A DNA stretch of 64,000 nucleotides from Promethearchaeota archaeon (GCA_048938105.1 JBHLMN010000003.1:96001-160000); one strand, 5' to 3'; shown: positions 1 to 64,000, counted from the first letter of the stretch. The notes: a model not told the origin generated them from the letters alone. Made by a program: numbers and translations.

Positions 1-1
1 A

Positions 2-3000
2 TTTTTACTATTTGAAGATGCAAGGGGTATGTTTGATGATGATGATCATCAGGCAAATGTAGTAGATTTGGAGAAGGTAGTATATGCAGAAATGGGATTA
101 GAACTTCTAAAAAATCATTTTACGGATGTAGAAAAACACGAAATCGCTGACATGCTTATTTCAAAATCGAGAGAAGCTCATTTATTAGCAAAATCTCTCG
201 ATGAAGTGTCTGAAATTCTCTTTGAAATTGGTAGAATAAATATTGCGAATAAGCAACTAATAAATGGATTCAAAGTTTTCGACGAAGCAATTACTAATTC
301 TCAATTAGTCGGTGATGAGACCACTCCAAAGAAAATTATAGAGTATCTATTTCAAGAAGGAAAAAATCTTGCTGAGAATCTTCTTAAACCCTCCATATCA
401 CTTGAACCAACCATTGATCTTAGTAACCTCCCATTCGTGATATATTTTGATAAGATGGAGGAGATATGTAAAAAATTAGACAGAGGCCAAGAAATAGAAG
501 AAGTAGCTTTATATATATGGCAATTAGGATTAGATTTACTAGAACAAAAAGCCATTCGTGATGATTTCCCCTTTATTGAGAAAGCAACGAATTATCTTAT
601 AAACAATAACCGTTTTGTTGGTATCAGTACGATTGGTGATGTTCTGGAAAAAAGACTGGAACATCTTACAGAAAAGAAAGAAATCACAGCATTCGAGAGT
701 TTAAAAACATTTTTAGTAGATATATATACTCGAATCGATGATTATCAATCAGCAGGATTTTTAAATGTCAAGATCGCACAAGTTTATGCCTCATGGGGAA
801 ATTTTGAAAAACAAATTGCTTGTTTACGTGAAACATCAACGCTTTTTCAGAATGCTGATGAAGACACACTCAAAGCTTTTAGTGAAGCTCTCAATGAGCA
901 GTTCATAACCTTACAAACGTATGTACCCGACTCAATTTATAATGAAGTTTTATATCTACTTGGTAATTCATACTTGCAACTCAAAGATGACGACAAGTAT
1001 GATTCCTTATTTTCCAGTATTGCATTAAAGACCCTAGAAAATAATGACCCCTCTAAAGCCATGGAATTCCATCAACAAGATTATGAATTTCTTATAAGAA
1101 CAAAAAATTACTCTCGTGCATTAGCAAGAATAGAAGAGTTCTTAAAAGCTCTTTTCTCGAAAGGACAACATAAATACGCAAAAGATCTCAGATCCAAACA
1201 AATACAATTATTGATAGAGACTAAATCTTCTCAAGAACAAGTCTTACAAACCATTAAAAGCCTAGAAGATCAAATTACAGAAGCACTAAGCCAAAAAGTG
1301 GATATTGCACTAGTGAATGGCCTATTCAATCATATTATAGAGCTATATGATTATTTAGGACTGAAAGAAGCACATGGGGATGCATTATTTGAAATGGCAT
1401 CTCGCTTATTTGAATTGGAATATATTGACTCTGGATTTGAATATCTAAATAGGGCTTATGAGCAATTTAAGGTAGAAGATGCAATTGAGAAACATGGGCT
1501 TTTACTTGATTTTGCTTTCGAGAAAAAGAATTTTTACCAAGATCTTGCTGATCAAGAAACCGCTAATAGATTTCTGGATTTCCTGATCAGAAATCTCATC
1601 GAACTGAACCAGATTAAAGAAGCAGCAGAATTAATAATGAATCGTGCCATTCAGCTCATTCCAATAGATGAGGCTGAAGCGTTTAACCAATTTGAAGAAG
1701 CAAAAAAGTTAATATCCCAAGCACAGTCGTCAGAGGATATCTTACAATATTATCAAGATTATGGATCCGCTCTTTTAAAAGTAGGGAAAATTAACAAGGG
1801 TATGGAAGCTCTCGCCAAAGCAGAAGGGTCCACTTCTACAAATTCTCTAGCAATTGCAGATACATGCCTAACAGTAGCAAAAGATAGATTTACAGAAAAA
1901 GACTATGATGTTTATTTTATCCTTGTAGATCGAGCATTATCTATCTATACTGATTTAGAAATGTATCAAGAATCATCATCAATTGCTCTAGCTGAAGCTC
2001 GAAAATTGTGGAGCGTAAATAATCTACCCTACACAATGATTTATTTGGAACGAGCTTGGGCACCTTTAGCGATGACCTATGATGAAAAATTAGAAAAATC
2101 AATTCAACCAGTCTTACAAGTATCAGAAGAGTTTGTTACCGCTCTTTTTGAACAAAAGAGGTATGATGAAGCAAAGAACTTTCTAGAGTTTCAAGAACGA
2201 ATCTATAGACAGTTAAACCTCACAGAAAAAGTTTTAGAGGTAGAGCGGAGAAAAATTGATGCTTTAATTGGACGGGGAAATCTCGATGGTGCTCTTTCCC
2301 AGGTTCTCGATATGGCTACTATTGGAATCGAAGAATCGAAATTCAAAGAAACAGTAGCCCTTCTAAAGGATTTATTGCCAGGTTTTATCACAACTTCCCC
2401 ATTAAAAGCAAAAGATCTCCTCAAGATTTTCATCAACATCCTTCTGACAATGAAACCAACAGAATTAGCTACGAAGATCCTTTATGAATCACTAGATTAT
2501 CATATAATTTTAATTACGGGATATAGAAATCAAATGGAATTATTTCAAGATCAAGTTGCCCTCTTTTTTAACGCCTTGACTGAGGTAGCAGAAGCAGAAC
2601 AGGTTCTAGGCTATTTTATTATTCGCTTCAGTGAAGAAATGACCAAACTTAAAGATTATCATATTCTTTTCACGGTTTTAAATCAAAATATTCCCAATTT
2701 ACAAGTGACTGATTCCACTAATAAAATGAAGATAGTAAATGAAATTAGTTCAATATTAGAGTATCATGACTTAGCCCCACACACAATCCTGAATGGATTG
2801 GAATTTATGAATGCATTAACCCAAAATATAGAAGTTGAGAATAGAGAGAATGTATCACGTACATTTTACAGGATTGGTATGAAAAATAAAAACCAGAAAG
2901 AAGTTTACGAGCAGGCTGTTCAATTAGCCCTTGAACAATCTAAATTAACCAAGAATGTTCCCCTAACCTTAGATTTAATCTATGGAATGATTGAAGAAGA

Positions 3001-3208
3001 TTTGAAAACAGAGAATTACTTAAATGCATTAAGAAGACTAGATGAGGTTATAGAAAAATTAGATCAAGCTCCACTAGCAATGGCAAAAAAATTCGCTAAA
3101 TTACTAGATGAGTATCAAATCAAATTAGCAAAAGAGAAAAAAAGGAAATGGACGGATCTTTTGGCTACTAAATATCAGATAATTCTTGATAGATTCTTAA
3201 ATGAGTAA
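2..3208 (+). CDS. Large alpha-solenoid (TPR/SNAP-like) repeat protein, 5'-truncated by the window edge
   Basis: Frame is open from position 2 (FLLFEDARG precedes the ATG at 29); >1059 aa, all-helical, with repeated TPR-like A/G/Y patterns (e.g. YQSAGFLNVKIAQVYASWGNFEKQIACLRE). Confidence 0.75.
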   Translation, partial: FLLFEDARGMFDDDDHQANVVDLEKVVYAEMGLELLKNHFTDVEKHEIADMLISKSREAHLLAKSLDEVSEILFEIGRINIANKQLINGFKVFDEAITNSQLVGDETTPKKIIEYLFQEGKNLAENLLKPSISLEPTIDLSNLPFVIYFDKMEEICKKLDRGQEIEEVALYIWQLGLDLLEQKAIRDDFPFIEKATNYLINNNRFVGISTIGDVLEKRLEHLTEKKEITAFESLKTFLVDIYTRIDDYQSAGFLNVKIAQVYASWGNFEKQIACLRETSTLFQNADEDTLKAFSEALNEQFITLQTYVPDSIYNEVLYLLGNSYLQLKDDDKYDSLFSSIALKTLENNDPSKAMEFHQQDYEFLIRTKNYSRALARIEEFLKALFSKGQHKYAKDLRSKQIQLLIETKSSQEQVLQTIKSLEDQITEALSQKVDIALVNGLFNHIIELYDYLGLKEAHGDALFEMASRLFELEYIDSGFEYLNRAYEQFKVEDAIEKHGLLLDFAFEKKNFYQDLADQETANRFLDFLIRNLIELNQIKEAAELIMNRAIQLIPIDEAEAFNQFEEAKKLISQAQSSEDILQYYQDYGSALLKVGKINKGMEALAKAEGSTSTNSLAIADTCLTVAKDRFTEKDYDVYFILVDRALSIYTDLEMYQESSSIALAEARKLWSVNNLPYTMIYLERAWAPLAMTYDEKLEKSIQPVLQVSEEFVTALFEQKRYDEAKNFLEFQERIYRQLNLTEKVLEVERRKIDALIGRGNLDGALSQVLDMATIGIEESKFKETVALLKDLLPGFITTSPLKAKDLLKIFINILLTMKPTELATKILYESLDYHIILITGYRNQMELFQDQVALFFNALTEVAEAEQVLGYFIIRFSEEMTKLKDYHILFTVLNQNIPNLQVTDSTNKMKIVNEISSILEYHDLAPHTILNGLEFMNALTQNIEVENRENVSRTFYRIGMKNKNQKEVYEQAVQLALEQSKLTKNVPLTLDLIYGMIEEDLKTENYLNALRRLDEVIEKLDQAPLAMAKKFAKLLDEYQIKLAKEKKRKWTDLLATKYQIILDRFLNE

Positions 3209-3360
3209 ATTCACACTATAAAGCTGATATCTTCAGAGAATACTCTTGAAAATCTGCTTGAAACAATAAAAATATTTGGACGAAGTTAAAAAGAAAAAAT
3301 AGTAACCAATAAAAATTAGCAAATGTAAAGTACTTTTAGATGTTTTGAAGGTTTATTCTT

Positions 3361-3795
3361 ATGAGTGGTGATTATACGGCGTGGTTTTGCCAAGAAATGA
3401 AAAAACTGCTTGATTTGATAGCCAATCGCGCACATCAGACTAATCCTGCGGAGGTCAATAATCAAGTTGCGGAAATCCAACGCGGAGTAGAATATGGTAC
3501 AAATAATCCTGGATCAATTGACAATTTGCTCCTCAAACTGGGTAGAAACTTTATTGATTCCTTTCAAGTTTACTTACGTCAAATGAAAGCTAGATCTCCT
3601 ACAGGAATACCCCCTGGTGGCCAAGCAACATTACTTGCGGGAGTAGGTGATAGTCCAATAAGTGATGCAGGAACTACAAGTCAGCAATTCAGTGTAGATG
3701 AGTTAAAAGGAGCATTGAAATCACGAAAAAAAGAAAAAATCGTAAAAAAGATGAAAGGATCTTTAGATCTTTTGAAGGAATATGAAGATACTTAA
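3361..3795 (+). CDS. Hypothetical protein (helical N-terminus, Pro/Gly linker, basic C-terminal helix)
   Basis: 144-aa ATG ORF, GAAGGT upstream, no competing ORF. Confidence 0.7.
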   Translation: MSGDYTAWFCQEMKKLLDLIANRAHQTNPAEVNNQVAEIQRGVEYGTNNPGSIDNLLLKLGRNFIDSFQVYLRQMKARSPTGIPPGGQATLLAGVGDSPISDAGTTSQQFSVDELKGALKSRKKEKIVKKMKGSLDLLKEYEDT

Positions 3796-3812
3796 TTATA
3801 TGCCTTTATCTT

Positions 3813-4337
3813 TTAAAACTTAATTTCAGATAATATATTATCTATTTGATCTGTTAGTTCCTTCAAGGTTCCATCGTTTATGATAATATAATTTACAGGA
3901 AGATTAGAGACTTGAATTTCGGTTAAATGATTTGACCATCTTTTCCAATCTAGATCAGAGATCTTTCTATTTCCACGGGTCTCAAGTCTTATTTTACGTA
4001 TTTTAGAAGACGATTCAATTCTAATAAATTTGAAACCAAGAGGTTTAAGGTAGTCCACTTCGTTCATTCTTCGTATGTCATCGACTACTATTGATTCAGA
4101 AGATTCTTGTATCTTTTTAGTTAGGTATTTTATCCAGACATCATCATCAAATTCACGAAAAAATTTCCCCATTCCTTGGAGTAAATCCCGTGTAATTTCT
4201 AATTCTAACTCCTGTGCAATTTCTCTCATCTTACCAGAAAGTTGCATACGAATAAATCTATATTTTTTAACAATATATGCTGCTGCAGTAGATTTTCCAC
4301 TTCCCATATGGCCTGTTATTCCAATAAGAAGCCGCAT
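3813..4337 (-). CDS. P-loop nucleoside monophosphate/dephospho-CoA kinase-like protein (UPF0200-like)
   Basis: IGITGHMGSGKST Walker A at the N-terminus; IVVDDIRRMNE motif. Confidence 0.8.
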   Translation of the reverse strand: MRLLIGITGHMGSGKSTAAAYIVKKYRFIRMQLSGKMREIAQELELEITRDLLQGMGKFFREFDDDVWIKYLTKKIQESSESIVVDDIRRMNEVDYLKPLGFKFIRIESSSKIRKIRLETRGNRKISDLDWKRWSNHLTEIQVSNLPVNYIIINDGTLKELTDQIDNILSEIKF

Positions 4338-4372
4338 AGCTTATTCTACCTGTAAAAAAGTATCGTTATTCA

Positions 4373-6220
4373 TTATAAATCCGGATGCCTCTGAGAATCA
4401 AGCTCATTAGAATCTGAATTTCCTTCATTTACATCAAAGTTATCCTCATCAGAGGCTAAGGATAAATCAATTGATTCGATTTTTCCTTCTTTCGGTTCAT
4501 ATGTGGCTACAGCTGGCCTTCGTGAAAGGATAATCTTTCGTATGACCCAACCAAGTCCGAAAATAAATCCAGCATAGAATGCAACTGATTCAACATATTC
4601 AAAGTACAGTACCGCACGAAAAAGAATTTCAACGAAACCTTGGCTTAAAAGGGGAGCGTCCGCGTATAATTCTGGTGTCGCTTCATGTAATTCATAGATA
4701 TCACCAAGAATATTCGTAATTATCAATACAAAAGCTGTTGATATAAGAAGAAAAAAGATAGAAAGACGTTCTTTTACTCTAGGTGTCACAATAGTGATAG
4801 AAAGAAATTTGAAAGCAGCAGCTATAATAAAATAGAGAGGTAAGAGAAGAAACGGAACATACTTAAAGGTGGGCCATATAAGCATAAACCATTCTGACAA
4901 TGGAAGCACCAACTCATCATAGATTAGATAAATTAAGGAAGGAATCTCAAGATCTATCTCAAGATTTAACTCTAACTCTAAGATTTGTAAGATACCACGC
5001 AAGCTGTTCCAAAATAATCCCAGCCACGCTGAAAACATAATCAGATATTTCATGATCACAGCAATCTTAGGAGGCGAACGAGCGATAACACGTCCAGTTC
5101 GTGCTACTTCAACTCCTTTGAAAATCGCTGTAAATATAGCAACAATTGCAAATCCCTCTGCAAATCCAACAATCACAGTAGCGATAAGAGTAATGAAAAC
5201 AAAATCGAGCTGAAGTATATTTATAATATCAAAAGCACGGGTTATGAATACAACCCATAAATCGGTCTTATCCTCAAATAGGATATCCCAAATTGTCCAT
5301 GATATAACTGGGAGTAAATAGAGAATTCCTATTAAGGGGATAATCAGCAGAAAATTTACACTTGTTATAAATGCAGTTACCTTAAGACCTCTCCATAAAA
5401 TTAGGAAAATAAATTTTACTAATTGATAAATCCACCATAATATCATTCCAATGAGGATAATTCCAACAATTGGTGCAATAGGAGTAGCCAATAGATTGAA
5501 AAGAAATAATCCGAATATCGGTATCCCTAACCAGGCTAATATTTTGTAAAGTCTCTTATTCTCTTCTTCTTCATCTACTTCCTCTTTTCTAAAACGTGAA
5601 GTTACCCTATTTCTAGCTAGAGTTGTTAAAATGGATAGAAAAATCAATACAGAGAATGCAATTATTACCAAGAAGAAAAAATCGAAATAGATATTACGAG
5701 CAGTTTGGTAAAATTCCTTCCCCGTTCCTATTTTCTCAGTTAAACCAGGAATGTTAGCTTCAGAAGATACAAGCACCCATTCCATAGCAAGAACAGGGAG
5801 AAGCTCAAGATATGTTGGTTTTATATCCAAGACAGGATTTTCCTGATACAGAAACACATCTAGAAGTAAATAGATGGCTGAACAAAACGACAATGCCAAT
5901 GCTGCAAAGAGGAAAAAACGAGCATTATACACCATTTCATTAGTTTCTTCATTACGTAAACCAAATTCTGTTGCCATATCGAATAATACAATCTTAGAAA
6001 AACCGATTAAAACGCAAAAAAAACATAGACTTGAAAGTACAACTGCAACTAAGTATGCTGGATCCTCAATTGTAGCAGATGAAAGATCAATCTCTTGGGA
6101 AACAAACATTACGCCGATAATTAATAGTGCTATTACTAGAAGACCTAGAATTTTATAGATCTGGCTTTTGAGGTATTCTTTCCATGGAATGCGAGACAAC
6201 TCGGTTATAACAGAAGACAT
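4373..6220 (-). CDS. Polytopic membrane protein of unknown function
   Basis: 615 aa, roughly 12-13 hydrophobic segments, acidic C-terminal tail; GGAG SD upstream. Confidence 0.75.
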   Translation of the reverse strand: MSSVITELSRIPWKEYLKSQIYKILGLLVIALLIIGVMFVSQEIDLSSATIEDPAYLVAVVLSSLCFFCVLIGFSKIVLFDMATEFGLRNEETNEMVYNARFFLFAALALSFCSAIYLLLDVFLYQENPVLDIKPTYLELLPVLAMEWVLVSSEANIPGLTEKIGTGKEFYQTARNIYFDFFFLVIIAFSVLIFLSILTTLARNRVTSRFRKEEVDEEEENKRLYKILAWLGIPIFGLFLFNLLATPIAPIVGIILIGMILWWIYQLVKFIFLILWRGLKVTAFITSVNFLLIIPLIGILYLLPVISWTIWDILFEDKTDLWVVFITRAFDIINILQLDFVFITLIATVIVGFAEGFAIVAIFTAIFKGVEVARTGRVIARSPPKIAVIMKYLIMFSAWLGLFWNSLRGILQILELELNLEIDLEIPSLIYLIYDELVLPLSEWFMLIWPTFKYVPFLLLPLYFIIAAAFKFLSITIVTPRVKERLSIFFLLISTAFVLIITNILGDIYELHEATPELYADAPLLSQGFVEILFRAVLYFEYVESVAFYAGFIFGLGWVIRKIILSRRPAVATYEPKEGKIESIDLSLASDEDNFDVNEGNSDSNELDSQRHPDL

Positions 6221-6428
6221 AGGGCTTAACTCCTTTAATAGAATTTCTCATCACTCTTTTACTTGATTTAAATGTGAATCGTTATAAATCTTAACTTCCT
6301 AAAATCAGTTTACAGAACATCAAACCATTATAGATGTACACTAAAGGCACTTTACGCTTAAAGTAATCAGTAGATTTTAAAATAATTTCTTTACTTCCTC
6401 CTCAAAAGAATTTTATAAGTGAAAACCT

Positions 6429-6983
6429 ATGAACTATGACGATGAGAAGGCAAAATATCATCTTAAAATCATTGTTTGTGGCGCTGGAGCAGTGGGAAAA
6501 ACATCAATTGTAAGACGTTATGTAGAAGACAAGTTTGAATTCAACTACTTGCTTACAATAGGTTTAGACCCAACCAATCGTCGAATTGAAATTGATGGAT
6601 TTCTTGTTAATTTGGTTATTTTTGATGTGGCTGGCCAAAAACGCTTTCAAACGTTACGAGATATCTTTTTCAGGAAAGCTAATGGTGCTATTTTAGTTTT
6701 CGACCTTACACGACAAGAAACTGTTGATGAACTTTATGAATGGAAAGAACAGATAGACAAGCGCCTAGGGAAAAACCATATCCCGATGATTTTAATTGGT
6801 AATAAATCTGATCTTGAAGATATAATACAAATTGATTATAGTTATCTCGAAGATCAAGTTATTCCAGATTTTACACCAATTAAATATCTAGAAACTTCAG
6901 CGTATCAAGATAAAAATATACGTGAAACATTTTACTTTTTAACCAAAGAAATTCTAATACAACAAGGTATTATTTCATCTTAG
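6429..6983 (+). CDS. Rab-like small GTPase
   Basis: G1 GAGAVGKT, G2 TIGLD, G3 DVAGQ, G4 NKSD, G5 ETSA; no C-terminal Cys prenylation motif. Confidence 0.92.
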   Translation: MNYDDEKAKYHLKIIVCGAGAVGKTSIVRRYVEDKFEFNYLLTIGLDPTNRRIEIDGFLVNLVIFDVAGQKRFQTLRDIFFRKANGAILVFDLTRQETVDELYEWKEQIDKRLGKNHIPMILIGNKSDLEDIIQIDYSYLEDQVIPDFTPIKYLETSAYQDKNIRETFYFLTKEILIQQGIISS

Positions 6984-7365
6984 AAATTAGAACCTAGTAT
7001 AAAAGAACCCATGTTCTCCCCGTCCCATTTTCTTATGTAATCCTTGTGAAAAATCGCAAAGAATTTATTTCTGAGATAAATCGTCTTAATACTCTCGTAG
7101 ATTTTACCCATCTGATAATTCTCTGAAAAATCCTCATAAATTATACTCTTCTACTCTTACATAGGCTTTATATGACAAGGATTTCAAAAACTAATAAGTA
7201 ATGATTTATTTATACCTAAAAAATTGCTAAAGAATTTTAAAAGTCTATCTAGAGATTCTATTCACTAAAAAACCTTAATTACAGAAGCCCAAATTAGTAA
7301 TGAATGAATCCGACAAAAATAATCTTTTTATATAATATTCATTAGAAAAGCACAAAAAAAAATCA

Positions 7366-7584
7366 TTATATCAATTGTGTAAAAAATCCTTGAAAAATGG
7401 GTTTCTCTATTCTAAGGGCATCCCCTTCGCAATTTAATTCACATGCTCGACATTTCAGACAAATAGCAGGCTTTACAAGCTTTGCTTTGGTTTTATTGGT
7501 GTCAAACGTAAAACAACCTCGTGGACATACTTGTATACAGAACTGGCATCCTATACAACGTTCTATATTGAAATGTATTACCAT
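7366..7584 (-). CDS. 2[4Fe-4S] ferredoxin, HgcB-like
   Basis: Two CxxCxxCxxxC motifs (CIGCQFCIQVC, CLKCRACELNC); 5 nt downstream of the hgcA-like gene. Confidence 0.85.
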   Translation of the reverse strand: MVIHFNIERCIGCQFCIQVCPRGCFTFDTNKTKAKLVKPAICLKCRACELNCEGDALRIEKPIFQGFFTQLI

Positions 7585-7589
7585 GTTTG

Positions 7590-8564
7590 TTAACCTCCAA
7601 TGATAAACGGTGTGACAATCAATCCAAGTATAATTACCAATGCTGCTCCAGTAAGGAGTATATAATCCTTTATAATAAAATCAGTCCCCCAAAAGGGCGT
7701 AAAACCATCAAAATCTGTACTGATAATTAAACCATATAGTAATAGTGTACCAAACCCTATAGCAAAATCCATGGTCGAACTTGTAAAAAATAAACCAGTA
7801 GATAATGGAACCAGAACGATAGAAAGGATAATCCCTTTGAAAAATCCCGAATTGAAAGGAACCACGGGATAAAGTACACCTATTAAACACCCGAAGAACC
7901 ATATATATAATAGAAGGAATACTACATTTCTCTGTAACCACCAAGCCCATGGCTGCAGTAAAAAACCAAGAGGTTGAGCTAAAATTGCAATTCCTAATAC
8001 TAGAGGTAGTAAGATTAAGGAAATGAAAACGTTATGAGAGATACTGTTCTCTAAACGTCTTTTAAGATTAAATTCAACTTGAGATATCTTTGCTGATTTT
8101 ATTTGATCATTCTGCAAATACTCGCTTAAATCGTTAATATATACTGGACCGAATTTCGCTTCCCATTCAGCCTTTTTCAGTACAATATGATCAACTCCAG
8201 CAGCTGAAAGTTGTGGAAGTATTAACTGACGATGATTTATCGCTTCTGATAGATCGGTATCTTCTATTTGTTCAAGAATCTTCTCTGCAGTAAAATTACC
8301 CCCTACAGCGGAACACCAAACATTCACTCCTTCAGTATCAACTACTAACAACCAGGAATTAATGTTCTGTTTCTCTAAAGAAGACACAATCCTTTTGTAA
8401 GTAACAAAATAATTTGAAGTTACCAAAACAGGAGATTCTTCAGTTGGATTACCAATTGGATAAAGTCCAGGTTTAACGTTCAAGTTGAAACCGGGGAAGG
8501 CGATCCCTGCAATAACTATTGAAAACAATTCTTTGAGTACATCCAACATACTCATTATGATCAC
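7590..8564 (-). CDS. HgcA-like corrinoid-binding membrane protein (CdhD/CFeSP-gamma-related domain + about 5 TM helices)
   Basis: PGLYPIGNP..SPVLVTSNY, DTEGVNVWCSAVGG cap helix, LILPQLSAAG, FGPV; hydrophobic C-terminal half. Confidence 0.85.
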   Translation of the reverse strand: MIIMSMLDVLKELFSIVIAGIAFPGFNLNVKPGLYPIGNPTEESPVLVTSNYFVTYKRIVSSLEKQNINSWLLVVDTEGVNVWCSAVGGNFTAEKILEQIEDTDLSEAINHRQLILPQLSAAGVDHIVLKKAEWEAKFGPVYINDLSEYLQNDQIKSAKISQVEFNLKRRLENSISHNVFISLILLPLVLGIAILAQPLGFLLQPWAWWLQRNVVFLLLYIWFFGCLIGVLYPVVPFNSGFFKGIILSIVLVPLSTGLFFTSSTMDFAIGFGTLLLYGLIISTDFDGFTPFWGTDFIIKDYILLTGAALVIILGLIVTPFIIGG

Positions 8565-8603
8565 ACATCTGGGTTTATTGAATATTATATTTTTAATTTA
8601 CTC

Positions 8604-9266
8604 TCACTTAGCTTCCTTCTTGATAATAAATAAGGTAAGATGTCCATTTAGGTAATGTTTTTGATCAATGATGGAACCAAAAGTTGATAGAAGAGTTGTT
8701 ATATCATGAATAGGATGTTTTGGAACTTTAACGAATGTTGTGGCTATTATGTAGGCAGGGAATCTCAGCAAATTGATAACTAAACGTTTGATTCTGCTTG
8801 TGGGGATTGATTCTGTGACAAGTATAAGTATACCATTTGTTTTCAAGCAGGAATGAAACTCATTAAGGGTTTTTTTAACCCCCTCGTAGTTTAATTCCGA
8901 TAAAACCAGAGAACAGAGAATAATATCGAATAATTCGAGTTTTAGTGGTAGAGCAGTAATTGAAGATCTAACCAGACAAGGGAGGGATTTTCTTCCAAAA
9001 AATCTTTTTCGTGCTTGCTGAAGCATTTTTTCAGAGATATCAATACCAATATGATCTACCCAAGTAGCATCTGCTATTTCTATAAAACGACCAGTACCAC
9101 AACCTGCATCAAGAAGAAACTGATTTTTATGCAAATAATTCTCTTTAATATATGTATAAATCCTACCACGGCGACCAAAAGTTAGAAAATTGATTAAACA
9201 CTCATATTTATTTGGTGCCTTCTTTTCAGCTAATGTCATCAAAATTGTTGCCATTTTATTAATCAA
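8604..9266 (-). CDS. cpaM: Class I SAM-dependent methyltransferase, corrinoid-protein-associated (CpaM-like)
   Basis: LLDAGCGTG motif I, GIDISEKML, FDIILCSLVLSEL; N-terminal APNKYE..I..LTFGR resembles CpaM; directly upstream of the hgcA-like gene. Confidence 0.7.
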   Translation of the reverse strand: MINKMATILMTLAEKKAPNKYECLINFLTFGRRGRIYTYIKENYLHKNQFLLDAGCGTGRFIEIADATWVDHIGIDISEKMLQQARKRFFGRKSLPCLVRSSITALPLKLELFDIILCSLVLSELNYEGVKKTLNEFHSCLKTNGILILVTESIPTSRIKRLVINLLRFPAYIIATTFVKVPKHPIHDITTLLSTFGSIIDQKHYLNGHLTLFIIKKEAK

Positions 9267-9525
9267 AGAATGAAAAAATCCCTTTAGTAAATCAAGTTTT
9301 TGTCAAAAATAAGGGATCAAATCCTATTATTATAACAGGAGATCTATTAAAATCGTTACTCTATAAGCTAATTAGGCATTTTAAGCTTTAATTGTGCTAC
9401 CATATTTTTCAACAATCATTCGGTAAAGAAACAATTCAATTCATGTCCCTTCAGCCAATTTTTCAGATGAAATTGAAACAGAACTTTAGAGGATGAGTTC
9501 AAGGTTTTTTGGCACGATTTTGTTC

Positions 9526-10773
9526 TTAGTTTCTCAAAAAAAGGAGAAAAAAGAATCCACATAAGGAAAAGAAGCACGCGAAGTAAAAAATCAATGAATA
9601 CTGGCCTGGAGCTATCGCCAATAATATTCCATCAATAGAAGGCCCTAAAGCACCTACAAGATTAGCAACAAGCATTACCCAACCAAAAGCTCTTCCCTGT
9701 TGTGTTGAGTTTTTAGCTACAAGACTATTCGTCGAAGGCCAAAATAAGGCGTTCATTATTCCTAATAGGATATAAAGGAAGAGGAGAACCAGATTATCAA
9801 AAATTACAAACATAGATGCCAGAATTAATACTTGAAAAACTGCGGTAAACAAAAGAACAACCTTTTCTCCATATTTATCCCCAAAAAGTCCACCTACAAC
9901 TTGTCCTGTTGATCCAAGAAGAGCTGATAGACCAATATATAAAGCAGCAACTGAAATTTCTATATCTTTTACTTCTGACAGGAATGGTGAAAGAATGAAA
10001 TTGATCATTCCTCGTGTTAATGACATTACAGTTATAAAACTAAAAATAAGCAACAGCACGGAAAATTGCCCCTTATTCAAGAGGATTCTCTCAGTGGTTA
10101 ATTTATCTTGAGAAATTGGTGTTAAAGATTCACTTTGAGATTCATGCCTTCCTACGAAGAACCAGAAGACTATTGCTAATATAAATAGTGGAAAAGACCA
10201 AAGTAAATAGATTGAACGCCACGATATTGAATCAATAAGGAAGTAGACTGATATTGGTCCTATTGAAGATCCTATACTACCGCCAATTCCATGCATTGCT
10301 AATATTTGAACATATTTAGGAGAATAGGAACGAGTATTTGGATCTTCAAAAGCAGTCGAAATCCAAGAAAGGCCAGCAGGATGATAGAGAGCGAGACCAA
10401 ATCCCAGAAAAATTACACCAAATAACATTACAATAAATGACTCTCCCCATGAACCAATAAAAAAAGCCCCTAAAGCAGCAAAAATCAAACTAATTAACAT
10501 CAACGTTCCTCTCCGATATTTATCTGCTAATCTCCCAAAAATAGGGGCGGGAAGGCCTGCTGCTAATGTTCCAATTGTTCCTAGTGACCCTAATCCAATC
10601 CAACTTAGTTCTCCCAAATTAGGAAACAGATCTTCTCCTATAAGAAGTAAAATTACAGGAAAAATAAAAAAAGGTATTTCTATACTACAATGAATAAGAA
10701 TAGCAGAGACTAAGCTGATATTGGGAGTTATCTTTTCAGTTGTTTTTTCCATCAAATCAGTGCATCGACCCAC
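9526..10773 (-). CDS. MFS transporter
   Basis: About 12 TM; motif A GRLADKYRR and GLFGDKYGEK; LYHPAG. Confidence 0.9.
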   Translation of the reverse strand: MGRCTDLMEKTTEKITPNISLVSAILIHCSIEIPFFIFPVILLLIGEDLFPNLGELSWIGLGSLGTIGTLAAGLPAPIFGRLADKYRRGTLMLISLIFAALGAFFIGSWGESFIVMLFGVIFLGFGLALYHPAGLSWISTAFEDPNTRSYSPKYVQILAMHGIGGSIGSSIGPISVYFLIDSISWRSIYLLWSFPLFILAIVFWFFVGRHESQSESLTPISQDKLTTERILLNKGQFSVLLLIFSFITVMSLTRGMINFILSPFLSEVKDIEISVAALYIGLSALLGSTGQVVGGLFGDKYGEKVVLLFTAVFQVLILASMFVIFDNLVLLFLYILLGIMNALFWPSTNSLVAKNSTQQGRAFGWVMLVANLVGALGPSIDGILLAIAPGQYSLIFYFACFFSLCGFFFLLFLRN

Positions 10774-10822
10774 ATGTGCAGCAAGAATTCAGAATTTATG
10801 AGGCGAGAAATTGTGTCATTTA

Positions 10823-11785
10823 TTAATCTTCAAGTTTTATAGAAGCAGCTCCACTTTGTCTTTCATAACTGACCATTGCTACCCCTATTGCACAAAAAAT
10901 GCCTCCTATGAGGGCAAAAAACGATTGTTCTCCCAAAAAAATCCAAGCAAAAAGCAATGAAAATAATGGTATTAAAAACTGGATATTTCCAGCCTGTGTT
11001 GGCCCAAACTTTTGAACTAGCTGCAAATAAAGAGTGAATGCAACTGCTGCAGCGCCTACACCAATTACTACTAGTCCCCAAATACTCTCTAATGTATAGC
11101 TTTCAAATGAAGGAAGATATTCTGTTGATAAGGAAAGTATTAGCAAGATCATTGAAGCAATAAAAAGATTAAGAGCTGTAACCTCCTCTGAGTGACTTTC
11201 TTGAAAAAACCACCTTAATGATAGCGAATAACCAGCCCAAGCGACACCTGATAGAAAACCTAAAAGGTACCCAAGGATAAAATCCATCATAGGAATACTC
11301 TCTGTCTCTAAAGACGTTAAAAAGATAAAGCCAATGCCTATAGATGATATGACAAATCCTAAAGTTTTTTTACTGGAATATTTTTCATCTACGAATAGTA
11401 ATGGGGCAAAAACATAAATTAGGACAGGATTAAAATTTAGAAGAACGGAAGAACTACCTCCAAGAATGAACAAAACCGAAAAGTTTTGGCCAATAATCAT
11501 TAAGACTAGCCAAGATGAGCAAAATAAAATGGATTTAAAATGCTTTTTTAAGAGATGTTTCAAGTTCTCAAGCTTTTTTTGAAATCCTATAATCATTAAT
11601 AAAGCAATAAATCCGAAAATATAACGGAGAAAGCCAAAATACAATCCTGGGAAAAAACTTTTCGTACCAACCCAAAGTTTTGATACTAAGGGCGGAGTTG
11701 ACCAAAGTATTACAATAATAATTGCCTTTACGAAGAAATCTGGGTCAAATTTCTTTTCTGAGGAATGCATTAGCTTAAAACTCAT
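10823..11785 (-). CDS. DMT/EamA family transporter
   Basis: About 10 TM, two EamA repeats (ILWS..., FLRY, GVAWAGY, LFAWIFLGE). Confidence 0.9.
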   Translation of the reverse strand: MSFKLMHSSEKKFDPDFFVKAIIIVILWSTPPLVSKLWVGTKSFFPGLYFGFLRYIFGFIALLMIIGFQKKLENLKHLLKKHFKSILFCSSWLVLMIIGQNFSVLFILGGSSSVLLNFNPVLIYVFAPLLFVDEKYSSKKTLGFVISSIGIGFIFLTSLETESIPMMDFILGYLLGFLSGVAWAGYSLSLRWFFQESHSEEVTALNLFIASMILLILSLSTEYLPSFESYTLESIWGLVVIGVGAAAVAFTLYLQLVQKFGPTQAGNIQFLIPLFSLLFAWIFLGEQSFFALIGGIFCAIGVAMVSYERQSGAASIKLED

Positions 11786-12234
11786 CAGCGAAAGAAAGAA
11801 TATAGAATTAGATCTTTGCTTAAGAATTCCTTTCGTAAATAGCCTTCAGGAAGAAATTCAAAATGGGCAATGATTTTACGCATTGGCACATTCCAGGGTC
11901 GTATATATATTTTCACCTTGAACCAGTCATTTTTTCGGGCCAAATCCAGACAAGCTTCAATTAATCTTGTACCAATGCCATTTCCTCTGTAGCTAGGATC
12001 CACAGCTAACATATGAATCTGTGCAGGTTGTTCTTTTGTCTCTGCTTGAATTAATGCAAAAGCAATGAGCTTATTATTTTCCTCTTCCACGAGAAGCACG
12101 ACTTCTTCTTTTTCAATTCTCGAAGTTAGGAGTGACGGGGAAGGTAATTGCATTCCTTCTTCAATTTCATCTTTAAAGCAGATAGTCATTAATTCAATGA
12201 CCTTGGAGATGTCTTCTTGTTTAGAAGTTCGCAT
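11785..12234 (-). CDS. GNAT family N-acetyltransferase
   Basis: LAVDPSYRGNGIGTRL acetyl-CoA binding motif A. Confidence 0.9.
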   Translation of the reverse strand: MRTSKQEDISKVIELMTICFKDEIEEGMQLPSPSLLTSRIEKEEVVLLVEEENNKLIAFALIQAETKEQPAQIHMLAVDPSYRGNGIGTRLIEACLDLARKNDWFKVKIYIRPWNVPMRKIIAHFEFLPEGYLRKEFLSKDLILYSFFR

Positions 12235-12448
12235 TGCAATTCTTATTTTACTTTCTAATAATGATTTTAAAAATTTTGAGTCTCTCTGGATCCTTAAATT
12301 CGTAAGAATTTCTAAAAAAAACTAATAACCTTCTCTTATTTTTTCCACTATAGAAATAGTTTAAATAATGATAGTACCTAATTTATTGAAAACTTGAGGA
12401 GAGCTCAAAGCCTAGTTAAAACGTGACTATGTTATTGGAAGACTAATT

Positions 12449-14032
12449 ATGCAATGTCCAAAATGTGGCACCGTAAATTCTGAAAGTGCCCAGTTTTGTA
12501 TGGAATGTGGAACAGCATTTCCTAAACATAAATCAATGGACTTTTTCCACCCTAGTCCTTCTAGACATTGTCCAAAATGTGGAGTATCAAATCCAAAAGA
12601 TGGAAACTTCTGTTTTGAATGTGGAACTTCTCTAGAAAGAGTTCCCCAACTTCAATCCCGTCAATGTCCAACCTGCGGAATTACATTAGATCCTTCTCGC
12701 CTTTTTTGTCCAAATTGTGGTCAATCTTTAATTGAAAAACCTCTAGATGCAAAGATAGACCAAGAACCTGTTCCATCTATAGAAAAACATATTGAATGTC
12801 CCGCTTGTGGGCAACTCACCACTGGAGATTATTGCAGGAACTGTGGATACAATTTAACAATACGAATGCATAAAAGACCCATTGATTGGTGGTACTGTGA
12901 TCGTGATTCAGCAGTAATGACAGAAATTAACCCAAATTTACAAATTCCTGTATCTCGTACATCTCTTGATGCCTCTCTAGCTAAAGCGATAGAACAAAAC
13001 ATCCTCCAGCACCATGATCGTGAAAAAGCTCGCTCATTAGCCTTACAACTATTTGAAAGTGGGGGGAAAACTAATTTTGAAGTTTTATCTCAAGTACGCT
13101 GTCCTGTTTGTGGCCATCAATCACTAGCACCAACAACGCAACGACCTCGAAAAGTAGGTATAAGTTACCCCCGAGAAATAGCTTTAAATGTTAGTTCCAT
13201 TTTGCAAAATGGGATACTTTACTTCCGAGCTTACCCTCAACTCATGTTGATTATTTTATGTGCAATTATAACTGATGGGGGATTAATTCTCTTAGGATTA
13301 AGTGCTGCATCTTACTATGATGTAAATTCTATGTTATTCAATTTGGCCTTACCTAGTGTGGCTATGGGAGGAGCTATTTCTTCTCTCACCACTCTAATCG
13401 TGATCTTTTTAGTATCTTATGTAGCTAATACTTTCTTTCAATGTTGGTATTATACGAGTCTTAAAGAAATTATACATGATAAAGAATCTCCCTTCAATAT
13501 TGCCAACAGCTTCAAAAACAGCTTCACCTTTCTACCTCGAGCTGTGGCAGCTCAATTCGTGATCATGGGAATAATCTTATCTCTAGTAATTGGAATGTTT
13601 CTTGTTATTGTTGTATTGGGTGTAGGTTTGTCTTTAAGTAATTCTACTTCCTCATTCTTCATGTTCTTGATATTTGTTCTCGTTGCAATAATTGCCATAT
13701 TTGGTCTTACTGTTCTCTTTATGGTTTTTTTTAGCTATGTTAATATGTCGATTGTTTTTGATTATAATAGTGGGGTTATACTTAGCCTTAAACGCTCTTG
13801 GAGGTTTACTCGACGATATTTCTGGACAACAGTAGGAATTCTCATTATTTTTTATATTGGCTCATCTGTACTAGTAAGTTTTTTAGGTACTTTTTTCTCA
13901 CCTTTCTATGTTCTCCTGGGTTCTAGCCTCATATCTACATTAGTTTATACCATTTTCACTCGTTTAGTGGAAGCTTATAGATCTATAAGCTTGGGGTGGG
14001 CATATGATGGATTCAAACACACTATTGATTAA
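12449..14032 (+). CDS. Multiple double-zinc-ribbon protein with a C-terminal polytopic membrane domain
   Basis: Four CPxCG...CxxCG units plus a further CPVCG; about 6 TM with SLKRSWRFTR motif. Confidence 0.8.
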   Translation: MQCPKCGTVNSESAQFCMECGTAFPKHKSMDFFHPSPSRHCPKCGVSNPKDGNFCFECGTSLERVPQLQSRQCPTCGITLDPSRLFCPNCGQSLIEKPLDAKIDQEPVPSIEKHIECPACGQLTTGDYCRNCGYNLTIRMHKRPIDWWYCDRDSAVMTEINPNLQIPVSRTSLDASLAKAIEQNILQHHDREKARSLALQLFESGGKTNFEVLSQVRCPVCGHQSLAPTTQRPRKVGISYPREIALNVSSILQNGILYFRAYPQLMLIILCAIITDGGLILLGLSAASYYDVNSMLFNLALPSVAMGGAISSLTTLIVIFLVSYVANTFFQCWYYTSLKEIIHDKESPFNIANSFKNSFTFLPRAVAAQFVIMGIILSLVIGMFLVIVVLGVGLSLSNSTSSFFMFLIFVLVAIIAIFGLTVLFMVFFSYVNMSIVFDYNSGVILSLKRSWRFTRRYFWTTVGILIIFYIGSSVLVSFLGTFFSPFYVLLGSSLISTLVYTIFTRLVEAYRSISLGWAYDGFKHTID

Positions 14033-14211
14033 CACAATCAATTGGAGAGATTATTATTTTTCCTGACAAATCAACAACCAACAATCAAACAATTCATTCT
14101 TCAAACTGGTCACCTCTCCTCCTTCGTACAATTAGCCTAACAGCTTTATCAAGTCTCATATCTCTTCTAATACTCTCATGGGTTACTCAGTGGGATCCGT
14201 TTCTTTGGACT

Positions 14212-15810
14212 TTGACTCAGTACTTAAGCCCTTTACTATTCTTAGGCATTTGGATTCCTTTTGCGGGTTCATTTCTCAATCTAGATCTAGAAGTCCAGTC
14301 ACTCAAGAGAACAGGTCCTTCAATCCTATTTGCAAGTGTGTTGGTGGTTTTAGGTGCTTTATTACTGAACCAACGTTTACTTTTTGTGATTCTTAACGCG
14401 ATTTCTAGTCTATTTGTGCTAGAGACAACCCTTACAAGCCAATTCGTTGTTAATGAGCTTATTGTAGGAATAATTCTCCCAGCAAACGAGGAAATTATGA
14501 AGATTCTCCCCATTATTGTGGTAGCTCGCGCCTCAATTATTTTTTTTAATCCAGAAAAGAGTGATCCCAGTTCAGAATATAAAACCCATCATTCTATAAT
14601 GACCCTCCGACAGTTTGGATTCTATGGTATTGTAAGTGGGACAATTTTCACATTTTTGGAACTATTTCTTTACCAATGGCAATTAGTTGACTCCACTGAA
14701 GCAACTGAAGAGATATTTGTCCAGATATTGTTTCGTACTCTCGCTCCTGTTCACATTCTCACAACTTTCCTTATTACTCTTGGGATAGGTCTCTTTTTAA
14801 TTCGAGTAGCAGAAAATACAAGTTATAGGACATCCATTCTCACGAGTACTGGGTACTTTATTGCAGGTTGGGCACTTCACTCCTTATGGAATACAATCAA
14901 CATATTTTATGGAGTTTTTCGTCAGGATGCTGAATCTGAGCTTTATATGATTTTGACAATTTTCGGAATATTTATTTTCATCATGTTATTTACTGGAATA
15001 ATCAGAATTTTCAAACCACTACCAAGAATATGTTCTCATTGTGGTTTAGAAGAAAAAGGTTATCATTTACATGATAAACATATAATTAAAACCTCTACAT
15101 ATCATAAAATCCTTCTTCCGCTATTTTCTTATATGAGTATAAACAAATTAAAAAAGAGTATTTCTTGCCCATTTTGCGCTAATCCACTTATATTGGGTAC
15201 TTGTTCGTCCTGTGGAGCCAGCACTTTTGTCACCTGTCCCCAATGTAACGGATTCATTTCAGAAACTACCTCGGTCTGTCCACATTGTAATAAGAAAATA
15301 AATCCAGTAATAGAGCTGCAAACCAAGGCTTTTTCATGGCCAGAAACCTTTATTTTAGGAATTTCGTCACTAGCTAGTTTAGCCTTCTTAATTGCACCAA
15401 TAAGTATTCTTGTTTTTGGCCAAATGGGTGAGTTGGGCTCATTAGTTAATCCAATTCTGCTATTTTACTTTCTAATAAGTCTTACTACTCTAATAAATGT
15501 TATAACCACGTTATTCTTTAATAGAACCGCTGGAATGTTAGTTCTATTCTGTTATTTTCTTTCATTGGCATTACTAATATTTATAATCGTAGGTGGATTT
15601 GTGATAATAAGTTTCATGAAAGGTCTCATTACTCAAGATACTCTAGGCTTGGGTCTTATATGTTTAGGAGCAGCTATCCTATTCTTCATCATATATCGCT
15701 TTATACACATTTTTATTTTTAACTACTCTCCAGTATTTCCTGAATACGAAATTGCCAATATTGGGGGATCTAATAACTCATCAAAGGAGGTTAATGACAA
15801 CGCGAGCTAA
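14212..15810 (+). CDS. PrsW-family (CPBP clan) intramembrane glutamic protease fused to zinc ribbons; true start probably about 14050 (ATT)
   Basis: EEIMK, FTFLE, PVH and LHSLWN motifs; CPFC/CSSC/CPQC/CPHC; additional C-terminal TM helices. Confidence 0.8.
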   Translation: MTQYLSPLLFLGIWIPFAGSFLNLDLEVQSLKRTGPSILFASVLVVLGALLLNQRLLFVILNAISSLFVLETTLTSQFVVNELIVGIILPANEEIMKILPIIVVARASIIFFNPEKSDPSSEYKTHHSIMTLRQFGFYGIVSGTIFTFLELFLYQWQLVDSTEATEEIFVQILFRTLAPVHILTTFLITLGIGLFLIRVAENTSYRTSILTSTGYFIAGWALHSLWNTINIFYGVFRQDAESELYMILTIFGIFIFIMLFTGIIRIFKPLPRICSHCGLEEKGYHLHDKHIIKTSTYHKILLPLFSYMSINKLKKSISCPFCANPLILGTCSSCGASTFVTCPQCNGFISETTSVCPHCNKKINPVIELQTKAFSWPETFILGISSLASLAFLIAPISILVFGQMGELGSLVNPILLFYFLISLTTLINVITTLFFNRTAGMLVLFCYFLSLALLIFIIVGGFVIISFMKGLITQDTLGLGLICLGAAILFFIIYRFIHIFIFNYSPVFPEYEIANIGGSNNSSKEVNDNAS

Positions 15811-16627
15811 TACTTTGCTTCCATTCAGACGATTAACTAAACCTAGATCAGTAGATCCAGCAGGAAATATAAAAGTAGGTTTTTTTCTTTTATTCATAGG
15901 ATTTAGCAGTCACATTCTCTTCTTTGAGGTTCTTGTTTTATTATTAAAATTGGAAACAACCTATATGCTAAGTTTTATACTTTTTGAAGTAACAGGGCTA
16001 CCTGAAATAGATATATTAACCCCATTAATTATAATTTCACTTTCTCCTTTTTTACTAATATCTACAAATCCATTTTTATTTTTAATTAGTATAATTCCCT
16101 GGGTTTTTTCGGGATTTCTTACTGGACTTTTATTTGGCCCACAACACGGTCGAGCAATCGTATTTGCCCCACCTGTCTTTATGGGGAGTATAATAACGTT
16201 ATGGTTTTTTCTTCTTTTTTCCATAGCAGGTTTAGGAGAATTAACCCCCTCTGTTGGGATATTACTCCTCAGTACCGTTATATTAATACTATCTGTGTTC
16301 TTAGTCTATGTAATTTTCCTGTTATCAATGGTAATAGCCATTCCAGCCTTAATAGGCTATACTTTTGGCAAAAACAAAACCTTATTTGCGATCTCCCCTA
16401 GGATTTTCATTGCTCAACCCGATCGTGAAGACCCTAGTAATACTCGTTGTCGGTTTTTAACCCCCCAAAACCATTGCAATGTAGCAGCTAGGGTTGGTGT
16501 GTTTTTCCCAAATATTTGTGATAATAAGTGGAATCAAGTCACATGTTCATATTATTTAAGACAAATCGCAGTTGAAAAAATGAACCAAAAATATCAACAA
16601 GGGGATTATATTGATGAAATTAAATAA
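15794..16627 (+). CDS. Membrane protein with a C-terminal Cys cluster
   Basis: ATG at 15794 behind AAGGAGG; several TM segments, then CRFL..HC..IC..TC. Confidence 0.7.
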   Translation: MTTRANTLLPFRRLTKPRSVDPAGNIKVGFFLLFIGFSSHILFFEVLVLLLKLETTYMLSFILFEVTGLPEIDILTPLIIISLSPFLLISTNPFLFLISIIPWVFSGFLTGLLFGPQHGRAIVFAPPVFMGSIITLWFFLLFSIAGLGELTPSVGILLLSTVILILSVFLVYVIFLLSMVIAIPALIGYTFGKNKTLFAISPRIFIAQPDREDPSNTRCRFLTPQNHCNVAARVGVFFPNICDNKWNQVTCSYYLRQIAVEKMNQKYQQGDYIDEIK

Positions 16628-17357
16628 AATTGCTCTGTTGGTACTCCTGTTAATCCTTCTTGGAAGTATTTTCTTAATTATTAGCAATGGGAGTAATAAT
16701 ATTCCTTATCAATCACAAAAGGAATACAGTGATGTTCCTTTAACAGATGACCCTACAACACAGCCGTTTCTCTTTCCTTTTGATTTTCAGTTTCCTTCGA
16801 TTGATATTCCAATTATTGGTGGAGTTTTTGGACTTGGAGGAACTGGTCTATGGATTATTTTCTTTACATTCTTAGTGATGCTTCTTCTACTTGTTACATC
16901 ATTAATCGTTTCCCAATTAAGGAAGACAAAAAGAGAAAAAGAAGAAGGGGCCAAGGATCTTCTTGAAACAGAGGATAGAGAACTTGAAATCCGACGTCAG
17001 ACTCTTGGAAAACGAATCGAAGAGATAATTTATTTTCTCGAAACATGTTTGGACGGCCATTATAGTCAAGGAATCACAGAGGGGTTCGAACGACTTGATT
17101 CTGCTTTAAAAGAGTATTCAAAGATATCTCGTCCAGGGTGGTTGACACCCCGAGAATTTACTCTTCTAAAGATTCCCTATTTCAATCATGATGCAATGAT
17201 AGCTGCTGTTGAGCAGTTTTACCGTATTACTTATGGCGAGAGAACAGCTAAGCGAAAAGAACTTGAAGAATTTATTCTATATTTCCAACAAATGATTGCT
17301 GATAAAGCAGTACTTAAATGGAAAGCTGATTCACCACCAATTCTAAAGGATGGTTAA
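16611..17357 (+). CDS. DUF4129-like membrane-anchored protein of the MoxR operon
   Basis: 2 TM, then LTPREF ... FYRITYG typical of DUF4129; context. Confidence 0.7.
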   Translation: MMKLNKIALLVLLLILLGSIFLIISNGSNNIPYQSQKEYSDVPLTDDPTTQPFLFPFDFQFPSIDIPIIGGVFGLGGTGLWIIFFTFLVMLLLLVTSLIVSQLRKTKREKEEGAKDLLETEDRELEIRRQTLGKRIEEIIYFLETCLDGHYSQGITEGFERLDSALKEYSKISRPGWLTPREFTLLKIPYFNHDAMIAAVEQFYRITYGERTAKRKELEEFILYFQQMIADKAVLKWKADSPPILKDG

Positions 17358-17360
17358 TTA

Positions 17361-18590
17361 ATGAGAATACGATCTGAATACTTATTTGGCATTATTTTCC
17401 TTATTTTTGTAATTCTAATTGTACCTCCACTTCAAGCTGCACCATATACTATTGAAAATACTAATTGGGACGGTCTTTCTATATTTAAAACACTAATCAA
17501 GGAAAATAGTACTGCCACTGTGAGTGAATCGACAACTCCCCTTAGACTTCTCGGAAAAATCAATGCTGATTTAATTATCATCGTTGGAGGAAATTTACCT
17601 TATTTTACAGAAGAAAGTAATTTTCTACGGCAATTTGTGGAAAATGGAGGAGATGTAATCCTCTTCGAAGATCAAGGATATGCCCGTATTTTAACCTCTG
17701 CTTTCGGGATTTCGCTAGGAGGAACAGTAATTGACCAAGATTCTCATGATCGAAATCCTTTTTTACCTACAGTCAATCAATATAGTATTGGTATACCACA
17801 ATCTGACTCTTCATTCTATAATATAGTACTCAATAAAGCCGTCAGAGTTCAAAAAAGTGCACTTCACATAATTAAAAACACAACATATTATCCTCTCTTT
17901 AGAACACGAATTGGTAGTACTTGGGAAGATAGAAATAATGATGGTAAATTCTATCGAAAAGGCGAGGCAGTAAATGACACATGTAATCTTGGAGGAATAC
18001 TCAGTTTCGACAAAAATGGAGGACATTTTATTGTTATTGGAGATTCTGCATTTCCTACAAATGATTTGATAAATATAAAGGATAATTATTCATGGCTTTC
18101 AGAGCTAATATCTTACTTACTAGCTAATGGGGAAAGAAAAGTACTTTTTGATGAAAGTCGGAAACTTTGGATTCCTCCTACTGGAAAAGCTGCTATAGGA
18201 ATGGTAGGGGTATTATTAATGGGAACATTCCATTCACCATTGATTGCAATCATTTCGCTGATTGTACTTGGAGGGATTATTGCAATGAAAAAGAACGACC
18301 AAATAAATAAAATAAGTAAAAATATTCAAAAATCTCTCCGACCACACAAAGACATAAAACCTATTGCTGCATTTTTACAATCGGAAGAGGAAGAGGAATT
18401 AGCGCGTTTAACAAAAAGAGGAACATACTCAAATCTTCATCGTGTCTTGTTAGCTGATGAGGTACGGCAAGTCATTCACAATATGCCTCCTTCAGTAAGG
18501 ATTGAATATGAGAATTATCTGAGACAACGGTACATTGATATAAATATGTCAGAAAAGTTGATTAAGCAACTAGAAAAATATCGGAAATAA
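17361..18590 (+). CDS. DUF4350-like exported/membrane protein
   Basis: Signal-like N-terminus, NTNWDGLS, LRQFVENGG, VIGDSAFPTND, VLFDES; upstream of MoxR. Confidence 0.75.
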   Translation: MRIRSEYLFGIIFLIFVILIVPPLQAAPYTIENTNWDGLSIFKTLIKENSTATVSESTTPLRLLGKINADLIIIVGGNLPYFTEESNFLRQFVENGGDVILFEDQGYARILTSAFGISLGGTVIDQDSHDRNPFLPTVNQYSIGIPQSDSSFYNIVLNKAVRVQKSALHIIKNTTYYPLFRTRIGSTWEDRNNDGKFYRKGEAVNDTCNLGGILSFDKNGGHFIVIGDSAFPTNDLINIKDNYSWLSELISYLLANGERKVLFDESRKLWIPPTGKAAIGMVGVLLMGTFHSPLIAIISLIVLGGIIAMKKNDQINKISKNIQKSLRPHKDIKPIAAFLQSEEEEELARLTKRGTYSNLHRVLLADEVRQVIHNMPPSVRIEYENYLRQRYIDINMSEKLIKQLEKYRK

Positions 18591-18600
18591 GAACATTAAA

Positions 18601-19557
18601 ATGGAGAAAATAATAGTGGATCCAAATGAAATCAAAGGAATAGTCGATAATATAATCGAAGAAATCCATCAAAGGGTCGTCGGTCTTGACTATGCTGTTA
18701 AAAATATTTTAGCATGTTTTTTTGCTAATGGTCATGTATTACTTGAAGGTGTTCCAGGAATTGCGAAATCCATGATGGCTTATTCGCTTGCTGAAATTTT
18801 AGGGTTGGATTTTAAGCGTATTCAGTTTACTCCTGATCTCATGCCAGGGGATATTACAGGAGTCTCTGTTTTCAATATGAAAACCCAAGAATTCTCTTTT
18901 ATCAAGGGACCTGTGTTTTCTAACATTATTTTATGTGATGAAATCAGCCGCGCACCTCCAAAAACACAATCAGCCATGTTGGAGGCAATGCAAGAACGTC
19001 AAGTCAGTCATGAGGGAATCACATATAGGTTACCTGAACCCTTTCTTGTGATCGCAACTCAAAATCCTATTGAACAGGCTGGAGTGTATCCGCTACCTGA
19101 AGCACAATTGGATCGGTTTCTCATACGTCAAATAATTGCTTATCCAAACAAGGCTGCTGAATTGGAAATGTTGCAACTAAAGCAAAAAGAGGATATGCTT
19201 CCTGAAAGAACACTTTCTAGTCCAGAAGAATTTCTTAAAATTCAGCAGTTTGTGAGGCAAGAAGTATTAGTGTCAGAAAAAATCATGGAATATGTAGTAG
19301 ATCTCATCCGAACGACCAGGGAACATTATGGATTAACTTTGGGGGGATCTCCCCGAGCTTCAATATCCTTAATGACTGTAGCCCAAGCTCGTGCTGCTCT
19401 TTCTGGCCGTGATTATGTCGAACCAGATGATGTTAAACAATTATTTTTCTCAGTAGTAAACCACCGTTTAATCCTGTCGCCTGAAACGGAAATGGATAAA
19501 GTTCCAGTAATTCAGATAGTTGATAATATTATAAAATCAACTGAAGTTATCCTTTGA
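18601..19557 (+). CDS. moxR: MoxR-family AAA+ ATPase
   Basis: GHVLLEGVPGIAKS, RIQFTPDLMPGD, DEISRAPPKTQSAMLEAMQE, ATQNPIE, LPEAQLDRF, GGSPRA. Confidence 0.95.
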   Translation: MEKIIVDPNEIKGIVDNIIEEIHQRVVGLDYAVKNILACFFANGHVLLEGVPGIAKSMMAYSLAEILGLDFKRIQFTPDLMPGDITGVSVFNMKTQEFSFIKGPVFSNIILCDEISRAPPKTQSAMLEAMQERQVSHEGITYRLPEPFLVIATQNPIEQAGVYPLPEAQLDRFLIRQIIAYPNKAAELEMLQLKQKEDMLPERTLSSPEEFLKIQQFVRQEVLVSEKIMEYVVDLIRTTREHYGLTLGGSPRASISLMTVAQARAALSGRDYVEPDDVKQLFFSVVNHRLILSPETEMDKVPVIQIVDNIIKSTEVIL

Positions 19558-19574
19558 TCAAATGAGGTTACAGC

Positions 19575-20936
19575 TTGGACTATCTTTCACATAAGAAAGA
19601 AATTACACCTCAAGGGCAAATTCTTCTAGTTTTGTCATTCATTGGCGGCATTATTGGTATGAATTTTGGCCTATCTTTTCTATGGATCCCCTCGTTTGCA
19701 TTAATTTTGTATTTTCTTCCTTGCATTCGATTTCACTTCACAAGTTGTAATTTCTCAGTTTTTCGGGTTTTTTCGTCATCAACTGTCACCTTAGGTGGAT
19801 TTCTACATTGTCGATTGCGGATAAAGAATTTACAAGATAGTCCTCTTATTTTAACATTCGAGAATCGTTACTCAAATGGAATCATTCTTGTAAAAGGTTG
19901 GACTCATCAAAGTGTTCACTTAGCTCCAGGAGAAAGTCGTAAATTTTCATTTATTTTCACTTTCTCAACACGAGGCTTCCATGAGTTTTTTCCTCTCTTG
20001 ATTTATCGAGGGGATCCGTTAGGCTTATATCGAGATTCTTATGAGGTGGAGGAATCCGTCCAAATACGTGTTATTCCAGCTCGTCCATACATACGTTTAG
20101 ATAAACAACAGAAGAAAAGAGTTAGAGATATTCTCACAGGTCACCATGCCTATCGAAGGCGAGGACAAGGTGATGAGTTCTTTTCTTTACGAGAATACAT
20201 TCGTGGAGATGAACCTCGGAAGATCTACTGGAAAGGCAGCGCAAAACAAGGAAAATTAATTTCAAAAGAATTTACTGATGAGCTAGTTTTCAGGGTATTG
20301 GTTGCAATTGACATTAGTTGGACGATGCGATCCAGAAAACTTGAATTTGCCCTGACTACATTGTTGGAATTGGCAGAAATGGCAGCAATTACTCACGATG
20401 CTTTTGGATTTATCCTTTTTGATGAAAAGCCAAGGAGGTTCTTGAAACCTCTTAAAAGTCCACGATTATATGAAAAAACAGCAAGACTCACATTTGATCA
20501 GTCAGTTTCCAACAGTCGGACTCTTTTTGAAGCTATCATTCCATTCATCTTCTCCTTGAAAGGAACTCGTGGATTATTGGTTATAATAAGTGATACAGAA
20601 GGAATTTTAAATGAGAAGATAAAAGCTATCACTAAACTGGCCAAATTCGGCCATAAAATTATTTTTGTTGATTTACGTGGAGATAAATTTGGAGTTATTC
20701 ATTCAAATCTCTCTATTGAACATCTAAATACCAAACAGAAACTTAAATATTTGAATATTGCACGAGAGAGAGTCACAAGAAAATATTCAAAACGAGAACA
20801 GAAAATTCGAGAAACTCTTGATCAACTAGGTGGTACATATCTCAAAGTCGATTCTCCTGATCAAAATCTCCTTATAATGCTTAAACAAGAATTTGGCCAA
20901 GACGAAACTTTTCCTCAATGGATGGTAAATCTATAA
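19575..20936 (+). CDS. DUF58 (vWA-like) protein
   Basis: GDEFFSLREYIRGDEPRKIYWKGSAK signature; degenerate MIDAS DISWT. Confidence 0.9.
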   Translation: MDYLSHKKEITPQGQILLVLSFIGGIIGMNFGLSFLWIPSFALILYFLPCIRFHFTSCNFSVFRVFSSSTVTLGGFLHCRLRIKNLQDSPLILTFENRYSNGIILVKGWTHQSVHLAPGESRKFSFIFTFSTRGFHEFFPLLIYRGDPLGLYRDSYEVEESVQIRVIPARPYIRLDKQQKKRVRDILTGHHAYRRRGQGDEFFSLREYIRGDEPRKIYWKGSAKQGKLISKEFTDELVFRVLVAIDISWTMRSRKLEFALTTLLELAEMAAITHDAFGFILFDEKPRRFLKPLKSPRLYEKTARLTFDQSVSNSRTLFEAIIPFIFSLKGTRGLLVIISDTEGILNEKIKAITKLAKFGHKIIFVDLRGDKFGVIHSNLSIEHLNTKQKLKYLNIARERVTRKYSKREQKIRETLDQLGGTYLKVDSPDQNLLIMLKQEFGQDETFPQWMVNL

Positions 20937-21664
20937 TGAATTCACACAAAAACTCCACTTTAAGTCCTGAATTAATAGGGATTTGGATCTCTAGGGGATA
21001 TTCGAGATATACACAAGCCTTATTACGCATTCTTTGGGCTTCTACTGGGTCTATTTTATTGATCATTTTTATAGAGATAATTAATCATCTAGGATTGGTT
21101 CCTGTTGCTGCATTTTTAATTTCTGGCGGAATAATTCTCAGTCTTGAATATTATACATCAAAAATCCCCCACATCACAATTCCCTTCAGTCAAGGAGTAA
21201 TTATTGTATTAGCTGGTTATATTCAGTATTATACCCTTTTATCTCAACAAACAGGTTTCCTAGATAGTCCAAATATCCCCCTCCTTCCAGATTTACTTAG
21301 TATGATTTTAGGTATTGCCATTTTAATTAGGACTGTAACAGGAATCGAATTAATCCGACGTAATAAGGAAAACAAGAATGCACGGGTTCCTCTATCTGGA
21401 TATTCAAGGGAAGCTCTTATCACATTTGAGACAAACCTTCATCTTGCTTCAAGCCAGATTCAGAAGGAATTTTCAGATAAACAACCTATATTTGCTATTA
21501 AGCAATTATTAACCTATATTTTTTTCAGTATCGGTCTTCTATTAATCCTATTGACACCACTATGGCTGAATTTATTATTGGATGTTGTAATATATCCGTA
21601 TATTCTTCTAATCCCAGGAATTCTCGGTTCATTACTTATGGTGTTTTATTTCCCTCTAAAGTAA
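20918..21664 (+). CDS. Membrane protein, last gene of the MoxR operon
   Basis: About 6 TM; overlaps the DUF58 stop. Confidence 0.7.
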   Translation: MDGKSIMNSHKNSTLSPELIGIWISRGYSRYTQALLRILWASTGSILLIIFIEIINHLGLVPVAAFLISGGIILSLEYYTSKIPHITIPFSQGVIIVLAGYIQYYTLLSQQTGFLDSPNIPLLPDLLSMILGIAILIRTVTGIELIRRNKENKNARVPLSGYSREALITFETNLHLASSQIQKEFSDKQPIFAIKQLLTYIFFSIGLLLILLTPLWLNLLLDVVIYPYILLIPGILGSLLMVFYFPLK

Positions 21665-21877
21665 AGTTCTTGATTTCAAAAGAAGAAAAAGATTAAACTG
21701 GATTAAAAAAATAACCACTGTAAATACGGTTGTATAGACAGATCACCTTCGATGAATATTTCTTCAGGTACAGGAAGACAATACCGAATAGTGAGTTCAT
21801 CTGATTCAAGAGATAATTTCGCCATGAAGAATCATAGGTTTTCCTTGGATTTACAACGCAAATTTCTCAAATACAAC

Positions 21878-22270
21878 CTATTCTTGTTGCATCTTTTGAA
21901 GTTCTGAAAGGAGAATCTGATTTGTTTCTTCTAGATTGGACAATTTCTTAAAAACCTCGTTCCAAATTGGAGAAATTTCTTTAACGAGTCCGATCTCTGC
22001 TTTGTAGGTCCCCTTCTTATAATCCAACCAACCAAGAATTGCTGCCAATGGAAAATAGATACTTCCAAAGATCATAAAAAAAATTGAATATGATTTTAAA
22101 ATCTCAGGGATAAAAAAGAGATTTTTGAAGAGTAAGTTATAAAAAATCAAAGTAAAATTCAACAGGGAAAAAGCTAGGGCAAACCAGGCATTATGACCTC
22201 GTAAAAAGTATTGTTTCAAACGGGCACCAGAATCGATCCCCTTTCGGGCTAATGGTTTAATTTTTATCAT
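21878..22270 (-). CDS. Small 2-TM protein with a C-terminal coiled coil
   Basis: 130 aa; GAGGT SD; YFLRGHNAWF..LLNFTL..GWLDYKKG. Confidence 0.7.
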   Translation of the reverse strand: MIKIKPLARKGIDSGARLKQYFLRGHNAWFALAFSLLNFTLIFYNLLFKNLFFIPEILKSYSIFFMIFGSIYFPLAAILGWLDYKKGTYKAEIGLVKEISPIWNEVFKKLSNLEETNQILLSELQKMQQE

Positions 22271-22694
22271 AGTATTATACCTCTATAAGTTCAACAGAAA
22301 ATTTCTAGATTAATGTTAAAAACGAATCCGAATATATCAACCGATTTGGTTTTTAATCAATTAAGATATAATTAAGTATTTTATAAAACAAAATGTACTA
22401 ATCCTTATAAAATCAGATCTTTAATACTATAACGGCATTGATTCCGAGTCAAAGATAGAAGGGTTTTTATATTAGAAAGTTCTTGATCTACTCGGAGAAA
22501 AAAGTGGAGAATTCAATCAGAAAACTGAGAATGATATTAGACCTGACTTTCACTTATGGCTCAGGTTTAATTTTCTTGTTGGGTATTATTTTCCTCCTCG
22601 TATTATTTTCTTAGAAAAATACCATAAAAATCGCACTTTCTCTGCAACACATCCCCTTTTTCTAGTAAAATACTCATAACCAATAAATTAATTC

Positions 22695-24791
22695 TCAATT
22701 AATAGTTTTCAATTTTATTTCAACCCCAAATTCCAAACTCTTACCTGAAACTTTGATTTTGGGAAATATTGATGTACCTTGGTAGACCTTTTCGAATCTA
22801 GTCTCGCTTTGTGGCATTGAAAACAAGGGAAACAGTATACAATCAACTGCTTTAGAAAAAACGAGTTCAATTGACACGCATTCTGATTCATTTTGATCTT
22901 TAATTTCAATTCTTCGGCATTTGATCTGATTTACCAACTTAGCCAGATCAAATGGTTCAGCATCTAGAGTACCAGTTGTTTTATAGGGGTAAGAGACTCC
23001 AATTATATTAATTTCAGGGGAGAAAAAGAGGGTTTTTGTTGGAATAGCATCTGAAAAAATGATATTATACTCAATAAAAATCGTGTTAGACTGCAAACAA
23101 TATTTTTTTGAAATTTTTGTCTGTATAGCTATTTCTCCAAGCGAAATCTCCCCCTCACGTATAAGAGTCAGATTGTGGCTAACCTCTCGAGTGATTTTGT
23201 ACATATTATTGGCAAAATCTCCTAAATCCCTATAAGTGTCATTTTGTAAAGAAGTACTGGAAACACTCGGAGAAAGAAAATGATCTTGAAATGACCATTT
23301 CTCAAAGCGATCATGTACGCTTCGCACTTTATCAATGTGGTATGGTTCATTCCGCCTAGTGAGAACATTAAGAAAATTATAACCCTTTTCTTTTATGTTT
23401 AATGAAAAAATACAACCACCAAATAAAGACGAGATGTAACATGAGACATATTTATTTTCTAAAATTCCGTCAGGTTGTCCATCTAGTAACACATCTTGAA
23501 TTCTTGTCGTAAAGTCTTCAAGTCCCTCTCTATCACGAAGGTTATCTAAAAGATACTCAGCTTGGATAATATGCTTGTGAATTGAATGACGAAGAAAAAG
23601 ATAATACACTCCACCAAATAATCCATGCCAATATGCATCGTTTGATTGAGAAGCCAAGACATTTTCCCAGATTTTCTTGAACTGATTTGGTGATAAATCA
23701 GGTAATGCTTTCTCCGTTTCTACTATTTTATTACGACAAACAAGCATTCTTTTATGCATGATATTTGCTTGAGAATATTTTATCAAGAAATTTTGCCAAA
23801 TAGATCCAGTAGTAAAGGTTTGAATTTCCTTAGCTAATTCAGGCTTGATTTCCTTTCGATCTATTTTTTGATGTAAATTCTCCAATCGTTTCCGTAGGGG
23901 TGATGGTAATGACCAAATTGCCATTTTATCATAACTACTTGTTGGTAAATAGATAAGACCTCTCGGATGGTGTTTTCTTAAGTAATTACTAATTAGAACT
24001 GGCTTTATCCATTGTTTAGCTAGTATTGCCTCAAAGAATTTTCTCATCCAAGGAGTACCATCGTAACCATTTACATAACAAATATCATGAGTTGTTAGAT
24101 CACCAGCAGACCAAAGACCCATTTTTTCCATGTCAGACATCATAACTATTATCGTTTCATGATATTTATCACAACCTTTCCTTATATACCGAATTGTTTC
24201 CTCAGGGGCTTTCCAAGGGATCAAATAGCGAATTTGCTGGTTAATAGGAAAGATAGTTATCAATTCTCCTTGATCTTCGGTTACATATGCGTAATATGTC
24301 TGTTTTTCGGAAAAACCCGTCTTACAAAAAAGATAATCATCAATGAATGTGAAATCTACCCCCATTTTAGCACAAATAGAAACCAAACTTGGGGTCCATA
24401 CTCTTTCTGCTAACCAGATTCCTTTAGGGATAATATTATAATTTTCATACCACCAATCATTCATTAATAGGATTTGTCTTTCCTTATCTTTGTTTGGTAG
24501 AATAGCTAGGATTGGTTCAAAGAATCCCCCTCCGATAATTTCGATCTGCTGACGACGATAAAGAGTAACTATTTGCTCTAAATAATCAGGATGGTTTTCT
24601 TGAAGCCATATGAGAAGAGGACCAGAAATATGCAAGTTTGATTTAATTTTTGGATATTCATTAATCATTTGCAGCAATGGAAAATATGCTTTTTGATATG
24701 CCTCTTCAATTACCCATGGAAAGTTCCCAACAGGTTGATGTGCATGCCAAACTATGGGGAAAAAAACAGTGCCGTCTTTCCAGACTGACAA
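22695..24791 (-). CDS. GH57 4-alpha-glucanotransferase/alpha-amylase
   Basis: HAHQPVGNF, GGGFFEPIL, GIWLAERVW, DMEKMG, SQSNDAYWHGLFGG. Confidence 0.93.
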   Translation of the reverse strand: MSVWKDGTVFFPIVWHAHQPVGNFPWVIEEAYQKAYFPLLQMINEYPKIKSNLHISGPLLIWLQENHPDYLEQIVTLYRRQQIEIIGGGFFEPILAILPNKDKERQILLMNDWWYENYNIIPKGIWLAERVWTPSLVSICAKMGVDFTFIDDYLFCKTGFSEKQTYYAYVTEDQGELITIFPINQQIRYLIPWKAPEETIRYIRKGCDKYHETIIVMMSDMEKMGLWSAGDLTTHDICYVNGYDGTPWMRKFFEAILAKQWIKPVLISNYLRKHHPRGLIYLPTSSYDKMAIWSLPSPLRKRLENLHQKIDRKEIKPELAKEIQTFTTGSIWQNFLIKYSQANIMHKRMLVCRNKIVETEKALPDLSPNQFKKIWENVLASQSNDAYWHGLFGGVYYLFLRHSIHKHIIQAEYLLDNLRDREGLEDFTTRIQDVLLDGQPDGILENKYVSCYISSLFGGCIFSLNIKEKGYNFLNVLTRRNEPYHIDKVRSVHDRFEKWSFQDHFLSPSVSSTSLQNDTYRDLGDFANNMYKITREVSHNLTLIREGEISLGEIAIQTKISKKYCLQSNTIFIEYNIIFSDAIPTKTLFFSPEINIIGVSYPYKTTGTLDAEPFDLAKLVNQIKCRRIEIKDQNESECVSIELVFSKAVDCILFPLFSMPQSETRFEKVYQGTSIFPKIKVSGKSLEFGVEIKLKTIN

Positions 24792-24818
24792 AATTAGACC
24801 TTCTTAGATCCTGAATCT

Positions 24819-25607
24819 TTAGAGAATTAAATTTCGTAATTGTTGAACCATTCCCTCTACTATACCAATTGTAGTAGCTGCCGAACATTCTGGATTGGCA
24901 TCAACAAGTAATAACAGACCCTCACCAAGAATATAAACAAATATGTTTGAGACACCTGAAACAGCCAAAAAAAATGTTGGTTTTTCGAGGTGTGCTGCAA
25001 ATGCTCCTCGAATAGCTCGCACTGCAGCTGGTAATATTTCTGCATCCATTTGATTTACAATGACTGCGCCAGTGAAAGATGACACACAAGCACCTCGGAC
25101 TGCATCGTCACTGAGAACCCAAGCTTCAAGATGTTCTTCAACCTCCCGTTTCATGGATTCTGACATATAACGACTTTCACCTGCCATAACGGTTTGAATA
25201 GCTTCATTAAATTCCTCCTTTTCCACACCTGATATACGAATCGTTCTTTTACTGAGTTTATCGGCAAAATTTCCAAGAAAGAGTGTCATTAACGTTCTCA
25301 ATTTAAATTCAATATCAAGTAATGAGGCAGAAGCGGAAGTAATTAGGGAAAACATTCCTTCTGGTCTATTAATCCCAGCAATACGCATTGATGCAAAATC
25401 GACGTGAAATAATTGGCCCTCCTCTATCGATTCTTCCTCTAATCCTTGTGAGATGGCAAAAGCTGAATCCAGAAGTACATGGATTTTTGCAGGAGTAAAA
25501 GCTTTTACAGTTTGTGAACCACGCAAATCTTTGCTGATAAGCAGTTTTCCTGAGGAATGAAAAACAAAGAATGCTAAAAAAGTCTCCAGCTCATCGAACG
25601 AGACCAA
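24819..25607 (-). CDS. Longin-like + Roadblock/LC7 fusion protein
   Basis: N-terminal FFVFHSSGKLLISK...FLGNF longin pattern; C-terminal AVRGACVSSFTGAVIV...GLLLLV roadblock pattern; 4 nt after a GTPase gene. Confidence 0.7.
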   Translation of the reverse strand: MVSFDELETFLAFFVFHSSGKLLISKDLRGSQTVKAFTPAKIHVLLDSAFAISQGLEEESIEEGQLFHVDFASMRIAGINRPEGMFSLITSASASLLDIEFKLRTLMTLFLGNFADKLSKRTIRISGVEKEEFNEAIQTVMAGESRYMSESMKREVEEHLEAWVLSDDAVRGACVSSFTGAVIVNQMDAEILPAAVRAIRGAFAAHLEKPTFFLAVSGVSNIFVYILGEGLLLLVDANPECSAATTIGIVEGMVQQLRNLIL

Positions 25608-25611
25608 TTTC

Positions 25612-26136
25612 TTACTCTCCTAGAATTAGCTGGCCCATCTGGACAAAAGCTTCTTGAACACGAGATCCTGTTTTCGCTGAAGTTGAAAAAAATTCTTGAG
25701 CATGGAAACGCTCTAGAATCTCTTCTTTACTAGCAGGCAATTTTCCTTCTGCAATATCTTCTTTATTACCAAGAACCATCACTTTGGCATTTGGACTTTG
25801 TTCGTTAATGTCTGCTCGCCATCGATCTAATTTTTCATATGTGGGGTTTGGTCTCGTTAAATCGAATACTAAGAATACTCCATGTGCCTTCTTCAAATAC
25901 AGATGACGAAAATTAGTGAAACCTGATTGACCTGCAACGTCCCAAATCTGAAAAGTAAGCTCTCGCTCGTTGATGTTCACTGTTTTTGAGAGAAAATCTA
26001 CTCCTAAAGTGATCTGATAACCTTCTTTGAAGAAATCATCAACATATCGTTTAATTAAGGAAGTTTTACCTACCTCTGGTTCTCCGACCAATAATAATTT
26101 GAAGGCGAACTTGCCTCCTTTAGCTTTCTTAGACAA
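25612..26136 (-). CDS. Rab-like small GTPase
   Basis: GEPEVGKT, YQITLGVDF, IWDVAGQ, GNKED, STSAKTG. Confidence 0.93.
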   Translation of the reverse strand: MSKKAKGGKFAFKLLLVGEPEVGKTSLIKRYVDDFFKEGYQITLGVDFLSKTVNINERELTFQIWDVAGQSGFTNFRHLYLKKAHGVFLVFDLTRPNPTYEKLDRWRADINEQSPNAKVMVLGNKEDIAEGKLPASKEEILERFHAQEFFSTSAKTGSRVQEAFVQMGQLILGE

Positions 26137-26306
26137 AGTTTAGCAGCTCCAATGGTGGGATAACTTACTCGAGAGAATAGCTAATAATATCTTATAAGTA
26201 TTCCTTATATGAATCATAAATTCCCTTTCTTCTTAACTTTGACCCCTGATATCCTTAAAAAGTAGTTTTAAGATTTCATATCTTATAGAAAAAAATTACC
26301 ATTGGT

Positions 26307-28955
26307 TTGGATTGTCATTACTATAATTTCATGTGGAAGAAGAACGGAAGAATAAGGATGCCTGAATGGGAAATTAGTTTCAACTTACGTGCTGGTGACC
26401 GATTAGAACATTTTCAGTTCCTAGTCAATCCTGTTAAAGAAATGACCAAAGATTTTCCTAGTTTTCCCAAGGATAAATTTCTACGAGCATTAAGAACTCA
26501 TAGTGAAGAAAACAGATATACGCTCCATTCTGGAGGAATTTCGGATCTGAAATTCAAACACACGTCTGATTATAATGAAAATCAAGAGATACATGTATTA
26601 ATGCTCGTAATGGAGAAAATTGGGCCTATTTCGTTAATCTTTCGGCAAACATTCGAGTATCTAATCCTTGAAGGGATTGATTCACATTATAACTACATTG
26701 GAGGAGAGGCTCTCCTCAACGTCTTGATTCAGATAATAAAACCTGACTCTCCAGCAGTTAAGGGTCTTGGAAAAATAACTACGATCTATCATGCTTCTAA
26801 TATCACCGAATTAACTAGAAAAGAGGCTTTTGTTTCTTTACTTGATAGCGTAGAAGGTCAAATAATTGTTTTTAGCTTAAGTATTATCTTACCAACTATA
26901 TTAATCATTGTTCTACCTTTAGAAGTTTTAGATAGCATGATAGGCTATGTTATGACCCTAGTAACTATAGCAATTCTATGGTGCATTTACCCCCTTGCGA
27001 AAAGATCAACAAAGTATGCACCACTGTCTTTAATCTCCATTTTAACCAGTTACCTTATCATTGAAATATTCATCCATATTCATTTTATAAAAAGAGGAAT
27101 AAACCCTTGGGGAATTTTCAACAATATTTCGCGCCAAAATTTAATAGGGATTTTGCAAAGCCAAGAATTAATCACGGAGCTTGGCACACAAGTTTTTTTA
27201 GGAATAGAATTACTTCAGATAGTTATTCCATTTATTGATATCATTTTCCTATTATTAATACCGTTCACCGTGGGAGTGGGACTTTCTGGATTTTTTATGA
27301 TATTTGAACGAAAATGGAAGAGCGCTACAGTGTTTCGGGTACTTTTTGGAGCATTATTTCTCATCTCAATCATTACTATTCCTTTGGTATATCATGCACT
27401 TGGAAAAGGATCTGAGGGCACTCTCCACGCAAGTATTGGTCTTATAAAGACAGCAGAGATGTTTTCTCCAGAGTTCTTAGAGAATCTTGATGAAAACTAC
27501 CTTCTTTTAGAAAGGTTAATTGCGCGGGCACAAGGAAATTTGACAAAAGCTGGTAATTCCTTTATACAATTCGGAGAAAATCCTCTAATAGCATATGTTT
27601 TACCTTATTTGATACCTGAAGTGGCAGGAATTCCCCTAGAAGATCTATCAGAAATATTAAAACTTACAACGGTACTAGCGGACACTGTACCCTACTTCTC
27701 TAACATTCTATGGGGTTATTATAATTTACAGACTGGATTTAATCAGACATTCGACATTCTATTACAATCAATTGAAGATTCCCCCCAAAAAGGCCTTGGA
27801 GCTGGTATTTTTCAGGAATATGATATATCAATGCAAGAAGCACTTCAAATAATGCAAAGAGGTGTGGGAAATCTCACTGTTGTTAAGGACCCGATATTAA
27901 ATTTAATCAGGAAGATAAGCAAATTTAACTATTCTGTTTTTGCTGAAATGTCCGATCTTCTTTCAGAATTAGAGATTGGGTTACCAATTATCATTACTGT
28001 CATCTCTGGTGCCGTACCATGGATTAACAGTACCTATAAACTTACTTTAGCTCTTGATGAGCTTTATGAATTTAATTTTGCATCAGATACTCTTTCGGAT
28101 GCAGAAAAAGATTACAATGAATCAAGAACTATGCGGGATGTCGATGTTGAAAGTTTGCCAGAAGGAGCACTAATCCCATTTCGTGATCTAGCTAATTTCA
28201 GCCTTAACTTGCATCAAGTAACAAAATATTTCTTATTTTCAATCAAAAACACCACGACTATGTTTCAAGCTTTAAACAATACACTAGTTCAAGTTCAAAA
28301 AATAAACTTCTCAGATTCAGCAAATATTAAAGATCCCCAGTGGATTAATATTGATAATGGACTTGATAACACTTCCCATTATTTAAGTGCAACACAAACA
28401 AGTTTAGACAATATGAGCTTAATCATCGAATCTCAGAAGCTCTTTCCGTTTGAGGAATTAGTTGTACTCAATAATTTACTCGATACTTTAGAGAATTTTA
28501 CTCAATCCGCCTCTGAGCGAGTCGATATCGTTGATCAATATGTTTCAGCTTTAAATGGGACTCTTCGGGCTGTGAAATTCTTTTCCATGGGTTCCTACAG
28601 CTTAAATCAAACCTTAAGTGAAGCAGTGCAGCCAGAAGATGTTGATTCTGGAAAAGCGATAGCTAATTTTACCTTTTCTCAAATAGAATCAAATATGACA
28701 AATGAACTCTTGAATTCAGTTAGAGAAGGGCAACTCTTGAATGAGAGTGCAGTTAACAATTGGCAACAGTTAGTTAAAGGAAATATCACTGATAACCGTA
28801 CAAATTCTATCTACATGAATGCTCAACGCTGCTTGGATTTGATTTCAGCTATAGAAGGTGTTCAAATTACGTTACAAGATGCCCAAGATGACCTTCAAAA
28901 GATTCTTGATAGAATGGAACAACTAGACGATAGATGGGATGTTTTTACCCAATGA
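26307..28955 (+). CDS. Multi-TM membrane protein with a large helical, N-glycosylation-rich ectodomain (start may be ATG 26358)
   Basis: About 5 TM at residues ~185-365, then ~500 aa of heptad-rich sequence with about 20 N-x-S/T sequons. Confidence 0.75.
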   Translation: MDCHYYNFMWKKNGRIRMPEWEISFNLRAGDRLEHFQFLVNPVKEMTKDFPSFPKDKFLRALRTHSEENRYTLHSGGISDLKFKHTSDYNENQEIHVLMLVMEKIGPISLIFRQTFEYLILEGIDSHYNYIGGEALLNVLIQIIKPDSPAVKGLGKITTIYHASNITELTRKEAFVSLLDSVEGQIIVFSLSIILPTILIIVLPLEVLDSMIGYVMTLVTIAILWCIYPLAKRSTKYAPLSLISILTSYLIIEIFIHIHFIKRGINPWGIFNNISRQNLIGILQSQELITELGTQVFLGIELLQIVIPFIDIIFLLLIPFTVGVGLSGFFMIFERKWKSATVFRVLFGALFLISIITIPLVYHALGKGSEGTLHASIGLIKTAEMFSPEFLENLDENYLLLERLIARAQGNLTKAGNSFIQFGENPLIAYVLPYLIPEVAGIPLEDLSEILKLTTVLADTVPYFSNILWGYYNLQTGFNQTFDILLQSIEDSPQKGLGAGIFQEYDISMQEALQIMQRGVGNLTVVKDPILNLIRKISKFNYSVFAEMSDLLSELEIGLPIIITVISGAVPWINSTYKLTLALDELYEFNFASDTLSDAEKDYNESRTMRDVDVESLPEGALIPFRDLANFSLNLHQVTKYFLFSIKNTTTMFQALNNTLVQVQKINFSDSANIKDPQWINIDNGLDNTSHYLSATQTSLDNMSLIIESQKLFPFEELVVLNNLLDTLENFTQSASERVDIVDQYVSALNGTLRAVKFFSMGSYSLNQTLSEAVQPEDVDSGKAIANFTFSQIESNMTNELLNSVREGQLLNESAVNNWQQLVKGNITDNRTNSIYMNAQRCLDLISAIEGVQITLQDAQDDLQKILDRMEQLDDRWDVFTQ

Positions 28956-28961
28956 GCTCTA

Positions 28962-30437
28962 TTATTGGAAAGAAAATGTAGATTGATCTTCAAGATATGG
29001 TTTTGGATCCAAGTCCCATACGGATAAATCAAACTCCCCCCGAGTGGCTGCCAAATCTCGGAAGACAGTCCCTGCTTGACCATCCTTCCAGAATTCTTCC
29101 CCATATTCATCGATCATTTGATTAGTCCATTCTTTTGCTCGAATGCTTCCAAGCAAATATGAAGGCGCATAAAGATCATAATCAGGCATAATATGGTGTA
29201 GGAGCCAATAATCTCCTGGAATTTCCCAAAAGAATCGTTTTGTTAATTCCTGAAACCGACTTGAAGCCTGTTCAGAGGTATAATCCCGCTTCCAGAACTC
29301 TAGTTTCATAAGAGCGTTAGCAGAGTAAAAAACCAGAAAATAGAGGTTGATAAAATGCCTTCTATCAATGATCTCTTGAATAACCTCCTCAGACAATCCA
29401 AGCTCCTGTTGTAAGAACAGGGGATACTGTAATAACATTTCTATGAATATAGAAAAAGTTTCCGCAACACTCATGGGAATAAAGTATCTTTTCCAATAAG
29501 AAGCATCGGGATCTCCAGAGGTTCCATGGATAGCATGTCCAAACTCATGGAAGATACTACTAAAATCACTGAATGGAGAAACATGTTTATAAACCACTCT
29601 AACATCGTTAGGAATTTTTATCCCAAAACAGAACGCAGATGGGGATTTTTTCTCACGATCTTCACTATCAACTTTTATTTGAGCAAGATCATCTTCAAAT
29701 CCCCAATTTGAAAGAAAACTCCCCACAACCTTCAAAGGATTCTTCTTTTCGAAATATTTGTTCAATGAAGAGTATATTCGCGCTTTGGCAACATAGAAAT
29801 CATCAAAGTACTCGAAAGTCTCTTTATTGAGAATTTCTGGAGCGTAGTGGTCTGCAGCTATTAAAAATGGTTTTCTCGCGCCGTCTCCTAATGAAAATAT
29901 AATGTTATTTAATTTATCATATGAGAGAAACTCTTTTTCTAAATATGCTTCGAGGGGTGAAGAACCATAAAGAGAATAAACTTGTCGGGAGATATTGAAA
30001 CGTTTAATAATAGAGGGGGCAAGATCTAGTATTTTATTAACAAACTCATCAAATACTTTTTGACGATCGTTTGGATTGGAGGAAAGAGCATTGAATTGCC
30101 TCCAAGATCCCCAATTAACTGGCTTTTTATGAAGTTGGTAGGCTTTGGTCGAAATCAATGACATTCGTCTATCATAAATCTCTAAGGATAGAGGTAATTT
30201 ACGGGCTTGCGCTATAGTATGAATAGAATTTAGATAAAAAGCCCTTGGTTCTTCATATGAGTTAAGGAACTCCGAACTTAACCCAACCAACGCTTCAGAG
30301 GCCGACTCCATAAGTTTCTTATCATACGGAAGACCTGCGGTTTGATTATACCTTTGTTCAAATAATTGAACGACATATTTCTCAAATTCAGCTCCAAGAT
30401 CCTCAATACTACGAACAGGGGTACTCAATGTTTTCAC
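28962..30437 (-). CDS. M3-like (gluzincin) metallo-oligopeptidase
   Basis: KSPSAFC, HEFGHAIH, downstream AETFS glutamate, HHIM..YAPSY. Confidence 0.85.
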   Translation of the reverse strand: MKTLSTPVRSIEDLGAEFEKYVVQLFEQRYNQTAGLPYDKKLMESASEALVGLSSEFLNSYEEPRAFYLNSIHTIAQARKLPLSLEIYDRRMSLISTKAYQLHKKPVNWGSWRQFNALSSNPNDRQKVFDEFVNKILDLAPSIIKRFNISRQVYSLYGSSPLEAYLEKEFLSYDKLNNIIFSLGDGARKPFLIAADHYAPEILNKETFEYFDDFYVAKARIYSSLNKYFEKKNPLKVVGSFLSNWGFEDDLAQIKVDSEDREKKSPSAFCFGIKIPNDVRVVYKHVSPFSDFSSIFHEFGHAIHGTSGDPDASYWKRYFIPMSVAETFSIFIEMLLQYPLFLQQELGLSEEVIQEIIDRRHFINLYFLVFYSANALMKLEFWKRDYTSEQASSRFQELTKRFFWEIPGDYWLLHHIMPDYDLYAPSYLLGSIRAKEWTNQMIDEYGEEFWKDGQAGTVFRDLAATRGEFDLSVWDLDPKPYLEDQSTFSFQ

Positions 30438-30566
30438 CTGGAATCAATAAGTTTCTCCCAAGAGTAATGAATGAACATATAATCAACCTCATGAATTTTA
30501 GCTACAGGTTTTAAATTTTTAAGAAAGATTTTTGAGGTCTGAATAAAATTAAGATAGAAAAAAGAG

Positions 30567-31442
30567 ATGATTAATGTGCAAACTTCTATTATGCAATTTA
30601 CAGAAAGAGACCCAATTGAACTTCTAGGAATTGCATTTGTAGCAATAGGTATTATCTTGTTCCTTTCTTTTGGATTTCGCTTGTTATTTTCTTATAAACG
30701 AACGGAAAAAAAGCAAACATTATATCTTGCTTTAGAATTCATCTTCGGAGGACTAGGAATGTTCTTCCTGCTCGTAGAGCAGGTGATTCTAATGTTGTCT
30801 GTTGAAGTTATAGCTACTGCTCCAGATGTAATTACTGATCCGCCTATCCCTCCGATGCAGAGTTTTTTTCAGTATTCAGGTTTTGATGTATTTAGTGCAG
30901 GATGGGTTGGAGCAGCTTTAGCTTGGATTTCTTCTGGAATTGCAATCATAGCAGCAGTTTTTTTTGTAGTCTCATTTTTTCCTACCATGGGTAGGAAATA
31001 TTTAATTCCTCCTATCATTCTTATATTAGTCTATTTAGCTCTGATAATTATCTCGCCTTTTCAGTGGAATTTTTCTGGTTCAGATTGGAGCCCTGAGCAC
31101 GATCCTACGATAAACATTATCCTTTGGATCCTTTTCTTTATTCCTCTCTGGAGTGTCGCATTCCTCTTCCTATATCTAACCTTCAGTTTATTCCGTAGAG
31201 GTTCTCCTAGTTGGCGAAGATTGTGTTGGATATTTGTTAGTCAAACACTCCTATCAATTGCATTCACTATCGAGATTGTTAATCCATCAATGATAACAGA
31301 GTATTTGATTCCAGCTCTTATAGGTAGCGAAGGAGTTATCGCAACTATTTCCCGGTTTTTCCTAATGATCTATCCTATGTTAATGTGGATAGGTGTACTG
31401 ACACCAAGTTGGGCTAAAGGTATGTTAGGGGTAACTACCTAA
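30567..31442 (+). CDS. Stand-alone 7TM membrane protein (HisKA_7TM-like sensor)
   Basis: Seven hydrophobic segments; ends GVLTPSW; no cytoplasmic output domain. Confidence 0.7.
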   Translation: MINVQTSIMQFTERDPIELLGIAFVAIGIILFLSFGFRLLFSYKRTEKKQTLYLALEFIFGGLGMFFLLVEQVILMLSVEVIATAPDVITDPPIPPMQSFFQYSGFDVFSAGWVGAALAWISSGIAIIAAVFFVVSFFPTMGRKYLIPPIILILVYLALIIISPFQWNFSGSDWSPEHDPTINIILWILFFIPLWSVAFLFLYLTFSLFRRGSPSWRRLCWIFVSQTLLSIAFTIEIVNPSMITEYLIPALIGSEGVIATISRFFLMIYPMLMWIGVLTPSWAKGMLGVTT

Positions 31443-31483
31443 TCCTCTCTTTTCATTAAGAGTCTGAGTGGATTATTCTATCC

Positions 31484-32572
31484 TTAGAGATCTCCCATCC
31501 AGTCTAAAAATCTCGCAGATACTCGTTGTAAAAGTAATTCACGTATTAAAGGATTCCGTTGAGCTCCAATCTCTGCAGCTACTTCAACTAATGATGAATC
31601 ATACTTTTTTTGAATTTCATTTATTCTACTTTCTTTTTCAGCTTCTGGATATGAAAAAGCCTCCACTAACATACCAGCAACCTTTAAGAGTTTTTCAGTC
31701 GATTCTTTCACTATAGGAGTTGGATTATCTAGGTTTTTTCGCAGTTCTTTAATTAGATTCCTTGAATACTTGCAAGGTTCACCATTTTTAACCTGCTTTT
31801 TATCCATATCAATTAAAACTTCATTAGGATAATTTTTGACTAGATCTTTCCCTATACCAATGATATCAGCATATGCAGGGTCAATTATCTCTCTTGTAAA
31901 GCTCACTTTCCTCAAGTTCACATGTGGGACGAGCATATCCAAACTGTGAACCATTAAATCAATTATTATATCAGATCCACCAGTAACAAAAACAGACTTA
32001 CTTCTAAATAGTGCTCCTAAAACACGATCTTCATTTTTTCGAACTTGAGAAAGAAAGAACTCTATACTCCCACCTTCTTTTTTTTCGGAATAAATTACTC
32101 TCTTCTCAATGATTTGTATTTCTGCAGTAGCCTCTCTTTCTGTTACCCGCCAATTGGTAAGAGCATTACCTAATTCCTTGGGAAAACTCAAAGCTCCAGT
32201 ATAAACATAGTTCTGTTTGATTCTGTTAGCTAAGTCCTCAGCTTTAAACTTAAGGAATGGAACCTTATTGTAGAGGAAGACTTGCTGATCTAGAGGTAAT
32301 ATATAAGATAAAGAAGCAATACATGTGGGTTCCGAGGCATTTGCCTGACGAATTTGGAATAAAAGAATGAAACCTAGTTTATTCAACCCAGAAAAGGGAA
32401 GGATAGCCTCAGCAGATTCCAAGTCTGTAGTACTCATCATTGTTAAGGTCATTTGCGATCTACGGGCAATATGAGAGGCCTCTTCCTGACTAATTCCTCC
32501 TGAGAAAAATACTGGAACAGAAAGCCCTTTTTGTTTATCAAAAACGCTAAATAAAATACCTCTATCCATCAA
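31484..32572 (-). CDS. DENN-like protein (uDENN/longin + cDENN + helical dDENN)
   Basis: ILFSVFDKQKG NPRL2/folliculin-type longin start; VLGALFRSKSVFVTG..MVHSLDMLVP..ADIIGI..VLIDMDKKQV cDENN-like core. Confidence 0.65.
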   Translation of the reverse strand: MMDRGILFSVFDKQKGLSVPVFFSGGISQEEASHIARRSQMTLTMMSTTDLESAEAILPFSGLNKLGFILLFQIRQANASEPTCIASLSYILPLDQQVFLYNKVPFLKFKAEDLANRIKQNYVYTGALSFPKELGNALTNWRVTEREATAEIQIIEKRVIYSEKKEGGSIEFFLSQVRKNEDRVLGALFRSKSVFVTGGSDIIIDLMVHSLDMLVPHVNLRKVSFTREIIDPAYADIIGIGKDLVKNYPNEVLIDMDKKQVKNGEPCKYSRNLIKELRKNLDNPTPIVKESTEKLLKVAGMLVEAFSYPEAEKESRINEIQKKYDSSLVEVAAEIGAQRNPLIRELLLQRVSARFLDWMGDL

Positions 32573-32804
32573 GGTTAATTTTCCTCTCAGAATTGAAATC
32601 TATTCGAATTTTGAATATTTCCTTAAAATACTAGCTTTAATTCTAAACCAGAGTTCAGTTGATTTAAATCTTGCATCTTTTGAAAGTAAAGCAAAAAAGG
32701 AGTTTTTAAGAGTATTTGATTAGAAAATCGAGGATAAATAACCTAAAACTCTAGATTACATTCTTTTATTGGAACAAATCCTTTTCAAGAGAATTTACAT
32801 AGAA

Positions 32805-33263
32805 TCAAATTAAACTCCAGAAATCAATGATTTGTTGGGCATGTTCAGCAGTTCTTACTTTATCAAGACCTTCGTTTCCTCCAAAAATACCTTCGATTTT
32901 TCCATTTTCATCAATCAAAAAGGTAATTCTGGAAACACGGTTTCCACGTTTATAAGTACCAAATTTTTTAGCTAATTCAAGGTTTTCATCCATAAGGAGG
33001 GGAAAAGGGAGATTGTACCTGTCTATAAATTTCTGATGTGATTTGGAGGTACCACCTGAAGACCCAAACACTTTTATTCCTTTATTTAGAAATACCTGAT
33101 AATTATCTCGGATGGAACACGCTTCTTTGGTGCAACCTGGAGTATTATCTTTAGGATAGAAGTATAGTACGTATTTATGCCCTTTTAAGGATTCAGAACT
33201 AATTATAACACCAGACTCCGTTTTTACTTTGAAACTAGGGGTATCATCACCAATTTTCAGCAT
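32805..33263 (-). CDS. bcp: Peroxiredoxin BCP
   Basis: VLYFYPKDNTPGCTKEACSIRD, RITFLID. Confidence 0.93.
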   Translation of the reverse strand: MLKIGDDTPSFKVKTESGVIISSESLKGHKYVLYFYPKDNTPGCTKEACSIRDNYQVFLNKGIKVFGSSGGTSKSHQKFIDRYNLPFPLLMDENLELAKKFGTYKRGNRVSRITFLIDENGKIEGIFGGNEGLDKVRTAEHAQQIIDFWSLI

Positions 33264-33416
33264 TTTTTATACACCTAAGTATTTTTATTAAAACCAAATT
33301 AAAAAACTCTTGATATTTTTTCTTTATTCACAGTTAAAACAGAGTAAATTCTTAAGATTAGCGCTTTGATATTCAAAAAATCCAAAAATCGTTGAATTAA
33401 CTACAATTATAAAGAT

Positions 33417-35012
33417 GTGATACTTAGAATGAAAAAAAGAAAATACAGTACACCACTCGCAGAAGCAATACACATAGCTTATACGAGAGGTGAGGGTGAT
33501 GAAGATTTAGAGTCACTTGTACTTGTTGACAATGATAACAATCCGATTGGTCGTTTTATGCCTAATGATGCTTTAATTTTTGCGAATATTAGAGGTGAAC
33601 GAGAGGTTGAATTGACTCAAGCGCTTACATCCAAAAAATTTAGTCATTTTCAAACGGTGCCTCTCGATCTCTGTGTTACGACAATGATTCAATACCATCC
33701 TGATCTCCCTGTAAATATTGCATTTCCTCCTACAGCTAATCTTAACAATACATTGACAGAATTCCTCAGTGAACATGGGATGCGAGTATTAAAATGTGTT
33801 GAAAGTGAAAAGGCTATTCATTTAACTTATTTCTTTAATGGAAAACAACATACTCAATTCAACAACGAGGATCGCCTAATTATTCCTTCCCATGAAACAG
33901 AAAATTTAGCAACTTTTCCAGAAATGAAATCTCACGAAGTAGCCAGCGAGACTATCAAAGCAATGAAAAAAGGGAGATATAACTTAATTGTTACGAATCT
34001 ATCTCCATGTGATGTCATGGGACATATTGAGAATAAATCTGTAGTTGGTAAGGCAATACGTACGGTTGATGAGGAACTAGGGAATATAGTAGGTTCAGCG
34101 ATTATTTCTGGGTACACGGTTTTTGTAACGGCGGATCATGGAGTTGCAGAATCATGGCTTTATCCTGATGGAGCTATTGATACTGGGCATACTTCTAATC
34201 CAGTACCTTTTTTATTAATTTCTGAAAAGATTAATGAGCTGAAATTAAGAAGTGATGGTTCTCTGGTTGACATTGCTCCAACTATTTTAGAAATCATGGG
34301 ATTAGAAAAACCACTGGAAATGGAAGGAAAAACTCTCCTGAAAGACACGATGCAATATAAGAGCCAAAGAGTTCTTCTTTTAATCTTAGATGGATGGGGA
34401 TATAATCCGAATTCATATGGAAATTTATTCCTAGAATTTGGTACCCCAAATATGGACAATTTAAAAATTAAATACCCTTTTACAACTCTTATAGCCTCTG
34501 GGCCTCGTTTAGGTATGCCAGAAGGAACTGTTGGTAATAGTGAAATTGGTCACCTTCATATGGGGGTAGGGAGACGAGTAATTAGCGATCGTGTTAAGAT
34601 ATTTGAAGCCATTGATACAGGAGAATTTTTTCAGAATTCTGCTTTTCTAAAGGCTATAAACTATGCGAAGAATAATGAAACTTCATTGCATCTGCTAGGG
34701 ATTATTAGCTTCTATAGTTCCCATGGCTCAATTAAATATCTTGAGGCACTCATGGAGCTTGCCAAAAGAAAGAAAGTTGAAAAAGTTTATTTACATGGAA
34801 TGCTTGGCCGACGAGGTGAAAAACCTGAATCAGGAGCCCATTACGTAAATCAACTCGAACTTAAAGCCAAACAAATGGAAAATACGAAAGTAGTTTCCAT
34901 CATTGGTCGTCATTGGGCACTTGATAGAGAAGAGAATTGGGATAGAATTGTAAAAACATATGAAATGTTAGTAAAGGGTAAGGGAAGACAGATAGAAGAT
35001 ATAAATTCTTGA
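33417..35012 (+). CDS. gpmI: 2,3-bisphosphoglycerate-independent phosphoglycerate mutase, circularly permuted
   Basis: All iPGM motifs present (ILDGWG, GNSEIGH, DVMGH, TADHG, GHTSNPVP, DIAPT, GRHWALDR) but in permuted order. Confidence 0.88.
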   Translation: MILRMKKRKYSTPLAEAIHIAYTRGEGDEDLESLVLVDNDNNPIGRFMPNDALIFANIRGEREVELTQALTSKKFSHFQTVPLDLCVTTMIQYHPDLPVNIAFPPTANLNNTLTEFLSEHGMRVLKCVESEKAIHLTYFFNGKQHTQFNNEDRLIIPSHETENLATFPEMKSHEVASETIKAMKKGRYNLIVTNLSPCDVMGHIENKSVVGKAIRTVDEELGNIVGSAIISGYTVFVTADHGVAESWLYPDGAIDTGHTSNPVPFLLISEKINELKLRSDGSLVDIAPTILEIMGLEKPLEMEGKTLLKDTMQYKSQRVLLLILDGWGYNPNSYGNLFLEFGTPNMDNLKIKYPFTTLIASGPRLGMPEGTVGNSEIGHLHMGVGRRVISDRVKIFEAIDTGEFFQNSAFLKAINYAKNNETSLHLLGIISFYSSHGSIKYLEALMELAKRKKVEKVYLHGMLGRRGEKPESGAHYVNQLELKAKQMENTKVVSIIGRHWALDREENWDRIVKTYEMLVKGKGRQIEDINS

Positions 35013-35023
35013 TAAACATTCTA

Positions 35024-35455
35024 TCACGAATTATGATTCGATACTGTTTTGATGAAATTGGTAATTTGAAATAAAAGCTTTGGAATACTATTATATGAGT
35101 GAAGTGTGAGATTTGGAGAGGTGTTTCCCAAAATCATTGCTGATATAACTCTGTTTCCTTCATAAACTGCTAATACGGGTTTATTGAGATTTAAGGCTGT
35201 TGCTATTTCATAACCAACTCCTAAGCTGGGAATTGATACTTCAGCTATCATAATATCACATATTTGCAGCCAATTTATATCTTGGGTGAAAATCTCTGCA
35301 TTAGACATTGAATTTTCAATTTCAATCACATTGGGTGAAGCAACATGATGAGTTAAAACTTCGTGGCCATTGCTTTGGAGATGGTCATAAATTAGTGCAT
35401 AATTAGCCTGCAGCTCACGGCCTCCACGAATCGACGCGGATAGATAGATCTTCAA
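35024..35455 (-). CDS. Nucleoside 2-deoxyribosyltransferase / DNPH1-like dNMP N-glycosidase
   Basis: KIYLSASIRGGRE, DINWL..CD..IAEV..PSLGVGYE, SAMILG. Confidence 0.88.
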   Translation of the reverse strand: MKIYLSASIRGGRELQANYALIYDHLQSNGHEVLTHHVASPNVIEIENSMSNAEIFTQDINWLQICDIMIAEVSIPSLGVGYEIATALNLNKPVLAVYEGNRVISAMILGNTSPNLTLHSYNSIPKLLFQITNFIKTVSNHNS

Positions 35456-36234
35456 TTAATCATCTCCTCTTTCTTTTTCGCATTAAGTAAAAGCTGACAT
35501 AATTCTCGTACTTTCGTATCAGCCGTCTCTTGAGCTAATAAATTGAGTATTTTCATTAATTGCGCTTTTTCAACTAATACTATTTGATTTTTCTTACAAA
35601 AATCTTTTATCTGACGATCTAGAATAGGATTGGAATGTAAAAGAGCTGCAAGAATTTGGAAAACTGTATTATCTTTGCGGCCTTTTCTTAGAGCTTTAAG
35701 AGCCTTATTAGGAGATTTATGGAAGTTTCCAGAACGATAGACTGAAATAATTACAGGATACCAATCTTTGGCTCGTGTTTTCAGCCAATCCTGAATTTCC
35801 TTAATATCATTAATTCTTTCTTCCCAGTGCTTTTTAAATTGCTCATCAGGAAATCCTAACTCAGGCCACGCTTGAATCTTGGCCAATAATTCTACATATT
35901 CCTGGTAACGCGAAATTTGAGCCTCTCTCTCTCGGATACTAAATTCTAACGTCCCTAGAATAAACCCAGGAGAAAATTCTTTCAAGCTAGATTCAAGGCT
36001 TTCTGTAAATATAATTGCTTTACCTTGGTTTAGAATTTCACGATTTTTCTCTAATACTTGTTTAGATTTCATAGGAATTTCTTTTGGGTGGTGATCAAGA
36101 TAATCTAACGCCCAAAAAAGGAACATAGCTTCAAGTTGAAACTTTGTAGAGCGTATAAAATTCGCTAGATCTTCTGGCTTTTCGTTAAGAAGAAGCGCTT
36201 TTACCTGTTCAAAATCAATTTTGGGATCAACCAA
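35452..36234 (-). CDS. Hypothetical all-helical protein
   Basis: 260-aa ORF whose stop overlaps the next start; GAAGGA upstream. Confidence 0.7.
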   Translation of the reverse strand: MVDPKIDFEQVKALLLNEKPEDLANFIRSTKFQLEAMFLFWALDYLDHHPKEIPMKSKQVLEKNREILNQGKAIIFTESLESSLKEFSPGFILGTLEFSIREREAQISRYQEYVELLAKIQAWPELGFPDEQFKKHWEERINDIKEIQDWLKTRAKDWYPVIISVYRSGNFHKSPNKALKALRKGRKDNTVFQILAALLHSNPILDRQIKDFCKKNQIVLVEKAQLMKILNLLAQETADTKVRELCQLLLNAKKKEEMIN

Positions 36235-36302
36235 GTTCCTTCAAACCAAAATAACCAGAGAGAAGTAATCCTGAATAAAAAAAGAGAAAAAATGGTTGTA
36301 TC

Positions 36303-38507
36303 TCAACCAAGTAACATTCGGTAGACATCTTTAGGATCATGTTCACCAGGAGCTCGGATTTTGAAGCGAATCTCAACCTTCTGTCCAGGTTGAACCTCAT
36401 TATAAATCCATTTCATTGCCTTACCATCTTTCACAGAAGAATGCTCCTCAAATCCAACGGGTGGATCTTCCTTTGTATCAGACACTAATTCGAAACCCTT
36501 GGGCAAGAAATCACTTACTTCTACATTTTTGATAACAGCAGTACCCTCATTTTCACCTCGAATGACAATTTCATACTCATTCAGGGCCTCACTGGAAGTT
36601 GAACGCACCATCTTACCAATTTTTAATTTACGGCGTTCATGTATAACGGTGATTGGACCTGCTTCTGCTTCAGCTGTAACAGGTTTAACTGGGGGAAAAA
36701 TATTTGCCAATACTGTGATATTTCCCAGAAATTCATCATCTGGTGTAGCAGTAGCGAAAAACGGATAAGTAATCAGGAGTTCTTCATCTTGTTTCAGTGT
36801 TCCAATATCCGAATATTCGAGACGTTCTATTGTTATAATCAAATTACCATCCGTCACTTCCAAATTATAATCATCGTCTGAAACCTGTTTAGCACCTTTT
36901 ATAATCGAAATAACCTCTTTAGTTGGAGGTTCAAAGCCTTCTGGAATCTGATCTTGGAGTTGTAGATATTCAACATCTGTACTTCCAGTAGATCGAATAA
37001 CATTTTCAGTTTTAACCTCTGTACGCCTATAAGAAGGTATTACAAGAGGTGAGAAAGACTTTGAGACTTCAATATCCATAAATCGTAGTGCATAACCAGG
37101 GAGAGTACATTCAGCTACTATCTCAGCATCATATAGATATTTTACTGATAAATCCAGTTCACGACCAAATTGAGGAATAACTCCATCTTCTTCGACAGTG
37201 ATTGTCCATGGATCAAGACTGAATGTCTCACCAGGGTCAATAGACCGTTCCTCCTCAGGAAAATCACTGCCTAACCATTCTAGTCGAATATTTCCGTCTT
37301 CAAGAGGACCTTCATAAATCCTAACTTCCTTCAAATCCATCTCAAACTCGGAAGTGTTTTCTAATTCAAATTTACAGTCAAAATCACCAGGGTTCTCTTC
37401 CTGCTCATCGCGGGAGATAAATTGGAATACTGATGAAGAACCTGTAATTGTCTCTAGATTGATACCAGAAAGGCTTTTTTCAAAACATCTGTATGTAACA
37501 ACCGTATCTCCAACCTTATATGGTTCTGCTGTGTCTTCTGGTAGTGTAACTCGCATTTCGCAACTAGCCTTCGTTGTAGAATTTGCTGGAATTTCATCAA
37601 CTTTCCATTGAATGAATTCTCCTTCTTTATTGAATTCCCCATTTTCAGTTTGAAAATTTTCTACAATGGTAGAAGGATCAGAAATATGTTTTCTTAGAAC
37701 TACTTCTGTTAAAGACCAATCAAATTCATTAGTCAGTTCGATTGTGAAATGTATTCCTGTTTCAGTACCTCGAGCGAAGGTAGGAGGGGATTCTGGCTTG
37801 TCTAGATCCCAAAACTCTTCTTTAATTTTTACTCGTGGTGCTTCTACTTGGAAATCAAACTTTACACCTTTTGTTTCCTGCGCTGAGAGCTCTTTGATTC
37901 CAAATGAGTTACCAAAGACCACGATTTCTTGATCTTCACTACGATCGAAGGTTACTTCGTCTACACCTTCTAGGAAGGCATCTATCGCCCAAATTCGATC
38001 ATTTTTACCCATATTTGTGACACCGATTTCCCCCTTTCCTTGTAAAGATTCAATGGGTTCATCATTATCACCTATTAGATTGTTATCCTTATCAATTCGA
38101 TAGGTTAATGTTTCCCGCAATTTAACATTAAGCCCAGCTTGTTTTGCTTCATGTTCTTCTAAGGCACGAAAATCCTCCCTAGCTCTTGCTGCATCTTCTT
38201 CCGAAAAATCAGTTTCAGGAAGAGGAGTTCCTGATTCTCGAATGGCTTTGGCAGCATCACTTGCCTTATTTCTAGTACCTCGATCCTTGTCGTTTTTCCC
38301 GACCCTTTCAAGAACTTCAACAGCCTCTGGGTCGTTTAACTTAACAAGAGAATCAATGGCTTCTTTTCGTACATCTTTTTCATCATCTTGTTCGATAACC
38401 TTAAGCAGTGCTCGAAGAGCAGCTTTTGTACGAGTATTTCCCAGTGCTTCTGCTGATTCTTTTCGCTTATTTTTATCACTACTTTCCAAATTTTTCATTA
38501 CGGACAT
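36303..38507 (-). CDS. HEAT-repeat + mu-homology-like + Ig/DUF11-like beta-sandwich protein (coat/adaptor-like)
   Basis: N-terminal HEAT repeats (VRKEAIDSLVKL); then LNVKLRETLTYRID..QGKGEI..LTEVVL..GEF..IQWKV..VTYRCFEKSLSG; then VSK.F/D.LPKGF Ig units; no signal peptide. Confidence 0.65.
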   Translation of the reverse strand: MSVMKNLESSDKNKRKESAEALGNTRTKAALRALLKVIEQDDEKDVRKEAIDSLVKLNDPEAVEVLERVGKNDKDRGTRNKASDAAKAIRESGTPLPETDFSEEDAARAREDFRALEEHEAKQAGLNVKLRETLTYRIDKDNNLIGDNDEPIESLQGKGEIGVTNMGKNDRIWAIDAFLEGVDEVTFDRSEDQEIVVFGNSFGIKELSAQETKGVKFDFQVEAPRVKIKEEFWDLDKPESPPTFARGTETGIHFTIELTNEFDWSLTEVVLRKHISDPSTIVENFQTENGEFNKEGEFIQWKVDEIPANSTTKASCEMRVTLPEDTAEPYKVGDTVVTYRCFEKSLSGINLETITGSSSVFQFISRDEQEENPGDFDCKFELENTSEFEMDLKEVRIYEGPLEDGNIRLEWLGSDFPEEERSIDPGETFSLDPWTITVEEDGVIPQFGRELDLSVKYLYDAEIVAECTLPGYALRFMDIEVSKSFSPLVIPSYRRTEVKTENVIRSTGSTDVEYLQLQDQIPEGFEPPTKEVISIIKGAKQVSDDDYNLEVTDGNLIITIERLEYSDIGTLKQDEELLITYPFFATATPDDEFLGNITVLANIFPPVKPVTAEAEAGPITVIHERRKLKIGKMVRSTSSEALNEYEIVIRGENEGTAVIKNVEVSDFLPKGFELVSDTKEDPPVGFEEHSSVKDGKAMKWIYNEVQPGQKVEIRFKIRAPGEHDPKDVYRMLLG

Positions 38508-38774
38508 ATTAATCCCTTCAACACTTATGTATGCGTATTAATTCCGTTTAAATCACAAATTTAATAGATTGGATCAATTATTCTTATGTTATAAATACTT
38601 AATAACCGCCATCAGCTACTAACAATCATTGAACCATAAATCCTTGATATTAGGTAACGAAGAATTTCATTATTAAAACCATTTTATCATAAAAAATATT
38701 AGCATTTATTTCCAAATTTAAAACGACAAAAAAACCTAAGTACTAATACTCGAATTTTATAAATTCGTTTTGTA

Positions 38775-40049
38775 TTAATGAAAATGTCCAAGTAGTCCTT
38801 TCGCTTGTACTCGCCAAGTAGACAACCTTTTTTTAGAAAACCGTGTTTTTCTAGCTAATTCTTCCAATTCATATTCTACTAAGTCTTTTAGAGTTAATAC
38901 ACCAACGGTATTTAATCGTTGAGCTGTTTTAACCCCTACTCCTGAAATCGAGGTGAGCTGAGCACCATCAGCAGGGATTCGAGTTGGAGGGGTTATTCCA
39001 TCGGGTTTTTGACTAATAAATATTGTAGCACTCTTTTTCCATTTATTATAAGTATTTTCACTAGTTGAATCCTCAAATAATGTAAAAGATGAATCTAATA
39101 GATCTTTTACAGTCATAATCCCTCGTTGATTTAATTTCTGAGCTGTTTTAACTCCAATCCCCTTGATACTAGTAACTGGTTGAGCAAAAGGGTCGATTGT
39201 TTCTGGTTCTATAACCTCGGGTAGAACTATAGATTTTCCTATAGAAGAAAGAACTTTAGATAAGCGAGACATCGACATCCTCAAGGTTTTTCTCAGAGCT
39301 TCTAAATCATCGAAGTTTTCAAGATCTAATTTTGAAGTGATTCCAAGTTTAGCTAGTCTCTCAACTGATTTTGATCCAATCCCTTTGATAGACAGTAAGT
39401 CACTTGGTGGGATTGTAACATCCTCATCAGGGCGTTCAACTTCCTTACTTATGAGAAATTCAGCATCTTGAAGCATATGTATCAATTTAGTATCACTTAT
39501 CCGCATAACTTCAGCAAGAGAAACACGATCAGGATAATCTAAGAATTCTGAAATTGTAAAGACTTGGATTTTCACCAAGCGGGATGCGTAAGTCTTTCCA
39601 ATTCCCTTTATCGCTATTACAGATATTTTACTTGCCAAAATTCGCACTTCAGGAACAGGGAGAGGAATCCCTTGCTCTTCTAAAAGTTCCAAGGGACTTG
39701 TAGCAGCAAAGAGCATAGGCGGATCAATTCTCTCCTTGTGTTCCACATAAAAATGCTGACCAAAGGTTTCAGTATCTGCCTCCACTTGAATCCGCCAAAC
39801 ACCGAGATGTTCATTACGGATTGTATGTGGGATTGGCCAATCAAGTATAATTCCCTTATTAGATCCTTTTCCATAACGGTTCAATCGGGAATTGTTCCGA
39901 TGGTCTAAGACCTGTAAACGATAGTGATCTGGAATCTGTTCACCGAATTTCACATGGATGTTTATTCTTTCTCCTGGAACAAAGGCAAAAACATTATGCA
40001 TGGGTTCCTTCGTTTTCCGAATGGAGATTGTAGACATAGTTATACACAT
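38775..40049 (-). CDS. Ig-like N-terminal domain + four helix-hairpin-helix (DUF4332/HHH_5-like) repeats
   Basis: IKGIGKTYASRL, IKGIGSKSVERL, IKGIGVKTAQKL, ISGVGVKTAQRL. Confidence 0.8.
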   Translation of the reverse strand: MCITMSTISIRKTKEPMHNVFAFVPGERINIHVKFGEQIPDHYRLQVLDHRNNSRLNRYGKGSNKGIILDWPIPHTIRNEHLGVWRIQVEADTETFGQHFYVEHKERIDPPMLFAATSPLELLEEQGIPLPVPEVRILASKISVIAIKGIGKTYASRLVKIQVFTISEFLDYPDRVSLAEVMRISDTKLIHMLQDAEFLISKEVERPDEDVTIPPSDLLSIKGIGSKSVERLAKLGITSKLDLENFDDLEALRKTLRMSMSRLSKVLSSIGKSIVLPEVIEPETIDPFAQPVTSIKGIGVKTAQKLNQRGIMTVKDLLDSSFTLFEDSTSENTYNKWKKSATIFISQKPDGITPPTRIPADGAQLTSISGVGVKTAQRLNTVGVLTLKDLVEYELEELARKTRFSKKRLSTWRVQAKGLLGHFH

Positions 40050-40292
40050 TATAATATTTTCTTAATGGAGTTTGATCATTTATCTATCAAGATGATACTG
40101 TATGAATCTTAGATTTATGATAATTTTAATATTTAACACTCCTATAAATGTAACGCAAGTAGTAATTAAGATTACTACTTAATATGCTAAAACCTTTGAT
40201 TCATCAGCTGAGAAAGAAATAAGCATTAAATAAACTAAATAATTTCAATCATGAGCTTTTTCATTGATCCATTAAAGAGGACATTCAAATTG

Positions 40293-40680
40293 TCATTTTT
40301 TTCTTGATTTGAATTTCTGTACAAGAATAATCAAGGTATAAACAAATCCAAACAAGAAAAAAGTTATTCCTACAATGTTGAAAATCAAAGCAACATTTGT
40401 TATTAATCGAATGTAGGGAGTATCTATGTTTTCTATAAAATCACTCATTATTAAGGTAATACTACTAAGAAAAAACAGTACCGCAATAACATAAATTCTT
40501 TCTTCTTTCTTCAAAAGCAAAATACAACACATCTAGAGGAAAAAATATCTTATTATAACAACTAATATCTAAAACCATTGGATTCATAATAAATAGCTTT
40601 GTTTCTATTACACTCACTATAAAGAATATCAGTAAATATATCAATATACAGCTATAAATAATCTCCCTACAAATATCCAA
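40293..40680 (-). pseudogene. Possible frameshifted small membrane-protein remnant
   Basis: Two overlapping hydrophobic minus-strand ORFs (71 and 79 aa) in different frames within an AT-rich gap. Confidence 0.3.
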
Positions 40681-40708
40681 CCAGGGGTAGGAAGGTTTAT
40701 TACTAAAT

Positions 40709-41335
40709 TTAAGAGCCTCTTATAATTTCAGAATCAAGTTGAACAAGAATTTGATGAATTTGAATCCAAACTTCATTGGGAGAAGCATCCCCATCAATTT
40801 GAAACCAGTTTTTTCTCTGTGTCACTGATTGCATTTTATATCTCATTTTCTTCAATCGTGATAAGCTTTCAAACATTTCCTGCTTCTCACCCCGTTTAGA
40901 GATTCTTTCTCTAGCAACTTCAGGGGTGACATCTAAAAAGAAAAAATACCGACTAGTAGGTAAAAAGCTTTCAAAAAAGTTATATCCGAAAAGAACTATT
41001 GGAGAAGGTAGATAACAAACTCCTAGAAGATAACGAGAGAAAATAATGACTTCTTCACCATTATGGCGATAAAATTTCAGCAGGGATCTGATAACATCAA
41101 TGGCATAGAAAAATGCAGCTTTTAAATGGCCTTTCTTCCCTCCTTCCTTTAAAGCAGACTTTGCAAAGCGACCAAAAGGGTTATCGATTGAAGGATGACT
41201 CCTAATACGAACCTTCATTCCTTTATTAAAGTAATAGCGAGCAACTAGCTTTGCTTGGGTATCTTTACCACAACCATCACCACCATCTATCACAATAAAT
41301 AATGGATTGGACTCTGGTATTCTGTTACTTTCCAT
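40709..41335 (-). CDS. tmk: Thymidylate kinase
   Basis: FIVIDGGDGCGKDTQ, IIFSRY, FFLDVTPEVARERI. Confidence 0.88.
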   Translation of the reverse strand: MESNRIPESNPLFIVIDGGDGCGKDTQAKLVARYYFNKGMKVRIRSHPSIDNPFGRFAKSALKEGGKKGHLKAAFFYAIDVIRSLLKFYRHNGEEVIIFSRYLLGVCYLPSPIVLFGYNFFESFLPTSRYFFFLDVTPEVARERISKRGEKQEMFESLSRLKKMRYKMQSVTQRKNWFQIDGDASPNEVWIQIHQILVQLDSEIIRGS

Positions 41336-41687
41336 TAGGAGTCATTGTGAAGATTAATCGCACTGATTTTTGAATATTTCTTCATAAAGATCGTCTTTTC
41401 TTTTGAGATGAAACATTATTTAAGTTCAAGAAAAACAACCAAATTAAGAAGAGAGACCGTTAATTTTGGAAAAAATCAGTACTTATAATTGTTTGAGGTA
41501 ATCAAAAATCAGCTGATTCATTTTTACTTTATTTGAAGAGTGAAAATGTCACTCCTTTCCTCCTTAAGTCAATCCCAAAAATATTTGAAAGCATTCTTCA
41601 GTGTTCAAGTAAATAGGAAATTTTAGTGAACTAAATCTGTTCTGAATAATTTCAAAGAAATAAAATGTACATTATGAGGCAAATTAG

Positions 41688-42053
41688 TTGGTTAAAAAAG
41701 GAAAACAAAAGCCTAGTCCAGATACTGAAATTGTACGACGTACGCGTTACCCTAAAGGCGCTGAAGTTATTGGTGTTGTAATCCGTAATTTAGGTGCAAG
41801 AAGAATGGAAGTATTATGCTCTGATAGAGTAAAACGCACTGCACGTATCCCAGGACGATTCAGACGAGGGTATAGAATCACTGTGAACGATGTTGTCCTT
41901 GTTGAACCTTGGGCAGACCTGAAAGGAGACAAAGCAGATATTACTTATCGTTATAAGAAAAACGAAATCAGACCCCTAGCAAGAAGATTCTCTAAAGAAC
42001 TTGAATCTCTTGACATTGAAATACCTAAAACAGAAGCAAAACCGCGACCATAA
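41688..42053 (+). CDS. eif1a: Archaeal translation initiation factor aIF-1A
   Basis: EVIGVVIRNLGARRMEVLCSD..R.ARIPGRFR..DVVLVEPW..KADITYRY. Confidence 0.93.
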   Translation: MVKKGKQKPSPDTEIVRRTRYPKGAEVIGVVIRNLGARRMEVLCSDRVKRTARIPGRFRRGYRITVNDVVLVEPWADLKGDKADITYRYKKNEIRPLARRFSKELESLDIEIPKTEAKPRP

Positions 42054-42065
42054 CATTAGATTCAA

Positions 42066-42902
42066 GTGAAGACCCTCGATACTTATTTGAACTGGAAGAG
42101 GAGGGAAGAGATTCTTACAGGAAGCAAATCAATGAAATACATCAAAATTCTTGCTCATAGAGGATATCTTATCAATGGTGAACCTGGTAACTCCATCCCA
42201 GCTTTTCAAACGGCTATTCACCACGATGCAGATGGGTTTGAATTTGATGTTCATCTGACTTCTGATAACAAATTTATTTGCTACCACGATGACACTCTTG
42301 AAAAACTTGGACGGCCTTCTGATGCCATTAAAGATCTCTCATTCAAAGAATTGACTTCAATTGAGCTCTCAGAAGGGATAACTATTCCATCTCTTGAAGA
42401 AGTCTTTGATTTATTTGGGCAGAAAATCACTCTGAATATTGAGCTAAAATCACGAAAAAAAGGGGGGAATGAGCTTGTAGAATTGATCCATCAATTTAAC
42501 CTTACAGACGATTTAACAAAACTGATTGTTTCTTCTTTCTTCCATACTCCTCTAAAAGAAATAAAAACACTTGATCCTGAAATTCCAACAGGTTTACTTT
42601 TTCGTTCCCCTATAAACCAAATTCAAGTAGCAAAGGAATTGAATTGTAATGCAATCCACCCACATTATGATATCATCTCTAAAAAGTGGATAAAGTTTCA
42701 TTCTATTTGGCTTACTACTGTATTTCAAAATTTTTTTCTTCATAGATGCATTAAAAAAGCACAAAAACTCGGTTTGCTTGTTACTCCTTGGACAGTCAAC
42801 GATGAGAAATATCTAATAGCAGCAATTCAAAGACAAGTGGATAACATAATTACGGATAATGTAGAACAAGCTATCAAGTTGAGAGAACAGTTTTCTTGGT
42901 AA
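42066..42902 (+). CDS. Glycerophosphodiester phosphodiesterase
   Basis: LAHRG, EFDVHLTSD, YHDDTL, NIELK, PWTVND, IITD. Confidence 0.93.
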   Translation: MKTLDTYLNWKRREEILTGSKSMKYIKILAHRGYLINGEPGNSIPAFQTAIHHDADGFEFDVHLTSDNKFICYHDDTLEKLGRPSDAIKDLSFKELTSIELSEGITIPSLEEVFDLFGQKITLNIELKSRKKGGNELVELIHQFNLTDDLTKLIVSSFFHTPLKEIKTLDPEIPTGLLFRSPINQIQVAKELNCNAIHPHYDIISKKWIKFHSIWLTTVFQNFFLHRCIKKAQKLGLLVTPWTVNDEKYLIAAIQRQVDNIITDNVEQAIKLREQFSW

Positions 42903-42980
42903 TAAAGATACTCCTGATCCATCCTGGTTCTTTTTTCCGATTTAAATCTATTATTTCTTAGATTTAACTGCGTATCACAC

Positions 42981-42992
42981 AAATTTATAAAC
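42981..42992 (+). promoter_or_regulatory. TATA-box-like promoter element upstream of the small Zn-ribbon ORF
   Basis: AAATTTATAAAC about 40 nt before the TTG start, with GGAG SD at 43016-43019. Confidence 0.4.
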
Positions 42993-43027
42993 TTCAAAAC
43001 CTAGTCCTGTTAGTGGAGCCATTTTAA

Positions 43028-43168
43028 TTGAAATCAAGAAGTTCTTTTCGACATATAGCTCAATGTCTTCATCAACTAGTACGTAGTACACTTCCAGAAG
43101 AAGAATCAAAAGAAATTTATCGCTGTCTACGATGTGGTTGTGCTTTCAAGGTTGAAAAAATCTCATAA
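43028..43168 (+). CDS. Small zinc-ribbon protein (46 aa, not in ORF track)
   Basis: TTG start with GGAG SD; MKSRSSFRHIAQCLHQLVRSTLPEEESKEIYRCLRCGCAFKVEKIS (CxH...CxxCG). Confidence 0.55.
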   Translation: MKSRSSFRHIAQCLHQLVRSTLPEEESKEIYRCLRCGCAFKVEKIS

Positions 43169-43277
43169 ATGCATAATTATTTCAAGGAAATTAAGTTAAA
43201 TTATGGTTTAAAGATAATATTATATATTTCATTTAAAGAACATCTTTCTTGGGGAGCTGAACAAAAAATATTTCTTT

Positions 43278-44096
43278 TTATGTAACATCAACCAATGATT
43301 CTATTTTTTCTATAGATTTTATCAAATCCTCCATACTATCAATGGTAAGAGTTATTGCATTTTGTGGACAAACAGCAACGCACCTCCCACACCCTCTACA
43401 CATTTCATTAATTACAGCTCGCTTATCGATAATACTGATGGCATGAACAAAACAGCTTTCTATACAGGTACCACACCCAATACACGCGTCTCCCACTGTG
43501 ACAGTTACACCAGGCATTTTGGTTACTTTTGAGGAAATTTTCTTTGATACATGTGGCAAGATTCGCCATAAACAACAACAATCGCAGCAATTGCACACAG
43601 TAAGAAGTTTATTACCTGGACTGATTTTAAGCCAAAAAGTATCAAGTTTGTTCCTCCCCACTAAATGGACTAATCCTGCTTCTCTGCACCTCTTTGCATG
43701 GTTTAATGCTTCTTCTTTACTCACTTTTCTTCCAAGCCTCGGATCGATCTTCATTGCGGCTTCCCCAAGAAATAAACATCCTAATTTTATTGGATATTTC
43801 TTACATGAAGAAGCAGAACGACAGATACACCAATCCATAATCCAATGATAATTTGCTGCTTTGATGAAATGCTCAAGAACACTTGATGGAACAACCATTT
43901 CTCCATGTCCTTCTATTTCTTTATCGATCTTGATTGTACTTACTTCATCCTTGGGCAAGTAGATGATATCATCATCCTGAAATAGCATATAATCCATTAC
44001 TCTTCCAAGAAGTGGAAGCTTTGTGAACCTAGCAAAAATACTTCTAATTGGAAATCCTTTTTTCAACAACCAGATAAATAACCTTGATCGGGGCAA
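43278..44096 (-). CDS. 4Fe-4S ferredoxin-domain protein with an additional Cys-rich Fe-S domain
   Basis: CICR..C, GCLFLG, VCNCCDCCC, CIGCGTCIESC, CRGCGRCVAVCP. Confidence 0.88.
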   Translation of the reverse strand: MPRSRLFIWLLKKGFPIRSIFARFTKLPLLGRVMDYMLFQDDDIIYLPKDEVSTIKIDKEIEGHGEMVVPSSVLEHFIKAANYHWIMDWCICRSASSCKKYPIKLGCLFLGEAAMKIDPRLGRKVSKEEALNHAKRCREAGLVHLVGRNKLDTFWLKISPGNKLLTVCNCCDCCCLWRILPHVSKKISSKVTKMPGVTVTVGDACIGCGTCIESCFVHAISIIDKRAVINEMCRGCGRCVAVCPQNAITLTIDSMEDLIKSIEKIESLVDVT

Positions 44097-44144
44097 GAAT
44101 TTAATCTCTCCTAGATCGATTCATGGCATATCTTACATAGATCA

Positions 44145-44651
44145 TTAAGTTTCCCTTCCAAAGCTCCATTGTACGATTTCCTCACCATCATAGATGAATT
44201 TAGCCTCAACGATTTCCTGTGTTTCGAGTAATTTTGGAGTGAAAATTCTGTCTCCAGCCCACATCTTAGCATAAGGAATTTCTTTAATGGGAATCCATTG
44301 GAGTCTTCCTTCAGGGTTCTCAAAATTAAGTTTTTCGCTTACGTGAACATAATATAGAAATACTAACCAGTTAAATGCTGGGAGATCCTCAGTGATTTTA
44401 TCTCGATGGATTTCATCAAAATAAATGTAGCCTCTAAATTCAACCTCTTGAGATAACAATGAGTAACCTGTTTCTTCTTCCAGCTCACGTAAAATACACT
44501 CAAGAGGAGTCTCGCCTGGCTCAAGACGCCCCCCAATACCTATGTATTTCCCTTCATGGAAATCATCCTCTTTTTTATTTCGAAAAAGTAAGAGAACTTC
44601 TTCATTGTTATAAACTATATATGCTAATGTAGCTAATTTGTGAGCAACCAA
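44145..44651 (-). CDS. NUDIX hydrolase (MutT/8-oxo-dGTPase-like)
   Basis: GGRLEPGETPLECILRELEEETG Nudix box; EGRLQW, MWAGDR. Confidence 0.9.
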   Translation of the reverse strand: MVAHKLATLAYIVYNNEEVLLLFRNKKEDDFHEGKYIGIGGRLEPGETPLECILRELEEETGYSLLSQEVEFRGYIYFDEIHRDKITEDLPAFNWLVFLYYVHVSEKLNFENPEGRLQWIPIKEIPYAKMWAGDRIFTPKLLETQEIVEAKFIYDGEEIVQWSFGRET

Positions 44652-44874
44652 TTTTTCCTACTCTCTAAGTAATTCTATTAAATGTATGTTGTGGTCGTTT
44701 GAGGAACATATCATCATCAAAATGTTAAGTTTCTTATTTTTACTATGAGAATGTTTGGTTAAATCAACTTATATTACAAGGGTATCGCGAAAAATATTTG
44801 TAAATTTTAAATTTATTCCTTCTATAATATAAATTCTTTTAGTAAGCATAAATCTGAACATTGGAGGTCAAACA

Positions 44875-45369
44875 ACGAAATCTAGTGTTTCTCATGATGA
44901 TTTAAGAATAAGAATTCGCCCTAGTACGATCGAAGATGCAGACAGATTTAACGAGATAGAAAAGGCCTGTTTTCCTAGTAAGTTACGCTATGGACCTTCC
45001 ATTTTAGTTGCTCTTGTCTCTATGGCGTCTAATTACATTGTTTTAACAGTTCAGCTTGTAAAAGATAAGAAAATAATAGCTTTTGCGGTTGGAGAACAGG
45101 ATGACGATGATAAAACCTTAGGACGAATTATTACAATCCAAGTAGATCCTCCTTATCAGGGAAAACAGATTGGAAGTAAATTATTATTAAAGCTAGAAAA
45201 GAGTCTTCAGTTGAATTATGAAGTTAAAAAATCTGAATTACAAGTCCATTATAAGAATGAGAGGGCCATCGAATTTTATCGGAAACATAATTATTATGTA
45301 AAAAAAAGGTTGCAAAACTACTATGATCGAAAAGAACATGCTTTTTTAATGGTCAAAACGTTTCCTTAA
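44875..45369 (+). CDS. RimI/Ard1-like N-acetyltransferase (probable ACG start; first ATG at 45022)
   Basis: In-frame upstream IRIRPSTIEDADRFNEIEKACFP completes the GNAT fold; VDPPYQGKQIGSKLL, N.RAIEFY, YY..EHAFLM. Confidence 0.8.
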   Translation, partial: TKSSVSHDDLRIRIRPSTIEDADRFNEIEKACFPSKLRYGPSILVALVSMASNYIVLTVQLVKDKKIIAFAVGEQDDDDKTLGRIITIQVDPPYQGKQIGSKLLLKLEKSLQLNYEVKKSELQVHYKNERAIEFYRKHNYYVKKRLQNYYDRKEHAFLMVKTFP

Positions 45370-45469
45370 CTTAAATAATGGCAGATTTAATAATTCCATC
45401 TATTGTTATTCAATTTAAGTATCGTAATATTCTTAATAATCTTCTTGAAAGATAGATAGCAGACTGGAA

Positions 45470-45931
45470 ATGACTGAAAATTCTAATGATCATATTCTCA
45501 TAGATATTAATGCTGAAGTGACAGCAAAAATAGATGTTTTGGTTGAAAAAGAGTTCTATCCAAATCGAGCTGATTTTATTGAAAAAGCGATACAAAATCA
45601 GCTGAATTTACATGATGCAACCTTTCAAGAGCTTGTTAAGACGAAAAATGTGATAATTGGTTGGGCAAATTATTCTGCAAAAGAATTGGAAGCAGTTGCG
45701 GCTAAAGGAAAAAAACTTGAGATAAAAGTACTTGGCGGTCTTTCATTCTCCGAGGATGTTACACCTGAATTAGTTGACCGAGCAATCGCTAAGATAAATC
45801 TTGCAGGAATTTTAAAGGCATCTAAGGAAATTCTACCTGCTATCAATGCCAGACGATTCACTATTCTCGGTAATAAATATGACGAATTTAAAAGATTACC
45901 TACAGGGGAAGATGATAATAAGGATAAGTAA
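45470..45931 (+). CDS. CopG/ribbon-helix-helix family regulator
   Basis: IDVLVEKEFYPNRADFIEKAIQNQL RHH pattern + conserved C-terminal IKVLG..DVTPEL domain. Confidence 0.8.
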   Translation: MTENSNDHILIDINAEVTAKIDVLVEKEFYPNRADFIEKAIQNQLNLHDATFQELVKTKNVIIGWANYSAKELEAVAAKGKKLEIKVLGGLSFSEDVTPELVDRAIAKINLAGILKASKEILPAINARRFTILGNKYDEFKRLPTGEDDNKDK

Positions 45932-45952
45932 ACGAATTGTAAAAAATTCCAA

Positions 45953-46717
45953 TTAAGACATTTCTTCCAGTACAGTAAATATTTTTGGTAGAATAAGTCC
46001 CGCTTTTCCTTGAATTGCTACATCAGCATAAATATTTAGAGGAGTAATCTCTCTATTAACAATGATCAATCCTGATCCAGTCTGAACTGCAAGTGATGGT
46101 AGGGCGGCAGCAGGATACACTGTTAAACTACTACCAATAACTATAACAAGATCAGCTGCCAGTATTTCTTCTCGTGATTGCTCTAACACATCATAAGGCA
46201 GCTGTTCGCCGAATAAAATGGTATTTGTTTTTATTAATCCGTTACATTGAGGACAGCGGGGAGGTATCAATCCTTGATCAAGCATTTCTTCAACTTCGCT
46301 AAAATGAAAGGTTTTATCACAGCTCAAGCAACGTGATGTTTGAGTTGTGCCATGAAGCTCCAGAACTTTGGTATTTCCAGCACGAGAGTGAAGAAAATCG
46401 ACATTTTGAGTGATTACTGATTTGAGTTTGCCATACTTATGCTCAAGGGATGCTAAAGCATTATGTGCTGCATTAGGTTGAGCATCTATCACCATTTCTC
46501 TTAATTCCATATGCATGGTCCAATACTTTTCTGGATATGAAAGAAAGGTTGAATATGTTGCATACTCATTGGGATTGTATTTTTCCCAAAGTCCACCTGG
46601 GCTGCGAAAATCAGGTATCCCTGATTCAACACTTATTCCTGCCCCTGTAAAAGCAACAATATATTTGGATTTCTTGATCAGTTCCGCAGCTTGTTTTATC
46701 TTGTCTTCTTGGCTCAA
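45953..46717 (-). CDS. cobB: NAD-dependent protein deacylase (sirtuin)
   Basis: TGAGISVESGIPDFRS, TQNVD, ELHG, CxxC..CxxC, GSSLTVYPAA. Confidence 0.95.
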   Translation of the reverse strand: MSQEDKIKQAAELIKKSKYIVAFTGAGISVESGIPDFRSPGGLWEKYNPNEYATYSTFLSYPEKYWTMHMELREMVIDAQPNAAHNALASLEHKYGKLKSVITQNVDFLHSRAGNTKVLELHGTTQTSRCLSCDKTFHFSEVEEMLDQGLIPPRCPQCNGLIKTNTILFGEQLPYDVLEQSREEILAADLVIVIGSSLTVYPAAALPSLAVQTGSGLIIVNREITPLNIYADVAIQGKAGLILPKIFTVLEEMS

Positions 46718-46726
46718 TTCTATACC

Positions 46727-47959
46727 TCAGGGGATATAGGTGTAAATAGCTAGGTCTACTCGTTCATCAGATTTCCCATAAATAGTAATGTAATCCACAC
46801 GAGGAAGTTCATCACAATTTAGTGAAAATTCGTATTTTCCAATACTTTTTTGTTTAAAACGCTGTTTCTCAAACAGATTTATTACTACTTCTGCTTCTTC
46901 ACATTTGTCCAACGTAACACTATTACAGAAGATTATGACAGGAGCCTCAGGAAGATAAGGCCCTTCTTGTCTGGAAGGAGTTTGAATCCACGCTCTTTGA
47001 GGATACTTCTGGGTAATATGACCCTTATAATGGATTCTAAATCCTAATGGGGAAGTTAAGTTAGATATGGTTAGTAACCTGATCTTGAAAACAGCAACGC
47101 TTGGAACAAGCAAATGTTTGAGTGTTCCAAAGGTAGCTTTGTGCTTATGAACACGCATATGGGTTTGTCCAATTGATATATTTATAGCATCAGAAAGAGG
47201 GATGAACTTGCTAGAACCTTCTCTGCTTCTAGACCACAAACCTCCCCCTAAATTAACCTGTGTAAGATGGTAAAGCTCTTTTTCAGTTATCGTAGAATTA
47301 ATATCTTCCAGGTAATCCAAAGCTTTACGGATTTGTGATTTATCGAGCCGAGTCTGAGTGTCTTTAAGATTCTTTAAATATTGTGTACTATCATGAGGCA
47401 CCCCACACATGGCTAGAATACGAATGTGGCTATCAGCTCCCGCAGTAAACTTTGTGAAGTATCGAGCCAATATCCCCCCAGTAGAATGGGTAATCATTGA
47501 GATCCTATGGGCATTAGTAATTTGCTTAATCTCATCTATAATCTGTGATAAAAAATCACCCGCAGCATGTAATTCTTTATACTCATTATCAACTGCAAAC
47601 AATTTACGAAAACCATAATACCATAATTCACGAGCAAACCAATTGAAGATTGTGTGTGAAGATCTATAACCATGTACCAATAGAATTGGCTCATAAAAAC
47701 GAGCCTCAGTGGTTGGAATGAATTCTCCAGTCTCATCATCTGAGAGATAGGAAAAACGCCAAAGTTTAAGATGCCTACAATGATCCATTTGAATCCAAAA
47801 ATGATCGAGCTCTTTTAATCGTTCAGTTTCAGGGGTTACATCAACAAACCGTGGACGAGGAAACCTTTTAACCATGTTTGTCACATTTTCAACAATTGTA
47901 TATACATGGGAGAACTCTTGTGAAATGATATTGAGGCTCAAGTGTTGTGGTTTAACCAC
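46727..47959 (-). CDS. Alpha/beta-hydrolase (lipase-like) with a C-terminal C2-like beta domain
   Basis: PILLVHGY, nucleophile elbow THSTGG, GVPH, TH; C-terminal VVINLFEKQRFKQKSIGKYEFSL. Confidence 0.75.
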   Translation of the reverse strand: MVKPQHLSLNIISQEFSHVYTIVENVTNMVKRFPRPRFVDVTPETERLKELDHFWIQMDHCRHLKLWRFSYLSDDETGEFIPTTEARFYEPILLVHGYRSSHTIFNWFARELWYYGFRKLFAVDNEYKELHAAGDFLSQIIDEIKQITNAHRISMITHSTGGILARYFTKFTAGADSHIRILAMCGVPHDSTQYLKNLKDTQTRLDKSQIRKALDYLEDINSTITEKELYHLTQVNLGGGLWSRSREGSSKFIPLSDAINISIGQTHMRVHKHKATFGTLKHLLVPSVAVFKIRLLTISNLTSPLGFRIHYKGHITQKYPQRAWIQTPSRQEGPYLPEAPVIIFCNSVTLDKCEEAEVVINLFEKQRFKQKSIGKYEFSLNCDELPRVDYITIYGKSDERVDLAIYTYIP

Positions 47960-48099
47960 TATGCCTTAAAGGCTATTTAATATTATTTGGTAAATGATAA
48001 GTACAAACCATATGGTTTTTAGTTCCATTGAGCAAAGCCTTATAATATATTGTATGAATTTAACAGGTACCTAATTAAGAAAAAAAGGAAGAAATTATT

Positions 48100-48600
48100 A
48101 TGCGATATTGCCCATTTTGTGGTTCTGAAGTCGATGAAGATAGTCTCTACTGTCTGAATTGTGGGAAAAAATTACCAGAAAAACCCGCAAAAGGTGTCAC
48201 AGCAGCTTGGGAAACCCCTCCAACTCAACCATATCCTAGCGCACCAGTTACATATCAGCCATTGTACCAACCAAGGCCGTATCATCCGGGCATGAAAGCG
48301 CCACTAGGCGAACGATGTATTGCATTGATCATTGATGATGTTATTAATCAATTCTGTTGTATTTATGATTTTATTAAGGATGGAATTCGGGAAGGACAAT
48401 CCATTGGTAAGGGTCTTATGGGGTTGCGGGTTGTTGACTTTCAAACGGGTATGCCCGCTACTATCGGCCAATCTTTCATCCGTAATTGTTGTCCTGGTTG
48501 TATTGATGGATGTTGTTGCTATCTAGTTGCTTTAATAGATCAGGATGGACGTCGGATTGGGGACCAGGCAGCAGGAACAGTAGTTATTCTTGATCAATGA
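48100..48600 (+). CDS. Zinc-ribbon + Pro/Tyr-rich linker + RDD domain protein
   Basis: CPFCG..CLNCG; ERCIALIID, GQSIGKGLMGLRVVD, RN, RRIGDQAAGTVV. Confidence 0.88.
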   Translation: MRYCPFCGSEVDEDSLYCLNCGKKLPEKPAKGVTAAWETPPTQPYPSAPVTYQPLYQPRPYHPGMKAPLGERCIALIIDDVINQFCCIYDFIKDGIREGQSIGKGLMGLRVVDFQTGMPATIGQSFIRNCCPGCIDGCCCYLVALIDQDGRRIGDQAAGTVVILDQ

Positions 48601-48608
48601 GCTATCAC

Positions 48609-48629
48609 TTTTCCTCCTCTTATTTTTTT
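48609..48629 (+). terminator. Pyrimidine/oligo-T archaeal terminator
   Basis: TTTTCCTCCTCTTATTTTTTT just after the RDD gene stop. Confidence 0.45.
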
Positions 48630-48843
48630 ACGGGCTCCACTCCAAACTAGTTTTTATTGGGAAGATATGTAAGAATGAAGAAGATGTCTTTCACAAGAAA
48701 AGCTCTTCTTTCTCCCAAAAGAAATTCGAATTAACTACATTTTAACTATTTATTGACATTATAAAGCACAATACTAATAACAGCTGAAATTCCTTAAGCA
48801 TCAAACCTTTATTGACCGAGAAATTATAATTAAGGGAAGAACT

Positions 48844-49878
48844 ATGACAATAGAAACTGATATTACAAAAATGTTTGGAATTAAATATCCTATTATAGCA
48901 GCACCCATGGGTCCTTTCTACACTACGGATTTGACTATAGCAGTGTCTGAAGCAGGAGGTTTAGGTGTACTCTCACATGTTGGCTTATCAGACGCAGATC
49001 CTGTTGAAGAAATGAAGAAAAATATGCAAACAGTCGTTGAACATACCGATAAACCCTTTGGTTTTAACATCAGGACATCTCGAATGGAACCAAATGCTGA
49101 AATGCTTTGTTGGGAAATCCCAAAATTCATTATGGAAAATCAGAAGATCAGAGATCAGTGTGTATATGCATTGACTTCCGCAGGCTCAGCTAAGATTCTA
49201 CCAAATACCCCACCTTATCAAAAGTTAAAAGAACAGTCAGAGATCAAGCATTTCCATGTTGCTCCTGCTCTGTGGTTAGCCGAAAAATGTGTTTCTGCAG
49301 GTGTTGACGGACTAGTGATCACTGGTGGTGAAGGAGGGGGACACCAGTCGTATGAGGGAGTGAGTACCCTTGTACTTCTTCAGCAAGTGCATCAAAAATA
49401 CCCTGAGATACCAAAGATTGCTTGTGGTGGTTTTGCCACAGGAGAAGGATTAGCTGCTGCGTTATCACTTGGTGCTGGTGCGGTAGCCATGGGATCGAGG
49501 TTTATCGCATCAAAAGAAAGTGAGTTTCATAGCACATACAAAAATGTTGTTCCACCTGCTAGAGCTCAAGATACTATAATGGCAACAGGAGTTTTTGGTC
49601 CCATTAGGCTCTGGAAGAATAAATATGCTTCAGAACATAAGCCTATTACTAGTAAAGAAGAGAAACTAGCTCAAGAGGCTGCTTTTGATGTTGATGAAAT
49701 AGCTAAGACTATCAGAGCTTACGAATTAGCCTACGAAGGCAACATCGACGATGGAGCTGTTCTCCTTGGGCAAACTATCGGTTTGATTGACAGCATTGAA
49801 AGTGTTACTGATATTCTAGAAAGAACCTTGAAAGATGCCGAGGCAGCTATCAGGAAAGCAGTAAGTCTAATAAAATAG
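48844..49878 (+). CDS. Nitronate monooxygenase / FabK-like flavin oxidoreductase
   Basis: YPIIAAPM, AVSEAGGLG, TDKPFGFN, GGEGGGH, ACGGFATG, GAVAMGSRF, GQTIGLI. Confidence 0.9.
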   Translation: MTIETDITKMFGIKYPIIAAPMGPFYTTDLTIAVSEAGGLGVLSHVGLSDADPVEEMKKNMQTVVEHTDKPFGFNIRTSRMEPNAEMLCWEIPKFIMENQKIRDQCVYALTSAGSAKILPNTPPYQKLKEQSEIKHFHVAPALWLAEKCVSAGVDGLVITGGEGGGHQSYEGVSTLVLLQQVHQKYPEIPKIACGGFATGEGLAAALSLGAGAVAMGSRFIASKESEFHSTYKNVVPPARAQDTIMATGVFGPIRLWKNKYASEHKPITSKEEKLAQEAAFDVDEIAKTIRAYELAYEGNIDDGAVLLGQTIGLIDSIESVTDILERTLKDAEAAIRKAVSLIK

Positions 49879-49926
49879 CTGATTCTTCCCTCCCTTTTTT
49901 CTATAATATCTGGATTTTGATATTCA

Positions 49927-50739
49927 TTGAAAAGCTCATCTGATGAAGAGCTAATCATTCAAAAGGAAAATACATTAAGAGCGTGGTTTACCCAAGGTCT
50001 TTCAGAAACGGATCGAATTATCGATGGATTTGATATCGGTTGGGGGGGTACAGCCCGTTGGACAACATCGCTCTTGGCTGAATACCTAAACCCCCACAAG
50101 AGCATTACAATCTTAGATGTAGCCTGTGGGTATGGAACCTTTTTAGTTGAACTCGGATGGCGTTTTCCTCAGGCTGAATTGATTGGACTGAATCTCGATT
50201 TTGATCCTCCTCACAGTAGCATTATTTCTTTGTTATCTCAAGGTGACGTAAAAGCTAATCTTATTTCAGCTGATGCATTACAGCTACCATTAATATCTGG
50301 GAAATTTGATTGCGTGTCGTGTTTCCTCGGACTACAAGATATTGCTATTACTCGCGGGAAAGAAAGCTTAGTAAAAGTTGTATCTGAACTCCTACGAACA
50401 GTTTCTCATCAAGGATTTTTAGCCCTTTTAGATAACTTCTCTAAAGAAGCTTTTGAAAAAATTCTCGTTCAACAGAGTTTTGGATATGAATTAGTGTTTC
50501 ATGATTCTTTCAACCCAAATTGTCAGTGGTCCCGTGAAATAGGGATGAAAGCGGTTGAAATGTACGCTCAAGGTTATTTACAACAGGAACTAGACAGTAA
50601 CAATCCCCCTGAGGACAGTGATAAAGCTTTAACTGATATTCGGAGGAAGATGTTGGCTGAACTTGAAAACCAGCTTGAATCTCAGGGTTACTATAATCCT
50701 TGGGGAACTATGCGTCTTGTTTTACTTCGCCGATTATAA
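49927..50739 (+). CDS. Class I SAM-dependent methyltransferase
   Basis: ILDVACGYGT, ADALQLP..FDCV. Confidence 0.85.
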   Translation: MKSSSDEELIIQKENTLRAWFTQGLSETDRIIDGFDIGWGGTARWTTSLLAEYLNPHKSITILDVACGYGTFLVELGWRFPQAELIGLNLDFDPPHSSIISLLSQGDVKANLISADALQLPLISGKFDCVSCFLGLQDIAITRGKESLVKVVSELLRTVSHQGFLALLDNFSKEAFEKILVQQSFGYELVFHDSFNPNCQWSREIGMKAVEMYAQGYLQQELDSNNPPEDSDKALTDIRRKMLAELENQLESQGYYNPWGTMRLVLLRRL

Positions 50740-52307
50740 GCAATCAACGAGAAATCATTGATTTCCCAGAATGTTTTTCAAAGATGGGAATAAATCCCCT
50801 ATCGAATAAAATGACAATAGATGACGAACGTTTTAAGTTACTTACCCGTCAAGGTAGGTTTCATGATCTAATTAAAATGCTAGACGAAGAAATCCTCAAA
50901 GCTGAATCATACAAAAAGAAACTCTATTTAGAATACCAGCTAGCAGAGGCATATTATTCTATTCAGGATTCTAACAACGCCAAAAAGATAGTTGAAGGGC
51001 TTTTGCCAAAATTTCATGAACTTGGGAACCAATCAATGGTAGGTGATTCTGAAAACCTCTTGGGTAAGATTTATCGCTTACACCAACGATATTCTGAGGC
51101 ACTAGTTCATTATCAAAACGCAGAAAAAGCATTCAAGCTTGCAAAAAACAATGAAGGGTTATCGAAAATATATCATAACCTCGGAAATGCCTATATTTTT
51201 CTCGAACGTTTCAAAGAAGCTCAAAAATTCCATTTGAAAGCCCTAAAAATTGCTCAATCAGAAGGAAAACAAGATGCAATTGGCAGCTCGCATTTAAATA
51301 TTGGTAGTATGTATTTCCAGAATGGAGAGGTGGATCTTGCAATGTCTCATTTTGAGAAAGCACGAGATATATTCAAAGAAATCCAAGATATACCAAATCT
51401 TGCTGCAACCTACCACAATCTAGCGGAAAGTTATTTACTTAGAAGAGAATATATTAGCGCTCAGAAGAACAGCGCGAAAGCAGTATCACTATATGAGAAA
51501 CTGCAAAATAATTTAGGCCAAAATTTGGCTCTTACAACGCAAGCACGTTCTGCAAAAGCAGCAGGATCGTTAGATGAGGCAATTAACATCTTCAACCAGA
51601 TAATAAACCCAACTGATGAAATCCTTCTTGAGCTTGGCGAGTGCTATCTGAATCAGAACCAAACTGATAACGCCAAAAAAATCTTTGAGAAGATACTAGA
51701 GCTACCTACACGCACCTCACTCAGCGTCGGTTATTCTTTAGATTATTTAGCAAGGATTGCAATTAATGAGGAAGATTTTATTGAAGCTCGCAAGATTTTC
51801 ACTCAATTGTTAGAGCTTCTTCTTAGTATGAAGCCTCAAGATCCTGACAGCATTGCTTCTACGCAAGGAAATTTAGGCTATATGTACTTGAAAATGGGGG
51901 ATCCAAAGACCGCATGGGAATATTTAACCTTTGTAAGCGATTATTTCAAGAAAAGAAAAACCTGGGATGAAATGATCACATTAGGGAGTAATTATTGTAA
52001 TGAATTTGTATTAACAAAAGAATATTCTCGCGCAATCAGAGTGATACAGGAATTTATCCTCCCAGCAGTGAAAAAATCAAAAGATACGATGCTAGAAAAC
52101 CAATACCACTATGAAGTGGCTTTACTTTATCATTTAAAGGGTGAAACAGAAGAAGGTTTAGACTACTGGAATAAAATGCATAATAGAAAAATAACCTTTC
52201 AGAAATATTCTGCCCCATTTTTAGCTTCTATTCTTGATGAAAGTATTAAAAAAGAGCTCGAAAGACAACACCTCAGATTCTTAAAACAGCTGTTAATGCG
52301 TAAATAA
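50700..52307 (+). CDS. Tetratricopeptide repeat protein (real start likely ATG 50784 or 50811)
   Basis: Multiple TPR_12-like repeats (IYHNLGNAY, SHLNIGSMY, TYHNLAESY, TQGNLGYMY). Confidence 0.9.
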   Translation: MGNYASCFTSPIISNQREIIDFPECFSKMGINPLSNKMTIDDERFKLLTRQGRFHDLIKMLDEEILKAESYKKKLYLEYQLAEAYYSIQDSNNAKKIVEGLLPKFHELGNQSMVGDSENLLGKIYRLHQRYSEALVHYQNAEKAFKLAKNNEGLSKIYHNLGNAYIFLERFKEAQKFHLKALKIAQSEGKQDAIGSSHLNIGSMYFQNGEVDLAMSHFEKARDIFKEIQDIPNLAATYHNLAESYLLRREYISAQKNSAKAVSLYEKLQNNLGQNLALTTQARSAKAAGSLDEAINIFNQIINPTDEILLELGECYLNQNQTDNAKKIFEKILELPTRTSLSVGYSLDYLARIAINEEDFIEARKIFTQLLELLLSMKPQDPDSIASTQGNLGYMYLKMGDPKTAWEYLTFVSDYFKKRKTWDEMITLGSNYCNEFVLTKEYSRAIRVIQEFILPAVKKSKDTMLENQYHYEVALLYHLKGETEEGLDYWNKMHNRKITFQKYSAPFLASILDESIKKELERQHLRFLKQLLMRK

Positions 52308-52357
52308 TAACGAGGACAACATAAGAAAATAATTTTAAGACATTAGGTCATTGAATT

Positions 52358-52948
52358 ATGTCTGCTCGTAATCTCGAACGTAGAATACTTGGCCCTTATC
52401 GAATTTCTCATCATCCTTTTTGCGATCATTTTAAGGATCATATCTATATTATTAGAGGAACTAAGGTATGTCGGGGTTGTGTAATGCAATATTCAGGTAT
52501 GATATTTACTTTTATTATTATAAGCATAGGATATCTCTTAGGATGGTGGTATGGTTTAACTGAAATTCAAGTAGGACTTGTTTTATATGCATTGGTTTTT
52601 CCCACAGTATTGACTGCTTTCTTGATTGAGAATCGCAAGATTAAGGACATTGCTCGGTTCTTATTAGGAATATCTTTTTCTTTGGCTTTTATTCAGTTCA
52701 TCTTCACCCCAAACTGGCTAATTAAGGGGTGGATCTTATTAAATTTTATACCTGGCTATATTTATCTTAATCACAGACGAGCGAAGAGCAATAACGAAGT
52801 CTGCAATCAATGTGAAGAAAATGATAAAATGCCTTATTGTACAGGATTTCAAATCTATACTGATCGTGAAAAGATTTTTCTGGCCCAAGCTGTTCAAGGT
52901 GGCATTCATGACCCATTTGCCTTACAACCAGACAAACTTGAAGAATGA
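52358..52948 (+). CDS. Membrane protein with His/Cys zinc-binding motifs (DUF2085-like)
   Basis: SHHPFC..H..KVCRGC, about 4 TM, CNQC..YC. Confidence 0.65.
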   Translation: MSARNLERRILGPYRISHHPFCDHFKDHIYIIRGTKVCRGCVMQYSGMIFTFIIISIGYLLGWWYGLTEIQVGLVLYALVFPTVLTAFLIENRKIKDIARFLLGISFSLAFIQFIFTPNWLIKGWILLNFIPGYIYLNHRRAKSNNEVCNQCEENDKMPYCTGFQIYTDREKIFLAQAVQGGIHDPFALQPDKLEE

Positions 52949-53108
52949 GTTCAAATTTTATTAAACTATAATCAATCAAGTTGATTAATCCTAAATTCAG
53001 GATAATTGATCTTGTACGATTTGAACAAGCGTAATGTTTTTTAGTTAAATCTTCGACATAATATGACATCCTCAAAGTTAAGGAAAATGTTTGGAGGTGA
53101 CGTGAAAA

Positions 53109-53444
53109 ATGTCAAGAACAGAAGCCCTGGTTCAAAGACAAGCACCATGCGCAGATCGTTGTGTAGCATATATAATAGACGGCATTATAACTAGCTGTCT
53201 TTCTATTGTCATTATTGGGGCATGTTATGGCCTATTTAAAGATGGTATAAGAGACGGTCAATCATTAGGTAAAGGGATGATGGGACTCAGAGTCGTTAAT
53301 TTTACTACTGGGAACCCTGCAACATTAGGTAGTTCTTGCCTTCGAAATTTATGTTCTTGTTGTCCAATATTACTTCTATTTACAAAAGGCAGAAGAAGAT
53401 TTGGAGACTTCATTGGTGGAACAATCGTCATTAAAGACAAATAA
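53109..53444 (+). CDS. RDD family protein (Cys-rich; paralog of 48100..48600)
   Basis: GGAGGTGA SD; DRCVAYIID, GQSLGKGMMGLRVV, LRN, RRFGDFIGGT. Confidence 0.88.
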   Translation: MSRTEALVQRQAPCADRCVAYIIDGIITSCLSIVIIGACYGLFKDGIRDGQSLGKGMMGLRVVNFTTGNPATLGSSCLRNLCSCCPILLLFTKGRRRFGDFIGGTIVIKDK

Positions 53445-53464
53445 TTCCCCCTTCCCTTTTTTTT
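53445..53464 (+). terminator. Pyrimidine/oligo-T terminator
   Basis: TTCCCCCTTCCCTTTTTTTT immediately after the stop. Confidence 0.5.
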
Positions 53465-53523
53465 CCTATCTTTTGTCAAAATATTTAACACATTTAATTA
53501 AAGAAAAGCTATTTTAACATTAT

Positions 53524-54903
53524 TTATTCTCGGGATATTGCCCTACCAACAAAAACAAGCGTTAGAGCGATTAAAGCAATTATTAAAACAACAGTGGCAA
53601 AGAATGTTCCTTCATCAGGCGTTGGTTGCGACCATGCTAACAGGGCAACCAAAAGATTCAATCCTGAGAGGCATCCGAATAAAGCAGTTAAAAAATTAAG
53701 CCTTTTAGTAGTTCGTTTTTCCTGTTCGAGAGCCAAAAGATTCATCTTCCCCTGTATATAGGAAGTAGCTCCTTCGACAGAACGTTCAACTGATTTCGCG
53801 AAGTCTATCCATGAATTCATGAGATTAAGATTGAAATTTGAAAATAATCTCTGAATTAATGGTTCTGACAACAAAGGTACAATTGGGCTTAATTGCCCTT
53901 GCATTCTCGAAATAGCAGGTTTAAGCTTAAGAAATTGGGCTTGAATAGCCTGGGTACGATCTAATAATTCACTTAACTGAGTAACAGTTGACCTTGTAAT
54001 AGTACGCATCTCTGCTGTTATCTCAGACAATTCTTCCAACATTTTTTGTAATGCAGGTTCAATCGTAAGCCACGCATTCACTAATCCCTTTTGCATTACT
54101 AGGGCTTCATTTACCTTCTGAAATAAAATAACAGGAATCTGATCATCTCCCATATGCACAAGGCATGTTTCAGGTTCATCTGATTTCTCATAATCTGGAG
54201 CCATAATATTAATCGTTAGATTATCTGCATTATCAAAGCGGAGGAAGTATGAGGCATAATATGAGGGGAAATTAGTGTACGCATTCTTTGAATGAGGATC
54301 AACATCGAATAATTCTAGAGGATCAATCTGATAGTTTTCTGTCAACCAAGTCTTAAGATCCTCAAATAAAGAATGAAGCTGAGAAAAAAGAGAAGCTCCT
54401 GCACGGGCAGGAAAACCAGCAAGACCGTATATGAGAGGATCGCGTAAAAAAGGGTCTTCATCATTAATATCACAGGGCCAATAAGTGTGTCTTATCGTCA
54501 TAACCCAATCAATGTGCTTTTCAAACACAATATCGAGCGTCCTAGCTTTTTTCCACTCATATAAAATTCCTAATTGACTAATTGGAACCTTTTGCAATCG
54601 GAATGCTGATCGAATTACTTCTTCAGTGATTCTGAGCGGCACTACAATTTGAAATCCAGCCATGAATTGAGCTTGGTCTTTCCAATGAGCCAACATTGCT
54701 TCTGCACCATGTTCTAAAAATATATTGCAAGAGGGACAACAGCTATTTGACGTATGAACCCGTTGTGGGCATAGTTCTACTGAACCTAGAGAAGCAGCAA
54801 CCTCACATCGGTCACAGCAGTTTAGAAAGTCAGGATCATTGGTAACAAGCATGGCGCCATGTTTACGGCACAGATTTTCAATCTCTGGGGTCATTCTACT
54901 CAA
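53524..54903 (-). CDS. Cys-rich N-terminus + coiled coil + 2 C-terminal TM (CorA-like architecture)
   Basis: CCDRC..C..CCPSC; EQEKRTTKRLNFLTALFG followed by two TM helices. Confidence 0.6.
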   Translation of the reverse strand: MSRMTPEIENLCRKHGAMLVTNDPDFLNCCDRCEVAASLGSVELCPQRVHTSNSCCPSCNIFLEHGAEAMLAHWKDQAQFMAGFQIVVPLRITEEVIRSAFRLQKVPISQLGILYEWKKARTLDIVFEKHIDWVMTIRHTYWPCDINDEDPFLRDPLIYGLAGFPARAGASLFSQLHSLFEDLKTWLTENYQIDPLELFDVDPHSKNAYTNFPSYYASYFLRFDNADNLTINIMAPDYEKSDEPETCLVHMGDDQIPVILFQKVNEALVMQKGLVNAWLTIEPALQKMLEELSEITAEMRTITRSTVTQLSELLDRTQAIQAQFLKLKPAISRMQGQLSPIVPLLSEPLIQRLFSNFNLNLMNSWIDFAKSVERSVEGATSYIQGKMNLLALEQEKRTTKRLNFLTALFGCLSGLNLLVALLAWSQPTPDEGTFFATVVLIIALIALTLVFVGRAISRE

Positions 54904-55127
54904 CTATCAATATAATAATGAGTATAAGAGAAAAAGATTTTTCTTGAGAGAAGGATTGCTAGATACGATTTCTCATTCTTTTTTGTTTTTATATATTTTG
55001 AATTAGCTATTCTTTGAGGTTATTGTAGTAGTTTGAGAATTGCTCACTAAGAGTATAATTTCGTATGTTTTCGAAAATCCTACATCTAAAGTGGGAGATA
55101 ATTAGAAAGGAGAATAATAGATTGAAC

Positions 55128-55156
55128 TCATTGTTGGAAATTATAACCAACAATGA
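55128..55156 (-). terminator. 10-bp perfect inverted repeat immediately after the ileS stop
   Basis: TCATTGTTGG-N9-CCAACAATGA, 3 nt past the stop codon. Confidence 0.5.
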
Positions 55157-55159
55157 ATC

Positions 55160-58120
55160 CTAATTAGAAATCACTTCTAGTGCAAGATTTAAATCGAATC
55201 CATTAATTAAAAAAGATTTTTTATCTTCCAAAGATTCAGAAAATAGTTCGTAAGCCAATGTTTCCGCTTTCACATATTCCCTGTACGATTCAATGCTTTT
55301 AAGTATTTCTAAGGAATTAGTTTCATATTTAACATTGATCCTCGTGTCTATATCAAGATTAGCTTCTTTCCTCAAACGTTGTATTACCCTGACTATCTCT
55401 CGTGCCATACCTTCCCGTTTTAATATTGGAGTCATCTCAGTTACGAGTAGTAAAGCTAAGTCATACTCTTTAGACTTTTGAAGGAGATATTTTTGATTTA
55501 TTACCTCCTTAGTTAAATCTTGGATATATTTAAGCTCTTTAACATTTAATTCTTGCCTAAGGTATTCAAACAACTGTGTTGCGTACTTACTAGAGGTAAA
55601 TAATTGATCTCCTATGATGATAGCCAACGATAGTGGTTGACGAAGTTTAGTTTGGGCTTTATTCCTCAATGATCGACCTAGTTCAACAATATTCTGATAT
55701 TTTTGAAAAGATTCTAACACTTTTTCATGTGTGGAAGTGATATCTTTTTTCTTTGGAAGTGAACACAGATGAACACTTTCTGGTAACTGTTTATCAAATG
55801 GACGTCGGAGAAGTTGAAAGATGTGTTCGGATAAGAATGGCATAAAAGGAGCTAATAGATAGCTTATATTCATCAAAACTTCATATAATGTTGAATAGGC
55901 TGCATCTTTGTCGTCAGATGGATCTTTTTCTTTCCAAAATCTCCTTCGTGAACTCCGGATATACCAATTAGTAAGATCATTAAAGAATTCTTCAAGTAGA
56001 AGAGTGGGTTTTTTGCAATCCCAATTTGTTAAGCTCTCATGATAATTATTTATTAAATTAATCAGTCTAGTCAGAATCCATTGATCAAACACATTAGTAG
56101 AAGGTTGAGATAATTGAGAAGCTTCATTAACATCCAGAGCAGCGAAGTTTATAAAGAATCTAACCGCATTCCATAAAGGTACAAACTTACGTTGAATGTC
56201 ATTGGCAATGGTGAATCCAAAACGTAGAAATGCATCTGATTTTTGCGTTGCATAATTCCATCTCATAATATCAGCGCCCATTTCTGAGAGAGCGTGATCA
56301 AAACTAATTGCGTTACCAGAAGATTTATGCATAGGTGCACCATTTTCATCTCTAACTTCCTCGTACACTACAACTGTCTTGAATGGCGCACATTCTTCCA
56401 ATGTAACCGACATAAAGAGTTGTGAATAAAACCAAAGTCTAACTTGTTCGATCATTTCACAGACCATATCGGCAGGAAACCATTTTTCCCATTTTTTTCG
56501 ATTTTTTTGATAATTAAGAGTAGAAAATGGGACTATCCCAGCATCTAACCAACAATCACCTACTTCAGAAATACGTTCAACTAATTTACAACAATTTGGA
56601 CATGAAATTTTCACTTTGTCAATCCATGGACGATGTAGCTCGCTTAATTCTTCTACTTGCTGCGGATCTTCTGCTAATTCTTTTAATTCTTGAAGACTCC
56701 CAACCACTGTCACTTGTCCGCAACTGCAAACATAAAAAGGTAATGGCAATCCCCAATAACGCTTCCTAGAGATGCACCAATCACTCATATTTTCCAACCA
56801 ATCATGCATTCGTTTTCCTGCATGTGCTGGTACCCAATGAACATCGTTATTGGCTTGTTGAAGTAGGGGTTGTATCTCATCACATGAAATGAACCACTCG
56901 GTCTCTAGGTTAAAAACTAACTCGGTTTTACACCGCCAACAGACGGGATATCGGTGTTCAACTGTTTCTATCTTATATAGAAAGCCATTTTCAGTAAGAT
57001 GTTTAAAAACTGATGTAGCTGCTTCTTGTGTATTTAATCCACTAAGCTGATTTAAACCTTCAACAAGTTCCCCCCTATCATTGATAGGAGCAATGACATC
57101 TAGTTCATATTGTTGTCCTAATTCAAAATCTTCTGCACCACATCCAGGGGCGATATGAACTATTCCTGTTCCTTCATCGGAAGATACTTCTTTCCAAGGA
57201 ATTAGTTTGTGCTTAACTCCTTTTTGGAGCGGAAGATCTGTGAAAGGAGCTTTATATTTCAAGTTTAATAAACTAAAACCTTTAATAGAGTTTAATACTG
57301 AAAATTCACGGCCCAAAACTTCAATCGAATCCTCTGCAAGATAAAATTCCTTATCATTCTTTTTAACAAGCACATAAGTTAAATCTGGGTGTACTGCTAA
57401 AGCAGTATTTGCTGTTAGTGTCCAAGGAGTTGTTGTCCAGACCAAGAAATAACGATTAGGTGTTCCTATGACAGGAAGCTGCAAGAACACCGAAGGATGT
57501 TTCACCAATCTATATGAATCCGCCATTTCATGAGCAGAAAGACTGGTACTACAGCGTGGACACCATGGCATCACTAAACGCGAACGATAAAGCCAATTCT
57601 TTTCATGACAGGTTTTTAGGAAGAACCAGATGTGCTCAATATTCTGATCAGTGTGAGTATAATAACTGTTGTCCCAATCCATCTGTTGACCAAGCTTTCT
57701 TGATTGTTGCGTTATAACCCTTGAATATTTATTTATGCGAGCTTTACATTGATTGATAAAAGCCTCTATACCCATTTTCATAATATCTTGTTTTGAATTT
57801 AATCCAAGTGCTTTTTCGACTTCTACTTCAACCCAGAGACCTTGTGTGTCAAAACCATTTTGGAACCGTTGATTATAACCCTGCATAGCCCAGTAACGTT
57901 GAAAAATATCTTTCAAGGTACGACCGCGAGCTGTGTGTACTCCCATAGGGTTATTTGCCGTGATAGGGCCATCAATGAAGCTAAATTGTTGGTTAGACCT
58001 TTGAAGCTTAGTTTTTAATTTCTGAAAAATCTTTTTCTTTTCCCAGAATTCAAGTGTGGTCTTTTCGACTGCTGCCCATTCAAGTTTCGCAGTCACAGGA
58101 ACGAAGAGAGCATCATTCAT
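55160..58120 (-). CDS. ileS: Isoleucine--tRNA ligase (type 2, altered HIGH motif)
   Basis: DGPITANNPMGVHT, GFDTQGLWVE, WTTTPWTL, GTGIVHIAPG, DWCISRKRYWG, DCWLDAG, PMHKSSGN, WYIRSSRRRFW, EGMAREIVR.IQ.LRK. Confidence 0.93.
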   Translation of the reverse strand: MNDALFVPVTAKLEWAAVEKTTLEFWEKKKIFQKLKTKLQRSNQQFSFIDGPITANNPMGVHTARGRTLKDIFQRYWAMQGYNQRFQNGFDTQGLWVEVEVEKALGLNSKQDIMKMGIEAFINQCKARINKYSRVITQQSRKLGQQMDWDNSYYTHTDQNIEHIWFFLKTCHEKNWLYRSRLVMPWCPRCSTSLSAHEMADSYRLVKHPSVFLQLPVIGTPNRYFLVWTTTPWTLTANTALAVHPDLTYVLVKKNDKEFYLAEDSIEVLGREFSVLNSIKGFSLLNLKYKAPFTDLPLQKGVKHKLIPWKEVSSDEGTGIVHIAPGCGAEDFELGQQYELDVIAPINDRGELVEGLNQLSGLNTQEAATSVFKHLTENGFLYKIETVEHRYPVCWRCKTELVFNLETEWFISCDEIQPLLQQANNDVHWVPAHAGKRMHDWLENMSDWCISRKRYWGLPLPFYVCSCGQVTVVGSLQELKELAEDPQQVEELSELHRPWIDKVKISCPNCCKLVERISEVGDCWLDAGIVPFSTLNYQKNRKKWEKWFPADMVCEMIEQVRLWFYSQLFMSVTLEECAPFKTVVVYEEVRDENGAPMHKSSGNAISFDHALSEMGADIMRWNYATQKSDAFLRFGFTIANDIQRKFVPLWNAVRFFINFAALDVNEASQLSQPSTNVFDQWILTRLINLINNYHESLTNWDCKKPTLLLEEFFNDLTNWYIRSSRRRFWKEKDPSDDKDAAYSTLYEVLMNISYLLAPFMPFLSEHIFQLLRRPFDKQLPESVHLCSLPKKKDITSTHEKVLESFQKYQNIVELGRSLRNKAQTKLRQPLSLAIIIGDQLFTSSKYATQLFEYLRQELNVKELKYIQDLTKEVINQKYLLQKSKEYDLALLLVTEMTPILKREGMAREIVRVIQRLRKEANLDIDTRINVKYETNSLEILKSIESYREYVKAETLAYELFSESLEDKKSFLINGFDLNLALEVISN

Positions 58121-58675
58121 CGCGTCTCTTCCTCCGATCTCGGAAATTTACATTTGGTAATATCTGGACTAACTCGAAGAGAGTATGTTTTGTCCAATTC
58201 TGTTCAATTTGTTTCTCATTCTCTTTCTTATTCTTTTTACCAAATTTTACGATCCATCCTGAAGTCACCTATAAAAAATCTGTAAATGTTTTCAAAAACT
58301 CATTAGAATAGTTCTTCCAGTAGAAAAAACTAAAAAATTTTACGATTTTGGAGTCTAGTATCCATTGGTTAGTAAAAAAGGAGTTGCAGACAAATTTCGT
58401 GATCCCACATGGATTTTCACTCCGAACGACATTCTTACCTCATAACGTTTAAACATTTCCCTTTAGGTTGAAAAGATAGTATAATTTGTAGTAAAAAATA
58501 TCAAATAATATTTAGAATGATTATGGGACGAAATATAAAGAGATAGAATCTTTCGATGCAATACTTAACCAATTTAATATTTCCTTAACAAACTAATACT
58601 CTATATAGGAATTATTTATTATAGGGTTTATCCTCCCATAATGCATTCTGCTTTTTTATTTGGATAGATGAAAAC

Positions 58676-59842
58676 TTGAATGTAAATGCAAAAAGTGAAC
58701 AGAATCGGTTCTATCTCATAACTGTTGATCTATTGAAAGGATTCTCGATCTTTCCCATGATTTTTGGGCATTTTATTGGATGGTGGGATAATTCAATGGC
58801 TGTTAATTATGAGGAAAACGGCCTTCTCGTATCAATTATTATGATCTTAGGGTTGATGGTTTTCCCATGTTTTCTTTTCATCTATGGGTTCAATCAAGTT
58901 AATTCTTTTTTGAAACGAAGAGGAGATGTCTCAAATCGGCACAAGATTAGATCTCGTGCCATAAAACGAAGTATAATTTTCCTTATTTTCTTAGTTTTCA
59001 CAATGATAATAATGGCATTTTCTAGAGGAGAACCAGAAAAAATGCTCAATTATATTTTTAATTGGCACCTGTTTCATCTTTTTGCTTTTTCTACACTCTT
59101 TTTCCTTCTTATGTGGGAACTCGCATGTTGGATTGAAGAGAAAATTAATGGTTACTGGAGTTCGCAACAATGTTTAACTATCATTCTATTATTAAATTTC
59201 ATACTAGTTATCACCCTTTTCTTTTTATTCCATGATTATATGATAAAACAACCAGTGGGTTTTCCAGTACAATCTGAAATCAAAAGGATTATTGAATACG
59301 CTCTTCTTGATATTTCAACTAGTGGAGTGATTCCATGGCTTTCATTCCCGTTAGCTGGTGGCATTACTGCTTCCTTTCTCGATTTAAATAACATCCATAA
59401 AATTCGTGCTACTGAAAAATCAGTTATAATATTAAGTGCTAACTTAGCTTTCCTGGCCGTTGGGCTATTGTATTTAGCAGAAGAAAGATTTATCTCTCAC
59501 GGGATAGGATATACGTCATCTTTTTCTCATATATTCATTTCAATTGGATTAATCGGTTTTGTTTTTATGATAATAGTTTTATTACTTGATATCAACCAAA
59601 AAATCCCTCGTAAATCTGCCATTAGACTATTCTATCCTATAATCATTGTCAGTAAGATTTCTCTAACTGTTTATCTGATTCATCCTGTTTTTGGAGTCCT
59701 CAATCCTTCACTTATCCCTTCTAAATTAGTGTTAATGTTACTAGCATCTCTTTACAGTCTATTTTTTGTAATTTTAGCTCATTTTTGGCAAAAGTGGGAT
59801 TTCAAATATAGTTTTGAATGGATTATCAAAGAATTCTCTTGA
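58676..59842 (+). CDS. Membrane acyltransferase-like protein (HGSNAT/DUF1624/DUF418-like)
   Basis: VDLLKGFSIFPMIFGH, FLFIYG, IPW, SLTVYLIH, SFEW. Confidence 0.75.
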   Translation: MNVNAKSEQNRFYLITVDLLKGFSIFPMIFGHFIGWWDNSMAVNYEENGLLVSIIMILGLMVFPCFLFIYGFNQVNSFLKRRGDVSNRHKIRSRAIKRSIIFLIFLVFTMIIMAFSRGEPEKMLNYIFNWHLFHLFAFSTLFFLLMWELACWIEEKINGYWSSQQCLTIILLLNFILVITLFFLFHDYMIKQPVGFPVQSEIKRIIEYALLDISTSGVIPWLSFPLAGGITASFLDLNNIHKIRATEKSVIILSANLAFLAVGLLYLAEERFISHGIGYTSSFSHIFISIGLIGFVFMIIVLLLDINQKIPRKSAIRLFYPIIIVSKISLTVYLIHPVFGVLNPSLIPSKLVLMLLASLYSLFFVILAHFWQKWDFKYSFEWIIKEFS

Positions 59843-60082
59843 GGAATTATATAGTGTTACTATAATCATTTTATTCATAGAAGAATTCCAGTAGATTAAT
59901 TTCTTATTGGCTATTCTTTAAATAAAATTATTCTCTAAAGCACTTTAATAATAATACTGATCAGGTGTTGCCTTCTTATCTTAAAAGAGCTTAGAAATAA
60001 TCCATCGATTTTCTAAAAAGATTTTTAGGAAAGATCAGATTAGAGGTTTTATGAGCTTCAGCTTTATTCTGATGAGATAATC

Positions 60083-60622
60083 ATGGCAAATAATAATCCA
60101 GAAAAGTCAGAGTCGGATCCTGTACAGAAACTGGCCAATCGGAGCAAAAATCGTGTTAAGTTGGACGCTAAAAGACTTACTCAGTTGTGGATTAATGCTG
60201 AAAAAGAGATTAAAGAGGCATATTCTCAGGATTCTCTGAGAAAAAAGGAGGAATTCTCGAAAAGACGTAAGTGGAAAAGGATAACACCCCCAAATCCTAA
60301 GATCCTAGCTAAATGGTGGCAAGAGGCCGATAACCATATTCGATTAGCTCATCCTCACGAGAGCCTGAAGATTCGCCAGGAACTAACCGAAAAATACGTC
60401 CTTTCTCGACTTAAAAAGCATTTAGAGAAACAGAAACAGTATAAAGAACCTCATCCAGAGGAAAAACAGATCTCTGAATGGTATGATGAAGAATTATTAA
60501 AACTACGCGAGGAAATCCCTCACAAACCTTTGAAGGAACGGGAAAAAATCGCTTCCGCAATTGTAGAAGAGAAAATTAGACAATATAGAAAAACTATAAG
60601 ACTAGATGAATTTCTTGATTAA
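60083..60622 (+). CDS. Basic helical protein with three internal repeats
   Basis: W...E..I/L...P..L K..E unit seen three times. Confidence 0.7.
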   Translation: MANNNPEKSESDPVQKLANRSKNRVKLDAKRLTQLWINAEKEIKEAYSQDSLRKKEEFSKRRKWKRITPPNPKILAKWWQEADNHIRLAHPHESLKIRQELTEKYVLSRLKKHLEKQKQYKEPHPEEKQISEWYDEELLKLREEIPHKPLKEREKIASAIVEEKIRQYRKTIRLDEFLD

Positions 60623-60660
60623 ATTTTAAAATAAGGTGTCTGGAAAAATAAATGTGATTT

Positions 60661-61263
60661 ATGATGAGTAATCACCCCGAAATATCTAAAAAACTGGTAT
60701 GCAAGGAATATTTAAGGCAACAGATTTATGTCGATCCAGATATCATCATTGACCGAATGAACACAATCAAATTTCAAGCACCAGGTTCAGGGAAAGTCAT
60801 CAATGAAATGATTAGGATTTTTTGCTTTCATGCAGAAAAATATAAGTTTAAAACTGAACCAGCTCCATATATTGCCTTCATTGAGGATTTAGCTGAAGAA
60901 TTAGGATTTGAAAGTCAAATTGCTGTTACTCATTTTCTCAAAAGATATAAAGATATGCAGAAAGGGAAGGTATTTGATCAATCGATTTATTTCATGACGG
61001 TACTTTCAAGTATTATTGAATCTTTTCAAAATAAAGTAATAAGTAGGCTTTCATTACGCTTGAAAAGAAAGTATACCAAAAAAACCAATAAAGAAATCGG
61101 AGATAAATTTGAAGTGTTATTTCAGAGTTCAAACTCGACATTTGGTCTATTAGTTAATATAGAGATCTTAAAAGAAATGGGGAGGCTCATTGGAGTTGAG
61201 ATGGATCCAATAATGACGGACTCTTTCGAGGAGGAATTGATCACTGTTTTAGATAACATCTAA
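60661..61263 (+). CDS. Hypothetical helical protein
   Basis: 200-aa ATG ORF in the same-strand run, no competing ORF. Confidence 0.7.
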   Translation: MMSNHPEISKKLVCKEYLRQQIYVDPDIIIDRMNTIKFQAPGSGKVINEMIRIFCFHAEKYKFKTEPAPYIAFIEDLAEELGFESQIAVTHFLKRYKDMQKGKVFDQSIYFMTVLSSIIESFQNKVISRLSLRLKRKYTKKTNKEIGDKFEVLFQSSNSTFGLLVNIEILKEMGRLIGVEMDPIMTDSFEEELITVLDNI

Positions 61264-61287
61264 TATTGTACAAAAGGACACCATATC

Positions 61288-62010
61288 ATGACGTATCGTT
61301 TATATCTCAAGGATTGTTACATTCGTGATTTTAACGCAAAAATCGCGGAGATAACTCCGAAAGGAATCACATTAAATCAATCTGCCTTCTATCCTGAAGG
61401 AGGAGGACAGTTAGGAGACCGAGGAGTGATAGAATGGGAAGAAGGGGAAACTTCTGTAATTAATACTCATCAAAGGCAAGGGAAAATTATTCACGAATTA
61501 GAATCCATTGAAGGGTTGAATGAAGGAATGCAAATTAAAGGAAAACTCGATTGGTCTCGTAGATATCAGCAAATGCGCGCTCATACCGCACAACATTGTA
61601 TCAGCCGTTTTTTTCAAGTCAATTATCAAGCTGAAACCGTCAGTAACCAGCTAAAAACGACATCAAATAGATTAGATCTCTCCCCTTTACATAAAATTCC
61701 TTCTAAAGAACTGAATAAGATTTCAAATAAGATTAATGACCTAATATCGACTAACATGCCTGTAATAATTTCTTTCCTCCCTCGTGACGAAGCAATTAGC
61801 TTTCTCAAAGAAAAAAAGTATCAAACACATTACCTTAACATGGTTCCAAAGTCTGTTCAAGAATTTCGGATTATATCTATTAATGATTATGATTGGGCTG
61901 CCTGTGCGGGAACCCACGTTAAGAATACATCTGAATGTGGCCATATTTCCTTGTATAAGACTGTAAATAAAGGAAAATTACGTGAAAGAGTGTATTATTC
62001 TTTAACCTAA
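61288..62010 (+). CDS. alaX: Alanyl-tRNA editing protein AlaX (AlaX-M)
   Basis: FYPEGGGQLGDRG, HTAQH and CAGTHV zinc ligands. Confidence 0.93.
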   Translation: MTYRLYLKDCYIRDFNAKIAEITPKGITLNQSAFYPEGGGQLGDRGVIEWEEGETSVINTHQRQGKIIHELESIEGLNEGMQIKGKLDWSRRYQQMRAHTAQHCISRFFQVNYQAETVSNQLKTTSNRLDLSPLHKIPSKELNKISNKINDLISTNMPVIISFLPRDEAISFLKEKKYQTHYLNMVPKSVQEFRIISINDYDWAACAGTHVKNTSECGHISLYKTVNKGKLRERVYYSLT

Positions 62011-62110
62011 TGTGTAAATAATTACATTAATTGTTTTAAAGGGAATTATTCTTACCCGTAATTGCTTCAACATTAAATTACAGAATAAATAGGGCATTAT
62101 CAACTAATGA

Positions 62111-64000
62111 TTGAGCTTGATCAAAGTGCAAACTGTTTCAAATGGGATGTTTAATGTTGGTTTTGGGTGTCAAATTTCAAAAGACCAAATAGTACTAAAT
62201 CCAGACCATGATTGGTTCCGTGAGAATCTTAAACCTTATTATATTATTACTAAGGACTATCAATATCTTTTTGGTTCAACTCAACCAGGAAGACGCCCAG
62301 ATAGAGCATATTATATGGTTCCAGAAGGATATCGCCTTGGGAAGGGGCAAAAACCATTTGACCGTGAACGAGGAAAAAAACTCTATGAGGTTGTCCTTCG
62401 GTACCTAAAAGAAGAAAAAATACCAATCATAGTACAAGATGGCATTCAAGGGGAACATGGGTATGAAGTAGGACTTAGAGTAATCATTAGTGTCAAAAAT
62501 ATGCATAATGCTTACATTGGATGGTTCGGGAAGCTTATGATTTTCCCTCCAAAAGAGAACCAACACATTGATTGCTGGAATTTTGTGATTCAGGAAAATT
62601 TACCTTTGGAATATGTCAATGAGATCCGCAAATTCTTCCCCACTTTTGATCCAAAGGAACCCATTACTCTTTATGATTTTACTGAGATGGATCAAAACTG
62701 TCGGCGTGTTATGAGCTTGAGAGTCGATTATTTCGGTGGAGCTTATAAGAAACCCAATCTCACTTTAGTTTGGAATAAAGCCGAATCAGATGGCTATATA
62801 TCTTATCATGCTGGAATGACTTTTGATAGGGTTATTAAAGGACTTTCTGGAACTGGAAAGACAACTTTAACTGTTGGGCCAAAATTAGAGCAAGATGATG
62901 CCTGTGTGGGCAAGTTAATTCGAAATTCTGAAACAAATAAGATTGAAAAAGTGCAATTAATTGGCTTAGAAGCAGCTTCGTATGCTAAATCTCAAGATCT
63001 AGGGCCAAAAAGTCCAGAATGGCCAGGCCTTATGAAATCCCGTGAAATTGACGAAAATGGTAACCGACCAGTTGTACTTGCTCAAAACATTGACTGTGAA
63101 AATGTTGAATATCATTTCAAGAAAATTAATGATTATACGGTGAAAATACCAGAAGTAAAACCAGAAGTAAAACAAGGTTCTTTGACATGTACTCAATATC
63201 ATAGTTCTGGGACAACAAACGGTCGTTTCATTTTTCTTTTTTCTGAATTGAATAAAAATTGGGGAAAAAATGCCACCCCTCGTTATCTTAAAACAGTTGT
63301 CCTTTCTATGAAACGTTTCGACTTACTTGATCCAATGTTTCGTGTTACGGATCCAGTACTTGCCACAGCTCTTGATTCAGCAGTAGAATCAATTATTACT
63401 TCAGCTGTGGCAGAACAAAAACCAGGAACGCGTGTTCGTTCCTACGCTGCAACAGATTTCATGGCACGAGAACATTGTCACCAAGCATTATTGAAAATGG
63501 AAATGTATAGAGACCTTGGGCTAGGCCTTGATGGAAAATTAGTGTTCTTGGTGTCAAATGCGGGAGCTATTGGTGAACACGACATCAATGGGAACCAAAT
63601 CCGCATTAAAGATAAGAATGGAGAATTTATCCCCAAGATTGACTCTAATACTGGAAAAATTTTGAAGAATGAATTAGGTGAGATCGTTTATCAAGGGCAG
63701 GGTGAAAAAATCACAGTTCAAGACACTAAGAAGCTGTTAGATCTCGGAGAACATAGGAAAATATCGAGTTGGATTCCCCATCCTGTATATAGCGATAGTA
63801 TTCTACTACCTGATCCTAGGGAACTGGAAACAAAATGGGGAATGGAAAATTTCGGAAGACGCTTCAATCGTTTACGATATTACACTGTAGGCCAGTTCAT
63901 TGATTTTACACTGAGAGATATCAACGAACGTACACAATTTCTTAAGGATTTATTCAAAGGACAGGAGTGTGGAGCAGAGTTAGATGAAGTTATTCACATA
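62111..64000 (+). CDS. pckA: ATP-dependent phosphoenolpyruvate carboxykinase-like protein, 3'-truncated (absent from ORF track)
   Basis: Open frame from TTG 62111 (or GTG 62126 / ATG 62147) to the window end; PGRRP, YFGGAYKK, SYHAG, GLSGTGKTTLT, EQDD, EAASYAK, TTNGR. Confidence 0.8.
   Translation, partial: MSLIKVQTVSNGMFNVGFGCQISKDQIVLNPDHDWFRENLKPYYIITKDYQYLFGSTQPGRRPDRAYYMVPEGYRLGKGQKPFDRERGKKLYEVVLRYLKEEKIPIIVQDGIQGEHGYEVGLRVIISVKNMHNAYIGWFGKLMIFPPKENQHIDCWNFVIQENLPLEYVNEIRKFFPTFDPKEPITLYDFTEMDQNCRRVMSLRVDYFGGAYKKPNLTLVWNKAESDGYISYHAGMTFDRVIKGLSGTGKTTLTVGPKLEQDDACVGKLIRNSETNKIEKVQLIGLEAASYAKSQDLGPKSPEWPGLMKSREIDENGNRPVVLAQNIDCENVEYHFKKINDYTVKIPEVKPEVKQGSLTCTQYHSSGTTNGRFIFLFSELNKNWGKNATPRYLKTVVLSMKRFDLLDPMFRVTDPVLATALDSAVESIITSAVAEQKPGTRVRSYAATDFMAREHCHQALLKMEMYRDLGLGLDGKLVFLVSNAGAIGEHDINGNQIRIKDKNGEFIPKIDSNTGKILKNELGEIVYQGQGEKITVQDTKKLLDLGEHRKISSWIPHPVYSDSILLPDPRELETKWGMENFGRRFNRLRYYTVGQFIDFTLRDINERTQFLKDLFKGQECGAELDEVIHI

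Follow-up and report, generated by a model that had tools for sequence, protein, structure and literature searches.

Through their control of Rab, Arf, and Rag GTPases, DENN-module proteins govern membrane traffic and nutrient signalling in eukaryotes. Folliculin (FLCN) with FNIP1/2 is a GAP for RagC/D (structures 6nzd, 6ulg, 8dhb, and 3v42), and SMCR8 with C9orf72 and WDR41 is a GAP for Arf/Rab GTPases (6lt0, 7mge, and 7o2w). DENND1A/B, for their part, are exchange factors (GEFs) for Rab35 (3tw8 and 6ekk). Eukaryotic FLCN-family proteins act as heterodimers of paralogues (PDB 6nzd and 6lt0), and to our knowledge every characterised DENN-module protein binds a Ras-superfamily GTPase. The signature of the longin GAPs FLCN, SMCR8, and NPRL2 consists of an arginine finger and of a GP motif that precedes strand b2, and both are present in some Heimdallarchaeia longins; DENND proteins are without the GP motif, and C9orf72 retains it together with a WD motif (PMC12290439).

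Liu et al. (bioRxiv 10.1101/2020.10.19.343400; Nature 2021) described DENN proteins from Asgard archaea, among them longin+DENN proteins of Heimdallarchaeia that resemble folliculin, and also reported an operon consisting of a LAMTOR1-like roadblock protein, a Rab-like GTPase, and a DENN protein. A later preprint counts DENN domains among the known Asgard components. Asgard longin-DENN proteins are an already published kind, and the novelty of the one studied here was overrated in the original prediction because both Asgard DENN proteins and FLCN-like longin+DENN proteins are in the literature.

We analysed a 64,000-nt stretch of a Promethearchaeota archaeon assembly (GCA_048938105.1 JBHLMN010000003.1:96001-160000; referred to here as the window), which has a G+C content of 32 to 39%. 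The longin-DENN open reading frame lies on the minus strand at positions 31484 to 32572 and encodes 362 aa as listed, with a TTG start at 32572 and an ATG as the next codon. The true start is probably this ATG at 32569, because the orthologues begin at the corresponding Met (M-D/N-R-G) and the ESM Atlas record begins at residue 2; the coding sequence would then span 31484 to 32569 (361 aa; stop codon, 31484 to 31486). Residue numbers given below are counted from the TTG at 32572.

A word-indexed search returned 55 orthologues (~360 aa) at 49 to 91% identity, the closest of which come from MAGs carrying a Hodarchaeales or Heimdallarchaeota label; an orthologue in the closed genome CP070695.1 is 75% identical. 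When 1.84 billion cluster representatives were searched exhaustively with phmmer, 100 scored E ≤ 1e-3, the majority having lengths of ~340 to 380 aa and identities of 20 to 35%. Among 82 genomes of the class, an orthologue (≥49% identity) was present in 19 of the 20 genomes of the genus-level group to which we refer as g1, relatives at 31 to 33% identity were found in the sister family f2, and homologues at 22 to 28% identity were found in families f4 (31/31) and f7 (12/12). The open reading frame is a real, strongly conserved gene, far beyond chance. Public runs listed for the locus comprised sediment and mangrove DNA and no RNA. A promoter/terminator scan at the gene gave background-level signals; the scan is of a bacterial type and does not apply to archaea.

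As a single query, the protein had no match in Pfam-A (a copy without PF27109), NCBIfam, or PDB sequences. A profile of 45 family sequences (A3) matched human SMCR8 (E value, 3.3e-4), with the longin and DENN stretches colinear. SMCR8 residues 721 to 756 aligned to profile positions 183 to 218 (i.e., the DENN stretch), and the SMCR8 longin stretch had an i-Evalue of 110 inside this significant whole-sequence match. The E value against SMCR8 was 0.06 with a narrower family profile. Profile A3 also matched the Loki longin 8yqg (E value, 7.5e-5). Several orthologues carried a precomputed PF27109 assignment, which is SMCR8_C in Pfam 38.1 (name per ESM Atlas); we found no mention of PF27109 in the literature. 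Moreover, PF11704 (Folliculin) was assigned to 23% of the protein's own ESM Atlas cluster, and distant family members had sub-threshold Folliculin_C, C9orf72-like, and Longin matches.

A first AF2 model, based on 40 orthologues, had a pLDDT of 75.7; a model based on 75 sequences including distant members had a pLDDT of 87.8 and a pTM of 0.84. The three-part layout originally read from the sequence (i.e., longin, alpha/beta core, and helical tail) was seen in both models. The predicted longin (uDENN; residues 1 to 121; minus strand, 32210 to 32572) has the order b1-b2-a1-b3-b4-b5-a2, with strands at residues 5 to 12, 17 to 24, 53 to 60, 65 to 76, and 83 to 93 and helices at residues 29 to 43 and 94 to 121; it was delimited by the two AF2 models, VIA-align, and the profile. 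An inter-lobe linker (residues 122 to 169; minus strand, 32066 to 32209), assigned from the two models and conservation, leads to the cDENN alpha/beta core (residues 170 to 262; minus strand, 31787 to 32065), which rests on VIA-align and the SMCR8 profile alignment. Helices follow the core at residues 268 to 361 in the AF2 model. They make up the predicted dDENN helical region (residues 263 to 340; minus strand, 31553 to 31786), into which the VIA-align alignments extend as far as residue ~341 to 346, and a conserved C-terminal amphipathic helix (residues 341 to 362; minus strand, 31487 to 31552), defined by the orthologue alignment and the AF2 model. All of the strings quoted in the original prediction are present, namely ILFSVFDKQKG (residues 6 to 16), VLGALFRSKSVFVTG (184 to 198), IDLMVHSLDMLVP (204 to 216), ADIIGI (235 to 240), and VLIDMDKKQV (252 to 261). 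The cDENN core, whose motifs are GALFR..VFVTG, VHSLD..VP, DP..ADIIGI, and VLID.DKK, contains the most conserved blocks of the family, with H209-S210 and D231/D236 (in DP..ADIIG) among the conserved residues.

In a Foldseek search against the PDB, the top 24 matches were all DENN-module or longin proteins. FLCN (E value, 1.4e-8), C9orf72 (3.5e-8), and DENND1B (1.2e-7) were among them, as were DENND1A, DENND10, FNIP2, SMCR8, the FLCN C-terminal domain, the Loki longin 8yqg, and Lst4; the first AF2 model gave the same matches. VIA-align, which is independent of Foldseek and was run against 48,161 representative PDB chains, placed the full-length model on FLCN 6nzd_H (Z, 16.2 over 307 aa; aligned from residue 3). 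Further Z scores were 13.5 for DENND10, 12.9 for SMCR8, 12.8 for DENND1A, 12.6 for C9orf72, and 10.3 for FNIP2. The N-lobe matched the Loki longin 8yqg_B (Z, 16.7; rmsd, 2.6; 142 aa) and the Lst4 longin 4zy8_C (Z, 13.2). The lack of a cDENN lobe had been named beforehand as the observation that would speak against the assignment; the C-lobe (model residues 165 to 341) instead matched the FLCN C-terminal domain 3v42_B (Z, 14.1; rmsd, 3.4; 172 aa), and the best unrelated C-lobe fold, a secretion ATPase, reached a Z of 7.5. Both a longin (uDENN) and a cDENN core with a helical dDENN, by which a DENN module is recognised, were found in the model. Global rmsd values against solved DENN proteins were large (12 to 25 Å) because the predicted orientation of the lobes differs from that in every solved DENN protein; each lobe by itself superposed at ~3 Å. 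The predicted structures and the SMCR8 profile match agree with the structural part of the original prediction: the protein has longin, cDENN, and dDENN parts in a compact, full-length arrangement, and its relatives are folliculin, SMCR8, C9orf72, and DENND1.

Two segments combine strong conservation with low model confidence. The linker segment at residues 151 to 170 has a column identity of ~0.8, yet residues 149 to 163 were modelled with low confidence. The C-terminal helix, from N-P-L-I onward, is also of low confidence though among the best conserved parts of the protein; N340-P341-L342-I343 is invariant in the orthologues, and P341 is retained by no fewer than 90% of the 75 sequences in the family alignment. 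Both segments may fold upon partner binding. A homodimer prediction (two copies with alignment A1), run without controls, scored 0.00, which counts neither for nor against self-association.

Compared with the described systems, the protein most resembles FLCN in overall structure and has the same longin-then-DENN order. It differs from FLCN in sequence (~11% identity), in length (362 aa versus 579 aa with long insertions), in having no finger arginine and a degenerate GP, in the modelled orientation of the lobes, and in having no FNIP-like neighbour. SMCR8 is the only eukaryotic protein reached by the sequence profile, and SMCR8_C is carried by orthologues of the present protein; however, SMCR8 has an arginine (R147) without a counterpart here and comprises 937 aa with large disordered inserts. 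FNIP2/Lst4 and C9orf72, which are non-catalytic partners, have a longin and a DENN part without an arginine finger, as does the protein described here. DENND1A/B have a uDENN-cDENN-dDENN organisation of similar size (~360 to 380 aa), and we found no sequence-level link to them. The Lokiarchaeota Roadblock-Longin protein (8yqg) is the best single-domain match (17% identity), but it joins a roadblock domain to the longin and has no DENN lobe. The Asgard DENN proteins of Liu et al. are the nearest in kind in that they come from the same phylum and class, share the longin + DENN organisation, and are hypothetical proteins in MAGs; the LAMTOR1-like/GTPase/DENN operon is, however, not present at this locus, where the corresponding genes are not adjacent.

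Neither element of the longin-GAP signature was found in the protein. At the place of the GP motif, in the loop before b2, stands G16-L-S-V-P20 (minus strand, 32513 to 32527; located by the orthologue alignment, with the motif as defined in PMC12290439); G16 and P20 are conserved, and a strict GP occurs in only 9 of 52 orthologues. The position of the arginine finger falls in the b4-b5 loop, N77-A-S-E-P-T82 (minus strand, 32327 to 32344), which has no arginine. SMCR8 R147 falls on profile position 78 in this loop, and hhalign (probability, 28%) placed the A-R-G of P0155, an FLCN-type protein of the same genome (see below), on S79/E80; these alignments are weak, mutually consistent, and in agreement with the secondary structure. 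None of the 52 orthologues has R-G/A in the loop. Among 54 distant family members, GP was present in 33 and R-G/A, typically as R-G-G, in 13. The f7 homologues have GP and R-G-G, the f4 homologues have K-R-S-P and no GP, and the f2 homologues (same order) have GP and no Arg. Judged from these alignments, the finger-less state is a character of the Hodarchaeales orthogroup, given its occurrence in all 52 orthologues versus the arginine-bearing f7 and f4 homologues.

An AhpC/TSA peroxiredoxin gene lies 232 bp upstream of the longin-DENN gene. On the downstream side is a convergent gene (plus strand, 30567 to 31442) whose 291-aa product is a multi-pass membrane protein that belongs to no known family; three of four relatives have a homologue of it in the corresponding position (33 to 52% identity). 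The original prediction had pointed to two GTPases of the window as possible clients. The open reading frames in question (6429 to 6983 and 25612 to 26136) are indeed Ras-family GTPases (Pfam Ras E values, 1.4e-41 and 4.7e-40, respectively), the one at 25612 being the GTPase nearest to the longin-DENN gene (5.3 kb) and the other lying 24.5 kb away, in a genome with ~72 Ras-superfamily matches. Four relatives whose longin-DENN orthologues are 50 to 74% identical share the order DENN, (membrane protein), peptidase M3, 880-aa protein, Ras GTPase, and 262-aa protein; on the other side of the DENN gene they have a HEAT protein, a 260-aa protein, a nucleoside deoxyribosyltransferase, and (iPGM/AhpC/DUF1405). 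We read this conserved block as inherited gene order and not as an operon, because it mixes in housekeeping genes and is missing in f2, f4, and f7, where we did not find it. No GTPase operon was seen at the longin-DENN locus, at the four orthologous loci, or at two paralogue loci. The same was true of ten homologous loci in other families, one of which (L030) has a divergent Arf-like gene. The proposed tie to the two GTPases was thus not borne out, there being no operon, considerable distances, and many other candidates.

Several features of the surrounding genes were recorded along the way. The GTPase gene at 25612 to 26136 lies 4 nt upstream of, and is co-oriented with, the gene for the 262-aa protein (pair, 24819 to 26136; minus strand), which has no Pfam, NCBIfam, or PDB-sequence match. 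The pair is kept in four related genomes (GTPase, 74 to 87% identity; 262-aa partner, 67 to 75%), where a GH57 glucanotransferase gene usually comes next. Because alignments to this GTPase begin only at residue 17, its listed TTG start may be too early. The 260-aa protein (35452 to 36234; minus strand), also without a family match, is encoded beside the nucleoside 2-deoxyribosyltransferase in all four relatives (36 to 67% identity). The iPGM gene (33417 to 35012; plus strand) is shared with one relative (L001), whereas the three others lack it at this position; the precomputed Pfam order of the L001 iPGM orthologue has Metalloenzyme and iPGM_N repeated. In f4, the homologues at all six loci (L021, L022, and L027 to L030) are followed by same-strand open reading frames of ~252 to 261, 95 to 104, and 212 to 242 aa, which at L022 scan as a Sir2-family deacetylase, an acylphosphatase, and a GTP cyclohydrolase II. 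The gene that divergently adjoins the f4 homologue at L030 encodes an Arf-like GTPase of 309 aa.

Besides the longin-DENN protein, the family has two members in this genome, P0153 and P0154; neither gene adjoins a GTPase gene. P0153 (L009:7894-9039, G000:C36; 381 aa) is 26% identical to the longin-DENN protein and has a longin with a GP motif; its orthologue matches begin at residue 8 to 19, so that the true start probably lies downstream of the listed one. P0154 (L010:7863-8933, G000:C20; 356 aa) has a different N-terminal domain, whereas its DENN lobe and that of P0153 are 55% identical; its gene is adjoined by a convergent gene for a 596-aa beta-propeller protein. At E ≤ 1e-20, P0153-type genes were not found in ~6 of 20 related genomes that have a longin-DENN orthologue, and this incomplete co-occurrence weakens the idea of an obligate heterodimer with P0153. 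A third protein, P0155 (G000:C52, L031:7245-8594; minus strand; 449 aa), has a canonical FLCN-type longin in which EHGP and EARGKN occur and which scores 28.5 bits, above the cut-off, with Pfam Folliculin; this longin had no meaningful match among PDB sequences. Before the P0155 gene lies one for a 164-aa roadblock/LC7 protein and after it one for a 461-aa protein that has no family assignment; the gene for an Arf-like GTPase of 311 aa is ~4.6 kb away. Pfam Folliculin-type longin matches also occur at G000:C52:42106-42354 and 37541-37741, inside open frames of 8857 aa and 1541 aa, respectively.

Probably, to argue by analogy with its characterised relatives, the protein is an FLCN/SMCR8-family longin-DENN module without an arginine finger that would work as a GTPase-binding GEF or platform and not as a folliculin-type GAP alone. 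It would be a cytosolic protein representing one Asgard "eukaryotic signature" DENN orthogroup throughout this Hodarchaeales family. Like the characterised DENN-module proteins, it would bind a Ras-superfamily GTPase, on which it would act as a DENND-type exchange factor or as a non-catalytic platform comparable to FNIP/C9orf72; a folliculin-type GAP in its own right it would not be. Of the original prediction, the structural part was upheld, and the functional part found no support in the present analyses; the arginine finger of the FLCN-type GAPs is missing from all 52 orthologues. A catalytic FLCN/SMCR8-type GAP with a longin arginine finger is indeed highly improbable: FLCN and SMCR8 are the closest relatives in structure and sequence and G16 is conserved, but the loop arginine is missing throughout and a strict GP is rare among the orthologues. 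The basic residues that occur irregularly near the b4-b5 loop, such as R74 of close orthologues or a K/R that some sequences have at position 82, might conceivably include a non-canonical catalytic residue. We tentatively put forward that the protein may be a monomeric DENND-type GEF whose cDENN lobe would remodel the switch regions of a Rab-like GTPase, in the way that DENND1B acts on Rab35. Consistent with this possibility are the C-lobe matches to DENND1A/B and DENND10 (Z, 12.8 to 13.5), the absence of the arginine finger as in DENND GEFs, the compact, single-chain model with its high pTM, and the location of the most conserved blocks in the cDENN core, whereas both sequence and structure lie nearer to FLCN and SMCR8 than to the DENND proteins.

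It is rather unlikely that the protein serves as the non-catalytic subunit of a heterodimeric longin GAP, i.e., a counterpart of FNIP, C9orf72, or NPRL3 working with a finger-bearing paralogue or with P0155. Such a role would fit a genome that encodes P0153 (with GP), P0154, and the canonical FLCN-type P0155, as well as the heterodimers formed by eukaryotic FLCN-family paralogues; against it, the P0153 type was not found at E ≤ 1e-20 in ~6 of the 20 related genomes, and no candidate partner is encoded next door. A scaffold of DENN fold with no GTPase client, like DENND10 in the Commander complex or the bacterial TagF-like regulators, seems improbable, because all of the close structural relatives are GTPase regulatory and Asgard genomes are rich in small GTPases, even though DENND10 ranks high among the C-lobe matches (Z, 13.5), TagF was also retrieved (Z, 7.4; Foldseek E value, 3.8e-3), and the two conserved low-confidence segments suggest docking onto a partner. 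As for the GTPases at 6429 to 6983 and 25612 to 26136, it is very unlikely that the protein regulates these in particular. Both are Ras family members and the DENN-to-GTPase (25612) order is kept in four relatives, but the synteny extends to unrelated housekeeping genes and is lost in f2, f4, and f7. The GTPase at 25612 has a more obvious partner in the product of the 262-aa gene 4 nt away, and the distant one at 6429 is only ~33% identical to the syntenic GTPase. Without an adjacent GTPase gene and with so many Ras-superfamily matches in the genome, the two GTPases have no special claim and are arbitrary candidates. The finger-less FLCN/SMCR8-family module acting as a GTPase-binding GEF or platform is the reading that we favour.

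The advance is incremental in that such proteins have been published already. The longin-DENN protein is nevertheless a practical target for biochemistry and structure work, because it is compact, soluble-looking, highly conserved, and found in almost all genomes of its Hodarchaeales family, and its missing arginine finger points to exchange or platform activity over folliculin-type GAP activity. The Hodarchaeales, which are often placed nearest to the eukaryotes, may already have split the longin-DENN family into finger-bearing and finger-less members, with the latter being FNIP/C9orf72-like partners or DENN-type GEFs for one of the ~70 small GTPases. We consider such a split doubtful; if it is true, the division of labour between FLCN and FNIP and between SMCR8 and C9orf72 would predate eukaryogenesis. 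Archaeal DENN relatives of this kind bear on the origin of the eukaryotic GTPase-regulating machinery.
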